Shown here in pieces: positions 1 to 64,000 of a DNA stretch of 64,000 nucleotides. The translations under genes and the position numbers were made by a program. Source of the DNA: Dehalococcoidia bacterium (lineage in GTDB: Bacteria; Chloroflexota; Dehalococcoidia; Plut-88900); assembly GCA_965207225.1 (NCBI GenBank), contig CBDBLV010000004.1, forward strand, positions 192,001 through 256,000. Reading direction: 5' to 3'. The notes beneath the pieces are model-generated. The model did no database searches, was not told where the DNA came from, and saw only the letters and a list, made by a program, of their open reading frames with translations. Numbering within the stretch: position 1 is the stretch's first letter; each line of letters starts with the position of its first letter.

Positions 1-341
1 TAGGCATCGAAATCGGCGTCGGTGGCGCTCTTGCCTTCGAAAATGGTCACGCCAGCGTTGTTGACGAGGATGTCGATCTTTCCATATTTGGCGAGAGTCC
101 GGTCGACGAAGGAATCTATCTGGTCAGGGCTGGTGACGTCTGCTTTGACGGCGAGGCAGCGGCGACCGAGGTCACGGACCATCCGGGCGGTCTGCTCCAT
201 CATGTCGGTGCGTCGGGCGCAGACGGCGAGGTCGGCGCCGGCCTGGGCGAGGGCCTCGCAGAAGGTGACGCCCAGGCCGGAAGAGGCGCCGGTCACAACG
301 GCGATTTGGCCGCTCAGGTCGAAAAGGTCCTCGTGGGCCAT
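1..341 (-). CDS. Short-chain dehydrogenase/reductase (3' part outside the window)
   Basis: Manual translation from ATG 341: MAHEDLFDLSGQIAVVTGASSGLG...IDILVNNAG, with the SDR TGxxxGxG and NNAG motifs. GGAGG RBS lies 7 nt upstream. Not in the ORF track because the stop is outside the window. Confidence 0.9.
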   Translation of the reverse strand, partial: MAHEDLFDLSGQIAVVTGASSGLGVTFCEALAQAGADLAVCARRTDMMEQTARMVRDLGRRCLAVKADVTSPDQIDSFVDRTLAKYGKIDILVNNAGVTIFEGKSATDADFDA

Positions 342-408
342 TTTGTTACCTCCGCAGCCGGATTGCCGGCCTCTGGGCCGCAGCATGTACGTGTACAGCC
401 AGGATAAT

Positions 409-438
409 TTGACAGGCTCTTCACCGCAAACTTACAAT
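409..438 (+). promoter_or_regulatory. Sigma70-type promoter for the solute-binding protein array
   Basis: TTGACA (409-414), 18-bp spacer, TACAAT (433-438), in the divergent intergenic region. Confidence 0.6.
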
Positions 439-712
439 TGCGAGATATAGGCCTGCGGGCCGTTCCAAGACTACTGTGGGAAATGGCGGACAGATTGTAT
501 AACTCCACAGAAGCTGCTGACTGCCGCGTCCGAACCCTACCAACTTTATCGAACCTGTTTCGGTCAGTCCACCCAGGTGAGCTGATCAACACCCCGTGGT
601 CTTTGGAAACCAGGAGGTGTTGTATGCCCGATACCTAGCTCCTGAAAGTGAACCCGCTATCAATGCGGAGCAGACCGTCGGGTCTGTGGAAAATATATTG
701 AAAGGAAGAAAG

Positions 713-2107
713 ATGAGAGCAACCAAAAAGTCCAGGGTCAAGGGCTTGACCCGAAACAGGACCTTCCTGGCCCTGTTTGCGGTGCTGGCCCTAGCCCTGC
801 TGATCGCAGCCGCTTGTGGCGAAGCCGCAACGGCGACTCCCGAGCCCACAGCGGCGATGGAAGAGGAAGAAGAGGCAATGCCGGAGCCTACCGCCATGAT
901 GGAGGAGGAAGAAGAGGAAGAAGGCGAGGCGATGCCGGAGCCTACTCCCACCGCCATGATGGAAGAAGAGCCGGACGACGCCATGGAGGAGACCGGCATA
1001 CGGCCTCGCAGCGAGTGGACGGTCGAGAACCCGGCGACTAAAGAAGAGATCGAGGCAGAGCTGCAGAAATACCGGGGCCAGAGCCTGGTGTTCAGCTCCT
1101 GGGGCGGGGCCTATCAGTCCGCACAGCGGGAGGCATACGCCATTCCTTTCGCCGAGCAGTTCGGCATAGACATCATCGACGACTCGCAGCCGACGCTCGG
1201 TAACGTACGAGCACGGTCGCAGTCCGGCAACGTGACCTGGCACCTGTTTGACACGGGCACAGGCTCCATTCACCAGCTGTCCAACACCGGCGACCTGGAA
1301 GAGCTGGACTTCAGCATCATTGACAACCGGGACTACCTGGAAGTCACCAAGTCCCCGTACATCGGCGGCGGCGGCATCACCTGGTCCGAAGTCTGGGCAT
1401 ACAACACGGACGTGTTCCCGGCGGACAACCAGCCGCACACCATGACCGACATTTACGACACCGAGAATTTCCCCGGGCGCCGGGCGTGGGCCTACTACCC
1501 GGACCACGAGATGGTCTTCGTGCTGCTGTCCAAGAACCCCGAGCTCCTGGATACTGCCGAGGGTCGGGCCAGCCTGTCCGCTCTGACGGAAGAGCAGGTG
1601 GACGAAGCATTCGCGATCTTCGAGGAATACCGGGGCCAGGTTGACTGGTTCTGGCAGACGGGATCCGACTGCCCGCAGAACCTGATCAGCGGCGAGATGG
1701 CACTCTGCACCGCCTGGAACGGTCGAATCTTCGACGCTGCGAAGGAAGGCGAGCCTATCCGAGTGTGCTGGGAGTGCGGTCACGTACTCAACACCGGAGT
1801 GTTTGGGATAATCAAGGGTCTCAAAGAGCAGGACCCCAATGCATTCGAGCTGGCACAGCTCTACATGGCCTGGACCTCCTTCCCGGAGATCAATGCCCGG
1901 ATGGCGCAGTTCATCACCTACGGACCCATCAACACGAAGTCCCTGCCTTTCCTGGACGGGCCTGAGTACGATGAGGTTCGCGACGAGCTCCCGTCCTCCA
2001 CCGCCAACATCCCCTTCGCCATATTCAAGGACGAAGTACACGTTGGCGAGCAGACGGACATCTGGCGTGAGCGCTGGATTGCGTACCAGCAGACGTTCGA
2101 GAACTAA
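713..2107 (+). CDS. ABC transporter solute-binding lipoprotein, PotD/polyamine-like (copy 1)
   Basis: Lipobox IAAC, acidic Pro/Glu/Met linker, SWGGAYQ, FPGRR and WNGR motifs. Start moved to ATG 713 after an AAAGGAAG RBS. Confidence 0.9.
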   Translation: MRATKKSRVKGLTRNRTFLALFAVLALALLIAAACGEAATATPEPTAAMEEEEEAMPEPTAMMEEEEEEEGEAMPEPTPTAMMEEEPDDAMEETGIRPRSEWTVENPATKEEIEAELQKYRGQSLVFSSWGGAYQSAQREAYAIPFAEQFGIDIIDDSQPTLGNVRARSQSGNVTWHLFDTGTGSIHQLSNTGDLEELDFSIIDNRDYLEVTKSPYIGGGGITWSEVWAYNTDVFPADNQPHTMTDIYDTENFPGRRAWAYYPDHEMVFVLLSKNPELLDTAEGRASLSALTEEQVDEAFAIFEEYRGQVDWFWQTGSDCPQNLISGEMALCTAWNGRIFDAAKEGEPIRVCWECGHVLNTGVFGIIKGLKEQDPNAFELAQLYMAWTSFPEINARMAQFITYGPINTKSLPFLDGPEYDEVRDELPSSTANIPFAIFKDEVHVGEQTDIWRERWIAYQQTFEN

Positions 2108-2125
2108 ATAGTTCGCAAGCTAAAC

Positions 2126-2168
2126 TTAGGCGCTCCTCGGGAAGGCGGACTTTCCGGGGGGCGCCTAA
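2126..2168 (+). terminator. GC-rich stem-loop after SBP copy 1 (terminator or mRNA stabiliser)
   Basis: TTAGGCGCTCCTCGGGAAG...TTTCCGGGGGGCGCCTAA inverted repeat; no clear U-tract. Confidence 0.5.
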
Positions 2169-2204
2169 AGCCATTCAGGGATGCAACCAAGAGGAGCAGA
2201 CAGC

Positions 2205-3602
2205 ATGAAGAAAGCCTACGGATATCGGGGCAAGGGGCTGACGAGGCGAAGGACCCTTATCGGGTTGTTTGCCGTGTTGGCCCTTGCCCTTTTGATTGCA
2301 GCGGCCTGCGGCGAAGCCGCAACGGCTACTCCCGAGGCCATGGAGGAACCTACAGCGGCGCCGGAGCCGACGGCAGTGCCAGACGAGCCAGATGAGCCGG
2401 GCGACGCCATGGAGCCTACCGCGATGCCGGATGAACCGGATGACGCCATGGAGCCAACGGCGATGCCAGAACCGACCGCAGCGCCTTCCACCGGCTTACG
2501 GCCCCGGGATGAGTGGACTGTTGAAAACCCGGCGACCCGGGAGGAGATTGAGGCGGAGCTGGCGAAGTACCGGGGCCAGAGCCTGGTATTCAGCTCCTGG
2601 GGCGGCGCCTACCAATCCGCCCAGCGGTCGGCCTACGGCGTACCCTTTGCCGAGATGTTCGGCATCGAGATCATCGACGACAGCCAGCCCACGGTGGGCA
2701 GGGTGAGGGCGATGCAAGAGTCGGGGAACGTGACGTGGCACGTGTTCGACACGGGCGGCGGGTCCATCCACGCCCTGGCGCGAAGCGACTCCCTGGAACA
2801 CCTGGACTTTAGCGTGATCGATACCCGGGACTTCCTAGAAGTCCTGAAAGCTCCGTACATCGGAGGCGGTGGGATCACCTGGTCCGAGACCTGGGCGTAC
2901 AATTCGGACGTATACCCTGAGGGTAGCCAGCCCCAGAACATGGCGGACATCTACGATACGGAGAAGTTCCCCGGGCGCCGGTCCTGGAACCAGTTCCCCG
3001 AAGCCGAGATCGTCTTCGTGCTCCTGTCTAAAAACCCCGAACTCTTGGATACCCCCGAGGGTCGGGGCAACCTGGCCGCTCCCAACGAGGAACAGGTAGA
3101 CCAGGCTTTTGAGCTATTCGAAGAGTACCGGGACCACCCGGACATTTTCTGGACCACAGGCTCCGACTGCCCGCAGTTCCTGATCAGCGGCGAAGCCGAC
3201 ATGTGCACCAACTGGAACGGTCGTATCTACGATGCAGCCAAGGAAGGCGCACCCCTCAAGATCTGCTGGGAGTGCGGCCACGTCCTGAACACGGACGGGT
3301 GGGGCATAATCAAGGGGCTGAAAGACCAGGACCCCGAGAAATTCGAGCTGGCACAGCTGTTCATGGCCTGGACATCCTTCCCGGAGGTCAACTCCCGGAT
3401 GGCCCAGTTCATCACCTACGGCCCCGTCAACACCAAGGCTCTGGCAGCCCTGTCAGACCCGGTTTACGACGACGTCAGGGACGAACTTCCTTCTTCGCCC
3501 TCCAACATCCCCTTCGCCATCATCAACGATGAGGTACACCGGGCGGCAAACCTGGATGCCTGGCGCGAGAGGTACGAGGAATGGAAAGGCACGCTTAACT
3601 AG
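2205..3602 (+). CDS. ABC transporter solute-binding lipoprotein, PotD-like (copy 2)
   Basis: Same motifs as copy 1. GAGGAG RBS before ATG 2205; RRR in the signal peptide; IAAC lipobox. Confidence 0.9.
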   Translation: MKKAYGYRGKGLTRRRTLIGLFAVLALALLIAAACGEAATATPEAMEEPTAAPEPTAVPDEPDEPGDAMEPTAMPDEPDDAMEPTAMPEPTAAPSTGLRPRDEWTVENPATREEIEAELAKYRGQSLVFSSWGGAYQSAQRSAYGVPFAEMFGIEIIDDSQPTVGRVRAMQESGNVTWHVFDTGGGSIHALARSDSLEHLDFSVIDTRDFLEVLKAPYIGGGGITWSETWAYNSDVYPEGSQPQNMADIYDTEKFPGRRSWNQFPEAEIVFVLLSKNPELLDTPEGRGNLAAPNEEQVDQAFELFEEYRDHPDIFWTTGSDCPQFLISGEADMCTNWNGRIYDAAKEGAPLKICWECGHVLNTDGWGIIKGLKDQDPEKFELAQLFMAWTSFPEVNSRMAQFITYGPVNTKALAALSDPVYDDVRDELPSSPSNIPFAIINDEVHRAANLDAWRERYEEWKGTLN

Positions 3603-3618
3603 CCTGAAAACGCAAAGC

Positions 3619-3658
3619 AGGCGCCCCCTGGACGGGTATAGACCTCCGGGGGGCGCCT
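3619..3658 (+). terminator. GC-rich stem-loop after SBP copy 2
   Basis: AGGCGCCCCCTGGA...TCCGGGGGGCGCCT inverted repeat, similar to the one after copy 1. Confidence 0.5.
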
Positions 3659-3769
3659 CAGCATTATGACGCTGTAATACTAATGAGAGGAGGGTTTCGG
3701 AGCCGTATCCTGAATAACGATTGAACAATAAATCTGTCTGAAGAACCTTGATCGAGGGGAGGAAGAACT

Positions 3770-5173
3770 ATGAAGATATTTGAAAAGCGTCTCGGCGGAG
3801 GCTTGTTCTCCGGGAGGCGCTTCTTTGCACTCCTGGCCGTTCTGGCACTGGCTTTCCTGATTGCGGCGGCCTGTGGCGAGGCGGCTACAGCCACCCCCGA
3901 GGCCATGACGGAAGAGCCAACGGCGATGCCCGAACCCACGGCTATGCCGGATGAGCCAGACGATGCTATGCCGGAACCTACGGCCATGCCGGATGAGCCC
4001 GACGACGCCATGCCGGAACCCACGGCCATGCCCGACGAACCCGACGACGCCATGGAAGAGACCGGCCTAAGACCCAGGGAGGAGTGGACGGTCGAAAACC
4101 CGGCGACAAAGGAAGAGATCGAGGCGGAGCTGGAGAAATACCGGGGCCACAGCCTCGTGTTCAGTTCCTGGGGCGGGGCCTACCAGGCTGCCCAGCGCCA
4201 AGCCTATGGAATACCAATGGCGGACCAGTTCGGCATCGAAGTCATCGACGACGGGACGCCGATACTGGGCAAGATACGGGCGATGGAGGCCTCGGGCAAC
4301 ATCACCTGGCACGTGATTGACCAGGGCGGCGGGACCATACACAACCTAGGGAAGAATGGCTCGCTGGAAGACCTGGACTTCAGCGTCATAGACAACCGGG
4401 ACTTCCTGGAGATCCTGAAGGCTCCGTACATCGGTGGCGGGGGGATCACATGGTCGGAGGTATGGGCCTACAATGCGGATGTCTACCCGGAGGGCAACCG
4501 GCCCGACAGCATGGACGACTTTTACGACCCGGTGAACTTCCCCGGCAAACGTGCCTGGGCCTACTACCCACATGGAGAGATTAAGTTCGTGCTGCTGGCT
4601 GATAACCCGTCACTGCTGGAAACGGCGGAAGGAAGGGCCAGCCTAGCTGCCCCGAATGAAGAGCAGGTGGACCGCGCCTTCGAGCTCTTCGACGAATACC
4701 GAGACCAGGTCGACCTAATCTGGAATACTGGCTCGGACTGCCCGCAGCTGCTGATCAGCGGCGACCTGGACATGTGCACCGCCTGGAACGGTCGAATCTT
4801 CGATGCGGCCAGGGAGGGCGCACCGCTGAACATCTGCTGGGAATGCGGCTTCACGATCAACACCGACGCCATGGGCATAATCAAGGGCCTAAGGGACCAG
4901 GACCCCGAGGCATTTGACCTGGCGCAGTTGTTCATTGCCTGGACTTCACTACCGGAGGTCAACGCCCGGATATCCCTGTTCATCACCTACGGGCCGATAA
5001 ACCTCAAGTCGATTGCGGCATTGGAGGCTCCTGAATATGATGAAGTCAGAGACCAACTCCCTTCATCTGGGGCAAACGTACCCTTTGCCATCTTCAGCGA
5101 CGAAGAACACGGTCAGGTGTATGACGATGCATGGCGCGAGCGATACGATGTCTGGAAGCTGACCCTGCAGTAG
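3770..5173 (+). CDS. ABC transporter solute-binding lipoprotein, PotD-like (copy 3)
   Basis: GGAGG RBS, SGRRFF signal, IAAC lipobox, SWGGAYQ and WNGR motifs. Confidence 0.9.
   Translation: MKIFEKRLGGGLFSGRRFFALLAVLALAFLIAAACGEAATATPEAMTEEPTAMPEPTAMPDEPDDAMPEPTAMPDEPDDAMPEPTAMPDEPDDAMEETGLRPREEWTVENPATKEEIEAELEKYRGHSLVFSSWGGAYQAAQRQAYGIPMADQFGIEVIDDGTPILGKIRAMEASGNITWHVIDQGGGTIHNLGKNGSLEDLDFSVIDNRDFLEILKAPYIGGGGITWSEVWAYNADVYPEGNRPDSMDDFYDPVNFPGKRAWAYYPHGEIKFVLLADNPSLLETAEGRASLAAPNEEQVDRAFELFDEYRDQVDLIWNTGSDCPQLLISGDLDMCTAWNGRIFDAAREGAPLNICWECGFTINTDAMGIIKGLRDQDPEAFDLAQLFIAWTSLPEVNARISLFITYGPINLKSIAALEAPEYDEVRDQLPSSGANVPFAIFSDEEHGQVYDDAWRERYDVWKLTLQ
3926..4051 (+). repeat. Three 42-bp coding tandem repeats (MPEPTAMPDEPDDA) in the SBP3 linker
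   Basis: Units start at 3926, 3968 and 4010; identical peptides with synonymous codon differences. Confidence 0.9.
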
Positions 5174-5189
5174 GCCACTAGACGATAGC

Positions 5190-5235
5190 GCCGCCCCCGC
5201 AGGAGTAAAAACCTGCGGGGGCGGCTTTCATTTTT
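5190..5235 (+). terminator. Rho-independent terminator after SBP copy 3
   Basis: GCCGCCCCCGCAGG-loop-CCTGCGGGGGCGGC followed by TTTCATTTTT. Confidence 0.8.
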
Positions 5236-5337
5236 GGCTTCGAATTCCCAGCCAGCATTACATACGCTCACAATAAACAGAATAAGACTAAAGGAAGCAA
5301 GACTGTCTATGAAACTTGATTGAGGGGAGGAGGAACC

Positions 5338-6744
5338 ATGAAGATTCTTGAATGGCGTCTCGGTAGAGAGTTAATCTCTGGGAGGCGCTTCTTTGCGCTA
5401 TTGGCTGTGCTGACCCTAATTTTTTTGATAGCCGCCGCCTGTGGGGAGGCCGCTACCGCTACCCCCGAAGCACCTGCGGAAGAGGAAGCGCCCGCACCTA
5501 CGGCCACAGCCATGATGGCGGAAGAGGAAGAAGAGCCGGATACGGATGACGAAATGGAAGAAGAAGCGCCAGAGCCAACGGCTATGCCGGCCGAACCGAC
5601 AGCCATGCCGGAACCCACGGCCGTGCCGGCATCGGGCCTCAGGCCCAGGGACCAGTGGACCGTGGACAACCCCGCAACCCTCCAGGAGATAGAGAAAGAG
5701 CTGGAGAAATACCGGGGACATAGCCTGGTGTTCAGTTCCTGGGGAGGTGCGTACCAATCCGCCCAGCGGAAGGCTTACGCCATACCTTTCACGGACAAGT
5801 TCGGCATAGAGGTGATCGACGACAATCAGCCTCTGCTATCGAAAGTGAGAGCGATGGCAGAGTCAGGCAACGTTACCTGGCATGTCTTCGACACGGGTGC
5901 AGCGTCGATACACACCCTGGGCAAGACCGGGGCCCTGGAGGATTTGGACTTCAGCATCATCGACACCCGGGACTTTTTCGAAGTGCTCCGGGCGCCGTAC
6001 ATCGCAGGAGGCGGCGCTACCTGGGGAGAGACGTGGGCCTACAACACGGATTCCTATCCGGAGGGTCAGCGACCACAGACAATGGCAGACATCTACGACC
6101 CTGAAAAGTTCCCGGGCCGTCGGGCGTGGGCCTACTACCCCGACCCTGAAATGGTGTTTGTCCTGCTGTCCAAAAACCCAGAACTGCTAGAGACTCCTGA
6201 AGGTCGTGAAAGTCTGGCCGCTCTCACGCCGGAGCAGGCCGACCGGGCCTTCGAACTTTTCGAGGAGTACAAAGACCAGGTGACCCTGATATGGCAGACG
6301 GGGTCCGACTGTCCGCAGCTTCTCATAAGCGGCGAGCTGGACATGTGCACCAACTGGAATGGTCGTATCTATGATGCCACTAAGGAAGGGGCACCCATCA
6401 AGATCTGTTGGGAATGCGGCTATCTCCTCAACACAGACGGTTGGGGCATCATCAGAGGACTCAAGGAGCAGGACCCCGAGGCATTCGACCTGGCCCAGCT
6501 ATTCCTGGCCTGGACCTCATTCCCGGAGATCAACGCCCGAATAGCCCAATTCATCACCTACGGGCCTGTAAACATCAAGTCCCTGCAGGCACTGGACGCC
6601 GCCGAGTACGATGACACCCGCGACGAGCTACCTTCGTCGGCATCCAATATCCCATACGCCATCTTTAAGGATGAGGAACATGTGGCAGTGAACCAGGATG
6701 CCTGGCGGGAGAGATATGCTACCTTCACTCAAGCCTTGCAATAG
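5338..6744 (+). CDS. ABC transporter solute-binding lipoprotein, PotD-like (copy 4)
   Basis: GGAGGAGG RBS before ATG 5338, SGRRFF signal, IAAC lipobox, same core motifs. Confidence 0.9.
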   Translation: MKILEWRLGRELISGRRFFALLAVLTLIFLIAAACGEAATATPEAPAEEEAPAPTATAMMAEEEEEPDTDDEMEEEAPEPTAMPAEPTAMPEPTAVPASGLRPRDQWTVDNPATLQEIEKELEKYRGHSLVFSSWGGAYQSAQRKAYAIPFTDKFGIEVIDDNQPLLSKVRAMAESGNVTWHVFDTGAASIHTLGKTGALEDLDFSIIDTRDFFEVLRAPYIAGGGATWGETWAYNTDSYPEGQRPQTMADIYDPEKFPGRRAWAYYPDPEMVFVLLSKNPELLETPEGRESLAALTPEQADRAFELFEEYKDQVTLIWQTGSDCPQLLISGELDMCTNWNGRIYDATKEGAPIKICWECGYLLNTDGWGIIRGLKEQDPEAFDLAQLFLAWTSFPEINARIAQFITYGPVNIKSLQALDAAEYDDTRDELPSSASNIPYAIFKDEEHVAVNQDAWRERYATFTQALQ

Positions 6745-6771
6745 GACAGAGTGGGAGTAGAGGCGGAACAC

Positions 6772-6804
6772 AATGGGGGCCGGACTATTGGTCCGGCCCC
6801 CATT
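6772..6804. terminator. Stem-loop between convergent SBP4 and epoxide hydrolase genes
   Basis: AATGGGGGCCGGAC-TATTG-GTCCGGCCCCCATT, a perfect 14-bp stem. Confidence 0.65.
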
Positions 6805-6836
6805 CTTGGCCTTCAGGTTACGAGGGTCAGTCCTGT

Positions 6837-7985
6837 CTAGCGGAATTGGCGGAAGAACTCTCGCATGTCCTGGGCCAGCTCCTGGGGTTTTTCCATGGCG
6901 GCGAAATGGCCGCCTCGGGGGAATTCGGTCCATCTCTGGACGTTGTGGGAACGATCGGCCCATTCTCTAACGGGGCGGTCGAGCTCTTCGGGGAAGACGG
7001 CCACGGCGGTAGGGACGTTAATTCTCTCGCCCTGGGCCATGCGCCAGTTGTCTTTTCGGGTCTCGTAGTAGATGCGGGTAGAGGAATTAATGGTCCCGGT
7101 GACCCAATAGAGGGTGACGTTGGTGAGGATCTGGTCCTTGGTGTAGACACTTTCGATGTCACCTTCGCAGTCGGACCAGGAGCGCCATTTTTCGACGATC
7201 CAGGCTGCGAGACCGGCTGGGGAGTCGTTGAGGCCGTAGGCGAGGGTCTGGGGTTTGGTGCCCTGGATGTGGCCGTAGGCGCCCTCGTCGTCTTCCCACC
7301 GGGCCAGTTCCTTCACGTATTGCTTTTCGGGGTCAGAGAGGGGTCGGGAGCCGGGGCCCAGGTAGGGCCTGCCTCCGAAGACCATGTTGATGTGGATGGC
7401 TTTGACCTTATCAGCGTGGCCAAAGCCCATCCTTGAGGAGATGGATGCTCCCCAGTCGCCGCCCTGGGCCACGTAACTATCGTAGCCGACCTGGTCCATC
7501 AGCCTGGCGAACACATCGGCGATGCCGTTGACGCCCATGCCGGGGACCTTAGGCATGCCGGAGAATCCATAGCCGGGCAGGGAAGGAGCAATCACGTCGA
7601 AAGAATCTTTGGGGTCGCCGCCGTGGGCTGCGGGGTCGGTGAGAAGGGGGATGAAGTCCAGGAATTCGGTGATGGAGCCGGGCCAGCCGTGGATGAGGAG
7701 GAGGGGAAGGGGGTCGGGGCCCCTGCCTCTCTCGTGGATGTAGTGGATGTCGAGGCCGTCAACCTCGGTGATGAACTGGGAGTAGCGATTGATCTTCGCT
7801 TCCTGCTCTCTCCAGTCAAACTCCTCGATCCAGTAGTCGACCAGCTCCTTGAGGTAGGCCAGGTTTGAGCCATAGTCCCAACCGGAATCAGGGATTTCGT
7901 CGGGCCAGCGGGTGCGTTTCAGGCGCTGTTGCAGGTCATCAAGTATGTCTTGCTTTATGTTTGCTCGAAACGGTGAAGCGGGCAT
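6837..7985 (-). CDS. Epoxide hydrolase (microsomal-type, alpha/beta fold with EHN N-terminal domain)
   Basis: HGWPGS oxyanion motif, QGGDWG nucleophile, GGHFAA catalytic His, N-terminal 'RL..TRWP...WDYG' segment. Confidence 0.92.
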   Translation of the reverse strand: MPASPFRANIKQDILDDLQQRLKRTRWPDEIPDSGWDYGSNLAYLKELVDYWIEEFDWREQEAKINRYSQFITEVDGLDIHYIHERGRGPDPLPLLLIHGWPGSITEFLDFIPLLTDPAAHGGDPKDSFDVIAPSLPGYGFSGMPKVPGMGVNGIADVFARLMDQVGYDSYVAQGGDWGASISSRMGFGHADKVKAIHINMVFGGRPYLGPGSRPLSDPEKQYVKELARWEDDEGAYGHIQGTKPQTLAYGLNDSPAGLAAWIVEKWRSWSDCEGDIESVYTKDQILTNVTLYWVTGTINSSTRIYYETRKDNWRMAQGERINVPTAVAVFPEELDRPVREWADRSHNVQRWTEFPRGGHFAAMEKPQELAQDMREFFRQFR

Positions 7986-8030
7986 GGTTGGTCTCCTGTA
8001 ATGGCTGTTTATGTAGAGTAGGCGGGTCGT

Positions 8031-8219
8031 TCAACTCGCCTGAATTTCGGTTATGGCGTCGACGAGCCTGGCGGCCCAGTCCTGCATCTGCTCTTCTATG
8101 TCCGAGCCACAGTGAGGGCAGTCCAGGTCTCCGAAGCGGAGGCTGATACGGCAGTCTCGGCATTCGGGTCTTTCGGCGATTATCCTGAAAGCTGCCTGGA
8201 TTTGAGATTCAGTAGCCAT
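8031..8219 (-). CDS. Small 62-aa Zn-ribbon protein
   Basis: MATESQIQ...CRDC...CPHC...; two CxxC pairs. Start chosen at ATG 8219. Confidence 0.65.
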   Translation of the reverse strand: MATESQIQAAFRIIAERPECRDCRISLRFGDLDCPHCGSDIEEQMQDWAARLVDAITEIQAS

Positions 8220-8359
8220 ATTGTCTCGCTTCTCAATGAGAAATCGGGATGCAGCGACGGGCGTCGGGGGAAAGGGCCGGTGTTTTGATGATATGATAAC
8301 AGGCAACTGACTTTGACTTTGCCGCACTTTATTCCGTTCAAACACGTCGTCTACCCAAA

Positions 8360-10108
8360 ATGCTAGCCGCCTTCCAAAGGCTTCTGCCGCGGGACTGGAA
8401 ACTCAACGGGACCACGGACAGGCGCCTGCTCTTGTTCAGGATTCGCCAGCAGGGCATCTATCCGGCCCTTGCTATACCGGCAATCCTGGTCATGCTCCTG
8501 TTCTTCGTCATCCCACTGGTCAGGATGGTGGGCGTGAGTTTTGGGGATGGCGAGTTCTCCACGGCGTACTACGAAAGGGCGCTGACTAACCCTATCTATC
8601 AACGGATGTTCCGTACTACTGCGGAACTGGCCGTCACTACGACTATTGCGTGCATCATATTCGGGTATCCGATTGCCTACTACCTAGCGACTCGGGCGGG
8701 GCGGTGGCGGGGTATTGTCCTGCTGATAGTCATAGTGCCGTTTATTACGAATTCGATAGCGAGCACGTACACCTGGCGGGTGATACTCGGGCGACGGGGT
8801 CCGGTCAACGAGTTCGTGCAACTCATAGGGCTCGTGGACGAACCGCTAGAGCTGCTGTGGACGCGGATGGCAGTGGAAATCGGGATGATGCAGCTCTTCC
8901 TTCCATTCATGGTGCTGCCCCTTTACGCCGTCATGCGAAACATTCCCAGGAGCTTGACAGCCGTGGCCGAAAGCATGGGTGCGACCCCCCTGAAGAGCTT
9001 CTGGCGAGTCTACTTGCCCTTGAGTATTCCGGGGATATGGGCGGGATCTCTGCTGGTCTTCATCCTGAGTGCGGGGAGTTCCATTGCGCCCACGGTGCTT
9101 GGCGGCATCAAGGACCAGGGAATCGCGTCCTATCTGTCGGGGACAGGGGGGTTCAGTGCAGCACTAGCCATAATCTTGCTGACGGCCATTCTGATCCTGT
9201 TCCTGATCTTCGCTCGACTGATCGGGTTCGGGTCGATCTACGGCGCGGGGGAGGCCCTGATTCGCTCCTCCTCGATCGAAACCTCTTATCGGGCCCCGCG
9301 CCGGGTTCCGTTGAATCTGCTGGTGGGTCTTCTATGCGCCTTTCTCGTTCTGCCCAGCCTGATAGTAATCCCATTAGCCTTCAACAAGTCTGCGTTTGTG
9401 ATTTTCCCTCCCAAGGCCTATAGCATCGACTGGATCAAGGCTTTCTTTATCAGTGATCCGATCACCCCCGTCAACTGGATTACGTCGACGTCCACGAGCC
9501 TGCAACTGGCTTTCATTACGGTGTTAATTGCCGTGCCATTCGGCGGGATGGTGGCCTATGGACTGGCCCGGGGGTCGTTCCCGGGGCGAGGGCTCCTGGG
9601 GTCCTTCGTCATCCTTCCGCTAATAGTGCCGGCTACGCTAACTGCGCTGGCACTCTTCTATTTCTATTCGTTTAACATGCGCCCGCTGGTGGGAACGGTA
9701 ATCGGAATAGCTCTGCCCCACGTGGTCCTGGCGATACCCTACGTGGTGATTATCCTGACGGCGACGCTCAGGGGAATCGACCAGGTGCACGAACAGGCGG
9801 CAATGAGCCTGGGGGCCAACAGGTTCACGGCGTTACGCAGGGTAATCCTGCCTCAAATAATGCCCGGAATCACGGTGGCGACATTCTTTGCCTTTCTTGT
9901 CTCCTTCTACGAGGTGCCCATAGCGGTCTTCCTCAAAGACCCGTTCCTAAGGACTCTGCCGATGAACCTTTGGAACGGCGTCACGGTGGAGTTTGCGCCA
10001 ATGATGGCCGCAGTGTCATTCATCCTGCTGGTATTTGCCGGCCTTATGCTCATGGGGATCCTGTTTTTCAGGAGTCGGCTGTCGAGGCAGCCGAGCCAAG
10101 AGGTCTGA
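8360..10108 (+). CDS. Fused double ABC permease (PotB+PotC-like)
   Basis: Two BPD_transp_1-type halves, each with an EAA loop (VAESMGA...; EQAAMSLGA...), and many hydrophobic helices. Start codon uncertain. Confidence 0.88.
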   Translation: MLAAFQRLLPRDWKLNGTTDRRLLLFRIRQQGIYPALAIPAILVMLLFFVIPLVRMVGVSFGDGEFSTAYYERALTNPIYQRMFRTTAELAVTTTIACIIFGYPIAYYLATRAGRWRGIVLLIVIVPFITNSIASTYTWRVILGRRGPVNEFVQLIGLVDEPLELLWTRMAVEIGMMQLFLPFMVLPLYAVMRNIPRSLTAVAESMGATPLKSFWRVYLPLSIPGIWAGSLLVFILSAGSSIAPTVLGGIKDQGIASYLSGTGGFSAALAIILLTAILILFLIFARLIGFGSIYGAGEALIRSSSIETSYRAPRRVPLNLLVGLLCAFLVLPSLIVIPLAFNKSAFVIFPPKAYSIDWIKAFFISDPITPVNWITSTSTSLQLAFITVLIAVPFGGMVAYGLARGSFPGRGLLGSFVILPLIVPATLTALALFYFYSFNMRPLVGTVIGIALPHVVLAIPYVVIILTATLRGIDQVHEQAAMSLGANRFTALRRVILPQIMPGITVATFFAFLVSFYEVPIAVFLKDPFLRTLPMNLWNGVTVEFAPMMAAVSFILLVFAGLMLMGILFFRSRLSRQPSQEV

Positions 10109-10136
10109 CGACTCATAACAGGGCAGGGAGGACAAG

Positions 10137-10553
10137 ATGGAGTACGACGACGCACGCACTTTTCTCTCAACAAACTTTGATGCAGTGGTGAACACGTTCA
10201 GGAGGTCGGGGGCGATCCAGACGAGCGTGGTCAAGGCAGGCGCCTACCAGGGCGGGGCGGTGTTCGTGGCGATTGGGAACTCGGCGAAGCTGAAGAACCT
10301 GCGTCGGGACCCGAGGTGTACCGTGACAGTGGTGAGCCCGCACTGGGACCGCTGGTGCGCCGTCGAGGGCACTGTTGTCATCCGGGACTGGGAGAACACC
10401 GACCACGAAGCTCTAAGGGTGGAGCTACGAGAGGCCTTCGTTGCATGTGGCGGCGCTCACGATGACTGGGAAGAGTATGACCGGGTGATGAGGGAAGACC
10501 GTCGGGCGATAGTGGTGGTCAGTGGGGACCACGTATACGGGCAGGGGATCTAG
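10137..10553 (+). CDS. PPOX-class (split beta-barrel) putative F420-dependent oxidoreductase
   Basis: T.RRSG..Q.S.V, K.KNLRRDPRCTV, 'H.DWEEY...M..DRR' pattern of the TIGR03618-like family; GGGAGG RBS. Confidence 0.85.
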   Translation: MEYDDARTFLSTNFDAVVNTFRRSGAIQTSVVKAGAYQGGAVFVAIGNSAKLKNLRRDPRCTVTVVSPHWDRWCAVEGTVVIRDWENTDHEALRVELREAFVACGGAHDDWEEYDRVMREDRRAIVVVSGDHVYGQGI

Positions 10554-11449
10554 CCCAGCATCTTCAGCGCGCCTGCCTCTACGGATATCTCGGCGGGGGT
10601 CTGGGAGACCTTTTCCCCATCTGCCCAGATGGGCATTGGGGCCTCGGTCTCCAGTTTGAGGCTTTTCACCCTGTGAATCGAGACCGCGGGATGCCTGGTA
10701 TGACCGCCCTTGAAGACCCGGGGCAGGATCATCACCACGTCGCATCTTGAGACTGACTTTACGAGGCACACGTCCAGCATGCCATCATTGGGGAGGGCAT
10801 CGGGGGCGATGTGCATGTTGCCGCCGTACTGTCGGGTGTTGGCGGTCGCGGTCAGGAACGTCCGGCCGGAGTAGCTCAAGCCGTCACCTTCCAGGCTAAC
10901 CTGAACGTCCCTGTAGCGGAACAGTTGCAGGAAGATGGCGTAGAGATACGAAGGGGTGCCCTTGAGAAAGCGAGGCACATGGCCGTCGGCAACGTACTGG
11001 CTCACGGTGCTGTCGAAGCCCAGAGTTGCGACCGTAGCGAAGTACCTGCCACCTACAACACCCAAGTCAACAAGCCTGGTTTTGCCGGACAAGATGAGGT
11101 CTCGGATTTCCACAGCAGTCTTTGGGAGGCCAAGGGCCGTTGCGAAGTCGTTGCACCTGCCAGAAGGCGCAACCCCGACGGTCACGTTATGTCCTCCGTG
11201 GCCGGACATCACCCCGTTGATCACCTCGTGGAGCGTACCGTCGCCGCCACAAGCCAGGACGCCTGCGATGCCATTCTCCACTGCCGCAGCCGCCATTGAT
11301 TCGGCATCACCGGGAGCTGTGGTGTAAAGGACATCGCTGGGAATATCGGCGCCAGTGAGGAGATTTCCGATGCGCTCTGCGAGTCGCAGGCTGGCACCCT
11401 TGCCGGAGGTCGGGTTGGCAATGATGGTCCACGAATCGCTGCTAACCAT
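10550..11449 (-). CDS. Diacylglycerol/lipid kinase family protein (YegS/DgkB-like)
   Basis: NPTSG, GGDGTLHEVING, PSGRCNDFA, GG...AP.A...DG.LD and DGE motifs. Start moved to ATG 11449, 2 nt after the upstream stop. Confidence 0.9.
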   Translation of the reverse strand: MVSSDSWTIIANPTSGKGASLRLAERIGNLLTGADIPSDVLYTTAPGDAESMAAAAVENGIAGVLACGGDGTLHEVINGVMSGHGGHNVTVGVAPSGRCNDFATALGLPKTAVEIRDLILSGKTRLVDLGVVGGRYFATVATLGFDSTVSQYVADGHVPRFLKGTPSYLYAIFLQLFRYRDVQVSLEGDGLSYSGRTFLTATANTRQYGGNMHIAPDALPNDGMLDVCLVKSVSRCDVVMILPRVFKGGHTRHPAVSIHRVKSLKLETEAPMPIWADGEKVSQTPAEISVEAGALKMLG

Positions 11450-11451
11450 TG

Positions 11452-13038
11452 CTAGGTCACGTCGCAGAGGAAGATGGGCGGGTAGTGAAACATTGAGACC
11501 TCGGGGGAGGGGCCGACGCTGTCCCTGGCCATCTCGAGGGCGGTGGGGACGTCGGGGGCAGTCTCGTAGCCCAGCCGCTCGGCGACAGACTTGTCCCTGG
11601 CACCTGCCACGATGACCCGACCCAGGTAGTCCTGCCCGTAGCAAGCCCAGTACCACATATAGAAGGGATGCACGCCGTGGTAGGCGTAGGACTCCCGATA
11701 GAGTCGTCGATACCGCTCATCGTCTGCATACACCGCTTCGAAGCGCTTTTCGATTTCGGCGGCGTCCTGGGTCTGGGGGAGGATGTTGTTGTAGAAGTCG
11801 ATATAGGAGGGGTGGTGGGTGGCGTTGAAACGCTCGTCCAAGGGGTGGGTGAAGATGAGCACTCCTCCCCGTTTAACCAGCGGTTTGCCCCGGTACATGT
11901 TGAAGCTGTAGCCGAGGGCCAGGGTGTGGATAAGCAAGGGGTTCAGGAAGGAGTTGACGTTGTAGGGACAGAGGTAGGGCAGGCCCATGACCATTACGTC
12001 GGCCTGGCCCTCAACCGGGACGGTCTGCTGCTTGAACAGGGTGGACAGGATCTGATCATGGACCATGTCCGTGTCGCCGGCGGCGACGTCCAGAAGGCCG
12101 TAGGGCGAGCGGAGGTTCTGGAAGATCTGCCATCTAAGGTAGAAGGGCGCGATATTCAGGGCCGGGCGGTTGACACCGAAGGTGATTTTGTCGATGAGAT
12201 TCCAGTCCGACTCCTGCTTCTGCAGGTGGGACAGTATCGAGGGAAAGGTGTTGGAGTTAAGCGCGGTCTCGATCTTGAAGACGTTCAGGTTCTTTGCCAC
12301 GACCTTGCCCATGCCGTTGACCGAATCGTGGAGGGCCGAACGGGTCGGGTCCATGTAGGACTCACAGCGCATCAGGGTGTGTACGTTATGGTGGTGACGG
12401 ATGGTCTTGTAGCTGACGAGGCCCGTGTTAATGGACTTGTGGCCCCCGTCCATGGATGAGAGGTTGATGTTGACGTAGATGAGCAAGTCTGAGTCGGCGA
12501 TCCGTTTTGAGGTCTCCACCTCTTCGCCGTGCTCGGTGGCGCCCAGGACAACGAGATTGTCACGGTCTTCAGCATCAAAGTTGTAGAGCCTGTCGGGATG
12601 GAAGCGGTTGAAGACCTTCCTACCAAGGGCTCTCTTCAATTCGCCGGGCGTCATGCGCCTATGGAGGCCAAGGGCAGCGACGAGGTGGATATCATCGACG
12701 CCCTTTTCGGCGAGGACTTTGAGCACTGCTTCGACGATGCGCTGGCGCATGTCGGGTCGGGTCATGGGGGGGAGGGGAAGGGAGATATCGTCGAAGGCGA
12801 TGGTCACCTTCATGCCGGGCCTGAGATGTTCGGACAGGGGGTCCTGGCCCAAGGGGTTTTCGAGGGCGTTGGCTATCGCAGCGTCGGGGTCTTTGATAGC
12901 GGGGAGGGGGGGTGGGGGGTAGATGACACGGGCTCCGACGGGCAGCTCCTCGTACCGGAAGGACTCCCCGTGGTGCATGAGGAATCGCTGCCCGGGCTTT
13001 TCCACCCGCTTAACCAGTTTGCTCTTGTCTATTTCCAA
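11452..13038 (-). CDS. Lactate racemase (LarA/DUF2088) domain protein
   Basis: AL..P.G...L, IAFDDISLP, ALGLHRRM and DGGHKS motifs of the LarA N-terminal domain. Confidence 0.8.
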   Translation of the reverse strand: MEIDKSKLVKRVEKPGQRFLMHHGESFRYEELPVGARVIYPPPPLPAIKDPDAAIANALENPLGQDPLSEHLRPGMKVTIAFDDISLPLPPMTRPDMRQRIVEAVLKVLAEKGVDDIHLVAALGLHRRMTPGELKRALGRKVFNRFHPDRLYNFDAEDRDNLVVLGATEHGEEVETSKRIADSDLLIYVNINLSSMDGGHKSINTGLVSYKTIRHHHNVHTLMRCESYMDPTRSALHDSVNGMGKVVAKNLNVFKIETALNSNTFPSILSHLQKQESDWNLIDKITFGVNRPALNIAPFYLRWQIFQNLRSPYGLLDVAAGDTDMVHDQILSTLFKQQTVPVEGQADVMVMGLPYLCPYNVNSFLNPLLIHTLALGYSFNMYRGKPLVKRGGVLIFTHPLDERFNATHHPSYIDFYNNILPQTQDAAEIEKRFEAVYADDERYRRLYRESYAYHGVHPFYMWYWACYGQDYLGRVIVAGARDKSVAERLGYETAPDVPTALEMARDSVGPSPEVSMFHYPPIFLCDVT

Positions 13039-13087
13039 ATCAACACCTTTATGGACAGGGCCTTGACGTTAGTGTAGCAAGCCTGAT

Positions 13088-14314
13088 TCAGCCGGGAAAG
13101 GAGAAGGCCACCTTGGCCCCACCCAGCCTCCCGGCCCGTCCTGCGATTACCAAGGCATCCTTGTAGCGACGGATGGGAAACCGGTGAGTGACGAGGGCCG
13201 CCAGCCGGTCACGCAGTTCCTGGTTTTTCATCAGACGAATTGCCAAGTCGAAAGTCTTGACGTGCTCGTTTGCAGTGTGTTCCAGGCCGTAGGCATAGGC
13301 GCCGGTGAGGCGCACCTGCTGGTGCCACAGGGGGGTGAGGTCGGTGCGGGCGTCAGAGGGCATGCCTAGAGCTACTACGGCGCCATTCTCCTCCGTCCAC
13401 CTGACGGCGTCATCCAGGGCCGCGGAGCTCCCGACACACTCGTAGACGACGGGAAATCCACCAACCACCGCGGGTTTCTCCCGAATGACCGGCAAAAGCT
13501 TTGCTCCAACTTCGCCAGCAAGCTGCTCGTAGCCGTTCACGCCGGGAGGGTAGACGGTGTCGGCGCCCAGGGCCCGGGCGGTGGTGGCCTGGGAGGGGTA
13601 CTTGGCGACGGCGATGATGCGGGTGTCGGGTCTCAGGGCCCTCAGGGCGGCGATGGTCAAGAGGCCAACCACACCACACCCGAGGACCAGCGCAGGACCC
13701 GGCTCAGCGGGTTCTGCCCGGAGCACGCCGTGAATGGCGCAGGAGAGGGGTTCAATAAGCACTGAGGCCTGGTCGGAGAAATCAGTCGGGACGGGGTGGA
13801 GCTGGGAGACATGAGCAACAAATCTCTCTCCCCAGCCACCCGGCAGGCTCCTACAATACCCGGTCTGCAAACCCGCACCCACCGCTCCTTCCGTAGCCCG
13901 TATACAGTTTGCATAGCGACCGGCTGCACAGGCGGGACAGGCTTCGGAAAAGCCCCTGACCGTGCACCCGAGAGCCGGTTCTATTGCTACACGGTCACCG
14001 ACCTTGAAACCCTGGACTTGTGCTCCGGTCTCGATTATCTCGCCCACAACCTCGTGGCCGGGGACGAAGGGAAAGGAGGTGAAGCCAGAGAGGTAAAGAC
14101 TGCCCTTGCTCTTAATCACTGCAAGGTCCGAGCCACAGATGCCGCTAAGGATGGTGCGCAATTTGACCCAATCCGGGCGGGGGAGCTGGGGTTCGGGAAC
14201 ATCTTTCAGGCGAAGGAGGCTGGTCGGGCCGAGGGCGAATCGGGGGAAGGGCCCGGACAGAACCCGGGTCAGAAGATACCGAGGTACGCTCTTGTAAATG
14301 ACCAGGGCTTTCAC
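13088..14314 (-). CDS. Zinc-dependent medium-chain alcohol dehydrogenase
   Basis: GICGSD, GHEVVG, four-Cys structural Zn site, GCGVVG nucleotide-binding motif. Confidence 0.9.
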   Translation of the reverse strand: MKALVIYKSVPRYLLTRVLSGPFPRFALGPTSLLRLKDVPEPQLPRPDWVKLRTILSGICGSDLAVIKSKGSLYLSGFTSFPFVPGHEVVGEIIETGAQVQGFKVGDRVAIEPALGCTVRGFSEACPACAAGRYANCIRATEGAVGAGLQTGYCRSLPGGWGERFVAHVSQLHPVPTDFSDQASVLIEPLSCAIHGVLRAEPAEPGPALVLGCGVVGLLTIAALRALRPDTRIIAVAKYPSQATTARALGADTVYPPGVNGYEQLAGEVGAKLLPVIREKPAVVGGFPVVYECVGSSAALDDAVRWTEENGAVVALGMPSDARTDLTPLWHQQVRLTGAYAYGLEHTANEHVKTFDLAIRLMKNQELRDRLAALVTHRFPIRRYKDALVIAGRAGRLGGAKVAFSFPG

Positions 14315-14371
14315 GGTTATCTGGGAGTTGCGTCGGTTTGAATCATCTCTTGAGCCTTAAAGCCGGACCAA

Positions 14372-15067
14372 CTAAGACGGTTTGCCCTTGCTCGTCCAGT
14401 GTCGCACGGGCCAGCCTCGGGAGCGGGCGAGTTTCTCAAGACGACGCTCGGGGTTCACCGCAACCGGATGTCCGACCAGCTCAAGGAGTGGCAGGTCGGA
14501 CATATCGTCTGCATAGGCGTAGGACTCGGAGAGGTCTACGCCTGATTGGGTTGCCCAGGTTTCGGCGGCCTCGGCCTTGGCAGTGCCGCTCAGGGGTCCT
14601 GACGACAATTCTCCAGTGAATCGCCCCGCCGACACCCCGCAGCGGGAGGCCATCACTTCGTCGGCCTGGAGAAGTTCGCCCAAAGGGACGACCATTTCGA
14701 AAAGTCCGCCAGTCAGAAGCACAACTTTGTGACCTTGTTCTCGGTGCCTGTTGACCTGGTCTCGTGCCTCTTGAAAAAGGTGTCGGGACCAATAAGCGCG
14801 GCCGGGGCCCTGGGTCCAGCGTTCCATGGCTTCCACGGAGACTCCATTGTAATTCTTGAAGAACCTCTCGATAAAACGCACGCGGTCGAGCCAGTCCAGG
14901 TAGGCGTAGAGAGGCGCTTTGGCCAGCACGCCCCCCACCGAGATGGCCTTGCCCAATAGGCTCTTGCCGTCCAAGGTGAAGTCCAGATACGCGTCGAGAA
15001 GGTTGGAAGAAGCACTGGTGCGGTCTACGTCGAAGAAGGCTGCCGGGTGGGCGTTAGTCGGGCCCAT
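14372..15067 (-). CDS. HAD-IB (SerB-like) phosphatase
   Basis: FFDVDRT motif I, LLTGG motif II, K...A, YADDMSDLPLLE.VG.P.AVNP motif IV. Start at ATG 15067 overlaps the upstream stop. Confidence 0.85.
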   Translation of the reverse strand: MGPTNAHPAAFFDVDRTSASSNLLDAYLDFTLDGKSLLGKAISVGGVLAKAPLYAYLDWLDRVRFIERFFKNYNGVSVEAMERWTQGPGRAYWSRHLFQEARDQVNRHREQGHKVVLLTGGLFEMVVPLGELLQADEVMASRCGVSAGRFTGELSSGPLSGTAKAEAAETWATQSGVDLSESYAYADDMSDLPLLELVGHPVAVNPERRLEKLARSRGWPVRHWTSKGKPS

Positions 15068-17303
15068 GCAGAGCCTCAACTGCAGCCTGGACTTCGCCGG
15101 TGACCTCCCGGGTAAGCTCTCCGAGGGCCCTGGGGTCGTTCCCATTGGCTTTGCCCGAGGAGTGAAGGGGCTGACCGAACCGGATGATAACGGGACGGCG
15201 CTTTACGAACCAGGAGCCCTTGGGCATGGCCTTGTCGGAGCCGACGATGAGGGTGGGAATGACGGGGGCGTCGGACATCAGGGCGAGGAAGCCGATCCCG
15301 TTCTTGAACGGCTGCATTAGGCCGGGCTGGCCCCTGCTTCCCTCGGGATAGAAGACCAAAGAGTGGCCTTTCTCAAGCACGGCAAGGGCCAGTCCGAGCT
15401 CTTCCCGAGCGGTTGACTGCCTATTGAATGGGATGGCGTTGAAGAGGATGCGCACGGTGCGGGCCATGAAGGGGTTTTCGAAGAAGTAGTCCTTGGCGGC
15501 GACGGGGTGGAGGTTGCGGGCCTTGGGGCCGAGAGCATGGAAGATGACGGGGGTGTCCATGTGGCTGTTATGGTTGGCAGCGATGATGAAGGGGCCGGAG
15601 TCGGGGACGTTATTCAATCCCTCGCAACGGAACCCGGTCCACCACCTGATAGCCCAGGTCATCGGCATGAACAGGGCCTTGCCGAGGGCCCGGGTCCACG
15701 GAGAGACTCTGAGCCACTTTTCGGCTTCCGCCTTGAGAGCAACGTCGGAGGCGCGGAGGGCCCTGGTGTCGGCGTCTGGCTCCATGCCCAGGAGGTATTT
15801 CTTGACGCCAGGTATGTGGACACCCTGGAGGTAGGTGGTCCAGTCAAGGCTGGCGATATCAAAGTCGAAGTGCTCCCGGTCGGACTCGTGGAGGGACTCC
15901 ATGACACTGCGGGTGTTGTTGGTGAGGAACTTGCAGTCCGCCTCGGCGTAGGGGCCGTAGAGCCGTCCGTACTGGTATAGACGCTCCAGGGAGAACATCT
16001 TTGACTTCAGCCTCGTACGGAAACGTCGGGCGTGAGGAATGAGGGAGAACGGTGTGGTGACTGCAATGGCTGCCCGGAGGGGCAGCATGTACTTCAGCCG
16101 GATCCGGCGAAGAAACTTGGGGGTGGTGGGGAAGGTGGGTTTGATCAGCTTCCTAGGCTTCCCATTTTCGTCTCCGGATACCGGGAAGGGGTTCATCTGG
16201 AAGTAGGCGTCCACCTGGTCCGCGAAACCCCCGAGCGTTATGGGGTTCTCCATCCCGGAAGCTATCTGGAAAACCTCCCGGGTATCGAACTCCGACGCCT
16301 TCGCAATGGTGGCGAGAATTGCGTTTGCCACCATGTCCACGGGGATGATATCGAGGATGCCGTTGCGATTGCCGGGAAAATCGATCATGCGGCCCCGGCC
16401 ATAGGCGACGATGAGGGGGTCGAGCATCCGGTAGCCGTTCAGCCAGCCTGGCAGGGGAGATTTCCAGGCCCCTTCGATGATTGCGGGCCTGATGATGGCG
16501 CCTCTCAGGCCCTCCGTGCTACGGACGAACATCTGCTCACCCATAGCCTTTGAAAAGGTGTAGACGTCCTGCCACCCGCGTCGGTGGGCCCACTCCATAC
16601 CAACTCTGCTCAACTCGCGGTCAAGGCGCTCCGACTCAGTGCGGTTGACTTCGGGACTCGAGCCCCTTATAGACCGTGCTTTCTCAAGGACGGCCGAAAC
16701 CTCCGTTTCCAAGTCATACGGGGACTGGGGAAGGCCGTTAATGTGACCGACCGTGCGGGTGGGGTCGGGGAGTTCCTCGGGGACAGGGCCTTTTCTAGTA
16801 GCGTTCACGTAGCAAGTCGAGACCTGGGCGAAGAATGCATCGTTGCAGCCCTTTGCGAAGTCGGCGATTCGTCGAGGGCCAAGGGTATTGAGTCCTACAG
16901 CCTTATCCAGGGGCGCATCGAAGGAGACCACGGCGGCGCAGTTGATGATGATGTCTACTTCGCGCTGGAGACGATCGTAAACCTCGGGCTCGAGGCCCAA
17001 TTTTTCGGAGGCCACGTCTCCGGAAACTGCCTGCACTTTGGCGTGGAAAAGACTATCAAAGGGGCCGCCGAGCCGGTCCTTCAAGGGGTCGAAGATCTGG
17101 GAATCGTAGACTTCCTGCTTAAGGCGCTCCTCAATGGAAACGGGGGAAGCGCCGGGTCGGGTCTTGGGCCGGACGAGGACGTAGACCTTTTCCACTTCGG
17201 CCAGATGGCTAAGGAATCTCTCCAAAAGCACCTTTCCCAGCAAGCCGGTGCCGCCAGTGAGAAGGACGGTCTTTCCCCTATAGAAGTCTTGAAGTTTCTG
17301 CAA
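15054..17303 (-). CDS. Fatty acyl-CoA reductase fused to a PlsC-type acyltransferase
   Basis: N-terminal TGGTGLLGK, VSTCYV and YTFSKAMGE (NAD_binding_4/male-sterility FAR) plus a Sterile-like domain; C-terminal NHNSHMD (HX4D) and FYPEGSR. Confidence 0.9.
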   Translation of the reverse strand: MQKLQDFYRGKTVLLTGGTGLLGKVLLERFLSHLAEVEKVYVLVRPKTRPGASPVSIEERLKQEVYDSQIFDPLKDRLGGPFDSLFHAKVQAVSGDVASEKLGLEPEVYDRLQREVDIIINCAAVVSFDAPLDKAVGLNTLGPRRIADFAKGCNDAFFAQVSTCYVNATRKGPVPEELPDPTRTVGHINGLPQSPYDLETEVSAVLEKARSIRGSSPEVNRTESERLDRELSRVGMEWAHRRGWQDVYTFSKAMGEQMFVRSTEGLRGAIIRPAIIEGAWKSPLPGWLNGYRMLDPLIVAYGRGRMIDFPGNRNGILDIIPVDMVANAILATIAKASEFDTREVFQIASGMENPITLGGFADQVDAYFQMNPFPVSGDENGKPRKLIKPTFPTTPKFLRRIRLKYMLPLRAAIAVTTPFSLIPHARRFRTRLKSKMFSLERLYQYGRLYGPYAEADCKFLTNNTRSVMESLHESDREHFDFDIASLDWTTYLQGVHIPGVKKYLLGMEPDADTRALRASDVALKAEAEKWLRVSPWTRALGKALFMPMTWAIRWWTGFRCEGLNNVPDSGPFIIAANHNSHMDTPVIFHALGPKARNLHPVAAKDYFFENPFMARTVRILFNAIPFNRQSTAREELGLALAVLEKGHSLVFYPEGSRGQPGLMQPFKNGIGFLALMSDAPVIPTLIVGSDKAMPKGSWFVKRRPVIIRFGQPLHSSGKANGNDPRALGELTREVTGEVQAAVEALHGPD

Positions 17304-17453
17304 ATGAATAGGTGAGGCTCGGCCAATGTGAAGGCCGATATCGGCCGGAGGCCTTTTATATCCGCCCAGGCCTCGGCGCTGCGCTCAGCGCGATGAATTA
17401 TAAATACAGGTGCGAAACTCGTCTATTGCGGACAGCAGTCGGGGAGAAGTCAT

Positions 17454-18020
17454 TCACTGGGCTGCGAGGATACTTGCGACGTCGGCAAGGCACTTGACCC
17501 GAGTCACGTTGGAGAGGTAATCGTAGTTGCGGTTCCTGGGCCAATCTCGTAGGAATACGGTTTTCAGGCCTTTACGGGACAGGATGTCGGCGACCCGGCC
17601 GTCATCATCGACAAACTCCTGTATACCGAGTCGGGAGCACGTTTGCCATTTGAAGTCGGGGGAGGGGAGCCCGAGGGAGTTGGCGTGGACCTCTTGAAAA
17701 AGGTCTGCAAACCCATGCCTCTTTAGCCAGGCGGTTATCAGATCTTTGCCCGTTGCGTTCCGGCTGGTCACGAGGACGGGGGTCCGGTATTTGCTAATGG
17801 CCTCGATGCCGGCGAGGGCGCCGGGCAAAGGTCGGCGCCCAAGATATTTCAGCTTCAGAAAGAGCTTCAGGGCCTGCAACATCAACCCTTGAGGCGATCT
17901 GCGATTCATCTGACGAGGATGGTACTCTCTGTAGGGCCCCGAGGCTATGGGCAGATTGAGGCCCAGGGGTGGTCGGCAGATCACGCCGTCCATGTCTATG
18001 CCGATCAGCGGCTTTTCCAT
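17454..18020 (-). CDS. HAD-superfamily hydrolase (5'-nucleotidase-like)
   Basis: IGIDMDGV, VTSR, K...C..LGI..FVDDD motifs. ATG 18020 preferred; GTG 18047 is an alternative. Confidence 0.75.
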   Translation of the reverse strand: MEKPLIGIDMDGVICRPPLGLNLPIASGPYREYHPRQMNRRSPQGLMLQALKLFLKLKYLGRRPLPGALAGIEAISKYRTPVLVTSRNATGKDLITAWLKRHGFADLFQEVHANSLGLPSPDFKWQTCSRLGIQEFVDDDGRVADILSRKGLKTVFLRDWPRNRNYDYLSNVTRVKCLADVASILAAQ

Positions 18021-18123
18021 CGGAATCCTTCGCGGAATTGTAGCCACATTTTAGCCCACAAAGTTCCCCGTGCTTAGCCATGTGTTACTATCCGCGCAGC
18101 AAACGGCACAGGAGGGCGAGATC

Positions 18124-18999
18124 GTGAAACACCTTGGAGCCGAGCAGATTTGCCACCGATTCTCCGCAGAGGACGAACCTGCCGTACGCGTGGGGTCAGG
18201 AGAGAGATTCACCGTTACGACTACGGACAGGTTCAAGGACGTTTCACGCACCGATCCCGATTTCGCGAGATCAAAGATAGTGCGGTCAATGAACGGGCCG
18301 ATCTATGTGGAAGGGGTGAAGGCCGGAGACACACTCAAGGTGGAATTCCTGTCCATGTCTCCCGCCGAGCCCCAAGCCTACGTCCTTGCGCTGCCGGGCG
18401 CCGGGGCACTGGGCGATAGGATTTCCAGTTTTCGGATGATAGAAGTCCAGATCTCCGAAACGGAGGCCGTGTTCCCGAGCGGAGCATCCATTCCCTTCAG
18501 GCCGATGCTGGGCCAGATTGGCGTCGCGCCTGAAAAAGGTGAAGCGCAGCTCGGGGATACTGGGCCGTTCGGGGGGCAGTTGAGCATTACGGATGTCACG
18601 GCGGGATCGGCCCTCTACCTTCCCGTATTCCACGACGGAGCATACCTGGCGATGGGAGACTCGCATCTCGCCATGGGAGAGGGAGAAGCTACGAGCTCGG
18701 CGGTGGAGGGTTCGATGAAGATCACCATGCAGGCATCGGTTTCACAGGACCTACAGGTGAAGGAGCCCCTAATCATCACAGCGGACCACGTGATCACGTT
18801 TGGTCGGGGGCGGACGTTGAACGAGGCCGGTGAAGTTGCAACGCTAGCGATGTCTAACTTGCTGACGGAGCGGCTGGGGGTCTCTGCAGTGGAGTCTGCA
18901 ATGTTGATTGGATGTGCGGCAGACCTACGGGCGGCGTTGGCCCTCTATACACCTTACAGCATGAAGATGCTGATGCCTCGGGGAAGCTTGTCGCTGTAA
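18124..18999 (+). CDS. Acetamidase/formamidase family protein
   Basis: GPIYVEG...GDTL.V, PMLG.IGVAP, LYLPV...GA.L..GD.H..MG.GE motifs; GGAGG RBS before GTG 18124. Confidence 0.88.
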   Translation: MKHLGAEQICHRFSAEDEPAVRVGSGERFTVTTTDRFKDVSRTDPDFARSKIVRSMNGPIYVEGVKAGDTLKVEFLSMSPAEPQAYVLALPGAGALGDRISSFRMIEVQISETEAVFPSGASIPFRPMLGQIGVAPEKGEAQLGDTGPFGGQLSITDVTAGSALYLPVFHDGAYLAMGDSHLAMGEGEATSSAVEGSMKITMQASVSQDLQVKEPLIITADHVITFGRGRTLNEAGEVATLAMSNLLTERLGVSAVESAMLIGCAADLRAALALYTPYSMKMLMPRGSLSL

Positions 19000-19018
19000 A
19001 GTACAGCCTTGAAAGGGG

Positions 19019-19051
19019 AAGGCCCGGCGCACCTATACGCCGGGCCTTTTT
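19019..19051 (+). terminator. Rho-independent terminator
   Basis: AAGGCCCGGCG-loop-CGCCGGGCC followed by TTTTT. Confidence 0.8.
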
Positions 19052-19089
19052 CGTATTCAGGGCCAAGGGACGCCCCGCCCATCCACTAC

Positions 19090-19812
19090 CTAGTCGTCGG
19101 AAGCGAACCCAAGGAGGTTGAGGATGATGAGAAAGATGTTGAGGAAGCTCAGGTAAAGGCCAATGCTTCCGATGACTGCCACCTGGGTTGCGGCCTGGTA
19201 GTCGCCTTGCTCGGCCGCCTGCATGGCCAGTACCTTGACCTGTCGGGTCTCATAAACCGTCAGGACAAGGAACAGGGGCAGAAGCAGCAAGTTGATGAAG
19301 AGGAAGAGCATGCTGGACTGGAGGAGCAGCATGTTTATCAGGCTGATGCCAATCAGTCCGAGGAGACCGAATATGAGGATAGGTCCAAGCCGCGAAAGAT
19401 CCTTCTTCGTGGTCATTCCTATAAGACTCATCCCGACAAAGAGCCCAGCCGTAAGGATGAAGGCAAGCCCTATCCTTTCGTTGGTGTAAGCCGAGAGGAT
19501 CCAGGAAAGGAAGAACCCTTCCATGGCGGTGAAGAGCAGATAGACGCCGGTTGCGGCGCCGATCTGGCCCCTGGTGGCGAGGGCGCTGGCCCCCATGAGG
19601 GTGGCGAATATGACACCGAATCCCACAAGGTATCCCAGCCAACCAAGCCCCAACACCACATCCCCCAAGCCAATCCTGTCCCCGACCCAGATTGCGGCGC
19701 CCGTGGTGACTATTCCAAGGGCCAGAAGCCCGTACAGCCGGGACATGGCGCCCGTATAGATTGCGTTGGCTCTGACTGCGCCGGCGCCGTAGCTAAATTG
19801 ATCGCTCAGCAT
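19090..19812 (-). CDS. Bax inhibitor-1/YccA family membrane protein
   Basis: About 7 hydrophobic helices, 'G.TTKKDLS..G', C-terminal 'LYL.F.NIF..IL'. Confidence 0.88.
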   Translation of the reverse strand: MLSDQFSYGAGAVRANAIYTGAMSRLYGLLALGIVTTGAAIWVGDRIGLGDVVLGLGWLGYLVGFGVIFATLMGASALATRGQIGAATGVYLLFTAMEGFFLSWILSAYTNERIGLAFILTAGLFVGMSLIGMTTKKDLSRLGPILIFGLLGLIGISLINMLLLQSSMLFLFINLLLLPLFLVLTVYETRQVKVLAMQAAEQGDYQAATQVAVIGSIGLYLSFLNIFLIILNLLGFASDD

Positions 19813-19906
19813 TGCTTTTCGCGGTCCTCCAAATCATCCATTTGCTGTATACCGATTATAGCATCGGCGGCCGGTTTCGCAGGCTAAACAAGGACGAGGG
19901 AGGGGT

Positions 19907-20635
19907 CTAGCAGGAGGTGAGGTAGTGGTTGCGGGCCTCGGCGAGGAGCAATGCGAGGCTGTCCCGCCAAAGCACGACCTGGGTCTCGTCCCAGTCGGGA
20001 TTGTAGTCGGGGAATTTGGCAAGGACACGATTCGTCAAATCGTCGTTGTCTGACGGGTCTGCCGGAGGGAGATCGGGGGGATCGGCGCTTGGCTGGGGTG
20101 CTGGAACGGGAGCGAGGCTTACTTGCTGTGCCCTTCTTCTCGGGGTCCGGGTGGAGGGCTGCCTTTCCCTAGTCTTGAGCTGGTCGGAGAGTCTGATCCC
20201 GGCATCCTTGGCAATCCGGACGAAGAAGGTCATGCCCTTGCGTCCGACTTCGTCCTGGGAGCCGCCCCTCCGGAACTTTTCGGCAAGGTGGTCCGGGGTG
20301 ACGGTGTGCAAGATCAAGCCCCTTAGCATCGGGCCATAGGACTCCTGCACAATGTCCCTGAGGGCTGACTTCAAGTCTTCGCCATCCAACGGCAAAAGAC
20401 CTTTAAGGGCCGGGGTCGGCTGCTTCTCACCGTCGACCAAGCCGAGGTAAGCCAACGCGGACAGAAGATTGGACTCGGCAGAGGGATTGACCTTGAGCTT
20501 CTTGAGGTAGCTGTTGTCTATGCGGCTCGGCAGTTGTCTGCGCTGAAAGTCGTCTTTCAACGTTTCCAATAGCCTTAGCCATTGAGAGTAGGGAGGGTAG
20601 GGAGGCCGCTTGTTGCCGTTTTCCTTGCCCACCAT
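19907..20635 (-). CDS. DUF5343-like protein, probably DNA-binding
   Basis: PPY....W..LL, P.RIDNSYL, L..LGLVD....PT, ..F...AKDAGI.LS, basic linker, C-terminal KFP.Y.P.W. Family recognised from memory. Confidence 0.65.
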   Translation of the reverse strand: MVGKENGNKRPPYPPYSQWLRLLETLKDDFQRRQLPSRIDNSYLKKLKVNPSAESNLLSALAYLGLVDGEKQPTPALKGLLPLDGEDLKSALRDIVQESYGPMLRGLILHTVTPDHLAEKFRRGGSQDEVGRKGMTFFVRIAKDAGIRLSDQLKTRERQPSTRTPRRRAQQVSLAPVPAPQPSADPPDLPPADPSDNDDLTNRVLAKFPDYNPDWDETQVVLWRDSLALLLAEARNHYLTSC

Positions 20636-20679
20636 GACGTTTGTCCTTACTTATGGCTTGTCCGGCACAGCTACGTCGA

Positions 20680-20912
20680 GGCAAGCATACAGGATAAGGA
20701 CAATTATGGCAACGGTGCGCTGAATGGCAAAGGGGTAAATGGCAATGTCCTTTAGTATCTTTAGGTTTGCCTTATCTGGATACTGCTTTTGACCATGCCT
20801 AGAATGCGCTCATATTGCCTTAAATTCGTCTGTGATTCGGACAAGCACCGATTCTTTCTGGCGAAACGGTCAAGGCAATGTGCCAAAGGGTACCGTTTCA
20901 AAAGCAAGGCAA
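20680..20912. repeat. Cluster of eight GGCAA/TTGCC boxes between the DUF5343 gene and ftsZ
   Basis: GGCAA at 20680, 20708, 20726, 20741, 20874 and 20908; TTGCC at 20767 and 20815; mostly in ATGGCAA or AAGGCAA context. Confidence 0.55.
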
Positions 20913-20965
20913 GCCTCCATCGGGAGGTCGGGCCACAAAATCAGTTAAGAGGGAGGATAGCGAAA

Positions 20966-22096
20966 ATGGTCGTAGAGCAACTATTGAGCAACCGGCCGGT
21001 ATCACGGCTTTCAGTAGACAGGGCGCCGGCCCGAATCAAAGTAGTCGGCGTAGGTGGAGGCGGTTGCAACTGTGTCCGCCGGATGCTTGCGCATAACGTC
21101 CCGGGCGTCGAGTTTGTCGTCGTCAACACGGACATCAAGTCCCTGGAGTCGGTAACCCAGGGCGCCACCATCCTCCAGATAGGTGAAAACATCACTCACG
21201 GCTGGGGCGCAGGTGGAGAATACGACGTCGGTGAAAAGGCCGCCGAGGAGTCTTCCACTCTTATAAAGAAGGCTCTGAAGAACGCCGAGCTGGTATTCCT
21301 GACCGCCGGTATGGGCGGAGGGACCGGCACGGGCGCCGCGCCCTACGTGGCCCAGTTGGCCAGGGACATGGGCGCACTTGTGGTCGGTGTGGTGACCACC
21401 CCCTTCAGTTTCGAGGGATCGCGCAGGCTCGGCCAGGCGGTCGCCGGAGTTGCGAGGCTACGGAAGCACGTGGACAACCTGATCGTCATCCACAATGACA
21501 GGCTGCTCCAGTTCGTAGACCACGACGCGGGGATGACGGAAGCCTTCGCAACCGCTGACGAAGTTGTCAGCCAGGGAATCGTCAGTGTCTCGGAGCTCGT
21601 CAACGTGCCGGGCGAGATCAACGTAGACTTTGCCGATGTTCAGAGCATTATGGCCAATCCCGGCGGGGCTCTCATGGCGATAGGAATTGGTCGGGGCAAC
21701 ATGGGGGCCCTGGAAGCGGCCCGGCAAGCCATCACCAACCCCCTGCTTAACCTCTCCATCCGAGGCGCCAAGGGCGTGCTCTTCTCCGTGAAGGGCGGCG
21801 ACGATCTGACTTTGGGCGGCGTGAACGCCGCAGGTGAGCTGATAAACAAGGCCGTCCACAGGGATGCGAGCATCTTTTTCGGGATGTCGATCGACCCGTC
21901 ACTGGGCGACATGGTGAAACTGACTCTTATCGCAACGGGACTCCGGCAGGACAGGGGCCTGGGCAACGTAGCAGGCGCCTTCAAGGGCCTGCTCCCGGGG
22001 GTCGAGATGAAAGTGAAGGCGCCCGGGATCTTCGGACGCGGCAACAAGCGAAAGAGGCGGTCTTCCCAGATGGAGTGGGATGACGACTTCTTTTAG
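20966..22096 (+). CDS. ftsZ: Cell division GTPase FtsZ (orphan paralog)
   Basis: IKVVGVGGGG, NTD, GMGGGTGTG signature, PFSFEG, INVDFADV T7 loop, IATG. GGGAGG RBS before ATG 20966. Confidence 0.95.
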   Translation: MVVEQLLSNRPVSRLSVDRAPARIKVVGVGGGGCNCVRRMLAHNVPGVEFVVVNTDIKSLESVTQGATILQIGENITHGWGAGGEYDVGEKAAEESSTLIKKALKNAELVFLTAGMGGGTGTGAAPYVAQLARDMGALVVGVVTTPFSFEGSRRLGQAVAGVARLRKHVDNLIVIHNDRLLQFVDHDAGMTEAFATADEVVSQGIVSVSELVNVPGEINVDFADVQSIMANPGGALMAIGIGRGNMGALEAARQAITNPLLNLSIRGAKGVLFSVKGGDDLTLGGVNAAGELINKAVHRDASIFFGMSIDPSLGDMVKLTLIATGLRQDRGLGNVAGAFKGLLPGVEMKVKAPGIFGRGNKRKRRSSQMEWDDDFF

Positions 22097-22110
22097 ACCT
22101 TGACTCTTCC

Positions 22111-22151
22111 GGGGCCCGAGAGGCACCTCGACACTTCACCTCTCGGGCCCC
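22111..22151. repeat. 13-bp inverted repeat after ftsZ
   Basis: GGGGCCCGAGAGG ... CCTCTCGGGCCCC; no U-tract. Confidence 0.6.
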
Positions 22152-22236
22152 TAACCCCAACCGGACATATACAAACCCGATCAAGGTTCCGCCGGACCCG
22201 GAAAGCCCCAAGCAATAGAACGCACAGGACAGAACC

Positions 22237-22992
22237 GTGGCACTACAAAGAACGTATCTGAATCCGAACAACCAGACGGACCCGATAGCGAGAATCGCAT
22301 TCGAGCGGCCCGCGCTGGCTTTATGTTTTCCATCGCTTAAGAGCGCTTCGGCATCGCCGCAGCTTGACGCAAGGTTCGGGAAAGACTCGGAGAAGAAGGG
22401 CCCGAACCACCCCACGGTAACCCTAGTGCTCTCAAGCTTCGTGGAGCTCGAAAGACGGGACATGATCGCCATCGGATCGTCGTCCTTCATGGCTGGGCGC
22501 GGCGAGACGGGCGGCATGTGGGTCACGAAAAAGGTGCCCAGCTGCCCGGGCAAAGGAATGGCCGCCGATCTCTTCAACTGCATTACCCACGGCTATTCGG
22601 CACTGGAAGAGGTAGTCGCCCGATACTTCAGGGACTACTACCGGCAGGACCCCTGGACCCTTGCTCCGACCCTTGGGGTAGAAGAGGCAAGGGCCTACGG
22701 TTATGTCGCTTCCCAGCAATGGCCCGTATCAGGGGTGAAACGATTGCTGAGCCGGTTCGGACTTTCCAGCGACATCCAGACCCTTTGGGTCAGGGACGGG
22801 ATGAAGGTCCGGGAAGCGACGCAGGCTTCTCGACTACTCAGGGTCCACATTGACGAGTTCCGGGCGAGCTCCCGGGACATTTTTGAAGGTATGCGGCTGG
22901 GCATTGCGGAAGCAATTGACAAGCTGAGCGAGCATCTGACTCCGGGAATCATCCGGCTGCCGCTTCTCAAGAAGCGGTATGCCACCGGCTGA
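22237..22992 (+). CDS. Hypothetical protein (251 aa)
   Basis: Fills the space downstream of ftsZ, AGGA before the GTG start, followed by a terminator. No family recognised. Confidence 0.65.
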   Translation: MALQRTYLNPNNQTDPIARIAFERPALALCFPSLKSASASPQLDARFGKDSEKKGPNHPTVTLVLSSFVELERRDMIAIGSSSFMAGRGETGGMWVTKKVPSCPGKGMAADLFNCITHGYSALEEVVARYFRDYYRQDPWTLAPTLGVEEARAYGYVASQQWPVSGVKRLLSRFGLSSDIQTLWVRDGMKVREATQASRLLRVHIDEFRASSRDIFEGMRLGIAEAIDKLSEHLTPGIIRLPLLKKRYATG

Positions 22993-23036
22993 CAAAACAG
23001 AATACAACCCCCATTTCTAACCCTCCTCCCCCCTAT

Positions 23037-23072
23037 ACAAAGAGCCCGATTTCCGCCAGTCGGGCTCTTTGT
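23037..23072 (+). terminator. Rho-independent terminator
   Basis: ACAAAGAGCCCGA-loop-TCGGGCTCTTTGT, continuing into CTTTGT. Confidence 0.75.
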
Positions 23073-23138
23073 CTTTGTCTACGAAGTTGGGGCTCCGGTG
23101 GTCCAGCCGCACTGCGGAGAGACTCTAACGCTCACGGC

Positions 23139-23172
23139 AAAAGGAAACGCCGGTACGTTGTACCGGCGTTTC
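23139..23172 (-). terminator. Terminator for the small minus-strand gene
   Basis: GAAACGCCGGTAC-GTT-GTACCGGCGTTTC perfect stem, followed on the minus strand by CTTTT. Confidence 0.65.
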
Positions 23173-23207
23173 TTCGACATTCCGTTTAGTTGAGGGGATG
23201 TGGGGCT

Positions 23208-23468
23208 CTAAGTACGGTCGCAACCCCCAGACTCGGTGATCTTCTGGCGTACAATCTCGTCCCTGGGGTAGAAGATGGAGTCCTGGTCGATCACGGGGGT
23301 GCTTCTGCGGTTACGGAAAGTGAAGAGCCTGCCCCTGTTGGAACGCCCGAAAAGGCCCAGCGCACCGGTCGCGCTGCCAAGAAGGGCGAGTCCTCCCAGG
23401 GCAATCCCCAAGCCTATGAACTTCCTTCTCCTATTTATGTCGACTGTTTTTTCGGCTATGGCGCTCAA
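23208..23468 (-). CDS. Small protein with twin-arginine-like signal or membrane anchor (86 aa)
   Basis: TTG 23468 after a GGAG RBS; INRRRKFIGLG plus a hydrophobic stretch; has its own terminator. Confidence 0.6.
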   Translation of the reverse strand: MSAIAEKTVDINRRRKFIGLGIALGGLALLGSATGALGLFGRSNRGRLFTFRNRRSTPVIDQDSIFYPRDEIVRQKITESGGCDRT

Positions 23469-23677
23469 TTGCTGCTCCTGCGCTGAGTGTCGGGCCGAGG
23501 GCCCCGGTTTTTTCGCTGGGGAGATATTATCGCCTCGGGGGTCGTTGCGCAACGGGGACAACGGGAAGAAGTGGAATCTTTCACAAAGGTTCAGACCCTG
23601 TCCAAAAAACCCTTGCAATCCGAATTTCGTCCTGATAATATCTTCACAAAGTTTCTGGACCGACCGCGGGGACGGTA

Positions 23678-23971
23678 TTGGACCCTAATTTCGTTACAAG
23701 GCAAGACTGGGCCGACATTGGTGAGTTCCTATTGGCCCTCCTTTTCGTTCCCGGTTTGATGATAGTCTTCGCCTTTTCCATGCTTATTGCCCACGCCCTG
23801 ATTCCCTCCCTGGTCAAGTCCGGGCATCTCCCCGAAGACCTCAGCAAGGTCCGCCGCGTCTTCTACATGGTGGCCTTTGCGGCACTGGCGGGGGTCATCT
23901 CCTATGTTGTGTTCGTGGCCATCAACGCCGAGAGTTCGTTCGGAGACGTTTACTCCCGCTGGTGGCAATAG
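23678..23971 (+). CDS. Small two-helix membrane protein heading the ACIII-like operon
   Basis: 97 aa with two hydrophobic segments; stop 3 nt before the cytochrome c gene. Confidence 0.75.
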   Translation: MDPNFVTRQDWADIGEFLLALLFVPGLMIVFAFSMLIAHALIPSLVKSGHLPEDLSKVRRVFYMVAFAALAGVISYVVFVAINAESSFGDVYSRWWQ

Positions 23972-23974
23972 CAG

Positions 23975-24538
23975 ATGCCCATCACACCTAAAATAGTCAT
24001 ACCGGCCGTCCTGGGCTTAGTTATCGGTGTGATCCTGGTAATGACGGCGGTGTTCCTGACAAAGGCCGTGTTCTCCGAACCTTTCCAGGTCTTCGGTATG
24101 GGCGCAGCTCCCGACCAGCCAATCGACTTCCCTCACGACGTTCACGTCGAAAAGGTTGGGATCGAGTGCATGTTCTGCCACAGGACGGTAGACACCAGCG
24201 CCTCGGCGGGGATACCTGCGGTGGAGCAATGCCTTTTCTGCCACAAAGACCTCGGGAGGGAGCAGTACATACTGCCGGAGAGTGAAGAACTGGAGAAGCT
24301 AAGGGAGCACTTCGAAAGCGAAGAGCCGATCCAGTGGAACCGGGTGCATCGACTTCCGGACCACGTCCAGTTCCTTCACGAGGCCCACATAAACAAAGGA
24401 ATCAACTGCTCCGAGTGTCACGGAGACGTCGGCAGCATGGAGGTTGTGGGGCAGGTACGAGACCTTAAGATGGGCGACTGCGTGGACTGTCACAGAGAGA
24501 ACAATGCCCCGACCGACTGCCTTACCTGTCACTACTAA
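23975..24538 (+). CDS. actA: Membrane-anchored pentaheme cytochrome c (ActA/QrcA)
   Basis: Five CxxCH motifs (CMFCH, CLFCH, CSECH, CVDCH, CLTCH); QPI.F.H..H and W..VH.LPDHV.F.H. Confidence 0.92.
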   Translation: MPITPKIVIPAVLGLVIGVILVMTAVFLTKAVFSEPFQVFGMGAAPDQPIDFPHDVHVEKVGIECMFCHRTVDTSASAGIPAVEQCLFCHKDLGREQYILPESEELEKLREHFESEEPIQWNRVHRLPDHVQFLHEAHINKGINCSECHGDVGSMEVVGQVRDLKMGDCVDCHRENNAPTDCLTCHY

Positions 24539-24571
24539 TCATTAGGGAATCAACCAAAGCGGTACTAGAAA

Positions 24572-26821
24572 TTGCCAGTTAGCCGAAGACAATTCCTGAA
24601 GATTGCCGGAATCTCGTCCCTGGGAGCGGTTATCTTCAAAGCGTGCGGATTCGACGCCGAAGAGAACCTAGTCGAAAGCCCAGTAAACCTTCCCGAGGAC
24701 CTAGTCCTTGGCACCGACAACTGGTACGCCAGCACCTGCAGGCAGTGCCCTGCCGGTTGCGGCAACATAGTCAGGGTACTGGAGGGTCGGGCGAAGAAGA
24801 TTGAAGGCAATCCCAACCACCCGTTGAGCCGGGGCAAGCTATGTGTTCGGGGCCAGGCAGGCGTGCAGGCCCTATACCATCCCGACAGAATTGCCGGACC
24901 GTTGCGCCGATCGGGACCTCGAGGTTCCGGCCAATATCAATCTGTAACCTGGGAGACCGCCGAAGCGGACCTGGTGCAAAGGCTGCAGGGCGCGCAGGCC
25001 TCCCGGGTGGTGCTGGCGACCGATCCGCTGAGGGGTCGGCTGGGGATGGTCACCAAGCAGTTTGTGGAAGCCTTGGGCATCCGGCATGCCTCCTTTGAGG
25101 CCATGGAACGATCAACGAACCTCAAGGCCGCCATGCGCCAACTCTTTGGACAGGAGCAGCTGCCGGAGTTCGACCTGGAGAACACGACCTTCCTGCTCGG
25201 ATTCGGGGCCGACATCCTCGAGACCTGGCTTTCCACCGTCCGCTACAACCGCGGCTACGGTGAGTTTCGACAGGGAGACCACCGGGACCGCGGCACTTTC
25301 GTCCACGTCGACAGCCGGTTCTCCATGACCGCCGCGAACGCCGACAAATGGGTGCCGGTCAAGCCAGGCATGGAGGGCATACTGGCCCTGAGCATGGCTT
25401 ACGTCATCATTCGGGAGGAGCTCGGCGACAAGGATGCCGCTGATGCCATGACCGAGGGGCAAGGCTTTGAGGCCCTTGCCGCTTTTGCCCCGAACATCGT
25501 AGAAGACATGACCGGCGTCTCCGAGAATGACACTATCTACCTGGCTCGACGATTCGCCCACGAGCAGCCTAGCCTGGCTGTCGGAGGGAGCTCCGCCGGG
25601 GCCCACACCAACGGCCTGTTCAACCTAGCGGCCATATACTCACTGAACGTGCTGGTGGGCAACGTTGGCAAAGAGGGCGGCCTCCACTTCAACCCCGCTC
25701 CTCTTTCTCCGGGCGCCGGCGGGTCCTTGCCCCAGTCCAGCTTCAGAGACTGGCAGAACATCGCCGGTGACATGGGCAACGTAGAAGTCCTGATGGTCAG
25801 GAACGCAGACCCGGTGCACGGCCTACCAGAAGACCTCAGATTCCAGGAATCACTGGCCAACGTCCCTTACGTAGTCAGTTTCTCCAGCTTCATGGACGAC
25901 ACCACTGCCCAGGCAGACCTGATTCTCCCTGAAAGCACCTACCTCGAGACCTGGGGCGACGACGTTCCTGACCCGGGCCCCGGGTATGAAATGGTCACTT
26001 TCCAGCAGCCGGTTGTGGCGCCCTTCCAGGACACCCGGTCATTCGGAGACACGCTTATTGCCATCGCCGGCCGGATGGGCGGAACAGCGGCGACTGCATT
26101 GCCCTGGGCCAGCTTCAAGGAAGCGGTTCAGGAAGGAGCCAGAGAGCTGTTTGCACGCGGGCGGGGGAACCTGACAGTAGAGGGAAGCTTCGAAGCATTC
26201 TGGAGCGGCCTGCTCCAACGAGGCGTCTGGTATGACCAGGGGTCCAGGCCCAGCATCTCCGTCGAGCCCAAGCCCCTTCCCTCGGAGATCAATTTACCGG
26301 TATTTCAAAACGCCCCCCTCGAGGAGGGTATGAACCTCATCGTGTATCAAACCAACTCTATGCTTGATGGTCGGCTGGCCCACCTGCCGTGGCTCCAGGC
26401 CACGCCCGACCCATTGACCACCGTCGTATGGGATACGTGGGTGGATATAAGCCGCCAGGACGCCGAGAGGCTGGAACTGAAGAGCAACGACATCGTGGAA
26501 ATCAGGTCTCAGTACGGCGCGATCGAAGCTCCTGTTTATGTAAATAGGGGAACGCCGCCTGGAATCGTGAGTGTGCCTGCATCACAGGGATATTCGGCCT
26601 ACGGGCGTTATGCCGAGAATCGTGGCACTAACGTTATGTCGATTCTTGCACCCCTTACCGACCCCAATACGGGGGCGCTGGCGTACAACGCGACCAGGGT
26701 GAAAGTCACAAAGACGGACAGAAGGCGAACGCTGCCCAAGTTCGAGGGGGTAGTCGAAGCACTGCCCGCCCCGACCGTCGAGCTCATACAGATTGCTAAT
26801 GGAAAGGGCGACGCCCACTAG
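24572..26821 (+). CDS. Molybdopterin oxidoreductase-fold subunit (ActB1/QrcB)
   Basis: Tat signal SRRQFLK with lipobox-like KAC; CRQCPAGC...LC.RG Fe-S motif; ADLILP.STYLE.WGD; PWLQ..PDP.T...W. Confidence 0.9.
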   Translation: MPVSRRQFLKIAGISSLGAVIFKACGFDAEENLVESPVNLPEDLVLGTDNWYASTCRQCPAGCGNIVRVLEGRAKKIEGNPNHPLSRGKLCVRGQAGVQALYHPDRIAGPLRRSGPRGSGQYQSVTWETAEADLVQRLQGAQASRVVLATDPLRGRLGMVTKQFVEALGIRHASFEAMERSTNLKAAMRQLFGQEQLPEFDLENTTFLLGFGADILETWLSTVRYNRGYGEFRQGDHRDRGTFVHVDSRFSMTAANADKWVPVKPGMEGILALSMAYVIIREELGDKDAADAMTEGQGFEALAAFAPNIVEDMTGVSENDTIYLARRFAHEQPSLAVGGSSAGAHTNGLFNLAAIYSLNVLVGNVGKEGGLHFNPAPLSPGAGGSLPQSSFRDWQNIAGDMGNVEVLMVRNADPVHGLPEDLRFQESLANVPYVVSFSSFMDDTTAQADLILPESTYLETWGDDVPDPGPGYEMVTFQQPVVAPFQDTRSFGDTLIAIAGRMGGTAATALPWASFKEAVQEGARELFARGRGNLTVEGSFEAFWSGLLQRGVWYDQGSRPSISVEPKPLPSEINLPVFQNAPLEEGMNLIVYQTNSMLDGRLAHLPWLQATPDPLTTVVWDTWVDISRQDAERLELKSNDIVEIRSQYGAIEAPVYVNRGTPPGIVSVPASQGYSAYGRYAENRGTNVMSILAPLTDPNTGALAYNATRVKVTKTDRRRTLPKFEGVVEALPAPTVELIQIANGKGDAH

Positions 26822-26841
26822 TCGGGCCCGGGAGGTAATTC

Positions 26842-27549
26842 TTGGCTGACCAGAACAAGTTCAAGTGGGGAATGGTAATAGACATCGATCGGTGCACAGG
26901 CTGTGAGGCCTGCGTGGTTGCCTGTCAGGCCGAGAACAACATCCCCCTTAACGAAGAGGACAGGTTCCACGAGGGCAGGGCCATTGAATGGATCCGCATA
27001 GAGAGGTACTGGGAGGGCGAATACCCGAACGTCAAGGCCAGATTTCTCCCGGTCCTGTGCCAGCACTGCGAAAACGCTCCGTGCGAACCCGTCTGTCCGG
27101 TCTACGCGACCTACCACAACAACCAGGGCATGAACGTGCAGGTGTACAACAGGTGTGTCGGGACCCGGTATTGCGCCAACAACGACCCATACCAGGTGCG
27201 GTTCTTCAACTTCTGGGAGCCGGAGTGGCCCGAGTCGTTGGAAAACCAGCTCAACCCCGACGTCACGGTACGCACACGGGGGCTGATGGAGAAGTGTTCC
27301 TTCTGCATCCAGCGCATCCGCCGCACCGAGCGAGACCTGAAGAACGAAGGAAGAGACCTGAGAGACGGCGAGTTGCAACCGGCCTGCGCCCAGACCTGCC
27401 CCACCGACGCCCTAGTGTTTGGCAACATGAAGGACCCGAACAGTCGGGCGGCGAAGCTGGCAAAAAGTGACAGGCACTACAAGCTACTGGAAACCCTGGG
27501 CGCGGAGCCCAACGTCGTATACCTGAAGAAAGTCGAGCGCGATGGCTAA
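26842..27549 (+). CDS. Four-cluster Fe-S subunit (ActB2/QrcC)
   Basis: CTGCEACVVAC.AENN, CQHCENAPCEPVCP, YNRCVGTRYC, MEKCSFC, PACAQTCP; GGAGG RBS before TTG. Confidence 0.92.
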   Translation: MADQNKFKWGMVIDIDRCTGCEACVVACQAENNIPLNEEDRFHEGRAIEWIRIERYWEGEYPNVKARFLPVLCQHCENAPCEPVCPVYATYHNNQGMNVQVYNRCVGTRYCANNDPYQVRFFNFWEPEWPESLENQLNPDVTVRTRGLMEKCSFCIQRIRRTERDLKNEGRDLRDGELQPACAQTCPTDALVFGNMKDPNSRAAKLAKSDRHYKLLETLGAEPNVVYLKKVERDG

Positions 27550-28981
27550 CGCGGAACACGAAGAACTCCACTCATTAGTGGAGATTCCCCGGCGGACGCC
27601 TCAGCAGGTCAACGAGGACGTCCTGTCCCAGACTTACGCTGCCGGGCCGCGGTTCAAGAAGGCCACCTTCATCTTCGGGGTGTTGGTGGTGGTGGGCGTA
27701 ATCGGCTTCATCATCAAAGCCATGGACGGCTTCGACGACCGCAAGGACTGGGGATACTACGCCGCCATCTTCGCATTCCTGTACACGACGTGCCAGAGCG
27801 CACTCCTGGTATCCATCACAATGCGGCTGGCCAGGACACACTGGCGAAGGCCGCTGGCACGGGTGTCGGAGCTGTTCGCCATAGTCGGCGTGTTCAACCT
27901 GATTATCTTCCTGCCGCTGCTCTGGACCATACCGGAAGCCGAGGGTAGGCAGTCGATCTGGTTTGAATGGCCCTGGGGAGCCCCCAGGCTTCTCGACGCC
28001 CTGGCCATGATATTCCTGACAGTAAATGGACTTGCCCTTCTCTGGGCTTCCTCCATTCCCGACTTGGCGCTGTACGGTCGCAAGTACGGGGGTTTTCGCG
28101 GTGCGATGGCCCGACTCCTCTCCACGGGTTGGAAGGGCACGCCCCGCCAGTGGAACATCCTCAAGGCCGGCCAGGTTGCGCTCGGGACCTTTTACTGGAT
28201 CTTCCTGATAGGCGTCGTATTCATCATTTCCTCCGATTTTTCGATGTCCCTGGTCCCGGGCTGGCTTGACGCAATCTACCCGGCCTTCCAGGCCCTCACC
28301 TGTCTCCAGGCGGGGGTCGCGACTACGATGGTGGCCCTCTACCTCGTGCGCCGCATCGGAGGCCACGAGAACTACATCTACATGGAAGCGTTCTGGGCGC
28401 TGAGCAAGCTCCTCATCGCCTTCACCATGCTTTGGATCTACTTCTGGTTTGCCGGATTCATCACCTTCTGGTATGGACGCAAGCCGGTGGAAGAGAACGT
28501 ACTCCAGTTGATAATGATCGGCCCTTACCGGGTTGCCTTCTACCTGGCGGTGTTCCTGAGCTTCGTGGTTCCCTTCCTGATCCTGATGTGGAACTGGGTG
28601 CGCCGTACCCCCGCAGGCCCGACCATCGCATCGGCGGTGATAATCTGCGGCGTCTTTTTCGACAAGCTGCGGCTTTACGTCGGGTCCTACTCTTTCACCA
28701 ACGAGGAACTCGAGGCCGCCCTGCACCACAACTCGGAATTCGTGAACACGACTTTCGCGGCCACGGGCCCCAACATACCCCACTTCTTCCAGACCAACTG
28801 GCCCGACTTCACCGACATAATGGTCATCATTGGGGGCCTGGCCGTTCCGTTCTTCGCCTACCTTATAGCCACCAAGCTCCTCCCGGTCATATCCATCTGG
28901 GAGACCAAGGAAGGCTACCTGCTGAGTTCGGTGAAGACCATCCTGAAACGAAGATACCTGGTACTAGCCAAGCCCGAGTAA
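27542..28981 (+). CDS. NrfD/PsrC-family membrane subunit, ActF-like paralog
   Basis: About 10 TM helices, WRRPLAR..E, IPDLA, GW.GT.RQW; lacks the H.GRPW motif present in the next gene. Confidence 0.8.
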   Translation: MANAEHEELHSLVEIPRRTPQQVNEDVLSQTYAAGPRFKKATFIFGVLVVVGVIGFIIKAMDGFDDRKDWGYYAAIFAFLYTTCQSALLVSITMRLARTHWRRPLARVSELFAIVGVFNLIIFLPLLWTIPEAEGRQSIWFEWPWGAPRLLDALAMIFLTVNGLALLWASSIPDLALYGRKYGGFRGAMARLLSTGWKGTPRQWNILKAGQVALGTFYWIFLIGVVFIISSDFSMSLVPGWLDAIYPAFQALTCLQAGVATTMVALYLVRRIGGHENYIYMEAFWALSKLLIAFTMLWIYFWFAGFITFWYGRKPVEENVLQLIMIGPYRVAFYLAVFLSFVVPFLILMWNWVRRTPAGPTIASAVIICGVFFDKLRLYVGSYSFTNEELEAALHHNSEFVNTTFAATGPNIPHFFQTNWPDFTDIMVIIGGLAVPFFAYLIATKLLPVISIWETKEGYLLSSVKTILKRRYLVLAKPE

Positions 28982-29002
28982 AGAGGCTAGCGGAGACCCT
29001 TA

Positions 29003-30379
29003 ATGCAAGAACGAGTCCCGGTTCCCGATTCCGAAATAAATCGAGAACTCCTCAGCGGGGTGGAGACCCATCCCAAGTGGTTCTTCCTCACGGTCGCCAT
29101 CCTGGCCCTCATCGTGGCCACCGCGGGCGGTGCCTTGGGGTGGATGATCAACCAGGGGCTTGGGGTCACGGGCCTGAACAGACCGGTGATGTGGGGATTC
29201 TTCATAGCCAACTTTGTGTTCTGGGTCGGGATCAGTCACGCGGGGGTGATGATTTCGTCGATCTTGAGGCTCAGCCAGGCCGAGTGGCGCAGGCCCGTCA
29301 CCCGAGCCGCAGAGGTCCTGACCATCTTCTCGCTGATGACAGCAGCACTCTTCCCCTTGATGCACGCAGGTCGGCCCTGGCGAATAGCCTACTGGATTTT
29401 CCCCTACGACTTCGCCCGCGGCATCTGGCCCAATGTCCGATCTCCCCTGGTATGGGACCCAGCAGCCATATTTACCTATCTAACCGGAGCCACCCTGTTC
29501 GTGTTCATCGCGCTGATACCGGACCTGGCCGTGATGCGGGACCGGAGCACGGGCGTAAGAAAGCAGATATACGGGTTCCTGTCCCTCGGGTTCCGGGGGA
29601 CGCCCCGACAGTGGAGGCTGCAGGCTATTGCGGGAATCCTGCTGTCGGCGCTGATATTGCCGGTATTCGTCTCCGTTCACAGCATAGTGTCCTGGGACTT
29701 CGGGATGGCCATATCGGTGGCGAGCTGGCACACGACGGTCATGGCGCCATACTTCGTTATCGGGGCGGTGCATTCCGGGGTGTCGGCGGTGGTGACGATG
29801 ATGGCCCTGCTGCGCTGGGTCTTCAAATGGGACAACTACATACGTCCCGAGCACTTCGACGGGCTAGCGCGCCTGCTGGTGGTGGTCGGGACTGCGTGGT
29901 TCTACTTCTTCATCCTGGAGTTCCTGTTCGGCCTGTACAGCCAAGAATCGTCAGAAGTAACGCTGAGGAACATGCTGCTCTACGAATGGCCGTGGAACTT
30001 CATGTTCATCGTATTCCTGTTAACATCGTACTTCATACCCATACCCATGTGGTTGTTCAGGGGAGTCAGGCGCAACATCATGCTGATGTTCCTGACATCG
30101 ATACTGGTAAACATAGGTATGTGGCTGGAGAGGTTCCTGATAATCATCCCGGGCCTCATGCGGAAGCAGGAATTCACGTTCGTATGGGCCAACTACAGGC
30201 CGAGCGTGGTTGAGATATTGCTGGTAGTCGGGTCCTTTGCATTCGTTGCCATGATGGTGCTGCTGTTCTCCAAGGTCTTCCCACTGATCCCACTGTTCGA
30301 CCAGAAAGAAGGCAAGGTCCTGGAGGCTACAACTAAAATTGGCAGGCGTGACGTTCCGTCCATCGTCCGAGAAGAGTAA
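29003..30379 (+). CDS. actC: NrfD/PsrC-family quinol-binding subunit ActC
   Basis: NFVFWVGISHAG, R.AE.LT, HAGRPW, PN.RSPLVWD, SVHSIVSWDF, WHTT, GMWLERF. Confidence 0.9.
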   Translation: MQERVPVPDSEINRELLSGVETHPKWFFLTVAILALIVATAGGALGWMINQGLGVTGLNRPVMWGFFIANFVFWVGISHAGVMISSILRLSQAEWRRPVTRAAEVLTIFSLMTAALFPLMHAGRPWRIAYWIFPYDFARGIWPNVRSPLVWDPAAIFTYLTGATLFVFIALIPDLAVMRDRSTGVRKQIYGFLSLGFRGTPRQWRLQAIAGILLSALILPVFVSVHSIVSWDFGMAISVASWHTTVMAPYFVIGAVHSGVSAVVTMMALLRWVFKWDNYIRPEHFDGLARLLVVVGTAWFYFFILEFLFGLYSQESSEVTLRNMLLYEWPWNFMFIVFLLTSYFIPIPMWLFRGVRRNIMLMFLTSILVNIGMWLERFLIIIPGLMRKQEFTFVWANYRPSVVEILLVVGSFAFVAMMVLLFSKVFPLIPLFDQKEGKVLEATTKIGRRDVPSIVREE

Positions 30380-30388
30380 GGTGAAGCC

Positions 30389-30922
30389 ATGACCACATTC
30401 GTACCAAAAAAGAGCGTGCTCGGGGTCTTCCCCGACGCCGATAAAGCGGCCGACGCCGTAGAGGGCCTGCAGTCGAACTCATTTGACGACAAAGAGTTCG
30501 AGATAATGTCCGGGACTCCGTACCCGGAAGGGGCGTTCGGCGAGAAGAAGTCTTCTCACAGGCTGTACGTCTTCCCATTCATCGGTGCGGCCATCGGATT
30601 CACCGTGGCAATCCTTCTTACGACAGCCACCCAGGTCTCCTACCCCATGGTCACGGGCGGGAAGCCCATTCTGTCCATTCCACCGATGGCGATCATCACC
30701 TATGAAGGCACGATGCTGGGGGCGATCATCTTCACGGTGCTGGGGATCATATTCGAGTCCCGCCTCCCAAGAACGAAGATCGGCCTTTATGACGAGCGAA
30801 TCATGGAAGGTTATGTGGGCGTCCTAGTAACCGCCGAGGAGGACCGCATCCCCGTCGCCCAGAACGTACTCAAGGAGGCAGGGGCAGAGTCGATCAAGGA
30901 AGGCGAACCGGTCGGAGTCTGA
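30389..30922 (+). CDS. actD: ActD (DUF3341) subunit
   Basis: YP..TGGKP..S.P....ITYE.T.L motif, two TM helices, position right after actC. Confidence 0.88.
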   Translation: MTTFVPKKSVLGVFPDADKAADAVEGLQSNSFDDKEFEIMSGTPYPEGAFGEKKSSHRLYVFPFIGAAIGFTVAILLTTATQVSYPMVTGGKPILSIPPMAIITYEGTMLGAIIFTVLGIIFESRLPRTKIGLYDERIMEGYVGVLVTAEEDRIPVAQNVLKEAGAESIKEGEPVGV

Positions 30923-30948
30923 CGAGAGGTAGCACCGACTGAAGCACG

Positions 30949-31989
30949 ATGGAATTCCACGTTGGCATGGGAAGAAGTGAGACGATCCACGAGATCGGGC
31001 GGCTGGCGCGCATTGCCGAGGACTCGGGGTTCACGCACATTAACTTCCCTGATCAACCACCACTGAACCGAGACGTATTCCTGAACATGGCCATGGCAGC
31101 CCAGAGCACAACCAAGATAATGATGGGGCCCGGTATCGTCACGCCCTATACATATCATCCAGCGGTAATCGCCAACTCAACTGCTACGGTTGACGAGTTG
31201 TCCGGGGGCAGGGCATTTGTCGGGATTGGGGCCGGGGGAAGCGCAGTTATGAGCATGGGCCTAAAGCCGAGGCCCATGGCTGAACTCCGTGAAGCGGCTC
31301 TGTTCATCAAGAAATTTATGGCGGGCGAAGAGGCAACGTTCAAAGGTGGAAAGACCCACTCCGAGTGGATCCGGCGCTCGGTGCCCATGTATATCGCCGT
31401 GGATGGTCCGAGAGGACATGAGATCGCCGGGGAATTCGCTGATGGCGTGTATGTCCAGAGCGTGCACCCGGAGGTGTTTGAGTGGCGAAAGTCTCTTATT
31501 GAGCGGTCTGCCGTGAAAGTGGGTCGGGACCCGTCCAAGATAAAGATAGTCCCCTCCACCATCGTATACATCACAGACGACAGGGAACGGGCCCGCCGCG
31601 AGGTTGCGCCCCAGGTAGCCTCCAAGCTCAGACGTGCCTTTCCCATGTGGAGAAGCAAACACCCTGACATGGTCGCTCTCAGAGAGCGTCTCAATGAAAA
31701 GGACCCCGGGCTAGTCGATGAGTTGATCCAGGTGGGCGACCGGATAAACGAGGTCTTCGACGAGCACCAGCACGAAAAGGTCGACTCCCCCCAGGCAGAG
31801 CCCGTGACATGGCGGCTCATCGACTATTACTTGCTCGTCGGAACTGAGGACGAGGTGTGCGGTCGAATAGAGGAACTGAAGAGTCGGGGATTGGGGGGTC
31901 TGATGCCGCTCATCTACACGATTGAAGACAAAAAGGCGATGATGCAAGACATCGGTGCCAAGATTATTTCTCGATTCGGGAGCAACTGA
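30949..31989 (+). CDS. Luciferase-like (LLM) oxidoreductase, Mer-like, probably F420-dependent
   Basis: AE..GF......D, GPGIVTPY..HPAV.A...ATVDELSGGRA.VGIGAG, GP...E.AGE.ADG. Confidence 0.88.
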   Translation: MEFHVGMGRSETIHEIGRLARIAEDSGFTHINFPDQPPLNRDVFLNMAMAAQSTTKIMMGPGIVTPYTYHPAVIANSTATVDELSGGRAFVGIGAGGSAVMSMGLKPRPMAELREAALFIKKFMAGEEATFKGGKTHSEWIRRSVPMYIAVDGPRGHEIAGEFADGVYVQSVHPEVFEWRKSLIERSAVKVGRDPSKIKIVPSTIVYITDDRERARREVAPQVASKLRRAFPMWRSKHPDMVALRERLNEKDPGLVDELIQVGDRINEVFDEHQHEKVDSPQAEPVTWRLIDYYLLVGTEDEVCGRIEELKSRGLGGLMPLIYTIEDKKAMMQDIGAKIISRFGSN

Positions 31990-31999
31990 GCAACCAAGC

Positions 32000-32575
32000 A
32001 TGAGAGTGTTAGCCACGATAAGAAGACCGGGACTGAAGTGGGTCCTACTGCTGGCCTTAGTCGGAACCGTGGCCCTGGCCTGCTCCACCGGGACGTATCC
32101 CGTTGACGTCTTCACGGAGATGCACTACCAGCAGTCTTACCGGTCGCAGGAGCCGCCTCGAGTCATGCCGGCGGAAGGGGCAGTGCCGTTTACGGATGAG
32201 TCGATGCCCGTCCGGCCACCGGAGCCCGCTTCCCAAGCCGAAGTGCTGGTAATGGCTAACCCCGTAGAGCCTACGGCCGACAACCTGATCCGTGGACAGC
32301 AGGTGTTCACCCGCAACTGCTCGATGTGCCACGGGGTCACCGGCGAGAGCGACAGCTTCATATCCGTGACCTTCACGTCCATGGACATCAAGCCCCCCGC
32401 GAACTTCGCCGAGGCGGGATCGGTCACTCAAGACGGCAGCTCTGACGGCCTTGCCTTCTGGATCATCTCCGATGGTCTCGGGAACATGCCAGCCTTCCGA
32501 CACCTCCTGTCCTACGAGGACCGGTGGGGCGTCATCCACTATCTGCGTCTTATTGCACAACAGGCCGGACAATAG
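32000..32575 (+). CDS. actE: Monoheme cytochrome c lipoprotein ActE
   Basis: Lipobox VALAC, EMH.Q...R.QE, CSMCHG, G.MP.F...L...DRW..I.Y.R. Confidence 0.85.
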   Translation: MRVLATIRRPGLKWVLLLALVGTVALACSTGTYPVDVFTEMHYQQSYRSQEPPRVMPAEGAVPFTDESMPVRPPEPASQAEVLVMANPVEPTADNLIRGQQVFTRNCSMCHGVTGESDSFISVTFTSMDIKPPANFAEAGSVTQDGSSDGLAFWIISDGLGNMPAFRHLLSYEDRWGVIHYLRLIAQQAGQ

Positions 32576-32580
32576 GGCTT

Positions 32581-33144
32581 ATGTCCCGTGCGCAGGGAGC
32601 GCATCCATCCCGCGCTCCGCTCCCGACCCCAAGCGGCGCTAAGCACCACCTTTCGTTCTTCGCGGCGGTGTTTCTTTCCTTACTCATGGGTCTTGCTGCA
32701 TTCGGCTGTGCCGCCGAAACCCTCACCATCGAAGAGAGGGCCCAGGCAATCGACCAACGGTTGATGTGCCCCGTTTGTCCCGCCGAGACCATCGACCAGT
32801 CCCAAGCCGACGTTGCTATTCAGATGCGAGAGCTTGTGCGGGAAAAGCTCCGGGCTGGCGAAACCGAAGACCAGATATACGACTTCTTCGTGGAACGTTA
32901 CGACAAGGGCGTCCTCGCCGAGCCTCCGGCTGAGGGTTTCAATCTTCTCGTCTGGGTGATTCCGCCCATGGCCCTTGCCCTTGGAGTGGCGTTGGTGTGG
33001 TTTGGGATCAAGCACCTGGGACGGTCTGAACCCCAGCGCATGTCGTCACACGGGGACTGGGAGGCGGAATCCGAGCGTTACCTTCGTGAAGTGAATGAGG
33101 AGTTCGAGGCCTTCAGGGGGGCGTCGGGGGCCTCGGGGCAATAG
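32581..33144 (+). CDS. ccmH: Cytochrome c maturation protein CcmH
   Basis: LMCPVC..ETI..S....A.QMR, I..FFVERY...VL..PP, W..P. Confidence 0.9.
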   Translation: MSRAQGAHPSRAPLPTPSGAKHHLSFFAAVFLSLLMGLAAFGCAAETLTIEERAQAIDQRLMCPVCPAETIDQSQADVAIQMRELVREKLRAGETEDQIYDFFVERYDKGVLAEPPAEGFNLLVWVIPPMALALGVALVWFGIKHLGRSEPQRMSSHGDWEAESERYLREVNEEFEAFRGASGASGQ

Positions 33145-33159
33145 GGGAGAGTTTCCAAC

Positions 33160-35160
33160 TTGGCCGAGCTGGGCACCCTTTCACTGTTCTCTGCGCTGGC
33201 GCTGGCGTTGTATGCGTGCGTTGGCTCGATAATCGGCGTTCGCAGAAACCTGCCCGAGCTGGTAACCAGCGCACGGTACAGCGCCTATTTGACGCCGCTC
33301 CCCGTTATCGTTTCCGTGATGGCGCTGGTCGGTGCGTTCCTATCCCGGGACTTCGACATCAAGTATGTCGCCGAGCACAGCAATGCAGCGATGTCTCGGG
33401 CCTACTCCTGGGTGGCCTTCTATGCAGGGAATGAAGGCTCGATCCTGTTCCTTGCCGCCGCCTTCGCTATATCGGCCGCAATCGCCCTGTCCCTCGCTCC
33501 TCGGCTGCACCAAGCCAGCCTTGCCTATACCTGCGCCGTGATAACAGGCGTTCTGACCTTCTTCCTCGCCGTCCTTGTATTTCTCGCAAACCCCTTCGAA
33601 GTTACCGCCGTATCGGTCCCCGACGGGAGGGGAATGAACCCGCTCCTCACTCACCCTGGCATGTTCGCCCATCCGCCGATGCTGATGACGGGGCTGGTCA
33701 CCGTAACTATCCCTTTCGCCTTTGCAATGGGGTCGCTGCTGGCGGGGAGGACGGGGGACGAGTGGGTGGACACGGGCAGGACGTGGGCACTGGTCTCGTG
33801 GAGCATACTCGGGGCGGGGCTGCTGTTGGGCGGCTGGTGGGCATACACGATTTTGGGGTGGGGTGGGTTCTGGGCATGGGACCCGGTGGAAAACGCCGGA
33901 TTCATGCCCTGGCTGGCGCTAACCGCCTTTGTCCATTCAATCATGGTCCAGAAACGGAGGGGCATGTTCAGGGTGTGGAACATAGCGCTGATCAACGTCG
34001 CCTTCTCCTCGTCATTGCTGGGCATGTTCATCAATCGCGGAGGTCCGACGCCCTCGGTGCACTCCTTCGCCGAGTCGGTGCTCGGGTGGGTGTTCCTGGG
34101 ATTCATGGTGGTCACTGCACTGTTCTCCTTCGGTGTCTTGTTCCGGCGCATGGGTAATCTTCGCAACGCCCAGCGTCTCGAGTCGAAGCTGTCCCGGGAA
34201 TCGGCATTCCTGGTGAACAACCTGCTCTTCCTGGCCATCGCCTTCGTCATCATCTGGGGACAGGTCTTCCCGGTGCTTTCGGATACAGTAACCGGCGTCA
34301 CGATAACCGTGGGCGAGCCTTTCTATAACCAGGTGAACGGGCCTTTGCTGTTGGCGGTGGTCTTCCTGATGGGAATCGGGCCGTTGGTGCCGTGGCGTAG
34401 GGGATCTTTAGGCCAGCTTCGCAGGGCGCTCCTCCTGCCCTTTGTCATCGCCCTAGCAGTGGCCCTTGTTCTTATCGGATTGGGCATAACCAAGGCATTT
34501 CCGCTGCTGGCAGTCGGCCTGTCCGTTGCGGTGGCAGTGGGGATATTCAGGGAGTGGTATCGGGGCACTAGGGCCCGACACCGCAGCGGCGAGGCGTACC
34601 CTTTAGCTTTCGCACGGCTGATCTCAGCGAACCGACCTAGATACGGGGGCTACGTGGTCCACCTAGCCGTAGTAATGATGGCCCTGGCGATAGTCGGGAC
34701 GTATTTCTTCGAAACCCAGCGAGACGTACGCCTCGCCCCGGGCGAAACGGCGGAGGTGTCGGACTACAGCATCACTTACATAGAGAGCGAGCAACGAGAC
34801 TTCCCGGATAGGGCGCAGAGAATAGCCACTGTTGAGTTTTTCGATGAGGACGGCAAGTCGCTCGGTCTATTCAGACCGGAGCAGTCCTTCTATCCCGCCT
34901 TCAACCTTCGCCCCGCCCGTGCAGCCATCCACTCCACGCCGTTGGAAGACGTATACGTCATCCCCAACGACTTCTTCCCGGATGGGACGGTGGGGTTCCG
35001 CATCCTGGTGAACCCGCTGGTTATGTGGATGTGGATTGCGGGCCCGGTCATGGTGCTGGGCACTTTGATCGCCCTGTGGCCGGCTAGGCAGAGGGCTCGG
35101 GCGCCGGCGTCCATCGCAATGCCTCCCGTGACCCGGGCCTACGTACCTGCGGCCGAGTGA
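33160..35160 (+). CDS. ccmF: Cytochrome c heme lyase CcmF
   Basis: G.NPLL.HPGM..HPP, WAY..LGWGGFWAWDPVENA, SVHSFA, SRE..FL.NN. Confidence 0.95.
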   Translation: MAELGTLSLFSALALALYACVGSIIGVRRNLPELVTSARYSAYLTPLPVIVSVMALVGAFLSRDFDIKYVAEHSNAAMSRAYSWVAFYAGNEGSILFLAAAFAISAAIALSLAPRLHQASLAYTCAVITGVLTFFLAVLVFLANPFEVTAVSVPDGRGMNPLLTHPGMFAHPPMLMTGLVTVTIPFAFAMGSLLAGRTGDEWVDTGRTWALVSWSILGAGLLLGGWWAYTILGWGGFWAWDPVENAGFMPWLALTAFVHSIMVQKRRGMFRVWNIALINVAFSSSLLGMFINRGGPTPSVHSFAESVLGWVFLGFMVVTALFSFGVLFRRMGNLRNAQRLESKLSRESAFLVNNLLFLAIAFVIIWGQVFPVLSDTVTGVTITVGEPFYNQVNGPLLLAVVFLMGIGPLVPWRRGSLGQLRRALLLPFVIALAVALVLIGLGITKAFPLLAVGLSVAVAVGIFREWYRGTRARHRSGEAYPLAFARLISANRPRYGGYVVHLAVVMMALAIVGTYFFETQRDVRLAPGETAEVSDYSITYIESEQRDFPDRAQRIATVEFFDEDGKSLGLFRPEQSFYPAFNLRPARAAIHSTPLEDVYVIPNDFFPDGTVGFRILVNPLVMWMWIAGPVMVLGTLIALWPARQRARAPASIAMPPVTRAYVPAAE

Positions 35161-35173
35161 CGAGGGCAGGCTC

Positions 35174-35653
35174 ATGGTTATTGCAATCGGCGTTCTCATT
35201 GCCCTGGTATGCCTGGGGGTAGCTGCGGCGCCTTTCATGAAGTACCGGCGGTCTCGTCAGACCGTGGACCCAACAGAGGTAGTAGCGGGGCTGGAGGGGC
35301 AACGCCAGCAGATTTACCGGGAAATGTTGACGTTGGCAGAGGGGTATCGGGCGGGGTCTGTACCGGAACCCGAATTCAACTCTGTAAGCGAAACTCTGAG
35401 AAGGCGGGCCGCTGAGAACTTATGGCTCCAGCGCCGGTGGGAAGAGAGGCTTGCGGATCTGGACGAGGCGCTGGAAGCTATCATCTCCCAAGTGGGCTTT
35501 ACCGCGCATGGGCAGACAGGCGATGAGAAGGAGTCATTAGACCCTTGCCCGGAGTGCGGGGCTCGGCTGTCAGTAGATGCCACCACTTGCCTGCAGTGCG
35601 GAACAGAGCGGGATAGCGCCCGACCTGTGTCGGGGGGGAGGGCTTCGAATTGA
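35174..35653 (+). CDS. CcmI-like membrane-anchored protein with C-terminal Zn ribbon
   Basis: N-terminal TM, helical segment, CPECG...CLQCG; directly after ccmF. Confidence 0.7.
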   Translation: MVIAIGVLIALVCLGVAAAPFMKYRRSRQTVDPTEVVAGLEGQRQQIYREMLTLAEGYRAGSVPEPEFNSVSETLRRRAAENLWLQRRWEERLADLDEALEAIISQVGFTAHGQTGDEKESLDPCPECGARLSVDATTCLQCGTERDSARPVSGGRASN

Positions 35654-36867
35654 CCGTTGACCGGTTTAGGCGCCCTCTTCTGGTCCTCTCCTTCGCCATC
35701 GCGATGTTCCTTCTCGCTGCAATGCCCGCCTGGGCCGACGATCACGAGATCAGCGGTCGGGTCATCAACCTGACCCCCGATGCCGACCCCCCTGCCGGAC
35801 TTCAGGTCGTATTGACAATCTTCGAAGGCACTGAACCCATTGGACAGCTCGCTACAACCACCGACGAAAACGGCTCCTTTATCTTTGGAGAGATTCCCAG
35901 GCTGGCGGGGCTGGGATACTTATTCCAACTCCAGTATCAGGGCGCTCAGTACAGGTTCCAGCTTGATCCCGGGGCAACGATTCCAGTACAAATCGCCATA
36001 TACGAACCGACCTCGGAGCTGTCATCCCTGTCGGTTCTGGACGATACGATCATGGTGACCCGGGAGCCGGGGCAATACGAGCAGCTGACCGTGCGGCAGG
36101 TCGTCCGGGTGCGCAACGAGACTCTTGAGACTTTCGTACCTTCCTTCGGGGACGCCGGCGCCGGGATGATGAATTTCCTCCGGATCTCAATGCCTGCCGG
36201 ATTCCGGGAAATGACCGTCAGGAGCGATCTGCAGGGAGGGCAGGTTATCCCCGTGGACAGGGGTGTGGGAATAACCACGGCAATTCCCCCGGGGATTCAC
36301 GCCATCGTCTTTGCCTATGCTGCTCCATACGACCAGTCCGACCTGATTTTTGAACCGCTTTATCCGCTGGGCGCGGACTCGGTGCGGGTGCTTGTGCGGG
36401 AGGACGTAGGCCAATTGATAGGGCCGGATATCCGGGAGGAGGAGTCTGTGATCGTCTCCGGGAGCAACTTCCGCGTTTACAGCGTCGAAGAAGTTACGGC
36501 GGGAGACAGGGTAAGTCTAGGGTTCACCGACCTTCCCCAAGCCCCCTGGACCACAACCCTGGCCGACGCGTTTACAGCGGAGTGGCAGATCACGGCGGTG
36601 ATTCCCGGTGTCACCGCCTTGCTCTTGCTGCTATTTCTCGCTTATGCGTGGAGGCTGCAAAAGAGAGATCCGCGCCCCGTCGATCCTGCGGTGTTCCTCG
36701 AAAACGTCCAGAGCCAGCCCGACCAGATGGAACTGGTGGAGAGGATTGCCGAGCTTGACGGGCGTCGGGAGAGGGGTGAAGTATCGGAGGAGGACTACAC
36801 GCAGCGCAGGACGCTTCTGAAGCGCAGCCTGCTCTCGCGTGCACTTAGGAGCGCGTCCTCGGCCTGA
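35650..36867 (+). CDS. Exported beta-sandwich protein with C-terminal TM and SHOCT-like tail
   Basis: Signal peptide (AWA), ISG.V.N.T and TTDENG.F.F carboxypeptidase-regulatory-like domain, C-terminal TM, 'IAELD...E.G......Y'. Confidence 0.75.
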   Translation: MTVDRFRRPLLVLSFAIAMFLLAAMPAWADDHEISGRVINLTPDADPPAGLQVVLTIFEGTEPIGQLATTTDENGSFIFGEIPRLAGLGYLFQLQYQGAQYRFQLDPGATIPVQIAIYEPTSELSSLSVLDDTIMVTREPGQYEQLTVRQVVRVRNETLETFVPSFGDAGAGMMNFLRISMPAGFREMTVRSDLQGGQVIPVDRGVGITTAIPPGIHAIVFAYAAPYDQSDLIFEPLYPLGADSVRVLVREDVGQLIGPDIREEESVIVSGSNFRVYSVEEVTAGDRVSLGFTDLPQAPWTTTLADAFTAEWQITAVIPGVTALLLLLFLAYAWRLQKRDPRPVDPAVFLENVQSQPDQMELVERIAELDGRRERGEVSEEDYTQRRTLLKRSLLSRALRSASSA

Positions 36868-36910
36868 ATCCAGGCAATTGACCGGCAATCCCTTCGGAAG
36901 AGTCTTAGAT

Positions 36911-37429
36911 GTGTGGGACCTATTCGACATCCTGACACTAGCGGTGAGATGGGTCCATGCTATTTCATCGGTGATGTGGATTGGGGGCAGCGTGTTCTAT
37001 TTGATCGTGCTTCGCCCAGCGCTTAGGGATGCGGAGAAGTCGGGGGGAGTGCCAAGCAGGCTGGTGTCCCGCCTAGTGGCACTGCACTTCAGGGAATGGG
37101 TGCACTTGTCCATGATCGCGTTGCTGGTCAGTGGTGCAATCCTGACTTTCGATCGGTTGACGGAGCCCACGGTTTCGGCGCTTTATATCGGGGCGCTGGC
37201 GGCAAAAATAGCCATTGCGTTCTGGCTCTTCGGCATAGGAACGGCCACATACCGGAAGCGGCTGATAGAGCGTGCGCACGAGGTCCAAGACATAGAGCGA
37301 AGCCGAAAGAATGCGGTATCACGTTGGTTTAGGCCTTTGGCCTCGCCCTCGATGATCGTGTACGGAGGTCTGATAGTGATTCTCCTCAGCGACCTTCTGA
37401 ACACCGCCTTCGAAAAGGGCATATCCTGA
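36911..37429 (+). CDS. CopD-like four-helix membrane protein
   Basis: RWVH......WIGG..F...VLRP, L.VSG, L..KI pattern. GTG 36911 taken as start. Confidence 0.7.
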   Translation: MWDLFDILTLAVRWVHAISSVMWIGGSVFYLIVLRPALRDAEKSGGVPSRLVSRLVALHFREWVHLSMIALLVSGAILTFDRLTEPTVSALYIGALAAKIAIAFWLFGIGTATYRKRLIERAHEVQDIERSRKNAVSRWFRPLASPSMIVYGGLIVILLSDLLNTAFEKGIS

Positions 37430-37449
37430 CAAGAGAACATTGCTGAATC

Positions 37450-38766
37450 ATGAGCACTGCAATTCCAACTGAGGCGGATGCCGTAGTCATCGGCGCGGGC
37501 ATTACGGGGTGCTCGACCGCGTACCGACTGTCACAGCGGGGGTGGAACGTTGTGGTGCTAGAGAAGGACGACATCGCACATGAGGCCTCAGGGCGCACCA
37601 TGGCGGCGGTGGGGTTAGTCGGCAAGCACCACCCCGACGAATTCGCCCTAGCCAAGGCCAGCATGGAGATCTGGGCCAGCCTCAACGACGAACTCAACAC
37701 CGACATCGAGTACATCAATGGAGGCAGGCTGGTCGTGGCCAACGCCGAAGAGGACCTGCCGTTGTTCGATGAGATGATTCGGGGGGCTGAGGAGTCAGGT
37801 GTCGAGATTCAGTGGTACGATGCACCTCAGGCCCGAGCCAGATGGCCCTTCCTCCGAGGCCCTTTCCTCAAGGCGGCCCATTCGCCCTACGAAGGACACG
37901 TCAACCCGATCAAGGTGGTGCATGGTTTTGCGAGGGCAGCGCAAGAAAACGGGGCGCAGATTTATACGGGATGTGTCGCCTCGGAAATCGTCACCAGGAC
38001 AGGAGAGATATCATCAGTGGTCACCAACCGAGGTGAGATATCTACGCCGGTAGTGTTGGATGCGGCGGGGGTGTGGGGGTATCGTCTCACCGACCGGCTT
38101 GGCGTGAAACTCCCCATCCAGTTGATAAAGGTCGTGCAGGGGGAGACCGAGCCGGCACCCCGGTTGTTCGACTGTTTCCTCCGCGGTCCGACCTACGGGT
38201 CGCGGCAGACGGCCTCGGGGGCGTTCCGCATTACCGGCGGTTACCGGCTGATGGACGTATACCACAATCTATCCCTCCACGACCTGCGCGATCTGGCAAT
38301 ATGGATTCCGCGCATGCTCCGGTACCGCAAAGACGTGACCATGAAGCTGGACCCCAACATCCTCAAGCTTGACTGGTCATCCCTATGGGGCAAGACCACC
38401 GGTAACGGAAACGGTACACCTGCCCCGGTCGGGACTGAGCCCCGACCCCAGCCCGAAAATGTTGCCAGGAAACTCAAACGTGTAAGCGCTCTTGTCCCCG
38501 AAATGCAGGGCCTCAGGCTCACCAAGACCTGGGGAGGATACGTGGACATGACCCCCGACTTCCTGCCTATCCTGGGCGCCGTTGAGAGCATAAAGGGCTT
38601 CTACGTGGCTACGGGTTTCAGCGGGCACGGGTTTGCGGTCGGGCCGATAGTTGGTAAGCTGATGGCCGAATTGATTATTGATGGCAGCACCTCTGTAGAT
38701 ATCACGTCGTTCAGGCCCAGCCGTTTCGCGGAAGGCAAGACGCCCGTACCGCCCCGCCTGATGTGA
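37450..38766 (+). CDS. FAD-dependent amine/D-amino acid oxidoreductase (DAO family), copy 1
   Basis: VIGAGITG, EK......ASGR, AAGVW, D.TPD..P, GFSGHGF..GP..G. Confidence 0.9.
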   Translation: MSTAIPTEADAVVIGAGITGCSTAYRLSQRGWNVVVLEKDDIAHEASGRTMAAVGLVGKHHPDEFALAKASMEIWASLNDELNTDIEYINGGRLVVANAEEDLPLFDEMIRGAEESGVEIQWYDAPQARARWPFLRGPFLKAAHSPYEGHVNPIKVVHGFARAAQENGAQIYTGCVASEIVTRTGEISSVVTNRGEISTPVVLDAAGVWGYRLTDRLGVKLPIQLIKVVQGETEPAPRLFDCFLRGPTYGSRQTASGAFRITGGYRLMDVYHNLSLHDLRDLAIWIPRMLRYRKDVTMKLDPNILKLDWSSLWGKTTGNGNGTPAPVGTEPRPQPENVARKLKRVSALVPEMQGLRLTKTWGGYVDMTPDFLPILGAVESIKGFYVATGFSGHGFAVGPIVGKLMAELIIDGSTSVDITSFRPSRFAEGKTPVPPRLM

Positions 38767-38786
38767 GTGGCGTATAAAGTAAGAGA

Positions 38787-39284
38787 ATGACCGTTACCAA
38801 GTCCGTTCGAGTTTCCGCTGCAACCCACGACCACGTGGGCCCCATAGCACGTCTCATAGAGCTATACCGTTTTCGGAGCTCGGAGGGTCGGGCTGAGGGT
38901 TTCCTGTTGCCGGTGCATGAAGACGAAGTAAGACAGCTCGTGGCCGAAGGTCGGTTCTTTGTGGCGGAAGTGGAGGGCGAGTTCGCCGGCTGCGTTTCCA
39001 TCATGGAATACGACGGCATCGCTGAGCTAAGGTCGCTGGCCGTTGAGGAGCGACTCCAGAGGCGGGGCATCGCATCGAGGCTCATTGAGCACTGTCGGGA
39101 AGAGGCCCGCGCCCGGGGCTACGAAACGCTTCACACCCTGACGCAGACCTACGCCGCCGGCGCATTTGAAGGAGTGGGATTCGTCAGGGCCGCGGTCCCC
39201 ATACCCAAGCTGGAGAAGGACTGCGCCATATGCCCACTGCACAACAACGGCTGTGTGGAAATCCCGATGACCGTTCGGCTTTAG
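38787..39284 (+). CDS. GNAT N-acetyltransferase, short ArgA-like
   Basis: AELRSLAV....R.GI...L, LT...F...GF, C-terminal K..KDC..CP....C.E. Confidence 0.8.
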   Translation: MTVTKSVRVSAATHDHVGPIARLIELYRFRSSEGRAEGFLLPVHEDEVRQLVAEGRFFVAEVEGEFAGCVSIMEYDGIAELRSLAVEERLQRRGIASRLIEHCREEARARGYETLHTLTQTYAAGAFEGVGFVRAAVPIPKLEKDCAICPLHNNGCVEIPMTVRL

Positions 39285-39308
39285 AGAAAGTGCAAGGGTC
39301 GCCGAATC

Positions 39309-40607
39309 ATGCTGACTAAAGCCGACGCCGTGGTAATTGGGGGCGGCATAACCGGCTGCTCCATAGCCTACAACCTGTCGAAGCGCGGCAAGCGGGTGGT
39401 GGTTATTGAGAAAGACGACATCGCCTACGAGGCCTCGGGGAGGACAGTGGCGGCGGTGGGGCTGCTGGGGAAGCAGGAAGGCGAGTTTGAACTGGCACGG
39501 GCCAGCCTGGCCCTATACGACAGCCTGAGCGAGGATATCGGTTACGACGTCGAGTTCATCAAGCAGGGTCGACTCCTGCCCGCCGAAACGGCGGAAGATA
39601 TGCCATATTTCGAGGAGATGGTTGAGGCCGCTCGGGACGGTGGCATCCAACTGGAGATGCTAACAAGGGAGCAGGTCAAGTCTCGGTTCCCGGCAATAGA
39701 AGGCCACTTAGAGGCGATGGCCTATTCTCCCGACGAGGGCCACGTGAACCCGACCCGCGTGGTCAACGGCTTCGCCAACGCCGCCCGGGAAAACGGCGCC
39801 GAGATACGCACAGGCTGCGTGGCCACCAACATCGGGGTCACGGGTGGTCGAGTCACGTCTGTGGAGACTACTCAGGGAGAAATTGAGACCGGGGTGGCCG
39901 TATTGGCGGCGGGGGTCTGGGCGTACCGCCTTGCCGACCGGCTTGGCGTGCACATCCCGGTACAGATAGTGACGCTTTCGCAGGGAGAGACGGGCCCCGC
40001 CCCACCCATCATCGAGCAGTTCGTTAGAGGGGGCTACTACTGTTTCAGGCAGACGGCCTCGGGGCCGGTGCGGGTAAGCAACGGGTACCGGCGCCAGGAC
40101 GTGTACCACGACCTCTCAATCCACGACCTCCGCGACCTCAAAGTCTGGCTGCCGAGGCTAATCAAGCAACGCAAGAGCATTACCATGCGGGTGGACATGG
40201 AGCTGCTCAAACACGACCTGAAGCTCTTCCTGGCCTCGTTACAGGGCAAGCACTCCATAGTTGCACCGGTGGGGAAGGAACCCAGGAGCGCTTTCAATAA
40301 GGTGAAGCGTCAGTTGAGCGCTGCCGGGAAGTTGGTCCCCAGGCTGCGCGACCTTCAACTGGCAAGATGGTGGGCCGGGTATATCGACACCACCCCTGAC
40401 CTGGTGCCCGTCCTGGGGCCTGTGGACAAGCCCCAAGGACTATTTCTATCCATGGGGTACAGCGGGCACGGGTTTGGACTTGGGCCGGTGGCAGGAAAGC
40501 TCACCGCGGATCTCATTGTCGACGGCAAGAGCTCGATCCCGTGGGAGCATTTCTCCTACAAGCGGTTCGAGAAGGGCGATACCCCTATGCCAACCCGGCT
40601 TATGTAA
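39309..40607 (+). CDS. FAD-dependent amine/D-amino acid oxidoreductase (DAO family), copy 2
   Basis: VIGGGITG, ASGR, AAGVW, DTTPD..P, GYSGHGFG.GP; visibly paralogous to 37450-38766. Confidence 0.9.
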   Translation: MLTKADAVVIGGGITGCSIAYNLSKRGKRVVVIEKDDIAYEASGRTVAAVGLLGKQEGEFELARASLALYDSLSEDIGYDVEFIKQGRLLPAETAEDMPYFEEMVEAARDGGIQLEMLTREQVKSRFPAIEGHLEAMAYSPDEGHVNPTRVVNGFANAARENGAEIRTGCVATNIGVTGGRVTSVETTQGEIETGVAVLAAGVWAYRLADRLGVHIPVQIVTLSQGETGPAPPIIEQFVRGGYYCFRQTASGPVRVSNGYRRQDVYHDLSIHDLRDLKVWLPRLIKQRKSITMRVDMELLKHDLKLFLASLQGKHSIVAPVGKEPRSAFNKVKRQLSAAGKLVPRLRDLQLARWWAGYIDTTPDLVPVLGPVDKPQGLFLSMGYSGHGFGLGPVAGKLTADLIVDGKSSIPWEHFSYKRFEKGDTPMPTRLM

Positions 40608-40624
40608 ACTCTGGTGGGATCCGA

Positions 40625-41767
40625 TTAGTCAAGGGTGGAGTAGGGCTCGGTGGGGGGGTACTGGCTGTCGGGGATAACCATCACTTTGCCAAATACCCGA
40701 CGCTCCAGCAGGTGGGCAACCGCGTCCCGCACCTGGGATAGGGGATAGACCTGATCGATAACCGCTCTGAGCTTTCCCTTGGATACCAGCCGCAGGCACT
40801 CCTGCAGCTCCCGGTGAGTGCCCATTACCGAGCCGAGCACCGAGGTCTCCTTGAACAGCATACGGGCCACGTTGACGGTTGCCCAATTCCCGAGGGTGCA
40901 GCCGCAGTTGACGAACCGGCCTCCGACAGCGAGGGCCTCGATGCTTTCTTCTGCCAGGTTACCGGAAAGGCTGTCAACAACTATGTCCACACCGTAGCCA
41001 TCGGTGAGGCGAGCCACTTCCTCCTTGATGGAGGAGGTGGAGTAGTTGATGCCTTCGTCGGCGCCGAGCTTTCGGGCCTTTTCCAGTTTGGCGTCGGAGC
41101 CTGCGCTGGTGATGACCCGAGCGTGGAAGAGCTTGGCAATCTGGATGCCTGCAATGCCAACGCCACTGCCGGCGGCATTGACCAGAACCGTGTCACCCGG
41201 CTGAATTCGGGCCCGGGCAACTAGCATGTGCCAGACGGTCATGAATATGATTGGCAGGGACGCAGCGTCGATGAGGGACACGTTGTCGGGGACGGGAATG
41301 ATGCTAGCCTCGGGGATCAAGGCGTACTCCGCGAGGCCACCGTCCCATCCGCTCCCGAATCCCGGCTTGTCGGGGCATAGGTTGTCCCGGCCCGTGAGGC
41401 AATACCGGCAACGATTACACTTGACGCCGGGGTAGACCATCACCCGGTCTCCCACGGCACAGGTGGTCACACCTTCTCCGACTTCATCAATGACACCAGC
41501 CATGTCGGCGCCCGGGGTAATCGGCTTCTCTCGCACGGCGGTCCTCGGGGCTTTGGCGGCCCAGGCGTCCAGGTGGTTCAGGCCGCAGGCTTTGATCAGA
41601 ACTACAACTTGCCCCGGGCCCGGGGTGGGGCGGGGGATTTCCCGGTATTCGAACCTGTCGAGGCCGTAGCCTTCGTGGACACGGACCTCTTCCTTCCACG
41701 ACTCATGGTCGTCGACCAGGTAGTGGGACATGTAGTCGCCGGTGATGGTCAACTGAACTGCTTTCAT
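40625..41767 (-). CDS. Medium-chain dehydrogenase/quinone oxidoreductase-like protein
   Basis: CGLNHLD, PGADMAG (no GHE), CNRCRYC...C structural Zn site, AAGSGVG, FGKV. Confidence 0.88.
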   Translation of the reverse strand: MKAVQLTITGDYMSHYLVDDHESWKEEVRVHEGYGLDRFEYREIPRPTPGPGQVVVLIKACGLNHLDAWAAKAPRTAVREKPITPGADMAGVIDEVGEGVTTCAVGDRVMVYPGVKCNRCRYCLTGRDNLCPDKPGFGSGWDGGLAEYALIPEASIIPVPDNVSLIDAASLPIIFMTVWHMLVARARIQPGDTVLVNAAGSGVGIAGIQIAKLFHARVITSAGSDAKLEKARKLGADEGINYSTSSIKEEVARLTDGYGVDIVVDSLSGNLAEESIEALAVGGRFVNCGCTLGNWATVNVARMLFKETSVLGSVMGTHRELQECLRLVSKGKLRAVIDQVYPLSQVRDAVAHLLERRVFGKVMVIPDSQYPPTEPYSTLD

Positions 41768-41790
41768 GGATGCCTCACTGCTGCGCTCAA

Positions 41791-42258
41791 TCAGTTGGAA
41801 TCCTGTTCCGTTACGGGGATATATTGACGGGACTCCCGGGTGATGATGCTGGTGGCGTGAAACAGGTTGTCGGGCTCCAGGCTGCCTTCGAGGACTACCT
41901 CCACGGAAGGGACGTCGAACTGGCCGGGGGGTACACCTGCAAAGAGCACTTCCAAGGGTTCGCCTGACTTGGTCTCGGTGTCAAGGATTTGGAAGGTAAC
42001 GTCCTCCTGGTCGCCGTACACTATTGATCCCGGGACGATAATTCCGCTCACGGTGATTTCCTGCCCGTAAATCTCTGCGCCCCTGTCATGCACCTCGCTG
42101 ACGTCCAGGAAAGCTTTTCCGACGTTGAAGGCTATCAGCGAGATGATGGTAGCCAGGGCAATGAGCAGGACTATTCCACCCAGGATGGTCTTCTTGCGGG
42201 GGGAGAGCCAAGGGGTGTAGGCCTCGATGGCGGGATCGGGTCGGGAATCGGTGACCAT
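41791..42258 (-). CDS. ccmE: Heme chaperone CcmE, atypical motif
   Basis: N-terminal TM, V.G.IVPGSI, F...D, V.F.G..P..F, VV.EG, F.A..I; last gene of ccmABCD. Confidence 0.85.
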   Translation of the reverse strand: MVTDSRPDPAIEAYTPWLSPRKKTILGGIVLLIALATIISLIAFNVGKAFLDVSEVHDRGAEIYGQEITVSGIIVPGSIVYGDQEDVTFQILDTETKSGEPLEVLFAGVPPGQFDVPSVEVVLEGSLEPDNLFHATSIITRESRQYIPVTEQDSN

Positions 42259-42261
42259 TGG

Positions 42262-42414
42262 CTAATCTTCCGTCTCGGGACTGCGGCTTCGGTGGATCTC
42301 CTCTACCTCCTGCCCTACGCGCGCCACCCGACGATAGATCCAGTAGGCGAGACCCATGAATACGGCCCACCCAATGGCGAACCCGGCAAAGAGATATCCG
42401 AAATTGTCTTCCAT
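42262..42414 (-). CDS. ccmD: Heme exporter protein CcmD (50 aa)
   Basis: Manual translation MEDNFGYLFAGFAIGWAVFMGLAYWIYRRVARVGQEVEE...; one TM and a charged tail, between ccmC and ccmE. Too short for the ORF track. Confidence 0.85.
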   Translation of the reverse strand: MEDNFGYLFAGFAIGWAVFMGLAYWIYRRVARVGQEVEEIHRSRSPETED

Positions 42415-42423
42415 AGCGTCCTT

Positions 42424-43128
42424 CTAGTCTGGAACAATTCTAGCTACGGTTTCCTCGCTACTCCTAAGCATAACCCTAACTTTCAGTAATACGAAGAAAA
42501 GCAGTGTGAAGGTGAACAGGCTGAACATCAGGGTGGTGTACATCTCGGAACTGAGGAACGATTCCTCCCCACCCCCGATTATCGGCTCCACGTGGACCGT
42601 GTCCCAGAGATATACGGACAGGTAGTTGATGGGGACAACCACAAACCCCAGGATTCCCACCGCGGCCCGTAGCCGGGACGACTTCTCCGCGGACTCCGAG
42701 TACGCGCCGACCATGAGGTAGCCGACGTAGATGAGCCAGAGCAGGGCGGTGGTGGTGAGTCGGGCGTCCCAGGTCCACCAGACCCCGAAAATCGGCTTGG
42801 CCCAGATTATGCCCGAGACAATGGTCACAGACGTGAACACGACGCCCAGCTCGGCGCTGGAGTAGGCCCACCTGTCCCATCTGCCGCTTCGCTTTCTCAG
42901 GTGCAGGACGCTGAAAATGAAGACCAGGAAGAAGGCGAGGTAGGCGATCCAGGCCACGGGGAGATGCAGGTAGAAGATACGCTGGACGTTCCCCTGGTTG
43001 ACCTCCTCGGGCACCCAGAGGAATATCAGGTAGAAATTGACGACCATGAGGACGGTAGTGATGGCGAAGAGGCCATCCATCCAACCAAATCTACGTCCGC
43101 CCGATCGTGCGCCTAGCGTACTTGCCAT
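42424..43128 (-). CDS. ccmC: Heme exporter protein CcmC
   Basis: RIFYLH.P.AW, WAKP.FG.WWTWDARLT (WWD domain), SV..W.T.H. Confidence 0.95.
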   Translation of the reverse strand: MASTLGARSGGRRFGWMDGLFAITTVLMVVNFYLIFLWVPEEVNQGNVQRIFYLHLPVAWIAYLAFFLVFIFSVLHLRKRSGRWDRWAYSSAELGVVFTSVTIVSGIIWAKPIFGVWWTWDARLTTTALLWLIYVGYLMVGAYSESAEKSSRLRAAVGILGFVVVPINYLSVYLWDTVHVEPIIGGGEESFLSSEMYTTLMFSLFTFTLLFFVLLKVRVMLRSSEETVARIVPD

Positions 43129-43137
43129 ACCAGTTGT

Positions 43138-43809
43138 CTATTCCTCCAGAACGTGCTCGAAGGTCAGGAACCCTACTACCAGAAAGACTATATCGAAGAT
43201 GATGAGGACGTAAATCCACGGCTGGACCGCCGACCAGCCGGCGCCGTCAAAGGCGTCGCCCGTGGATTCCACCGCCCCTATGACCGCGGGCACTACCAGG
43301 GGAATCATGAGCACGGGGAGCATCACCTCGCGGAGTCGGGTGTTCATGGAGAGCGCCGACAGGAAGGTGCCCACGATGGCGATGCCAAGGGTGGCGACCG
43401 GGACTATGAGGATGAGTTGAATGGGGATTGCGGAGAGGTTGAAAACCACGGCGAAAATGGGGATGGCTATGGTCTCGACTATCATGACGAATACGAAGCT
43501 GCTGATGGTCTTGGCGATGAAAATGACGTCCCGTCCGTAAGGGCAGAGCATCAGGCCGTCCAGGCAGCCGTTCTCCTGCTCGGAGTTGACTACACGCTGA
43601 AAGCTGAGCATCCCGGCAAAGAGGAACGTAAACCAGAGGACGCCGGGGGTCATAATCTCGTTGGGAATGGACCCGGGCCTGAAGGCGAAGTTGAAGGTGA
43701 AGACCATGAGCAGGACGAAGAAGGTGACCGCTAGTACGACCTCCTTGCCCCGCACTTCGACGAGGAGGTCCTTCTTCACGATGGCCGCTATGGCCCTCCA
43801 GTAGTTCAT
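43138..43809 (-). CDS. ccmB: Heme exporter protein CcmB
   Basis: KDL..E.R, G.LW, E.ENG.LDGL, REV.LP.L..P...P. Confidence 0.93.
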   Translation of the reverse strand: MNYWRAIAAIVKKDLLVEVRGKEVVLAVTFFVLLMVFTFNFAFRPGSIPNEIMTPGVLWFTFLFAGMLSFQRVVNSEQENGCLDGLMLCPYGRDVIFIAKTISSFVFVMIVETIAIPIFAVVFNLSAIPIQLILIVPVATLGIAIVGTFLSALSMNTRLREVMLPVLMIPLVVPAVIGAVESTGDAFDGAGWSAVQPWIYVLIIFDIVFLVVGFLTFEHVLEE

Positions 43810-43819
43810 GCTCTAATTC

Positions 43820-44539
43820 TCAGCCGACAGCCAGGGCCTCGTACCGGTAGTCCAAGGCCTCTCGATCAAGATTCTCCAATCCCGAGTCCATTGTTACCCG
43901 GCCCCGCTTCAAGAATATGGCCCGGTCGGCGATGGCAAGACCGTTGTCGAGGTTATGGGTGGACATGACGATGGTCCGGGCCTGACTCTTGCAGAAATCG
44001 AAGAGGAGGTCGAGCGCGTTCCTGTCAAGGCCCGAGTCGGGTTCGTCCAGGAGAAGTATGCCGGGGTCGTGGAGGACGGCCCTGAGCAGGGCGACCCGCT
44101 TTCTTTGTCCGTGGGAGAGGGAGTCGACCCTTTTTTCAAGCAGGTCGGTCAGTTCCAGCTGCTCAGCAAGGGTATGTATCCTATCGTCGTGAGAGGGTAC
44201 ACGGAACATCCTGGCGTAGAAACGGAGGTTTTCGGCGGCGGTAAGGCGGCCGTAGAGGAGGGGCTCGTGGAGGACGACGCCCATAGCAGACCGGATGGAG
44301 GCGTCATGCTTCAGGGCATCGAGGCCGTGGACGAATAGCTCGCCGGAGGTGGGTTTGATCAGGGTTGCCAGCAGCTTTATGAGGGTGGTCTTGCCGGACC
44401 CATTAGGCCCAACCAGGAGAACCTTTTCTCCCGGATAAATGGTGAGGTCCAGTCCCGCAATGGCTTTGACGCGTCCATAGTTGCGGGTGAGGCGTCGGGC
44501 CTGGATGGCGGGAGGATATTCGTTACCGTTGGAGGGCAT
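43820..44539 (-). CDS. ccmA: Heme exporter ATP-binding protein CcmA
   Basis: GPNGSGKTT Walker A, LSHGQ signature, LLLDEP Walker B; first gene before ccmB. Start uncertain. Confidence 0.9.
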   Translation of the reverse strand: MPSNGNEYPPAIQARRLTRNYGRVKAIAGLDLTIYPGEKVLLVGPNGSGKTTLIKLLATLIKPTSGELFVHGLDALKHDASIRSAMGVVLHEPLLYGRLTAAENLRFYARMFRVPSHDDRIHTLAEQLELTDLLEKRVDSLSHGQRKRVALLRAVLHDPGILLLDEPDSGLDRNALDLLFDFCKSQARTIVMSTHNLDNGLAIADRAIFLKRGRVTMDSGLENLDREALDYRYEALAVG

Positions 44540-44661
44540 GGTTGTGATGCGCGTCACTAACGTAACAATGATAGATGTTCCACAATCGGGATTCAAGGAA
44601 AGGGACCCGTTAGCAGATTGGTGATCTGCCGGGTTTTTCTTCAGCTGCGGGGGTTGGAGTT

Positions 44662-44715
44662 TTGATTGAACGTTGATTGAACGTTGATTGAACTCGTAGC
44701 TGTTTTGATTGAACG
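44662..44715. repeat. 11-bp direct repeats TTGATTGAAC(G), four copies
   Basis: Copies at 44662, 44673, 44684 and 44705; related TTTGATTGTTT at about 44777 and 44806. Confidence 0.85.
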
Positions 44716-44869
44716 ACGCCTAGAGGGATTTCTGGGGATTTTGCGTGGGGCGGGGTGCAAGGGGGAGGGGCGGGTCTTTGATTGTTTTGCGGTTTCAGGC
44801 ACGGCTTTGATTGTTTAAGGAAAAATCTTCTTTTGCCTATTCCCCCTTGCTCCGCATTCCGCACCGGGG

Positions 44870-44894
44870 AGGGCGATCCGCCAGTCGCCCCTAC
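44870..44894 (-). repeat. GTAG-class REP-like palindrome
   Basis: Minus strand GTAG-GGGCGA-CTGGCGGA-TCGCCC-T: a GTAG tetranucleotide followed by a short hairpin. Confidence 0.6.
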
Positions 44895-44921
44895 GGGAAG
44901 GGGAGGCCCTCCGCCCCACAG

Positions 44922-45046
44922 GGGAACCCTCTCCCCCTTGATCCCCCTCTCCCTCAGGGCCATTGAGGGAGAGGGGGAGAGAAGAACAGAGGCAAGGGCC
45001 TGCGCCCTGGCGCAGGCCCTTGCCTCTAGTTCAATACTGGGGAAGA
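44922..45046 (+). repeat. Two-hairpin interspersed repeat, copy 1
   Basis: GGGAACCCTCTCCCCCTT.ATCCCCCTCTCCC...GGGAGAGGGG.AGAGAAGAACAGAGGCA-[palindrome]-TGCCTCTAGTTCA.TACTGGGG; recurs at 45743. Confidence 0.85.
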
Positions 45047-45102
45047 GGGAGGAGTTGTTCGGTTGTGGGGTTTGGGTTTGCATTTTTCTGTTTTGGAGGG
45101 GA

Positions 45103-45627
45103 CAGGCGATGGAGGTCCGGGACTCGGATGCAGGATCTCGATGGCACCTACGCTGACGCTTGGGGCATCGGCGGCTGTCCTGCCTTTCCCTTCACGCATG
45201 CCTTGGGAGACTTGCCGCTGTCGAGGGCGTCTCTGCGTGGGGACATCCGCTCTCCGCATCAACGCTCGACCGCTGAGCGGGACGGCATATCGGCTCGAAG
45301 CCGCCGTGGGCGGAAGGAGCCGCATAAGGGCGCTAAGGCCCTGCATAACGAGTCAGAAGACTCGCGGAATTCCTCGACGAGGGTAAGGTCGGCGAGGCGT
45401 ATACGCCCGGGTGAGGGACGTCGTATCGGCAAGGGCGTCGACAGAGAGGCCTGATGCCGCATAGAGTCGATGGACCATCCATCGCCTGGAAGCCAGGGAA
45501 GGGGCACGGGACCCGTGGTGAGGAGATAATACCTTCAGCTTGAGCCTCGGGCCTGCGCGAGGGCCGTTGGGATGGGCTAGGGCGTTGAGTCCTCCGGGTC
45601 GGGTCTCGGGGGCTTCCCCGGGTTTTT
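45103..45627 (+). ncRNA. Candidate long structured non-coding RNA (rod-like fold-back plus 3' hairpins and terminator)
   Basis: Nested helices pair 45103-45226 with 45372-45488, with G-U wobbles favouring the plus strand; no credible protein ORF; hairpin plus T5 at the 3' end. No known family recognised. Confidence 0.45.
45605..45627 (+). terminator. Rho-independent terminator-like hairpin
   Basis: CTCGGGG-GCTT-CCCCGGG followed by TTTTT. Confidence 0.55.
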
Positions 45628-45646
45628 GGTTCCTCCTTTTGTTACT

Positions 45647-45698
45647 GAATTTCTGTTCGAACGCAGGATATGATAGTACCGTCGGACAGGTGTGTCAA
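45647..45698 (-). promoter_or_regulatory. Near-consensus sigma70 promoter with downstream SOS-box-like site
   Basis: Minus strand TTGACA (45698-45693), 17 bp, TATCAT (45675-45670), then CGAAC-AGAA-ATTC (45659-45647), one mismatch from GAAC-N4-GTTC. Confidence 0.6.
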
Positions 45699-45742
45699 GA
45701 GCAAATGTGCGGCTTTTGGGAGAATGTCCCCCGGCCCCCCAA

Positions 45743-45893
45743 GGGAACCCTCTCCCCCTTTATCCCCCTCTCCCCCGTATCGGGGTACGGGGGAGGCTCT
45801 TAGGGCCAAAAAGGGAGAGGGGAAGAGAAGAACAGAGGCAGACGTGGGTGCGCTGCACCCACGTCTGCCTCTAGTTCAGTACTGGGGGGAAGA
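45743..45893 (+). repeat. Two-hairpin interspersed repeat, copy 2, with a nested palindromic insert
   Basis: Same conserved blocks as 44922-45046, plus an extra CCCCGTA-TCGGGG-TACGGGG-GAGGCTC inside the first hairpin. Confidence 0.85.
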
Positions 45894-45952
45894 AAGGACC
45901 CCACCAACCCCTCGGAAGCAATATGAGTCCCACCCACCCGCCCTGTTTTATT

Positions 45953-45993
45953 GAAATATCAGGAATTTGGCTGAGACAAATTCCTGATATTTC
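45953..45993. repeat. Perfect 17-bp AT-rich inverted repeat
   Basis: GAAATATCAGGAATTTG-GCTGAGA-CAAATTCCTGATATTTC. Confidence 0.9.
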
Positions 45994-46180
45994 GTTGCCA
46001 AGGGGGGAAGGGGAGTCGGAGAGTGCGGTGATTCGTTAAGTCCTGGATTCCTCGCGGGGCATCGGAATGACGGGTGAGAAGGGGGTGGGGTGGGGGTGGG
46101 GGTGGTCCGCCCGTATGAGAGGGGGAGAGGGAGAGTTATGTTGACCACCCCCGAGCGCTGTGCTACAAAGGGGGCCGCCA

Positions 46181-47623
46181 ATGGACACTTCATCCCGTCC
46201 CCGCCCCGACATCGATGCGATCCTCAATCCCCGTTCCATTGCGGTAGTCGGGGCATCCACCCACCCCGCCAAGCAGGGACACGTCTACGTCAACTCACTA
46301 CGTGAGTTCGGGTTCAAGGGCCCGGTGTATCCCGTAAACCCCAGGGCTGAAGAGATTGCCGGTTACACAAGCTACCAGTCTCTAAAGGACGTGCCGGGAC
46401 CCGTGGACTACGTGATCTCCGCCGTTCCCGCTCACCTGCTTCCCGGCGTGATGGAAGACGCCCGGGACAAGCAAGTCAAGGGGTTCCATTTATTCACGGC
46501 CCGCATGGCGGAGATGGGAACCGAGACTGGGCTGGCGCTGGAATCCGGGATCATCAGGTCGGCCAGGGAGCTTGGGGCGCGGATTATCGGGCCCAACTGC
46601 ATGGGGTTGTACAACCCGGGGCACGGCATCTCCTTCCGGGCCAACTTCCCCAAGGAAGCCGGGGGTGTCGGGTTCCTGAGTCAGAGCGGGGGCAATACGG
46701 TGGAGTTCGTGTACCGGGCGTCGTTGCGGGGCGTCTTGTTCAGCAAGGCGGTGAGCTACGGCAACGCCGCCGACCTGAACGAGTGCGATTTCCTGGAATA
46801 CTTCACGCACGATCCCGAGACCTCGATCATCGCCTGCTATATCGAGGGCATCAGGGGCGGGCCCCGGTTCTTTGACGTCCTCTCTCAAGCCGCAGCAGTC
46901 AAGCCCCTAGTCCTTCTGAAGGGGGGTCGGGGGGAGGCGGGGACCCGGGCGGTTGCCTCTCATACCGCCTCGCTGGCGGGGTCGACGGAGATATGGAAGA
47001 CCGCCGTGACGCAGGCAGGGGGGATTTGGGCGGAGACGATGGAGGAGATGACCGACATAGCGGTGGCGCTGCGGTTCATGACCAAGCCCCGTGGGCCGAG
47101 GGTCGGGATTATATGCGGAGGAGGGGGCAACACCGTCCACAGCGCCGATCTCTGCGAGGCGGCGGGGCTGAGGGTCGAGCCTTTGCCCGACAACGTGCGG
47201 TCGGGGTTCAAGGAGCATCTACCGGACACATGGTTCCACACCAACAACCCGTTCGATCTGTCGGGCATAATGTCGGGAGACGAGAAGGGCACGACAATGC
47301 CCCTGGCGGTAAGTCTAATGGCGGAAAGCGGGGCCTATGATCTGCTGCTGGTTGACCCCGACGTCGACTTTCAGCTGGACCATCCGCTGGCAAAGGGTCG
47401 AATGTTTCGCATTGTCCGGGCGATCACGGGCCTGAAGGGCAAGGTCCCCATACCAATTGCCATGATCATCCGCCCCGCCGACGCCCTGGAAGAATGGCGA
47501 TGGCGCGCCGTCAACGAGCTGATAGAGGATGTCTGGGGGGCAGGGGTGCCGGTATTTTCATCGATGCCCCGGGCGGCAACCTGCATAGCGAAGGTGCTCA
47601 ACAGCGGTATTCCCGTCAATTAG
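46181..47623 (+). CDS. Acyl-CoA synthetase (NDP-forming) alpha-type / CoA-binding protein
   Basis: PRSIAVVGAS, YPVNP, RIIGPNCMG, SQSG, S.GN.ADL, ASHTASLAG phospho-His motif, NP.DL. Confidence 0.9.
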   Translation: MDTSSRPRPDIDAILNPRSIAVVGASTHPAKQGHVYVNSLREFGFKGPVYPVNPRAEEIAGYTSYQSLKDVPGPVDYVISAVPAHLLPGVMEDARDKQVKGFHLFTARMAEMGTETGLALESGIIRSARELGARIIGPNCMGLYNPGHGISFRANFPKEAGGVGFLSQSGGNTVEFVYRASLRGVLFSKAVSYGNAADLNECDFLEYFTHDPETSIIACYIEGIRGGPRFFDVLSQAAAVKPLVLLKGGRGEAGTRAVASHTASLAGSTEIWKTAVTQAGGIWAETMEEMTDIAVALRFMTKPRGPRVGIICGGGGNTVHSADLCEAAGLRVEPLPDNVRSGFKEHLPDTWFHTNNPFDLSGIMSGDEKGTTMPLAVSLMAESGAYDLLLVDPDVDFQLDHPLAKGRMFRIVRAITGLKGKVPIPIAMIIRPADALEEWRWRAVNELIEDVWGAGVPVFSSMPRAATCIAKVLNSGIPVN

Positions 47624-47641
47624 CGGGGCGCGGTTATGCGG

Positions 47642-49363
47642 CTAACGGCGACCGAACTCTCTTTCCAGCAAGCTGGAACTGAGGTGGACGAGGGTCGGGC
47701 GGCCGTGGGGACAGGTGTGGGGACTCTCGGCCTGCTCCAGCAGGCGCACAACCTCCTCCATCAGTTCCTGCTGCAGCACGTCTCCGGCGCGGATGGCGCT
47801 GTGGCAGGCTATGGATGCGGCCGACCTCTCGTCGCTCTCATAGGGAATTGAGGGGTCGATGAGGGAGTCCAGGATGTCCAGGAAGGCGCGGTCGGGCGCC
47901 CTGGCCGAAAGCATGGCCGGCACGGCCCTCAGCACGTAGGCGTTATCTCCGAAGGGCTGGTAGTCAAAGCCGTGCTCGCGGAGGGAGTCGCCGACCTGGG
48001 TGAGGCCCTCCTTTTGCACGGGGGTCAGGTCAACGGTGACGGGGGCGAGCATCCCCTGTACTTGCACCTGCTTTTCGGATTTCTCCTTGAGCACTCTTTC
48101 GAAGAGGACCCGTTCGTGGGCGGCGTGCTGGTCGACGAGGTACATTCCGTCCGGGCCCTCTGCCACGATGTATGTGTTGCTGACCTGGCCGACCACCCTG
48201 AGCAGCGGCAAGGTGGTCTTTGTAAACATGGAAGGAGTCGCAGGCGTTTCAGCCTCCGGGGTACGGGGTCCCGAGGCCCAGCCCAGCAGGTCCGAACCCA
48301 GGGGCCTCCCTCGCGATGAAGTGTCTGCAGCGGGGCTCCAGGCGCCGGTGGTCAAAGCGGGGGAATGGACGGGGCTCGACTCAACCAGGGCCTGCCTTAC
48401 GGAGCGCTGCAGCAGAGCGAACATTTCGCGATCTCTCTTGAACCGGACCTCGGTCTTGGAGGGGCTGACGTTGACGTCCACTTCCTCGGGGGGCGTTTCA
48501 ATGAGGAGGACGGCCACGGGCCTGCGCCCGACCTCCAGCATGTTCTGATAGGCCTCTTCCACCGCGTAGGCCAGGCGCCGGTCCTGGATCCATCTACCGT
48601 TCAACACTAGGGTGACGTACCCCGACTGTGCGCGGCTGAGGGTCGGCGGGCCCACTAGGCCGTGGACCTTCGCCAAGCCATCTTCCGCAGCAGAGATTTT
48701 CAGCATGGAGGAGGCGGCTTCCGAGCCATAAACGCTGGCAACGGCCTCCCTCAAGTCGCCGGAGCCGTTGGTAGTCAGTGTTTTTCGCCCATCGATGGTC
48801 AGGTTGAACCTGACCGAGGGTCGGGCCATGGCGTAGCGGGTCACGAGGTTGCCGATGCGCCCGTTCTCGGTGGCGGTGGACTTCACGAATTTGAGTCGGG
48901 CGGGGACGTTCTGGAAGAGGTTGGCGACCTGTACAGTCGTGCCCCGGGGCCTGCCCACGGCCTCTTTCTTGAGAAGGGCGCCGCCCCGATAGTGGGCTCG
49001 GGCGCCGGTCTGCTCACCCTCGGCTCTAGTGACGAGCTCCAGGTCGGAGACGGAGGCGATGCTGGGGAGCGCTTCTCCTCGAAAGCCGAGGGTGGATATC
49101 TTTTCCAGGTCGGCGCTGGAGGTGAGCTTGCTGGTGGCATGCCGCTCAAAGGCAGTTTCGACCTCGGCGGCAGGAATGCCGATACCGTCGTCCACGATGC
49201 GGATGAGCTTGAGGCCTCCGCCCGACACCTCGACCACTATCTGGGTCGCCCCCGCATCCAGGCTGTTCTCGACCAGTTCCTTGACGACGGATGCGGGTCT
49301 CTCGACCACCTCACCTGCGGCGATCTGTGCGGCGGTCTCGGGAGTGAGCACCCTGATAGGCAT
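47642..49363 (-). CDS. mutL: DNA mismatch repair protein MutL
   Basis: IAAGEVVERPASVVKELVENSLDAGA, GFRGEAL, DQHAAHER endonuclease motif, ACH, CPHGRP. Confidence 0.98.
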   Translation of the reverse strand: MPIRVLTPETAAQIAAGEVVERPASVVKELVENSLDAGATQIVVEVSGGGLKLIRIVDDGIGIPAAEVETAFERHATSKLTSSADLEKISTLGFRGEALPSIASVSDLELVTRAEGEQTGARAHYRGGALLKKEAVGRPRGTTVQVANLFQNVPARLKFVKSTATENGRIGNLVTRYAMARPSVRFNLTIDGRKTLTTNGSGDLREAVASVYGSEAASSMLKISAAEDGLAKVHGLVGPPTLSRAQSGYVTLVLNGRWIQDRRLAYAVEEAYQNMLEVGRRPVAVLLIETPPEEVDVNVSPSKTEVRFKRDREMFALLQRSVRQALVESSPVHSPALTTGAWSPAADTSSRGRPLGSDLLGWASGPRTPEAETPATPSMFTKTTLPLLRVVGQVSNTYIVAEGPDGMYLVDQHAAHERVLFERVLKEKSEKQVQVQGMLAPVTVDLTPVQKEGLTQVGDSLREHGFDYQPFGDNAYVLRAVPAMLSARAPDRAFLDILDSLIDPSIPYESDERSAASIACHSAIRAGDVLQQELMEEVVRLLEQAESPHTCPHGRPTLVHLSSSLLEREFGRR

Positions 49364-49371
49364 TGCAGGTC

Positions 49372-51966
49372 TTACTCCGAGGAACGGCCCTTCCTGGCCT
49401 CTTCCTGGAGCTCGTAGAGCTTGAGGATGGCGTCCCGGGGCGTCATCGCGCCGACATCCAGCTCCGCCAGCTCGTTCAATACGGGCGAGGTATCGGCGGG
49501 GAGGGTGAAGAAAGACATCTGCCAGGGCCCCGACTCGCTGTTCGCAGGCGCAATGCCGTCCCTGGGGCCCGCGCCGTTTTCTAGGTGTTGGAGGACCTGC
49601 GCTGCCCGGTCTATGACGGGTCTCGGGATTCCGGCCAGCTGGGCGACGTGGATACCGTAGCTCTTGTCGGCGCCACCGGGCTCGACCTTGTGCAGGAAGA
49701 CGGCCTTGCCGTCCTCTTCGGCGACGGTCACGTTGCAGTTGACGATCCTGGGGAGGGTCTCGGCCAGCTTGACGAGCTCATGGTAGTGGGTGGCAAAGAT
49801 TGTCCTGGCGGCGACACGGGGGTCGTTGTGGAGGTGTTCGATGACGGCCTGGGCGATGGAGAGGCCATCGTAGGTGCTCGTGCCCCGGCCGATCTCATCC
49901 AGGATGACCAGGGACCTGGGGGTCGCCATGTGAAGAATCCGGGCAGTCTCCAGCATCTCAATCATAAAGGTGGAGCGGCCGGTTGAGAGGTCGTCCTGGA
50001 GCCCGACCCTGGTGAATATCCGGTCTACAAGACCGATGCGGGCCTTATCCGCAGGGACGAAGCTGCCGATCTGGGCCATCAGGACGATGAGGGCGACTTG
50101 CCGCATATAGGTCGATTTGCCGGACATATTGGGGCCGGTGAGGACCATAATCTGGCGTTCTTGACCGGTGAGATGGGCGTCGTTGGGGACGAAGACGCCA
50201 TCACCAACCACTCTCTCCACAACCGGATGTCGTCCAGCCGTTATGTGTAGTGTGTCGTCTTCAGAAAGCTCCGGCCTGATATAGCCGTACAGGGAAGCGA
50301 CTTCTGCGAAGCAACTGTATATGTCAAGTAATGCAATGCAGTCTGCCAGCTTGTGGATGCTGTTAACGGACTCGGAGACCTGGGCGCAGAGGCGTCGGTA
50401 GATGGCCTGCTCCAACTCCTCCACCTTTTCCTGGGCGCCGAGGATGAGGGCCTCGAATTCCTTGAGTTCGGGGGTGACGAACCGCTCCCCGTTGACGAGG
50501 GTCTGCTTGCGGATGTAGGAGTCGGGGACCTGGGACAAGTGGGAACGGCTTACCTCGACGTAGTAGCCGAAAACCTTGTTGTAGCCGACCCGCAGGGACT
50601 TGATGCCGGTCTTGCGGCGCTCCTCCCGTTCAAGGTTGGCGATGAAGCCCCGGGCCTCGGAGGAGGCGCTGCGCATCCTGTCCAGTTCGGCGTCGAAGCC
50701 CTCGCGCACCACGCCGCCTCCGCCCACCGAGGTCGAGGGGTCGTCCATCAGGGTGCGGGAGATGAGGTCGACTGTATCGGAGCAGTCGGGCGTCCGGTTG
50801 AGCACCCAGGATAGGGCGTCGAGGCCCGCCTCTTGAATGCTAGCCTTGATTTCGGGTGCGAGTTCCAACCCTCGCTTCAATGCGACCAGTTCCTTGGGGT
50901 TGGCTATACCGCGCTGCACCCTTATCGACGTGCGTTCCAGGTCTCCAACCCTGGACAAGAGCTTGGTCACCCGGGACCTCGTGATGCCATCGGGGAGGAA
51001 GGCCTGGACTGAGTCGAGGCGGCGCTGCAACTCCGCCAGATCGAAGAGCGGTTGGCCGATCCACTCCTTGAGGAGTCGGGCGCCCATGGGGGTGCTGGTC
51101 TTGTCCAGCACCCAGAGGAGAGAGCCCTCAACCTCGTTTCGCCAGGCGCTGCTGAAGAGCTCCAGGTTTCGGCGGGTCTGGGCGTCGAGCACTACCTTCA
51201 TTTCCAGGGAGTAGGTTGAAGGGCCGGACAGGGCCCGGGCCCCGGCTTTCTGAGTCTCCCTGAGGTACTCAACAAGGGCACCCGCCGCCCTTATTGCCAG
51301 CGGCAGGTCTTCGCAGCCGAAGGACTCCAGGCTGGATACGCCGAAGTGTTCAAGGAGCACCCGCTCCGACTCGTCGATGTCCTCCGCGATGTAGCTGGCG
51401 CGGGTCACGGGGGTGTCGGGCCAGGTTGAGTCGGGGGTGAAGGCTTCGGGGAGGAGAAGTTCGGACGGGGCCAGGCGGTCGAGTTCGGCAGGGACCGCCG
51501 ATTCGGGGAGTTGCGTAACGCGGAACTCCCCGGTGCTGATGTCGGCGTAGGCTATTCCGGCCTCGGGGCCGTCCTGGACCACGGAGACAAGGTAGTTGTT
51601 CCTCTTGTGGTCGAGGATCTCGGGCTCTACGACCGTGCCAGGGGTTACGACCCGGACGACCTCCCGGTCCACCAGGCCTCGGGCGAGGCTGGCATCACCC
51701 ACCTGTTCGCAGATGGCAACCTTGTAGCCCCGGTTTACCAGCTTGGCGAGGTAGCCGTCCAGGGCGTGGTGAGGTACACCGGCCATGGGAAAGCGCTTGC
51801 CGCGTCCCATCTCACGGGAGGTCAGGGTGATGGAAAGCTCCCGGGCCACGAGTCGGGCGTCATCATCGAAAGTTTCGTAGAAATCGCCGAGGCGGAAGAA
51901 GACCAGGACGTCGGGGTACTGGCGTTTGATGCCGAGATACTGCTTGCGAATAGGGGTGGCGCTCAC
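49372..51966 (-). CDS. mutS: DNA mismatch repair protein MutS
   Basis: FFRLGDFYE, TGPNMSGKST, STFM.EM, DEIGRGTST, ATHYHEL, SYGIHVA. Confidence 0.98.
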   Translation of the reverse strand: MSATPIRKQYLGIKRQYPDVLVFFRLGDFYETFDDDARLVARELSITLTSREMGRGKRFPMAGVPHHALDGYLAKLVNRGYKVAICEQVGDASLARGLVDREVVRVVTPGTVVEPEILDHKRNNYLVSVVQDGPEAGIAYADISTGEFRVTQLPESAVPAELDRLAPSELLLPEAFTPDSTWPDTPVTRASYIAEDIDESERVLLEHFGVSSLESFGCEDLPLAIRAAGALVEYLRETQKAGARALSGPSTYSLEMKVVLDAQTRRNLELFSSAWRNEVEGSLLWVLDKTSTPMGARLLKEWIGQPLFDLAELQRRLDSVQAFLPDGITRSRVTKLLSRVGDLERTSIRVQRGIANPKELVALKRGLELAPEIKASIQEAGLDALSWVLNRTPDCSDTVDLISRTLMDDPSTSVGGGGVVREGFDAELDRMRSASSEARGFIANLEREERRKTGIKSLRVGYNKVFGYYVEVSRSHLSQVPDSYIRKQTLVNGERFVTPELKEFEALILGAQEKVEELEQAIYRRLCAQVSESVNSIHKLADCIALLDIYSCFAEVASLYGYIRPELSEDDTLHITAGRHPVVERVVGDGVFVPNDAHLTGQERQIMVLTGPNMSGKSTYMRQVALIVLMAQIGSFVPADKARIGLVDRIFTRVGLQDDLSTGRSTFMIEMLETARILHMATPRSLVILDEIGRGTSTYDGLSIAQAVIEHLHNDPRVAARTIFATHYHELVKLAETLPRIVNCNVTVAEEDGKAVFLHKVEPGGADKSYGIHVAQLAGIPRPVIDRAAQVLQHLENGAGPRDGIAPANSESGPWQMSFFTLPADTSPVLNELAELDVGAMTPRDAILKLYELQEEARKGRSSE

Positions 51967-52084
51967 GGGAATTACCTGCTGCTATTCTACCCCGAAAGGC
52001 CTTCGTCACAAGGGCAAAAGGGGGAGGGGGCGTCATCGAAATCAGGTCAAAGGGCCAGCAGAAAAACCACACAACCAGGAACGG

Positions 52085-52255
52085 TTACGGCTTGTCTTCC
52101 TTGAAGAATGCGGTGATGAATAGCAGGCATCCGAAGGAGAAAGTAAGGCTCGCACCGGCGCCGAAGTAGTCCTGAGCCAAGAAACTGTTGGCGGCGAAGA
52201 GGAAGCTGCCGACCAGAAAGACCATCCAGCCGGCCAGCTCTAACCGGCGTCGCAT
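52085..52255 (-). CDS. Small two-helix membrane protein (56 aa)
   Basis: Manual translation MRRRLELAGWMVFLVGSFLFAANSFLAQDYFGAGASLTFSFGCLLFITAFFKEDKP; starts 7 nt after the Fdh-like stop. Too short for the ORF track. Confidence 0.7.
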   Translation of the reverse strand: MRRRLELAGWMVFLVGSFLFAANSFLAQDYFGAGASLTFSFGCLLFITAFFKEDKP

Positions 52256-52262
52256 TTGGAGG

Positions 52263-54962
52263 CTAGCCGACGACCAGGGCCAGCCTGGCTATCCTGGCTC
52301 GGGTCCCGCCCCCGGGAATGGGTGCAGAGGGGGCCCGGTTAATGCTTTCGACCAGGGTGTCGGTGTGGGGGATGGAGAGCTGCATAATGCCTGCGGGAAC
52401 GTAATCGCAGACGGTTGCCACGGCGTCCAGAGCTCCCGAGCGGGTGAGGACCTGGAACTCATCGCCATCACTGATACCGGCTGCGCCGGCGTCGTCAATG
52501 TTGACCATGGCCCTGGCCCGACCATCCAACTCCACCACGCCCTTCATCTCCCGCAGGGTACCGCTCATCACGAATATCGGGTAGTCGGCGTCCGGGTCAA
52601 CGGAATAGGGACCGACTTCGAAGGCGCTCAGTTGGCCCTTTCCGCGGGCGATGCCGTCGGCGTGGAGGATGGGGGTGCCGGGATGGGAGGAGTCGGGGCA
52701 GGGCCACTGCAAACCAACGACTCCCAGCCGGTCGTAACTGATGCCTCCGTAGGACGGAACGAGGGAGGCGATTTCCTCCATCACACCGGCCGGGGTTTCG
52801 AAGTCGAAGCCCGAAGCGTTCATTCTTGAGGCCAAAGCGCTGACTATTTCAGAGACCGTACGGGAGTCACCGATCCGGTCGACTACCTTGTTCACCCTCT
52901 GGACACGACGCTCGGCGTTGGTGAATGTGCCGTCTTTCTCGGCGGTGCTGGGGGCGGGGAGGACGACGTCGGCGGCACGGGCGATGTCGGAGAAGAAGAG
53001 GTCGTGGACGACGAGGAAGTCGAGGTAGGATAGTGACTGGGGGTCAATGTCGGGGGTCTCGCGCTGGGTTTCCAGGGAGATGAGCATGGCCTTGAGTCCG
53101 TCGCCACTACCTCCACCTAGCATTTCATCAATGCTCAAGCCCACTTCCGATGGGAGATCTGCGCCCCATGCCCTAGCAAAGGTCTCGGCGCCGTCTGCGA
53201 GGGCCACATGGCCCGGGAGGAGGGAGGGGGAGCAGCCCACATCGGTCGTGCCCTGGCTGTTGGCATCCGACCTGAGGGGGTTCACGCCTGCCGACCCCTT
53301 GCCCAGATTGCCCGTGAGCAGGGCCAGATTCGCTGCTGACCGGGCGATGGCCGCACCCGGCTCGATGGAGCGGGAGGTGCTGAACAGGATGGATGCGGAG
53401 TCGGCGTTGGCGTAGGCCCTGGCAGCCGCTGCGAGTAAATCTTTATCGACGCCCGTGTTTTCGGCGAACTGCTGCACGGTGGTCCCATCAAGGGAGTCTT
53501 TCAGTGCACCGATGCCATCGGTCTGCCCGTCGATGAATTCTTGGTCCTGGATGCCTTCATCGAGGATGGCTTTCGCCAGGCCGGCCATGACGTTGATGCC
53601 GGCACCGGGCCAGTGGCGGAGCCAGTGGGTTGCCATGAGGGAAAGCTCGGTCTCCGCGGGGTCGACGACGATGAGGTTTGCGCCTCGGTTGACGGCTTCC
53701 TTGACCTGGATAGCGGCGACGGGGTGGTCCCAGGTGAGGTCGCTGCCGTAGACCAGGATGCACCCGGAATCCCTGAGTTCGCGGAAGCCGTTGGTCATGG
53801 CCCCGACACCCAAAGTCTCACCAAGTGCGGAGACGGCGTCGGCGCTGCAGGTGGAGTCGGGGTGGTCGATGTTGTTGGAGCCCATCACCGACCGGGTGAA
53901 CTTCTGGAGCAGGTAGTTCTCTTCGTTGGTGGCCCGGGGCGAAGCGACGGCGCCGAAGGTCGGGCCCTTGCTCTCGGAGAGCCTGGCGGCTATCAGGTCC
54001 AGAGCCTCGTCCCAGGTGGCTTCAACCAACTCGCCATTCTTCTTCACGTAGGGGGAGGCGATGCGGTCGTTGCTGTGGATGTACTTGTAGCCGAACTTGC
54101 CCCTGGCACAAGAGTTGCCCTGGTTAACGGGGCCGCTGAGGTCGGCGATGGAGCGGATGACCCGGTCCTTTTTGACCAGAAGTTCCAGCTGGCATCCAAC
54201 GCTGCAGTGAGAGCAGATGGTCGTGACCGACTTCTCGGGGGCGCCCGTCCATTTATTGTCTTTCTCGGTAATTGCTCCTACGGGGCAGACGTCCACGCAG
54301 GCACCACAGAAAGTGCAGCCGGAGTCGGACAGGGAGCCGCCGAGGGAAGTGCCTATAAGCGTCCTGTCTCCCCTTTCGATGAAGGTGATGGCGTTGGCGG
54401 CCTCTATCTCGTTGCAGGCCCTTACGCAGCGTCCACAGACGATGCACAGGTTCATGTCGTGGTCGATGAGCGGGTTGGAGGAGTCCAGGGGGACGTTCCG
54501 GTATTCGTAGGAGAGGTCGGAGTCCTTCATCTGGAGGTGGTAGACCACGTCCTGCAGCTCGCAGCGTTCGTTCTGGGGACAGAGGACACAGCGGTCGACC
54601 ACGTTGGCGTGGCGCAGGCAGGTGTCCTGGGGACCGCAGTGGTCGATGCGCGGGCATGTCAAACAGCCGTGGGGGTGCTCCGACAGGACCATGTCCATGA
54701 TGTTGTGCCGGATGTCATTTATGGCCCTGCCCTTGGTCGTGACGACCATCCCGTCCATGACGGTGGTTGTGCAGGAAGCCGGGGTGCCGCGCATTCTTTC
54801 AACCTGGACGACGCACATGCGGCAGGCACCGAAGGCCTTGAGGGTCGGGTGCCAGCAGAGGTAGGGGATGTAGATGCCCGCCTCCCGAGCGGCCTCGATG
54901 ATCGTCTGGCCCTTCCTGGCCGTGATCTCCTGTCCGTCTACGGTTAGCTTGATTTCGTCCAC
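52263..54962 (-). CDS. Formate dehydrogenase alpha / NuoG-like Fe-S molybdopterin-fold subunit
   Basis: IP.LC, GACRMCVV (2Fe-2S), H...C..C, CIVCGRCVRAC, CTFCGACVDVCP, TICSHCSVGC, NEENY..QK, ADVVLP, EKDGTFTN.ERRVQ. Confidence 0.88.
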   Translation of the reverse strand: MDEIKLTVDGQEITARKGQTIIEAAREAGIYIPYLCWHPTLKAFGACRMCVVQVERMRGTPASCTTTVMDGMVVTTKGRAINDIRHNIMDMVLSEHPHGCLTCPRIDHCGPQDTCLRHANVVDRCVLCPQNERCELQDVVYHLQMKDSDLSYEYRNVPLDSSNPLIDHDMNLCIVCGRCVRACNEIEAANAITFIERGDRTLIGTSLGGSLSDSGCTFCGACVDVCPVGAITEKDNKWTGAPEKSVTTICSHCSVGCQLELLVKKDRVIRSIADLSGPVNQGNSCARGKFGYKYIHSNDRIASPYVKKNGELVEATWDEALDLIAARLSESKGPTFGAVASPRATNEENYLLQKFTRSVMGSNNIDHPDSTCSADAVSALGETLGVGAMTNGFRELRDSGCILVYGSDLTWDHPVAAIQVKEAVNRGANLIVVDPAETELSLMATHWLRHWPGAGINVMAGLAKAILDEGIQDQEFIDGQTDGIGALKDSLDGTTVQQFAENTGVDKDLLAAAARAYANADSASILFSTSRSIEPGAAIARSAANLALLTGNLGKGSAGVNPLRSDANSQGTTDVGCSPSLLPGHVALADGAETFARAWGADLPSEVGLSIDEMLGGGSGDGLKAMLISLETQRETPDIDPQSLSYLDFLVVHDLFFSDIARAADVVLPAPSTAEKDGTFTNAERRVQRVNKVVDRIGDSRTVSEIVSALASRMNASGFDFETPAGVMEEIASLVPSYGGISYDRLGVVGLQWPCPDSSHPGTPILHADGIARGKGQLSAFEVGPYSVDPDADYPIFVMSGTLREMKGVVELDGRARAMVNIDDAGAAGISDGDEFQVLTRSGALDAVATVCDYVPAGIMQLSIPHTDTLVESINRAPSAPIPGGGTRARIARLALVVG

Positions 54963-54972
54963 GTGATCACCT

Positions 54973-56667
54973 CTAATCCGGCCTGGCGAGGGCGGCGCAT
55001 CTTCCGGCGGGGCACACCTTGTCGATGATATGGGCGTTCAATTCGCTTTCAAAATACTTGAGCGCCGACTTTATGGGATTGACCGAGAGCTGGCCATGCC
55101 CGCAGAGGGAAGTGAGCAGGGTGTCACTCATGGCGAGCATCCGGTCCACGTCTCCTTCTTTCGCGCCGCCTTCTGTCATGGTCTCGAACATTTCCAGGAT
55201 GTGCTTGGTCCCGATCCGGCAGGGGAAGCACTTGCCGCAGGACTCCTCGTTATTGAAGTCGGCGAGGATGGCGGCCATCTCCACGGGGCAGGAGCTTTCG
55301 TCGCCGACGATGATGCCGCCGGAGCCGAGGATTGCGCCCCTTCCGGCCATCTCATCGAAGTCGAGGGTTACATCTATCTCGGAGGGGCCGAGGAACCCGC
55401 CGAGGGGGCCGCCGGTCTGGAGGAGCTTGATCTCGTTTCCAGGGCTCACTCCGCCTGCAACGTCGTCGATCACCTGGCGGAGGGTGAGGCCAAAGGGGAC
55501 CTCGGCCATCTGGGGTCGGGCGACGTTGCCCGTGAGGCACACGATGGCCGTGCCCTTGCTGCGTTCCGTCCCGATGCCGGCGTACCAGTCGCCGCCCTGT
55601 CGCAGGACTTCCGGCACGTAGGCGTAGGTCTTGACGTTGTTAATGTTGCTGGGCTTTCCCCAGAGTCCTACCTGGGCGGGGAAGGGGGGTCGGGACCTGG
55701 GCATGGCCCGTTTGCCCTCGATGGCTTCCATAAGGGCGGTCTCCTCGCCGGAGACGTAGGACTCGCCGGTCAGGGCTACTGCGATGTCGAAGTTGAAGTC
55801 GGTGCCGAGGATGTTCTTGCCCAGCAGGCCTTCTTTATAGGCCTGGTCTATGGCGGTCTGGGTGGTCTTGATAACGTCACGGTGGACGCAACGGATGAAA
55901 ACGTAGCCTTTGCTGGCGGCGGTGGCGTAACCGGCTATGGTCATGCCTTCGAGGACTGTGTGGGGGTCGCTTTCGAGGAGACCCTTGTCGTTGTAGGCGC
56001 CGGGGTCTCCCTCCTCGGCGTTGCAGAGGATGTACTTGGTCGGGCCGGGGGCGCCGGCAAGGAAGCGCCACTTCATGGCGGCGGGGAATGCGGCCCCACC
56101 CCTCCCCCTCAGCCCCGACTTCAGGACTTCCTCGATGACTTCGGCGGGCTGCAAATCCGAGAGGCAGCGGTCGAGGCCGGCGTAGCCGCCGTTGGCGATG
56201 TACTGGTCGATGTCCGAGGGGTCGATGGTGCCGCAGTTGCGCATGGCAACGCGGACCTGGGGTTTGAGGTCGGGGATGTCGAAGAGGGCGGGGACGCCGT
56301 CGAGGGAGCCCTCTCCCCTAATACCGATGGCGAGGTCGGGCCTGGGGTTTCCGCCGACCAGGTAGTCCTTGACGAGGGTTTCAGCAAGGGCTGGGGTTAC
56401 GTTGGCGTAGGTGATGCGAGGCTGGCCGGGGACGATTATGTCTACCAGCACCTCGGCGTAGCAGAGGCCGATGCAGCCGACCCTGTGGACCCGAGCCTCG
56501 ACGCCGTTGGCGGCGATAGCCTTTTCAAAAGCGTCGATGACCTGCAATCCTCCGGCGGCCCGGCCACAAGTCGCCGCCCCGACCATGATGCGGATGGGGG
56601 AGCCACTGGCAAGGGCTTCCCACCCAGTGTCGGAGCGTTTCTTAAGCTGTTGATAGGCTTCGGTCAT
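54973..56667 (-). CDS. nuoF: NADH/FMN-binding NuoF/HydB-like subunit with N-terminal thioredoxin-like 2Fe-2S domain
   Basis: SGLRGRGGA.FP, CNAEEGDPG, GEETAL...IEG, ESCGKC.PCR.G; N-terminal TCG.AAG and VGCIGLC. Confidence 0.88.
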   Translation of the reverse strand: MTEAYQQLKKRSDTGWEALASGSPIRIMVGAATCGRAAGGLQVIDAFEKAIAANGVEARVHRVGCIGLCYAEVLVDIIVPGQPRITYANVTPALAETLVKDYLVGGNPRPDLAIGIRGEGSLDGVPALFDIPDLKPQVRVAMRNCGTIDPSDIDQYIANGGYAGLDRCLSDLQPAEVIEEVLKSGLRGRGGAAFPAAMKWRFLAGAPGPTKYILCNAEEGDPGAYNDKGLLESDPHTVLEGMTIAGYATAASKGYVFIRCVHRDVIKTTQTAIDQAYKEGLLGKNILGTDFNFDIAVALTGESYVSGEETALMEAIEGKRAMPRSRPPFPAQVGLWGKPSNINNVKTYAYVPEVLRQGGDWYAGIGTERSKGTAIVCLTGNVARPQMAEVPFGLTLRQVIDDVAGGVSPGNEIKLLQTGGPLGGFLGPSEIDVTLDFDEMAGRGAILGSGGIIVGDESSCPVEMAAILADFNNEESCGKCFPCRIGTKHILEMFETMTEGGAKEGDVDRMLAMSDTLLTSLCGHGQLSVNPIKSALKYFESELNAHIIDKVCPAGRCAALARPD

Positions 56668-56682
56668 GGGGTTGCGGTGAAC

Positions 56683-57150
56683 TTAGCGGACGTCCTTAAT
56701 AAGCTGGACTGCGGCCTCGGGGGTGAGGTCTCCGTAGATCATCTCGTCGACCATGGCCACGGGCCCGTGGGCGCAGGCGGCGGCGCAGGACGACCTCTTC
56801 CAGGTAACCTGTCCGTCCTCGGTGGTGCCTTCCTCTTCCATGCCGAGCTCGGCCTTGACCGCCGACATCACCTCGGCGGCGCCGCGGACGTGACAGGAAG
56901 GGCCCCAGCATACTTCTACGGTGTGGGGCCCGGGAGGGGTGAAGCGGAAGTGGGTATAGAAGGTGGCCACGCCGAAAACATCGTTGATGGAAGCGTCGGT
57001 GTAGTCGGCGATGAGGGGGATGGAGTCGGGGGGCAAGAACCCGAACTCTTCCTGGACGTAAATCAAGGATGAGAGAACGGTGACTTCCTCTTTGACCTGT
57101 CGATCCAGGGCCTGGTTGACTCTGTCTGTCGTAGAGGCCGTTGCCGTCAT
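56683..57150 (-). CDS. nuoE: NuoE-like 2Fe-2S subunit
   Basis: Q..FG.LP, GVATFY..F, VC.G.SCH..GA, C..AC..GP. Confidence 0.9.
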   Translation of the reverse strand: MTATASTTDRVNQALDRQVKEEVTVLSSLIYVQEEFGFLPPDSIPLIADYTDASINDVFGVATFYTHFRFTPPGPHTVEVCWGPSCHVRGAAEVMSAVKAELGMEEEGTTEDGQVTWKRSSCAAACAHGPVAMVDEMIYGDLTPEAAVQLIKDVR

Positions 57151-57188
57151 GGGAGGTAGCGCTTGCTCCGAGGGTGAACTTGCGCACT

Positions 57189-57217
57189 ATTATGCCCTAC
57201 ACGCAGAGGGCGTTCAA
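57189..57217 (-). promoter_or_regulatory. Putative sigma70 promoter for the nuoEF/fdh-like operon
   Basis: Minus strand TTGAAC, 17 bp, CATAAT, about 40 nt upstream of nuoE. Confidence 0.45.
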
Positions 57218-57293
57218 GGAGGGCATGGCGGTTTGCGAGGTCAGCGTCCGGGATGGGGACTTCGCCAGCGGGCGTCGAACCTCGACGCGCCAT

Positions 57294-58616
57294 TCAGCCA
57301 GCGTTTTCTTCAAGAACCAGCTTTGCGATGCGCTGACCGAGGCGGATGGAGTAGTTGGTGCCCCGGTCCTCGGGGTAGATCTGGGTGGTATTGGCAAGGT
57401 AGAGGGCGTCGATGGGGGTGCGGTGGGCGGGAATTTTCTCGCCGTAGTTGGTGGTTACGATGGGCTGGGCGGCCTCTTCACGGTGATAGTAGTACTCCTC
57501 GATCCAGGACTCTTCGAAGTCGGGGTTGAGGCGTTTGAGGTGGGGCAGGTACTCGGCCATCAACTCCTCCCGGCTCATGGAGTACATGGGGCTCTCTTTG
57601 CCCAGGTAGTTGCTGAGATAGACGAGATGCTTGCCTCCGTAGTGGGACTTGTCGATGAAGTTGGTGTGTTCGATGACGGCCAGGAAGGGAGTCTTGTAGC
57701 CGCTGATGTTCATCCAGTAGATGTGGGACAGGGGTTTCTTCAAGACCATGACGACCAATATGGCCGCGTGGTACTTGATCCTCTCCAGGGTCTCCCTATA
57801 GTCCTCCGGGAGTTCGGGGACGAGTCTGGGGAAGATGTAGGACGGGGTTGTGGAGATTACGAGGTCGAAGCCTTCGGTGGTTGTTTCGCCATTCGCCCCC
57901 TTGACCTCCAGGCCGGTGGCCCGGTTGTTTTCAACGTTGACCCGGGTCACGGGGGTGGAGAGGCGGACCTCACCGCCCATCGCCTCGATGCGCTCCGTTA
58001 GGACCTCGAAAACTTCGCCGAAGCTGCCCATGGGGTAGCCTAGCTTTTCCTTCTGAAGGCTCTTATCCCGGGAGGCGACGCGGAGGTAGATCTTGCCCCA
58101 GAGCCAAGCCATGCTTATTTCGTCGGCGCTGACTCCGAACTTGCCTCTGAGCAGGGGGCCCCAGACCACGTCATAAGCCTGCCTGCCCGCCCACTTGATA
58201 ATCCATTCTCTGGCAGTGACGCCCTCGAATTTCTTCCAGTTGCTTGTTTTCTGCAGGTACAGGGTCACGAGGCCCAGGCGGATGCGGTTGATAAGGCTCA
58301 AGGGCTTGAACTTGAGCAGGTCGAAGGGGGTCACGAAGTTGTAGATGGTGCCCTCGTGGTAGAAGCCGACCTTCGACTCTATCCAGGCCAGCTTGTCTCC
58401 GAGGCCCAGTTCGTGGATGAGGTCAACCATGTAGGTGTCGCTCTTGAAGAGGTGGTGGTAGCCGCGCTCCAGCCGTCCGCCTCCGACATCGAAGGTGGAG
58501 GCCTGGCCGCCAACGAAGGGAGCGGCCTCGTAGACCTTCACTGAGTGGCCCTTCTTCAGCAGATCATAGGCCGCGGCCAAGCCCGCTGCCCCTGCCCCTA
58601 TGACTCCTATCTTCAA
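57294..58616 (-). CDS. FAD-dependent oxidoreductase (protoporphyrinogen/amine oxidase superfamily, glycosylation-locus type)
   Basis: IGAGAAGL, LE..YHH.F.SD, W.PLL..KFG, LGY..G.F, IEHTN, IYPEDRG.NY. Confidence 0.85.
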   Translation of the reverse strand: MKIGVIGAGAAGLAAAYDLLKKGHSVKVYEAAPFVGGQASTFDVGGGRLERGYHHLFKSDTYMVDLIHELGLGDKLAWIESKVGFYHEGTIYNFVTPFDLLKFKPLSLINRIRLGLVTLYLQKTSNWKKFEGVTAREWIIKWAGRQAYDVVWGPLLRGKFGVSADEISMAWLWGKIYLRVASRDKSLQKEKLGYPMGSFGEVFEVLTERIEAMGGEVRLSTPVTRVNVENNRATGLEVKGANGETTTEGFDLVISTTPSYIFPRLVPELPEDYRETLERIKYHAAILVVMVLKKPLSHIYWMNISGYKTPFLAVIEHTNFIDKSHYGGKHLVYLSNYLGKESPMYSMSREELMAEYLPHLKRLNPDFEESWIEEYYYHREEAAQPIVTTNYGEKIPAHRTPIDALYLANTTQIYPEDRGTNYSIRLGQRIAKLVLEENAG

Positions 58617-59683
58617 TCCCTGCCGTCTCCTTCCAGGGGTATGCTTCCGCCACCCACCGCCCCGGCCGCCGGTGTTCCGCCGCGCACCAGTTCCCTGAAT
58701 GAGCGGTGTTCAAACCACAGGTACATTATCCCGGCAATGACGACTGGCAGCCACAGGACCACGTGGAGGGTAGCGGCGTAGGCCACGGTGGTTTCGGGGT
58801 TGTAGCTGAAGGCGACCAAGGTAATCTTTATGGCCCATTCGAAAGTCCCGACGTTTCCAGGGGCCGCGGGCAGGGCCCCGACCAAGTTGGAGGTGGCAGT
58901 CACAACCATGGCCATGGCGAAGGAGACGTCGAAATTGTCGAAGGAGAGGGTGATCAGGTAGTACATCAAGCACTCCATGATCCAGATGGGGAGCGACAGA
59001 ATGAATATCACGAAGAGCTTCCTGGCACTGCCCAGAGACCCAAGGCCCTCGATGAAGGTCTCGGCGAGGCCCTTGACCATTCCCTTGAACCGGCCGGGTA
59101 CGAAGACGAGCAGCGTCCCTATGGCGATGGATGTGAGCCCGGGTCTAACGGCGAGGGTCACGAAGACGATGATCGCGCCGAGAAACACTGCGAATACTAC
59201 GGCGCTGCCCGCCACCCGACCCCACAGCACTTCTCCGGCGTCGTTTCTCAGGATGTCGGCGAGGGGAAGGAAGGGCCATATCACCAGGAGGAAGAATATC
59301 AGGGTGAGGCCGTCGAAGACGCGGTCGACGCCCACGGTGCCAAGGGCCGAGGTTGTGCTGATGCGCTCGCGGGTCGACAGGTAGTAGGATCGGACAACTT
59401 CACCGAGCCGGACGGGCAGGATGTTGTTGGCCATGTACCCAACGATGGTCACGGGGTAGAGCCGGCCAACCGAGACCTCGGTCAGGTGCTTCATCAGGTA
59501 TTGCCACCGGATGGTCCTGAACCAGAGCGAGCCGAAGTAGACGGCGATGGCGGGCACTACGTACAGGTAGTTTGCGCCCCGCAGAGCGGCCCACGTCTCG
59601 GAATAGTCGATTCGGTAGAGAAAAAGGGTGAGGAAAAGGGCACTGACGGCCAACCCCAGCCAGAGCTTTTTAGACTTTAGCAA
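58613..59683 (-). CDS. Lysylphosphatidylglycerol synthase TM / flippase-like protein (UPF0104)
   Basis: R..RW, GYMANN.LP.RLGEV.R, DRVFD, P..PG.VG.FE. Confidence 0.88.
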   Translation of the reverse strand: MLKSKKLWLGLAVSALFLTLFLYRIDYSETWAALRGANYLYVVPAIAVYFGSLWFRTIRWQYLMKHLTEVSVGRLYPVTIVGYMANNILPVRLGEVVRSYYLSTRERISTTSALGTVGVDRVFDGLTLIFFLLVIWPFLPLADILRNDAGEVLWGRVAGSAVVFAVFLGAIIVFVTLAVRPGLTSIAIGTLLVFVPGRFKGMVKGLAETFIEGLGSLGSARKLFVIFILSLPIWIMECLMYYLITLSFDNFDVSFAMAMVVTATSNLVGALPAAPGNVGTFEWAIKITLVAFSYNPETTVAYAATLHVVLWLPVVIAGIMYLWFEHRSFRELVRGGTPAAGAVGGGSIPLEGDGRD

Positions 59684-59829
59684 TGACCGGTGCGCCCTTC
59701 ATTGGGAATGATTTCATGTTGAGTCGGCGGGCTTTACCGCCCGCCAGTGCTGTTGGATTCGAGCCTGATAGCTATTCAATTATAGGAAGGGGTACTCGGG
59801 CGGGCAAATAAGTGTGGAGGGACACGGGG

Positions 59830-62568
59830 CTATTGTTCTTCCTCCGCTTCGAATGGCTCGGGGGTCAGGCGGAAGAAGACGATGGCGTCCTCTGAACCGA
59901 CTTGCTTATCATCGTCCAGTTCACGATTGAAGAAGTAGTCCCACCACTGTCGCCAGGTCCCTCCGTCGCCCAAAGCGCCTATGAACGTGTCCAGGGGCAG
60001 GGGGCTGGAACCGCTCTTGTATGTGGCGAACTCGGGGAACCAGGCCCGGTGTCCTATCCGCGCTCCATCATCATACGCAACCAGGTATTCGGCGGATGCC
60101 GCCTCATTCCTGTAGTGCATGACGATTACCTCGGCGCCGGGAGGTTCGTTCAGGGCGGAGCATGTTGCATCCGAAGTCTCGGCGTCGTAGCAGGGCCAGT
60201 GTACGTTGGTGTAGTCGCGCAAATACCAGCGCCAGGGGTAGCCGAAGCCGCTGGTGCGGTCGATGATGACAGGCAACTCAAATCCCTGCCCCGTGTCGCT
60301 GGCCCGCTGCTCGATGTTGGCCATGGTGCGGGTTATGTCGGGGGTGGTCTGGGTATAGACCAGCATCTCGATGGGGTAGTCGCCGGTCCCGGGCCTGCCC
60401 AGCCCGTATGCGGCATCCACCGCCACGCGCGTCGAGTGGAATCCGACCAGCGACAGGAGCACCACCCCCACCAACGCAGCAGCCCAGCGCAGATTGAGAG
60501 GGGCCCGCCAGTCGACGCGCTCTATTGCCCGCCCCAGGAATCTCGCCGCCAGCAGAATGATGGGCAGCGCAGTGTGGATCATCAGCCACGGCATCTTCTC
60601 ACCGGCGGAGGAGTAGAGTACAAGGGTGGCTGCGAGCCAGTAGACCAGGAAGGCGTCGAATCGGTTCTCACGGGTGACGGACTTGTAGGTGATGAAAAGA
60701 AGGGCAGCGAACAGGACAAGGGCGTTCAGGGGTTCCCGGCCCGCGTCGTAGCTTTCCAGAGCCGCACCGGCTGCCTCAATGATTCTCGGGACTTCCCAAT
60801 TGATCACCAATAAGAGCAGCACGGCCAGGTTGGCGACCAGGACCCTGCTCTTGAGGAAGGTCTTGTCGAAAGCAAACCAGTAGGTGAACAGGTTGAAGGC
60901 CGCGCCGAGCATCAAGAGCGTGCCGATGGTGAGTCGGGACGCGGGTCCCGAGGGCATCCAGTAGGTGTAGAGGACCAGCGCGGCGGCTATGCCCCAGAAC
61001 AGACCCTGGTAGACCAGCAGGCTGGGCTTCCAGGCGGTCTTTTTCTTGAGTACCAGCCAAGCGGCGCCAACGAGGACAAGGGCAAGGGCCAGGAACTCGT
61101 AGGCCGTGGTCATCAGGAGGTAGTAGTACCAGGGCTGGGCCCCGCGCCTGACCTCCTGCTGGGCGACCCAGTAGCCCAGGGACTGCCAAAGCCCGCTCCC
61201 CAGACCCTGGGCGGTGTTGGTGAAGAATGTCGTGAACAGGAGCAGGAATATCGACCAGAAAATCGCACTGGCAATCAGAAATCTCTTGCGATCCCACCTG
61301 ATGCCAAGATAGAAGCTGGCGGCGAAGAGGTAGACGGTTACGCCGAGCGCTACGGCGAGGCTGATATTTCCCGCGGGAGCGCCGTCGGGGATTCCGGGTA
61401 CGTGGTGTTCACTGCCACCCCCGAAACCGTTGGGGTTGGCAAGAGTGAGGCCCAGGGGTTCCTGGAATACCGCGAGGGCGGCGCCCATGAGGGGCAAGGG
61501 CAGCAGGACCAGCAAGGGCCAAGGGGTCTGGCGCAAACGCTCAATCAGAGGGCATTGGTCAGTAATTTTCTGGTATTGAAGTCGGAAGTGGAGTCGGGAC
61601 CTGCGCAGCATTATGAGCCAGGGCAGGACTGCCACGTAGAGCCCTATCGCCAGGCCCAAGGAGACAAGGCTGAATGTGAGGTTAACCCTTCCGAATACGT
61701 CGTATATGTCAAGCGACCAGAATATCGCCGAGACTATCCACGCGAGGAAGAGTGTGAAGACAAGGGGATAGGGGGCGACTCGGGGCCAGAGTCGTCCGGC
61801 GACGGCCCTGACGTTCGATGCGGCTTGGGAAAGCCTTCGAGGGACACCAGTTTTCAGGCCGTTATGTTGAGTTTGCTCATCGGGCCCCGGGGGCTCATCA
61901 ATACCCTTCAGCCACAGCAGGAAGAAGAAGCCCGCCAGGACGACCATCAGGATGAAGGTGTTTTCTTTCGTAGCGAAGGCAAGGCTGAGGACTGCCGCGA
62001 TGCCGTACAGATATCTCGCTTTCCGCCCGGCCCAGAACTTCCACAGGAAAATGATGAGGAGCAGGGTCCAGGCAGCCATGTAGGCATCGTTGCGGGCGAA
62101 TCGGGTGAAGTAGAGGATGGTCGGTGAGAGGAGGAGCATCAGGCTGGCCAGCATGCAGGTCCAACGCCCTAGATAGTTCCTCATGAAGAAGGGAAGCCCA
62201 ACCACAGCCACCCCCGACACCGCAGCCAGCCCCCTGGCTGTTACCTCGCTTTCTCCGAAGATATTGAAGAACAGGTTGATGCCAAAGAACTGGAAAGGGC
62301 CGTGGGTCAGGGGGTTGTGCTCGTAGGCCCCGAGGAAGTGCAGCGCAAAGAATGCGTGGATGCTCTCGTCGTGGTGCATGGCCCGGGTCCCGAGGTCCCA
62401 GAATCGGGTTAGAGCAGCCAGGGCCACTACCGCCACGTAGTAGACCACCTCCCACCGCGGGACACCTTCCAGCCATCTGAACAGCAGGAAATTCAGCCGC
62501 GCAAAGGTGGAGGTCGGGGTTTCGGGAGCCGCTATTTCCGTGGACTCCGTTTGCTCGGGGCCGGTCAC
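59830..62568 (-). CDS. TIGR03663/Agl23-like GT-C fold membrane glycosyltransferase
   Basis: TRFWDLG.RAMHHDES.H, P..HGP, Y..RF.RND, KE, YW..Q...R..QPWYYY, GEKMPW, E.LVY.QT, P..WYLR. Confidence 0.82.
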   Translation of the reverse strand: MTGPEQTESTEIAAPETPTSTFARLNFLLFRWLEGVPRWEVVYYVAVVALAALTRFWDLGTRAMHHDESIHAFFALHFLGAYEHNPLTHGPFQFFGINLFFNIFGESEVTARGLAAVSGVAVVGLPFFMRNYLGRWTCMLASLMLLLSPTILYFTRFARNDAYMAAWTLLLIIFLWKFWAGRKARYLYGIAAVLSLAFATKENTFILMVVLAGFFFLLWLKGIDEPPGPDEQTQHNGLKTGVPRRLSQAASNVRAVAGRLWPRVAPYPLVFTLFLAWIVSAIFWSLDIYDVFGRVNLTFSLVSLGLAIGLYVAVLPWLIMLRRSRLHFRLQYQKITDQCPLIERLRQTPWPLLVLLPLPLMGAALAVFQEPLGLTLANPNGFGGGSEHHVPGIPDGAPAGNISLAVALGVTVYLFAASFYLGIRWDRKRFLIASAIFWSIFLLLFTTFFTNTAQGLGSGLWQSLGYWVAQQEVRRGAQPWYYYLLMTTAYEFLALALVLVGAAWLVLKKKTAWKPSLLVYQGLFWGIAAALVLYTYWMPSGPASRLTIGTLLMLGAAFNLFTYWFAFDKTFLKSRVLVANLAVLLLLVINWEVPRIIEAAGAALESYDAGREPLNALVLFAALLFITYKSVTRENRFDAFLVYWLAATLVLYSSAGEKMPWLMIHTALPIILLAARFLGRAIERVDWRAPLNLRWAAALVGVVLLSLVGFHSTRVAVDAAYGLGRPGTGDYPIEMLVYTQTTPDITRTMANIEQRASDTGQGFELPVIIDRTSGFGYPWRWYLRDYTNVHWPCYDAETSDATCSALNEPPGAEVIVMHYRNEAASAEYLVAYDDGARIGHRAWFPEFATYKSGSSPLPLDTFIGALGDGGTWRQWWDYFFNRELDDDKQVGSEDAIVFFRLTPEPFEAEEEQ

Positions 62569-64000
62569 TGCGGTTTCACCTTGTAGATCGTGATATCACC
62601 CGACTCAAAGGCCCGGTCCATAAACCTGTCAAAGCTCGCCGTATCCGGGACGTCGTAGAGGTCTCTTTCCAGCCTGCCGACATAGACGTATTCAATGTCG
62701 TATTTCTCCAGCAGGTCCCTGATCACAAAAAGATCGATCTCCGTATAAATTGTCTTGATGTCGTCGGCTCTTTCACGGAACCCGACCCTGTTGCCTCGCC
62801 ACTGCTCTTCGTGGCCCGCCCAGCCGATGACCGTGGGGACGCCGGTGCGCCCCGAGATGCGAGCGTAGTCGATATTGTAGCTGCCGCCAGGTATGCCCCT
62901 GTCATCGACGGACACAGCTTCGACGAGGACGGAGCCGAGGCTTGCGTCCCGGGAGAGAAATTCCAGGCCGCGGCGCTCGGATGAGTCGGAAGGGCCGACG
63001 AAGGCCAGCCCATTCAAGGTTGGGGAACCCGGCCAGGAGTCGGCCTTGTTGTCTATGGCGCCTAAGGAATACATGGAGGTAGCAGCGATTAGCAATCCTA
63101 CCAGCACTACGGCTGTCGCGCCTGCGGCACGGCGGGTGGGTCGGGACCAGTCCCAATTGGCAAGCAGGTAGTAGACCGCGAAGGCGGAGGCCAAGGCCAG
63201 CAGTATCCACGCCTGGTAGTAGAACTTGAAGACGGTGTTCATCCTGTTGTCGAAAACGTCGACGATGCGGAACAGTTCCGGGCCGAGGGTCACGAATAAT
63301 CCCGCGAAGATCAGGATGGTGGCGAATATAACCGGTACGGTCGCCCCTTTGGCAGCATTAAGCCCGAGTCTGAACATCAGCCAAAAGGCCAGCCCGATCA
63401 GGGCCAGCAGGGGAAGCGTCCACAAGAATCGCCGTCCGACCTCCGTCAGCGATTCCGTGGTTTCCCCCTGCACCACACCCGATAGAAGCACAATTGCAGC
63501 CCATACAACAAAGGGTACGAGCAGGACTAAGGCCCCCCGCCCCCATACCCCTCCGACTGCACCGATTGAACGACGGTGACGGAGAACGAGAGTCAGCATG
63601 AATGGCACTGTAATCAGAAGGAATAGACCGAGCACCAGGAAGTAGTCGATATACCGGGTGTGTACGTCCTTGACTGGAAGAACCCAGGGGAAGAGGGGAG
63701 AGGGCCGGTCTCCCAGGTAGAAGGGCAGATAGAGCAAGACTGACAAAGCCACGAGAGCACCTGCGAAAATCGTCCAGTCCTTCATGTGCTCCCGACCCCA
63801 GCTTTCCACCGACCGTCGGCTTGCGATGAAGGTCGTGCCCAGGAAAAGCCCCAGGCCCAGGGGCAGGTCCCAGCTGTTCAGGAAACCCAACGCACCCAGG
63901 GACAAGGCGATAAGGACAAAGGCAACCTTGTTTCTCCTGATCCACCCGACGCCAAAGGTGTCCCCGGAAGCGAGGGCCGTGAACCCCAGGGCAAGGGCCA
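62565..64000 (-). CDS. DUF2298 (Chlor_Arch_YYY) membrane protein, 5' part outside the window
   Basis: NSWD.P, LYLPF, RMNTVFKFYYQAW, TL.G, R.S..TG.PTVIGW.GHE.QWRG, YVG.LER; the frame stays open to the window edge. Confidence 0.85.
   Translation of the reverse strand, partial: ALALGFTALASGDTFGVGWIRRNKVAFVLIALSLGALGFLNSWDLPLGLGLFLGTTFIASRRSVESWGREHMKDWTIFAGALVALSVLLYLPFYLGDRPSPLFPWVLPVKDVHTRYIDYFLVLGLFLLITVPFMLTLVLRHRRSIGAVGGVWGRGALVLLVPFVVWAAIVLLSGVVQGETTESLTEVGRRFLWTLPLLALIGLAFWLMFRLGLNAAKGATVPVIFATILIFAGLFVTLGPELFRIVDVFDNRMNTVFKFYYQAWILLALASAFAVYYLLANWDWSRPTRRAAGATAVVLVGLLIAATSMYSLGAIDNKADSWPGSPTLNGLAFVGPSDSSERRGLEFLSRDASLGSVLVEAVSVDDRGIPGGSYNIDYARISGRTGVPTVIGWAGHEEQWRGNRVGFRERADDIKTIYTEIDLFVIRDLLEKYDIEYVYVGRLERDLYDVPDTASFDRFMDRAFESGDITIYKVKPQ

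Follow-up and report, generated by a model that had tools for sequence, protein, structure and literature searches.

A candidate elb-type lipid operon with a fatty acyl reductase-acyltransferase fusion and a LarA homologue in a Dehalococcoidia bacterium

The window, the whole 64,000-nucleotide stretch of DNA analysed here, encodes a putative elb-like operon for accessory lipids. We infer from sequence that its product is probably 1-O-alkyl-glycerol (ether) lipids, made without alkylglycerone-phosphate synthase (AGPS) by the mechanism proposed below. AGPS is the classical ether-bond enzyme. By domain content, the six genes of the operon are a reshuffled version of the myxobacterial elb genes, and a nickel-cofactor LarA relative encoded among them may perform the ether-forming step. 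The original prediction placed the operon in a Chloroflexota lineage, and the host is indeed a member of the Dehalococcoidia.

Gene organization

The open reading frame (ORF) listing of the window contains six co-directional genes on the minus strand at 10550-18047, as originally predicted (ORF spans of g1 to g6: 17454-18047, 15054-17303, 14372-15145, 13088-14314, 11452-13038 and 10550-11656). The likely start of g1 is the ATG at 18020, where the original prediction also ended the cluster. The genes had been described as overlapping or abutting: the first 14 nt of g3, counted from its likely start (ATG 15067), lie within the end of g2, and g6 (likely start ATG 11449) begins 2 nt past the g5 stop. 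The remaining intergenic gaps in the unit are 49, 57 and 150 nt. The genes on either side (10137-10553 and 18070-18999) are on the plus strand, so the operon has at most six genes. Motif inspection finds the catalytic motifs intact in the encoded proteins. A search of sequencing runs found no RNA runs that contain the locus. Near-identical DNA occurs in runs annotated as sponge metagenome (share 0.20-0.38), a habitat given by the run label and not by read mapping.

Encoded proteins

The central protein, g2 (15054..17303, minus strand; 749 aa), is a fatty acyl reductase (FAR)-PlsC fusion. It has the Pfam domains NAD_binding_4 (215.7 bits), Sterile (48.9 bits) and Acyltransferase (PF01553, 76 bits), and its nearest solved chains are the fatty acyl-CoA reductase 7eoz (E-value: 1e-80) and Thermotoga maritima PlsC 5kym (E-value: 5e-14). 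The motifs GGTG17, YTFSK248, NHNSHMD577 and PEGSR653 are intact and invariant across 20 homologues. The same genome encodes a separate housekeeping PlsC and PlsY. A Pfam search of the six genes found no ligase or carrier domains, in agreement with the original prediction. Its description of the route as "stripped-down" is uncertain: a reductase joined to an acyltransferase is the layout of MXAN_1675/FARAT, and g2 need not be an ElbD that has lost domains.

Downstream of g2, g3 (14372..15067, minus strand; 231 aa) is assigned as a HAD-IB phosphatase (ElbB-type, COG0560-like) from its matches to TIGR01490 (122.2 bits, cut-off 98.3) and PF12710 and its DVDRT motif. A HAD-IB gene adjoins FAR-PlsC in 18/18 Chloroflexota loci and is fused to FAR in Actinomycetota. 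The next gene, g4 (13088..14314, minus strand; 408 aa), encodes a Zn-dependent medium-chain dehydrogenase (Zn-ADH) of the polyol-dehydrogenase type, with the Pfam domains ADH_N and ADH_zinc_N (both above cut-off) and Glu_dehyd_C. It reaches the cut-off of no NCBIfam equivalog (the top match is IolM, 121 of 450 bits) and is closest among solved chains to the ketose reductase 1e3j and sorbitol dehydrogenase 1pl6 (E-values of about 2e-22); C60, H87, E88 and GCGVVG212 are all present. The last gene, g6 (10550..11449, minus strand; 299 aa), encodes a YegS/DgkB-type lipid kinase (TIGR00147, 156.6 bits, cut-off 118.65) with DAGK_cat and YegS_C domains and a GGDG motif. A kinase gene also lies immediately after LarAH in Eisenbacteria, Planctomycetota and Armatimonadota loci, and the Planctomycetota and Armatimonadota with LarAH-kinase pairs carry ElbD. 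The Zn-ADH is absent from some versions of the locus (L105, L114) and the kinase from SAR202 and actinobacterial versions; the Zn-ADH step and the kinase/phosphatase step proposed below are therefore not core.

The first gene, g1 (17454..18020, minus strand; 188 aa, in an ORF of 197 aa), had been called a HAD hydrolase. The assignment stands at the level of motifs (DMDGV, TSR and DDD) and of an ESM Atlas lead, in which the protein lies beside NT5C/FCP1-like HAD clusters (0.96), but not at that of profiles, as the ORF has no Pfam or NCBIfam match even at an E-value of 10. Homologues of g1 are upstream of FAR-PlsC in 7/18 Chloroflexota FAR-PlsC loci, and g1, a small HAD-superfamily-like protein, is by this distribution a peripheral member limited to the close family.

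The LarA homologue (LarAH) is g5 (11452..13038, minus strand; 528 aa), a protein of the ElbC kind that matches NF052592 (NCBIfam LarAH14/15/16; 805.5 bits, cut-off 740) and Lar_N (137.9 bits). Residues D84, H126, K201 and H217 are kept in at least 97% of 49 homologues. The equivalents of His174, Arg75 and Lys298 are missing in LarAH groups 14/15, a loss read as possibly indicating another hydride-mediated reaction (Desguin 2020); g5 likewise keeps a single catalytic histidine and lacks the arginine/lysine that would bind a carboxylate. It is predicted to be a nickel-pincer-nucleotide enzyme with one catalytic histidine, and the genome encodes the full set of LarB, LarC and LarE for this cofactor (all above cut-off). 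Its nearest solved relatives are the single-histidine LarA-like enzymes 9q2u/9q3j (best E-value: 7e-34). In a quick tree, it groups with the kinase-linked LarAH of ElbD-bearing genomes, outside the FAR-HAD clade.

Linkage across phyla and complementarity with AGPS

The module of FAR, HAD-IB, LarAH and acyltransferase, to which Zn-ADH and kinase are variably added, is found in Chloroflexota, Actinomycetota and Eisenbacteria with differing fusions. LarAH adjoins FAR-PlsC in 16/18 Chloroflexota FAR-PlsC loci, and in the two exceptional genomes ADH-LarAH-kinase genes are placed elsewhere. In Actinomycetota loci, FAR is fused to HAD and accompanied by ADH, LarAH and a free-standing PlsC. Because the genes co-occur in these 16 loci and, differently fused, in Actinomycetota, the gene arrangement is judged to be beyond chance; the cluster originally proposed is linked, not dispersed, in relatives. 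In a set of 80 FAR loci, LarAH is present in 32 and is missing from the flanks of 26 ElbD-type loci that are complete and of two more that are truncated by a contig end. In genome counts, which include related genomes and are not independent, LarAH is present in all 11 FAR-bearing genomes of a 301-genome Chloroflexota sample and FAR in 11 of its 13 LarAH genomes; among 201 Planctomycetota, FAR is present in 9/9 LarAH genomes, and 6/15 FAR-bearing genomes (two clearly ElbD-type) have neither LarAH nor AGPS at the thresholds used.

The distribution of LarAH is complementary to that of AGPS. The two are together in none of the 80 FAR loci (AGPS is in seven), and AGPS follows 5/6 non-Chloroflexota FAR-PlsC fusions. 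Strong AGPS matches are found in 0/17 LarAH-positive genomes and LarAH of the g5 kind in 0/5 AGPS-positive genomes, and both ElbD-type genomes without LarAH carry AGPS (484 and 464 bits). Neither the window locus nor its genome has an AGPS (top match 72 bits). M. xanthus, which carries ElbC as well as AGPS (available portions of PMC9131029; Desguin 2020 supplement), shows that this is not a strict exclusion.

Proposed model and alternatives

The proposed model for ether lipid synthesis is as follows. The FAR domain of g2 would convert acyl-CoA or acyl-ACP to fatty aldehyde or alcohol, and the acyltransferase domain would acylate a glycerol-phosphate or DHAP backbone. The LarA homologue, through its tethered nickel-pincer nucleotide, would take hydride from backbone C2 and so provide the ketone chemistry on which acyl-to-alkyl exchange by AGPS depends. 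In another version of this step it would pass hydride to an aldehyde-glycerol hemiacetal, and either route would give the ether. The Zn-ADH would reduce the ketone of alkyl-dihydroxyacetone(-phosphate) or the fatty aldehyde, a role that the ElbA/ElbE SDRs may have in myxobacteria. The kinase and HAD-IB phosphatase would interconvert alkyl(acyl)glycerol and its phosphate.

A product other than a glycerol ether is possible, though unlikely: a wax ester, a long-chain diol lipid or a fatty-alcohol derivative bearing an acyl or phosphate group, with the LarA homologue epimerising or isomerising a hydroxylated chain. Long-chain diol lipids occur in some Chloroflexota, FAR and acyltransferase would in principle suffice for a wax-type ester, and LarA relatives use 2-hydroxy acids. 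However, the acyltransferase belongs to the PlsC type, with the LPA acyltransferase 5kym as its nearest solved relative, and is no wax synthase, the LarA carboxylate-binding residues are absent, and homologous FAR-PlsC fusions elsewhere adjoin AGPS. The phosphatase, lipid kinase and polyol-type dehydrogenase also point to a glycerol(-phosphate) backbone. It is improbable that the LarA homologue is instead a true epimerase inverting C2 of a lyso- or alkyl-glycerol lipid, which with the phosphatase and kinase would give the opposite glycerol stereochemistry and no ether. LarA enzymes do invert a C2 hydroxyl, and the tight LarAH-kinase pair and the phosphatase would suit a cycle in which the lipid is dephosphorylated, inverted and rephosphorylated, but the known mechanism requires two catalytic histidines where groups 14/15 and g5 have one, and the complementarity with AGPS would be left unexplained.

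Remodelling or salvage of existing lipids, such as environmental alkylglycerols or diacylglycerol, with no new ether bonds is very improbable. A kinase and phosphatase are typical of such a pathway, and sponges, named in the labels of the metagenome runs with near-identical DNA, are rich in ether lipids (2026 preprint, available portion); FAR, however, runs reductively, in the biosynthetic direction, and the cross-phylum core comprises FAR, HAD-IB, LarAH and acyltransferase, with the kinase outside it. A fortuitous neighbourhood, in which the LarA homologue acts on a soluble 2-hydroxy acid as an enzyme unrelated to the lipid genes, is hardly credible: a LarA paralogue in the same genome does have a non-lipid context, but synteny comes close to refuting this reading, with the linkage repeated in at least three phyla in varied gene orders and fusions, phyletic co-occurrence near perfect, and PlsC, HAD and Zn-ADH in the context of 88% of group 14 (Desguin 2020 context table).

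Comparison with known systems

The M. xanthus elbABCDE ether-lipid operon was described by Lorenzen et al. 2014, as reviewed in the available portions of PMC9131029 and PMC13012113. The accessible text of PMC9131029 states that M. xanthus ether lipids require elbD and that ElbB is a HAD protein; in that text, the mutational tie to ether lipids is for elbD only, possibly also elbE, and no elbC mutant is reported. As elbA-E are MXAN_1531 to MXAN_1527 (PNAS 2026), elbC is MXAN_1529, a member of LarAH group 15 whose context includes a HAD (COG0560; 100%), an acyl-CoA synthetase (COG1022; 75%) and a pair of SDRs (COG0451, at two copies per locus) (Desguin 2020 supplement). The supplement and the locus tags together make ElbB a HAD of the SerB type. 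The DUF2088 and HAD neighbours of ElbD named in the original prediction are therefore ElbC and ElbB. Its suggestion of Elb homology also holds, with g5 over the LarAH14/15/16 cut-off and g2 scoring 523 bits against an ElbD-type protein; the link to M. xanthus Elb is made by this score, the Desguin 2020 groups and the PNAS 2026 locus tags. Like elb, the operon combines HAD-IB (ElbB), LarAH14/15/16 (ElbC) and a single polypeptide that carries FAR and PlsC (both parts of ElbD). In contrast to elb, the window has no acyl-CoA-synthetase or carrier-protein domains. Profile searches confirm the Zn-ADH and kinase that were predicted as additions: the polyol-dehydrogenase-type Zn-ADH takes the place of the elb SDR genes (ElbA/ElbE), and the YegS-type kinase and small HAD-like gene are extra, in a Chloroflexota host.

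The closest structures to g5, LarA-Sp and LarA-Bw (PDB 9q2u, 9q3k, 9q3j; E-values: 7e-34 and 2e-26; PMC12611868), resemble it in length (about 500 aa), in both matched domains, and in having a catalytic His, a cofactor-binding Lys and a single catalytic histidine. The second-His position is Asn in these enzymes and a deletion in g5 (printed alignment), and they are encoded among sugar-metabolism genes whereas g5 is among lipid genes. LarAH group 14 (Frankia; Desguin et al. 2020, supplementary Table S1, where the neighbourhood is marked "unknown function") has LarAH with PlsC, SerB-like HAD, Zn-ADH (COG1063) and a thioester-reductase domain; like g5, it keeps the Asp, His, Lys and His and has lost the His174 equivalent. 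Purified Frankia LarAH14 was inactive, with 2-hydroxy acids the sole substrates tried. The Actinomycetota version differs from the window in that FAR is fused to HAD, PlsC is separate and there is no kinase.

In M. xanthus MXAN_1675/MXAN_1676 and Tetrahymena FARAT (FAR-GNPAT fusions beside AGPS), the domain order is that of g2, reductase then acyltransferase, and g2 is 36-41% identical to bacterial FAR-acyltransferase fusions with AGPS next downstream. Compared with these FAR-GNPAT/AGPS systems, the window has HAD-IB, Zn-ADH, LarAH and kinase in the place of AGPS. To the known systems it adds the Chloroflexota FAR-PlsC form and the complementarity with AGPS.

Gene organization of the operon

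Positions 10550-18047 of the window contain six ORFs in the ORF listing, all on the minus strand (g1 to g6), and this operon is real and conserved. With the most likely starts, g2 and g3 overlap by 14 nt, g5 and g6 are separated by 2 nt and the remaining gaps are 49, 57 and 150 nt. The protein families originally predicted for g2-g6 agree with the Pfam and NCBIfam matches, and every catalytic motif examined is intact. The product of g2 is a fusion of a fatty acyl reductase (FAR) and an acyltransferase (FAR-PlsC), with the domains NAD_binding_4, Sterile and Acyltransferase; the closest solved relative of its acyltransferase domain is T. maritima PlsC. HAD-IB phosphatase g3 and YegS-type lipid kinase g6 match TIGR01490 and TIGR00147, respectively, above the cut-offs. 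For the Zn-dependent dehydrogenase g4 (Zn-ADH), the closest solved chains are those of ketose reductase and sorbitol dehydrogenase, enzymes whose substrate is a secondary alcohol adjoining a CH2OH group. The LarA homologue (LarAH) g5 has the Lar_N domain (PF09861; 137.9 bits) and matches NF052592 (LarAH14/15/16; 805.5 bits, cut-off 740). The assignment of g1 as a HAD hydrolase holds at the level of motifs, as the HAD motifs are present and its ESM Atlas neighbours are NT5C/FCP1-like, but not at the level of family: no Pfam or NCBIfam family matches at E-values up to 10.

In a promoter scan of the operon, where shuffled sequences would give 1.9 sites, a single promoter-like site was found, in the minus-strand gap separating g1 from g2 (17425-17397). 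The corresponding terminator scan gives five sites where 7.0 would be expected, every one of them on the plus strand, so that neither scan exceeds chance. There are no RNA runs among those listed for the 7.5-kb operon stretch (Logan contigs carry no information on expression). A number of DNA runs with the label sponge metagenome share 20-38% of the sampled words of 10550-18047, which is a habitat lead only, and the whole stretch is also present in further runs beyond these.

The operon is flanked on either side by plus-strand genes. The gene at 10137-10553 is convergent with the kinase gene g6 and encodes an F420-dependent PPOX-class oxidoreductase (TIGR03618, above the cut-off), and that at 18070-18999 is FmdA/AmdA-like and divergent from g1; both are found at the same positions in close relatives (loci L013-L016, L019 and L025). 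Further out are a 292-aa ORF without a family (19009-19887) and ftsZ (20789-22096, plus strand; TIGR00065, 349.9 bits, cut-off 295.2). The FtsZ family match begins only at residue 77 of the 435-aa ORF, so the protein is either extended at its N terminus or translated from a start further downstream. On the other side, a 582-aa ORF (8360-10108, plus strand) has two ABC-permease domains, the first half PotB-like and the second PotC-like, and from its domains looks like a fused spermidine/putrescine-type permease.

Active site and cofactor of the LarA homologue

Across 49 homologues, the g5 cofactor residues D84, K201 and H217 (K+16) and the catalytic H126 are each kept in 97% or more. The reference residues in L. 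plantarum LarA are Asp72, Lys184 and His200 (cofactor) and His108 (catalytic). The g5 residues align with D73, K195 and H115 of 9q2u, the solved single-histidine LarA-like enzyme closest to g5, and their pattern is that of LarAH groups 14/15 in Dataset S2 (PMC7583248). Racemisation of 2-hydroxy acids by LarA requires His174, Arg75 and Lys298. The alignment of g5 to 9q2u is gapped at His174/Asn185 and has Leu87 at the carboxylate-binding Arg75/Lys76 position; the listing for groups 14/15 is also gapped at His174 and has I/L/V in place of Arg75 and Asn in place of Lys298 (PMC7583248). Because both the second catalytic histidine and the residues for carboxylate binding are missing, g5 can be classified from its sequence as a LarA superfamily member by fold and cofactor site, and not as a racemase of the known kind.

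The closest solved relatives of g5 are single-histidine LarA-like enzymes, for which substrates differing from 2-hydroxy acids have been proposed (PMC12611868). Frankia LarAH14 had no activity in seven 2-hydroxy-acid assays. Intermolecular hydride transfer is described for a nickel-pincer enzyme of another fold (PMC13524815), which therefore provides a precedent for hydride shuttling by this cofactor. Cofactor synthesis genes are present in the window's own genome, an uncultured Dehalococcoidia MAG (LarB, 287 bits, cut-off 175; LarE, 334 bits, cut-off 150; LarC PF01969, 446 bits). The same genome encodes a 505-aa LarA paralogue, 36% identical to g5 (272 bits), at contig position C5:1664046-1665560 (L100:8047-9561, minus strand). 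It adjoins amidohydrolase (Amidohydro_2), DNA-repair and tRNA-synthetase genes, with no lipid context, and the reverse transcriptase of a group II intron is encoded approximately 5.5 kb away (L100:15096-17018).

Gene neighbourhoods of the fatty acyl reductase

An alignment of 20 FAR-PlsC homologues was used as the query, and the best 80 of 235 confirmed loci were kept; these 80 include no myxobacterial locus. Their stop-to-stop ORFs were scored with the window proteins and domains, and examples were verified by Pfam. Among these best 80 of 235, FAR-acyltransferase genes are flanked by LarAH and ADH in 15 loci, by LarAH with the ADH cut by a contig end in one, by alkylglycerone-phosphate synthase (AGPS, the classical ether-bond enzyme) in five and by none of these three in three. 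FAR-HAD fusions are flanked by LarAH and ADH in 14 loci and by ADH only in two where the contigs end; one further fusion, on a 2-kb contig, has no partner. A FAR standing alone has LarAH and ADH beside it in two loci, AGPS in two and none of the three in seven. ElbD-type genes (FAR-ligase-acyltransferase) have none of the three in any of 26 complete loci or of two truncated by contig ends, so that LarAH is near an ElbD-type gene in 0/26 and 0/2 of these loci from the best 80 of 235.

The expected synteny in relatives is borne out: for Chloroflexota FAR-PlsC loci within the best 80 of 235, LarAH is adjacent in 16/18, HAD-IB in 18/18 and the kinase in 14/18. Genomes of the two loci without an adjacent LarAH (L022 and L034) have a second operon, ADH-LarAH-kinase, elsewhere. 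In Actinomycetota, Actinopolymorpha alba DSM 45243 among them, these domains are arranged as FAR-HAD, ADH, LarAH and PlsC. In an Eisenbacteria locus (L035), FAR, HAD-IB, ADH, LarAH and kinase genes are interleaved with two large proteins without a Pfam family (L035:11687-13723, 679 aa; L035:14435-16507, 691 aa), which stand between FAR, HAD-IB and ADH-LarAH-kinase and are possible further pathway members. As different phyla fuse the same parts differently, the gene arrangements argue strongly that FAR, HAD, ADH, LarAH and acyltransferase function together. SAR202 loci have a DAO-family FAD oxidoreductase gene after HAD-IB (L021:13250-14455 and L020:13006-14478); speculatively, its product could make DHAP from glycerol-3-phosphate. 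One of them also encodes an LPG_synthase_TM protein adjoining LarAH (L021:5593-6672).

Distribution of the LarA homologue

The LarAH family model is passed in 12/41 relatives, counting the window's own genome, all of them within the window's own family. Of 301 evenly sampled Chloroflexota genomes, 13 match LarAH at an E-value of 1e-100 or better, the threshold used, and 12 exceed the cut-off. The reductase is present in 11/301 of these genomes, all 11 of which also have LarAH. At the 12 LarAH places other than that of the window's genome, a PlsC-type acyltransferase adjoins in 12/12, a FAR-HAD fusion in 10/12 and a Zn-ADH in 9/12; one of these contigs measures just 5.9 kb, and at one locus LarAH is accompanied by HAD and acyltransferase alone. 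In 201 Planctomycetota, LarAH is found in nine genomes, all nine with the reductase, and another six genomes carry the reductase but lack LarAH.

ElbD and LarAH are far apart in three ElbD-bearing genomes (Planctomycetota, Armatimonadota and relatives), where LarAH and a directly following YegS-type kinase make up a free-standing pair (L119:9258-12099, L120:8808-11295 and L121:8801-11273). The neighbours of these pairs are unrelated genes. LarAH and ElbD do not strictly exclude each other, as 3/5 ElbD-type genomes have LarAH elsewhere and the two genes are adjacent in myxobacteria. In a quick tree with SH-aLRT support only, the Dehalococcoidia LarAHs form one group (support 94) beside the kinase-linked LarAHs of ElbD-bearing genomes, and the FAR-HAD clade (97) is separate from it.

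Complementarity of LarAH and AGPS

The best AGPS match in the window's own genome, which is 92% complete, scores 72 bits against the AGPS-like gene of locus L037. In the best 80 of 235 FAR loci, AGPS stands beside or after FAR in seven (376-1051 bits against the same gene), and LarAH is found in 0/7 of these. FAR-PlsC fusions outside Chloroflexota in this set are followed by AGPS in 5/6; in the remaining locus the contig stops at the fusion. Eight further LarAH-positive genomes have no strong AGPS; their highest score is 155 bits, with a partial query and 33-35% identity, and from sequence, matches up to this level are read as other FAD-linked oxidases. Strong AGPS is likewise absent from eight further LarAH-positive Planctomycetota (0/8). 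Both of two ElbD-type genomes without LarAH have AGPS (484 and 464 bits), and LarAH is absent from three more AGPS-positive genomes.

These counts include related genomes and so are not independent. Six reductase-bearing Planctomycetota, MAGs of unstated completeness, have neither LarAH nor AGPS at the thresholds used. M. xanthus also speaks against a strict rule, as it carries ElbC, the LarAH of its elb operon, together with AGPS (PMC9131029, PMC7583248).

Proposed pathway

The proposed model is as follows. The FAR would provide a fatty aldehyde or alcohol; of these two, M. xanthus showed an aldehyde that was elbD-dependent, and an alcohol was not observed there. The acyltransferase domain would load the backbone. 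LarAH would take the place of AGPS through hydride chemistry at backbone C2, and the Zn-ADH (SDRs in myxobacteria) would reduce the ketone formed, or the aldehyde. The kinase and phosphatase would convert alkyl(acyl)glycerol to its phosphate and back. It is conceivable, but on balance rather unlikely, that ElbC-type LarAH is the missing ether-bond enzyme of an AGPS-independent bacterial pathway. Such an enzyme would use its nickel-pincer cofactor to remove the C2 hydride from the glycerol backbone, followed either by acyl-to-alkyl exchange and hydride return, or by hydride transfer to an aldehyde-glycerol hemiacetal giving 1-O-alkyl-dihydroxyacetone(-phosphate). Operon versions without ADH (L105 and L114) favour the form in which LarAH itself gives the hydride back. 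Ester phospholipid synthesis in the window's genome is separate from the operon, as a second PlsC and three PlsY(-like) genes are encoded elsewhere; no PlsX (PF02504) was found in the genome, which is 92% complete.

The main interest of the model is a testable part for a nickel-pincer enzyme in ether-lipid synthesis, and the complementarity of LarAH and AGPS allows a direct test of the proposal that LarAH takes over the task of AGPS. If it is correct, the ElbC-type reaction would belong to a class new to nickel enzymes and would be a second, convergent way of making ether lipids, and Dehalococcoidia would become candidate sources of the alkyl-glycerol ethers in the environment.

Comparison with the elb system

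AGPS-free ether-bond formation by the Elb pathway has been an open question since 2014. The elb system itself is already known, and the LarA identity of ElbC and the group 14 context were published in 2020 without interpretation (PMC7583248). The elbABCDE operon is MXAN_1531 to MXAN_1527 (PNAS 2026, PMC13012113), and MXAN_1529 is listed as LarA-homologue group 15 (Desguin et al. 2020 supplement, PMC7583248); from locus tags and listing together, elbC is MXAN_1529, a LarA homologue. ElbB is described as a HAD protein and ElbA and ElbE as SDRs (PMC9131029), and ElbC is still of 'unknown function' in the available text of reviews of elb (PMC9131029, PMC13012113). The DUF2088 and HAD neighbours of ElbD that the original prediction had named are thus confirmed by these sources and the PMC7583248 supplement. 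Group 15 contexts contain COG0560 in 100%, and those of group 14 (Frankia and others) PlsC, SerB-like HAD and COG1063 Zn-ADH in 88% each and thioester reductase in 50% (PMC7583248). In the available part of this LarA literature, groups 14/15 have an 'unknown' function and lipids are unmentioned. No paper linking ElbC/LarA homologues (DUF2088, NPN enzymes, MXAN_1529) to lipids was found in the literature search. A 2026 sponge preprint, in its available part, links Chloroflexota to ether lipids through Ger homologues only.

The window adds a Chloroflexota form based on the FAR-PlsC fusion, a conserved LarAH-kinase pair and the complementarity of LarAH with AGPS. The counterpart of ElbC is g5, the likeness being through the family model NF052592. 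That of ElbB (SerB-like HAD-IB, COG0560) is g3, which also matches, at 132 bits, the HAD gene that follows the ElbD-type gene in L033. ElbD comprises reductase, acyl-CoA synthetase, carrier and acyltransferase, whereas g2 has the reductase and acyltransferase only. As predicted, the ligase and carrier are missing: Pfam gives no AMP-binding or PP-binding domain in g2, whereas the ElbD-type proteins of L033 and L041 carry all ElbD domains. Without an adenylation domain, the FAR-PlsC form could therefore be overlooked by searches based on the ligase part of ElbD. The SDR genes elbA and elbE have no equivalent in or beside the window operon, which has a Zn-ADH instead; both this dehydrogenase and the kinase, anticipated as additions to the elb-like set, are identified by their Pfam/NCBIfam matches.

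Follow-up and report, generated by a model that had tools for sequence, protein, structure and literature searches.

What occupies positions 45103–45627 of the window, by which we mean the whole 64,000-nt stretch of a Dehalococcoidia genome that was analyzed, and which of its strands is read? The original prediction saw in this interval an isolated, highly structured plus-strand RNA of ~525 nt with a long rod and a multibranch head, ending at an intrinsic terminator, and offered either a new class of large noncoding RNA (ncRNA) or a folded single-stranded DNA element.

A genus-wide family of intergenic units

The interval lies within a copy of an intergenic mosaic unit, ~0.6–0.9 kb long, that recurs as a family throughout one genus. 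Rather than standing isolated, it is 1 of 41 copies detected by nhmmer in its own 4-Mb genome, and conservation among copies exceeded the predicted borders on both sides, covering ~45040–45700 together with a detached left-end piece. In the window the unit spans ~44977–45698 and comprises, in order along the minus strand, a promoter, an AAGGAGG motif without a start codon, a frame domain, an inner domain closed by the helix P1, and a C/A-rich tail (Table 1). The left-end module is cut off from the rest here by the inserted repeats M1 and M2 (44656–45050), and minus-strand terminator hairpins flank the unit upstream (45873–45833) and downstream (45028–44987).

Table 1. Features of the unit and its left-end module in the window
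Feature	Position	Strand	Basis
Sigma-70-type promoter	45670..45698	-	-35 TTGACA 45698-45693, 17-nt spacer, -10 TATCAT 45675-45670
8-bp palindrome GTTCGAAC at or just past the predicted start	45655..45662	-	read from sequence
Shine-Dalgarno (SD)-like AAGGAGG, ~25 nt from the predicted 5' end	45632..45638	-	read from sequence
G+C hairpin and T-run (the predicted terminator)	45605..45627	+	hairpin/T-run detection
Conserved frame domain, plus-strand blocks GGGAAGGGGCACGGGACCC, TGAGGAGAT, TTGGGATGGGCTAGGGCGTTGAGTCCTC	45489..45631	-	copy alignments, covariance model R1
P1, plus-strand 3' arm GGACC-A-TCCATCGCCTG (= GGACCATCCATCGCCTG)	45472..45488	.	invariant in 23/23 type-A copies
Exchangeable hairpin-rich inner domain inside P1, type A, subtype A1	45119..45471	-	sequence clustering
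P1, plus-strand 5' arm CAGGCGATGGAGGTCC	45103..45118	.	pairs with 3' arm
C/A-rich, G-poor unstructured tail, candidate Rho loading site	45040..45102	-	composition and MFE, 81 copies
Strong terminator-like hairpin (19 bp) and TTCTTCTCTC within inserted palindromic repeat M2	44977..45028	-	hairpin detection
Left-end module: hairpin, T-run and TTCTTCAGCTGCGGGGG	44600..44655	+	copy comparison, hairpin detection

With a covariance model of the conserved part (R1), 9/9 genomes of a single uncultured Dehalococcoidia genus yielded matches, 23–70 in each and roughly 420 frame-domain copies altogether; the 3 genomes searched outside the genus but within the order yielded none. By BLAST, the element turned up in 8/8 genomes belonging to the genus, in 0/3 further genera of that family and in 0/29 further families. 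The P1 motif CAGGCGATGGAGGTCC (≤3 mismatches) occurred 9–26 times per genome in all 9 genus genomes, and outside the genus only as single 3-mismatch matches in 7 of the other 392 genomes of the class; an exact 22-mer match outside the genus, a single case on a 15-kb contig labelled Kribbella, was discarded, the rest of the element being absent there. Copies were drawn from 9 related genomes and are therefore not independent, and the 84 taken as complete had to carry both P1 arms and the GGTTCCTCCTT end, by which 15 of 99 hits to the 5' arm were excluded. Within the own genome no two copies are near-identical (closest, 94%), and 17/18 elements of genome G008 are matched by an own-genome element in orthologous position. 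The window's locus holds merely a decayed relic of the element in genome G007, and some sites occupied in one species are vacant in another; the one filled/empty site inspected displayed neither terminal inverted repeats nor a target duplication. Other repeat families occur alongside, namely M2 (47 matches in the genome), M1 and M3.

Searching Rfam 15 at gathering score returned no match across the 64-kb window or in five further loci with other versions of the element, the families covered including GOLLD, ROOL, OLE, HEARO, raiA, group II intron, RNase P, tmRNA, SRP and 6S; a relaxed cutoff (E ≤ 10) produced 87 sub-threshold matches, not one of them inside 45103–45627. The folded single-stranded DNA element gained no support, since the own genome (92% complete) gave 0 matches each to Y1 transposase/RAYT (PF01797) and TnpB (PF07282), and relatives of IS200/IS605 (REPIN, PATE, TnpB omega-RNA) were rejected on the same grounds. 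Neighboring genes, which the original prediction had proposed to check for a reverse transcriptase or transposase, supplied no recurrent protein partner: within 3.5 kb of the 41 copies real proteins recurred in at most 3 loci, and the clusters recurring in 7–11 loci were spurious ORFs on the repeat itself. A retron or another ncRNA associated with reverse transcriptase (RT) was dismissed because none of the 4 RT genes of the genome recurs within 3.5 kb of the copies. We likewise rejected a MITE or non-autonomous IS, as the P1 arms are internal, with conserved sequence continuing ~70 nt further left and ~200 nt further right, and there was no target duplication (one site), no insert longer than 437 nt and no recurrent neighbor protein, as well as a phage or plasmid origin, the 22-mer being absent from viral contigs and phage and plasmid records being without similarity. 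Among the papers listed on Dehalococcoidia intergenic repeats and noncoding RNA, on GOLLD/ROOL/OLE, on Correia elements and on STAB-SD, no description of the element was found, the last three topics yielding analogues only.

Folding and the exchangeable inner domain

The complementary segments of the original prediction are all present where it placed them, namely CAGGCGATGGAGGTCC (45103–45118) with GGACCATCCATCGCCTG (45472–45488), GACTC (45121) with GAGTC (45464), TGACGCTT (45154) with GGGCGTCG (45433), ATGCCTTG (45198) with CGAGGCGT (45393), CTTGCC (45211) with GGTAAG (45382), TGTCGAGG (45219) with CCTCGACG (45372), and hairpins at 45327 and 45349. Folding was better than in shuffled controls on both strands, with an MFE of -265.6 kcal/mol against -243.7 ± 7.1 kcal/mol on the plus strand (z = -3.10; 1/100 shuffles equal it) and -233.7 against -200.5 ± 6.8 on the minus strand (z = -4.86; 0/100). 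Conservation was uneven across this fold. The first of these helices, P1 (15–16 bp), is invariant over 23 type-A copies (alignment A1; 93.5% of cells paired) and common to all three sequence types, and the GACTC/GAGTC helix was 89.6% paired in the same 23 copies, whereas the four long-range helices reached just 72–75% in this alignment, broken because ~11 copies pair the same 5' half with a different 3' half; the long-range helices of the MFE structures also vary from copy to copy. Local hairpins were paired at 99% and 82%, the latter with both-side changes in 11 copies, and between copies hairpins are swapped for other hairpins or lengthened at their tips. The predicted architecture thus survives in P1 and the local hairpins but not in its long rod. 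In the frame domain, whose length ranges from 68 to 219 nt among copies because hairpins are inserted or omitted, 97.0% of cells were paired on 70 distinct copies, compared with 39–62% when partners were slid, and both-side changes occurred at 6/31 pairs (13/500 shuffles reach 6), alignment A4 having been fitted to the model, which biases its pair counts. Covariation is modest, and much of it is traceable to a few subtype splits that relatedness could explain.

The 88 P1-closed domains measure 300–437 nt, 437 nt being the longest insert, and group by sequence into three clusters (57, 25 and 6 members); judged by sequence similarity, the inner domain exists in at least three unrelated versions. 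At locus L053 of genome G008 and the orthologous own-genome locus C4:443xxx, flanks, leader and P1 arm are ~97–99% identical, but one copy carries a type B inner domain and its counterpart a type C, and at L107 and own-genome C3:345xxx the frame form and promoter module differ. On these comparisons, segments, the whole inner domain included, have been exchanged among copies whose flanks stayed nearly identical. An inverton was rejected, as the three types, compared with one another and each with itself, matched on the reverse strand only over local palindromes of 41 nt, and a fuzzy search for an autonomous parent with P1 arms up to 4 kb apart returned one long pair (1645 nt), a chance match in ordinary genes. 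The region reads as non-coding, with stops in all six frames and indels between copies that are not multiples of three. Searches of Pfam, PHROGs, NCBIfam and PDB produced nothing significant, the sole match listed being one PHROG (E = 0.28) in a plus-strand frame; read-through translations were searched at E values up to 1, the window domain in six frames against PHROGs and three minus-strand frames against Pfam, and type C in three frames against Pfam and one against PHROGs.

Strand of transcription, termination and neighboring genes

Structure statistics, namely wobble pairs and consensus folds, do not separate the strands. The original prediction had taken an excess of G-U among non-canonical pairs as the signature of a plus-strand fold, but on helices present in both strands' folds the counts of plus-strand G-U and A-C pairs were about equal (2380 vs 1965; 8 vs 12; 3 vs 7), with 12 to 5 in favor of G-U in the AGGGAAG/CTTCCCT helix, and the apparent excess is explained by the G-rich plus strand (G 198, C 150) and by the choice of helices on that strand. 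Alifold consensus energies were -118.1/-68.4 for the plus strand and -107.8/-56.6 for the minus strand, and the consensus fold of the frame domain gave -28.6 with 42 pairs and -22.25 with 31 pairs, respectively; the plus strand is G/U-rich, and lower folding energies follow from that alone.

Promoter conservation points the other way from the predicted strand. The window promoter matches 11/12 consensus positions, and a minus-strand sigma-70-type promoter was found in 84/84 complete copies; the opposite strand had one in 0/84, and shuffles in 1.95/84 on average. TTGAC is invariant and the spacing is held at 16–18 nt, while the 62 distinct spacers share a mean pairwise identity of 0.56, which argues for selection on transcription rather than mere recent copying. 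A looser pattern detected an upstream plus-strand promoter in just 2/82 copies, both ~150 nt upstream, and none at the element itself. Among the sequencing runs found to contain sequence from 44600–46160, none was listed as RNA. The transcribed strand is most likely the minus strand, with a start predicted near 45663; GTTCGAAC or GTCTAGAC (≤1 mismatch) occurs within 25 nt after the -10 in 73/84 copies. The distance from the -10 to AAGGAGG was 29–36 nt in the 81 copies measured, the presence of AAGGAGG in complete copies being circular because the motif belonged to their definition, and no ATG, GTG or TTG follows within 40 nt in the window copy or, by eye, in 24 aligned copies. An SD-like motif that sits close to a predicted 5' end and lacks a downstream start codon is the arrangement of a STAB-SD element. 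As for the predicted terminator, the hairpin and T-run exist and could act as such on the plus strand only; on a minus-strand RNA they fall within the 5' frame domain.

At the other end, the tail averaged 41.5% A, 37.8% C, 12.7% G and 8.0% U over 81 copies, and its median MFE was -1.8 kcal/mol compared with -17.0 for 60-nt windows of the body. It has the features of a rut site, being C-rich, G-poor and unstructured in an untranslated predicted RNA, and the genome encodes Rho (C5:468395) and also RNase J. An M2 copy or a perfect-stem minus-strand terminator lies within 320 nt past P1 in just 12/81 copies and is absent in 69/81; in the window copy, the M2 hairpin would end a minus-strand RNA at ~680 nt. 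On the exit side, 61/76 copies (21/24 in the own genome) are followed by a gene running in the same direction, and the gene on the promoter side is randomly oriented (32 vs 32), as counted on GC3-filtered ORFs; a cruder count on ORFs of at least 200 aa gave 24/40. The unit mostly ends 52–600 nt from the next start codon.

Competing explanations and a proposed mechanism

We tentatively read the unit as a gene for a modular ncRNA of ~600–700 nt on the minus strand, here from ~45663 to ~44980, and would give this reading slightly less than an even chance. Transcription would start ~7 nt past TATCAT, and the AAGGAGG ~25 nt from the 5' end would probably act like a STAB-SD element, with a bound 30S subunit, or pairing of AAGGAGG with internal CCUUCC/CUCCUC, shielding the 5' end from RNase J. 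The body would fold into the frame and a P1-closed cartridge, and the unstructured C-rich, G-poor tail may load Rho, so that the RNA is proposed to end shortly past the tail, or in the window copy at the M2 hairpin (45028–44987); failed termination would lead to read-through into the next gene, co-directional in ~80% of copies. Antisense transcription might be kept out of the unit by its two hairpin/T-run sites on the plus strand, and our guess is that the RNA is a common scaffold presenting alternative cartridges and acting as RNA rather than via DNA. Several observations count against a minus-strand RNA gene: most copies lack an intrinsic terminator on that strand, two well-formed plus-strand terminators could also be accounted for by a plus-strand RNA, and presence or absence depending on the species, a mosaic structure and neighboring repeats are what selfish intergenic repeats typically show. 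A bolder version, which we regard as improbable, has 23–70 RNA genes per genome sharing a constant chassis (promoter, SD-like cap, frame, P1 and Rho-loading tail) and ~350-nt interchangeable cartridges swapped between loci by P1-arm recombination, and would constitute an RNA-level cassette system without a described counterpart. The cartridges might then serve one ribonucleoprotein or RNA-only machine as alternative modules for specificity or assembly.

The same unit might instead work in cis as a mobile promoter-plus-leader cassette, possible though doubtful in our judgment, which would give the next gene a promoter and a long, stabilized, structured 5' leader, with read-through set by Rho or by folding and dozens of unrelated genes under common control. 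Orientation bias confined to the exit side, the many copies without a minus-strand intrinsic terminator, the short distance to the next start codon and the combination of a 5' AAGGAGG with a C-rich tail, which suits a stabilizer plus attenuator, all fit this role; yet 15/76 copies are followed by a convergent gene, whose 3' end they face, several downstream genes retain a -35/-10 of their own in the gap separating unit and start codon, and in the window the M2 terminator hairpin and ~400 nt of repeats separate the unit from ccmA, which has a promoter-like site of its own. The orientation bias could equally reflect selection against antisense read-through, and the exchangeable 350-nt domain is not obviously needed by a leader. 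That the unit is a mosaic intergenic repeat of the BIME, BOX or Correia kind, selfish or neutral, consisting of DNA palindromes spread and homogenized by recombination, with promoter and terminators as side effects and no RNA function, seems unlikely to us, even though it is multicopy, restricted to one genus, purely intergenic and built of interchangeable modules, keeps company with M1, M2 and M3, has filled and empty sites and a relic in G007, and displays the strand-symmetric pair statistics that DNA palindromes predict. Such a repeat would hardly keep promoter hexamers and spacing in 84/84 copies despite divergent spacers, an objection weakened by gene conversion from a few selected copies, which could mimic promoter conservation. 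Also against it are a best within-genome identity of 94%, synteny of 17/18 elements with the closest species, the lack of a transposase partner and, at one filled/empty site, of terminal inverted repeats or target duplication, and the fact that BOX and Correia repeats are far smaller than a unit of 0.6–0.9 kb.

The plus-strand ncRNA of ~525 nt ending at 45605–45627 we now consider very improbable. Its good 3' hairpin and T-run, the lower plus-strand energies and the conserved G-U pairs of the frame-domain consensus on that strand are offset by the near absence of a plus-strand promoter (2/82), by a second plus-strand hairpin/T-run at the left border that would stop incoming transcripts, by the low energy that G/U-richness alone leads one to expect, and by conserved sequence running past the terminator into the minus-strand promoter. 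Scarcely any credence goes to decayed protein-coding or phage DNA, or to a non-autonomous derivative of IS200/IS605, IscB or retron type: a nearly open 93-codon minus-strand frame in the type C inner domain speaks for it, but the protein-family searches found nothing up to E = 1 beyond the single PHROG, neither viral contigs nor phage and plasmid records gave a match, no P1-closed insert exceeds 437 nt, Y1 transposase and TnpB are missing from the genome, its 4 RT genes do not recur near the copies, and no sequence type is an inverted form of another. Of the two original proposals, a new class of large ncRNA remains the best reading, but with the opposite strand likelier, in the form of a dispersed, multicopy and modular repeat, and with a rod that is not conserved.

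Read as a minus-strand ncRNA gene, the unit invites comparison with GOLLD, ROOL and OLE, large "ornate" bacterial ncRNAs of unknown function (PMC12286853). It resembles them in a length of several hundred nt, dense hairpins, a non-coding nature and restriction to a lineage, and it differs in numbering 23–70 copies per genome where those have one or a few, in carrying a promoter in each copy and in having an inner domain that can be exchanged. Covariation support for GOLLD, ROOL and OLE is much stronger than for this unit. HEARO (IscB omega-RNA) and TnpB omega-RNA, of which ORF-less copies are known, are likewise multicopy structured RNAs of a few hundred nt with many copies lacking an adjacent gene, but the unit has no Rfam HEARO match, no recurrent neighbor protein and no TnpB or Y1 transposase, and its promoter and SD-like motif stand at the 5' end of the RNA, not the 3' end. 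With BIME/BOX-type mosaics it shares interchangeable modules dispersed in intergenic DNA, and known members differ from it in size and internal promoter; Correia, BOX and RUP elements measure ~100–300 bp. The Correia repeat-enclosed elements of Neisseria (PMC2649163) and the BOX and RUP repeats of pneumococcus (PMC3049150) are dispersed intergenic repeats. Like the unit, they combine inverted repeats with a core built of modules and vary in presence between genomes; they can act as a source of promoters, form folds within transcripts and change the expression of adjacent genes. They make promoters at their ends, whereas the unit, at 0.6–0.9 kb, has a complete internal promoter reading through the whole element, and its inverted repeat P1 is internal rather than terminal, with no target duplication at one site. 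The STAB-SD element, which Agaisse and Lereclus reportedly described in 1996, is a 5' mRNA stabilizer of Bacillus thuringiensis cry3A. In hbs mRNA, SD-bound ribosomes block RNase J1 (PMC5737220). The unit has in common with STAB-SD a perfect SD-like AAGGAGG near the 5' end, no start codon at translating distance and a genome encoding RNase J, but here the motif heads a predicted ncRNA family, not one mRNA, and can pair with internal CCUUCC/CUCCUC.

Should a functional minus-strand RNA exist, it would be a rare large bacterial ncRNA that is highly multicopy, with its own promoter and an exchangeable structured domain, and would add a new architecture, from an uncultured soil lineage, to the few large bacterial RNAs of unknown function; if the unit is a leader instead, dozens of unrelated genes would share a single promoter, stabilizer and attenuator by way of a dispersed element. 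Such repeats make up roughly 1–2% of these genomes and deserve annotation as repeats or RNA genes rather than blanks or spurious ORFs. Two ORFs of the window, 44610–45083 on the minus strand and 44963–45454 on the plus strand, lie wholly on repeat DNA.

Copy number, distribution and anatomy of the unit

The segment originally predicted to be a single RNA gene proved to be one copy of a repeat, with BLAST on the organism's own 4.03-Mb assembly returning 73 matching pieces and nhmmer 41 places, and in alignments the conservation exceeded the predicted borders by ~70 G/T-rich nt on the left and ~70-90 nt past the T-run on the right. BLAST detected the element in every genome of its genus that was examined (8/8), and in none of the other genera of the family (0/3) or further families (0/29) that were sampled. 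With a covariance model built on the frame domain (the conserved part following the outer helix, P1), each of the 9/9 genus genomes gave 23-70 copies (41 in the own genome) and three other genomes of the order searched gave none; viral contigs, phage records and plasmid records gave no match to the element. The 22-nt motif of the P1 arm, allowing up to three mismatches, occurred 9-26 times in each of nine genus genomes; of 392 genomes from elsewhere in the class, seven had a match, each time a single one with three mismatches, approximately the level of the backwards-read control. Among public sequences, 73 of 74 exact matches lay in closed "MAG: Dehalococcoidia bacterium" genomes. The remaining one (L114:5607-5628, a 15-kb contig labelled Kribbella sp. 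with hairpin-rich, actinobacterial-looking surroundings) was accompanied by no other part of the element on that contig and is probably a chance match, even though an exact match of 22 nt is rarely expected by chance.

The anatomy was derived from 99 matches to the 5' arm motif (own genome and 74 loci of relatives), for which the matching 3' arm lay 300-437 nt away in 88 and never further; the 84 copies with both P1 arms and the end motif GGTTCCTCCTT are termed complete. P1, a 15-16-bp helix, is common to all versions and invariant in 23/23 copies with a type-A inner domain, and therefore gives no covariation information there. The inner domain that it encloses forms three clusters by sequence (57, 25 and 6 members), the window copy belonging to the 25-member cluster, in which two subtypes share a nearly identical 5' half and differ in their 3' halves; the types are not inverted forms of one another. 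The frame domain spans 68-219 nt and consists of conserved blocks with optional hairpins inserted between them.

Features of the window at and around the repeat copy
Feature	Coordinates	Strand	Remarks
P1 arms	45103-45118 / 45472-45488		enclose the inner domain
Frame domain	45489..45631
Tail	45040..45102
Sigma-70-type promoter	45698-45670	minus	TTGACA-17-TATCAT; 11/12 consensus positions
Predicted terminator	45605-45627	plus	hairpin and T-run; terminator-like site
M2 repeat, ~140 nt	44905-45050 and 45720-45890		arms CCCTCTCCCCC...GGGAGAGGGG, then 19-bp G+C hairpin and TTCTTCTCT
M2 hairpins	45028-44987 and 45873-45833	minus	score as terminators
TTGATTGAAC repeats	44662-44714		four copies, three in 11-nt tandem; chance expectation 0.05
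Third small repeat	46045-46071		hairpin GGATTCC-N12-GGAATGAC
Long ORF	44610-45083	minus	157 aa; wholly repeat DNA
Long ORF	44963-45454	plus	163 aa; wholly repeat DNA

Fold, promoter and strand

All complementary segments of the original prediction were located at the coordinates given, and the 541 nt from 45095 to 45635 outperformed dinucleotide shuffles on either strand, folding at -265.6 kcal/mol on the plus strand (z -3.10, 1/100 shuffles as good) and at -233.7 kcal/mol on the minus strand (z -4.86, 0/100 as good). Across the 23 type-A copies, the two named local hairpins persisted, one with both-sided changes in 11 copies, and the GACTC/GAGTC helix was 89.6% paired; the proposed rod fared less well, its four long-range helices being paired in only 72-75% because they are broken in the subtype carrying the other 3' half. 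Copy-by-copy minimum free energy folds had P1, the short helix next to it and numerous local hairpins in common and disagreed on the long-range helices. What is conserved is therefore a bundle of hairpins closed by P1 rather than a rod.

An excess of G-U pairs, which had been taken as the mark of a plus-strand RNA, did not hold up in helices common to the folds of both strands (G-U versus A-C as read on the plus strand: 2380 vs 1965, 8 vs 12, 3 vs 7). The minus-strand frame model, to which the alignment of 70 distinct copies was itself fitted, had 97.0% of cells paired, compared with 39-62% when partners were slid, and both-sided changes in 6/31 pairs, a number reached by 13/500 shuffles. AAGGAGG lies 29-36 nt past the minus-strand -10 and is not followed by a start codon; in this model it pairs with CCUUCC, a block showing C/U alternation (G-C 50/G-U 20 and G-U 48/G-C 22), which would read as C-A mismatches on the plus strand. 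Taken together, the pair statistics favour neither strand, so that the choice of strand depends on the promoter.

A minus-strand pattern TTGAC[A/T/C/G]-N16-18-TAnnnT, 40-60 nt beyond the end motif and pointing inward, was present in 84/84 complete copies, compared with 0/84 on the other strand of the same segments, 11/84 read backwards and a mean of 1.95/84 in shuffles. The spacers comprised 62 distinct sequences, with a mean pairwise identity of 0.56 among the 17-nt ones; the retention of hexamers and spacing despite diverged spacers is the strongest sign of function found. Within 25 nt of the -10, where transcription is predicted to start, 73/84 complete copies carry an 8-bp palindrome, GTTCGAAC or GTCTAGAC, which may serve as an operator or for processing. 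The predicted RNA would measure ~600 nt from start to tail end (range 462-721), and its tail, a 60-nt stretch following P1 (A 41.5, C 37.8, G 12.7, U 8.0%), is essentially unfolded (median -1.8 vs -17.0 kcal/mol for body windows). No more than 12/81 copies, the window copy included, had a perfect-stem minus-strand terminator in the following 320 nt, and an M2 palindromic repeat lay within the same distance also in 12/81; Rho and RNase J are both encoded in the own genome.

Age of the copies and exchange of segments

The element copies are old and have kept their positions: identity between copies within the genome reached 94% at best, and for 17/18 elements of the closest species the own genome carries an element at the orthologous position, a share that drops in more distant species (36 syntenic pairs under stricter rules). 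Syntenic elements were less alike than their flanks (84.3% vs 98.1% at locus L107; 84.8% vs 96.8% at L053) because the frame form and promoter module differ at L107 and the inner domain at L053. In the latter, compared with own-genome C4:443xxx, the left flank, leader and P1 arm are ~97-99% identical, the inner domain is of type B in one of the two species and of type C in the second, and the sequences match again from the other P1 arm onward. Whole segments have therefore been exchanged between copies.

The window locus has the same arrangement in the sister genome G008 (element 84%, left flank 93%); in another, G007, both flanking genes are kept and the element is a decayed relic of ~220 nt. 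Of the P1 arms, this relic (L127 ~3040-3260, the orthologue of window 45100-45700) retains only a short hairpin; it reads CCTCT in place of CCTCC and its terminator hairpin has eroded, with a promoter-like TTGACC-17-TAATTT still there. One site was filled in a third sister genome (918 nt between flanks) and empty in the own genome (63 nt), with no target duplication visible.

Competing readings, novelty and companion repeats

We tentatively favour a free-standing gene on the minus strand, whose product would be a modular, structured RNA of ~600-700 nt with an SD-like 5' stabiliser, a frame, a cartridge that can be exchanged, and termination dependent on Rho or M2. A serious but less probable rival is a cis-acting promoter-leader cassette. 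The gene on the exit side of the minus-strand RNA was co-directional in 61/76 cases (21/24 in the own genome), compared with a random 32 vs 32 on the promoter side (GC3-filtered ORFs in both cases), and several downstream genes retain their own promoter between unit and start codon. The window copy neighbours ccmA-ccmB-ccmC-ccmE (minus strand) and a CoA-ligase-like gene (plus strand). A selfish mosaic repeat, also a serious rival and less probable again, would accord with the exchanged segments; the own genome shows no Y1 transposase or TnpB, no protein recurred among the neighbours of copies, and none of its four RT genes recurred among ORFs within 3.5 kb of 41 copies. These RT ORFs (C2:158087-158773 and C5:1548409-1549095, 586 aa each with identical Pfam scores, together with a further pair of 641 and 652 aa) may belong to group II introns or to retroelements of another kind.

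The plus-strand RNA of the original prediction is very unlikely. Its terminator-like hairpin was recovered, and consensus folding slightly preferred this G/U-rich strand; an upstream plus-strand promoter was found in 2/82 copies by a looser pattern, both ~150 nt away. Just as unlikely is a decayed coding or mobile-element origin; a derivation from a terminase gene was not reproduced in single-sequence searches of Pfam, PHROGs, NCBIfam and PDB. Look-alikes of the two long ORFs of the window occur at other copies only because the DNA itself repeats, and gene callers are likely to annotate such repeat-borne ORFs as hypothetical proteins.

Consistent with the predicted novelty, the window had no Rfam match at gathering score, and none of 87 weak matches (E up to 10) fell inside the predicted interval. 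Listings and abstracts of the literature on Dehalococcoidia intergenic repeats and ncRNA, large ornate ncRNAs, Correia elements and STAB-SD contained no description of the element. The closest in kind are large ornate ncRNAs and intergenic repeats with promoters, of which Correia elements are an example, and from both groups it differs in size, copy number, internal promoter and swappable domain.

With 40 of 153 candidates scored, M2 had at least 47 matches across the own genome, and its copy number at the window locus differs between the own genome and G008. The TTGATTGAAC block, followed by TGACGCCTAAAGGGA, lay upstream of 7/9 best copies in the genome and looks like a protein-binding or iteron-like module. 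In the alignments, units similar to the third small repeat adjoin many other element copies.
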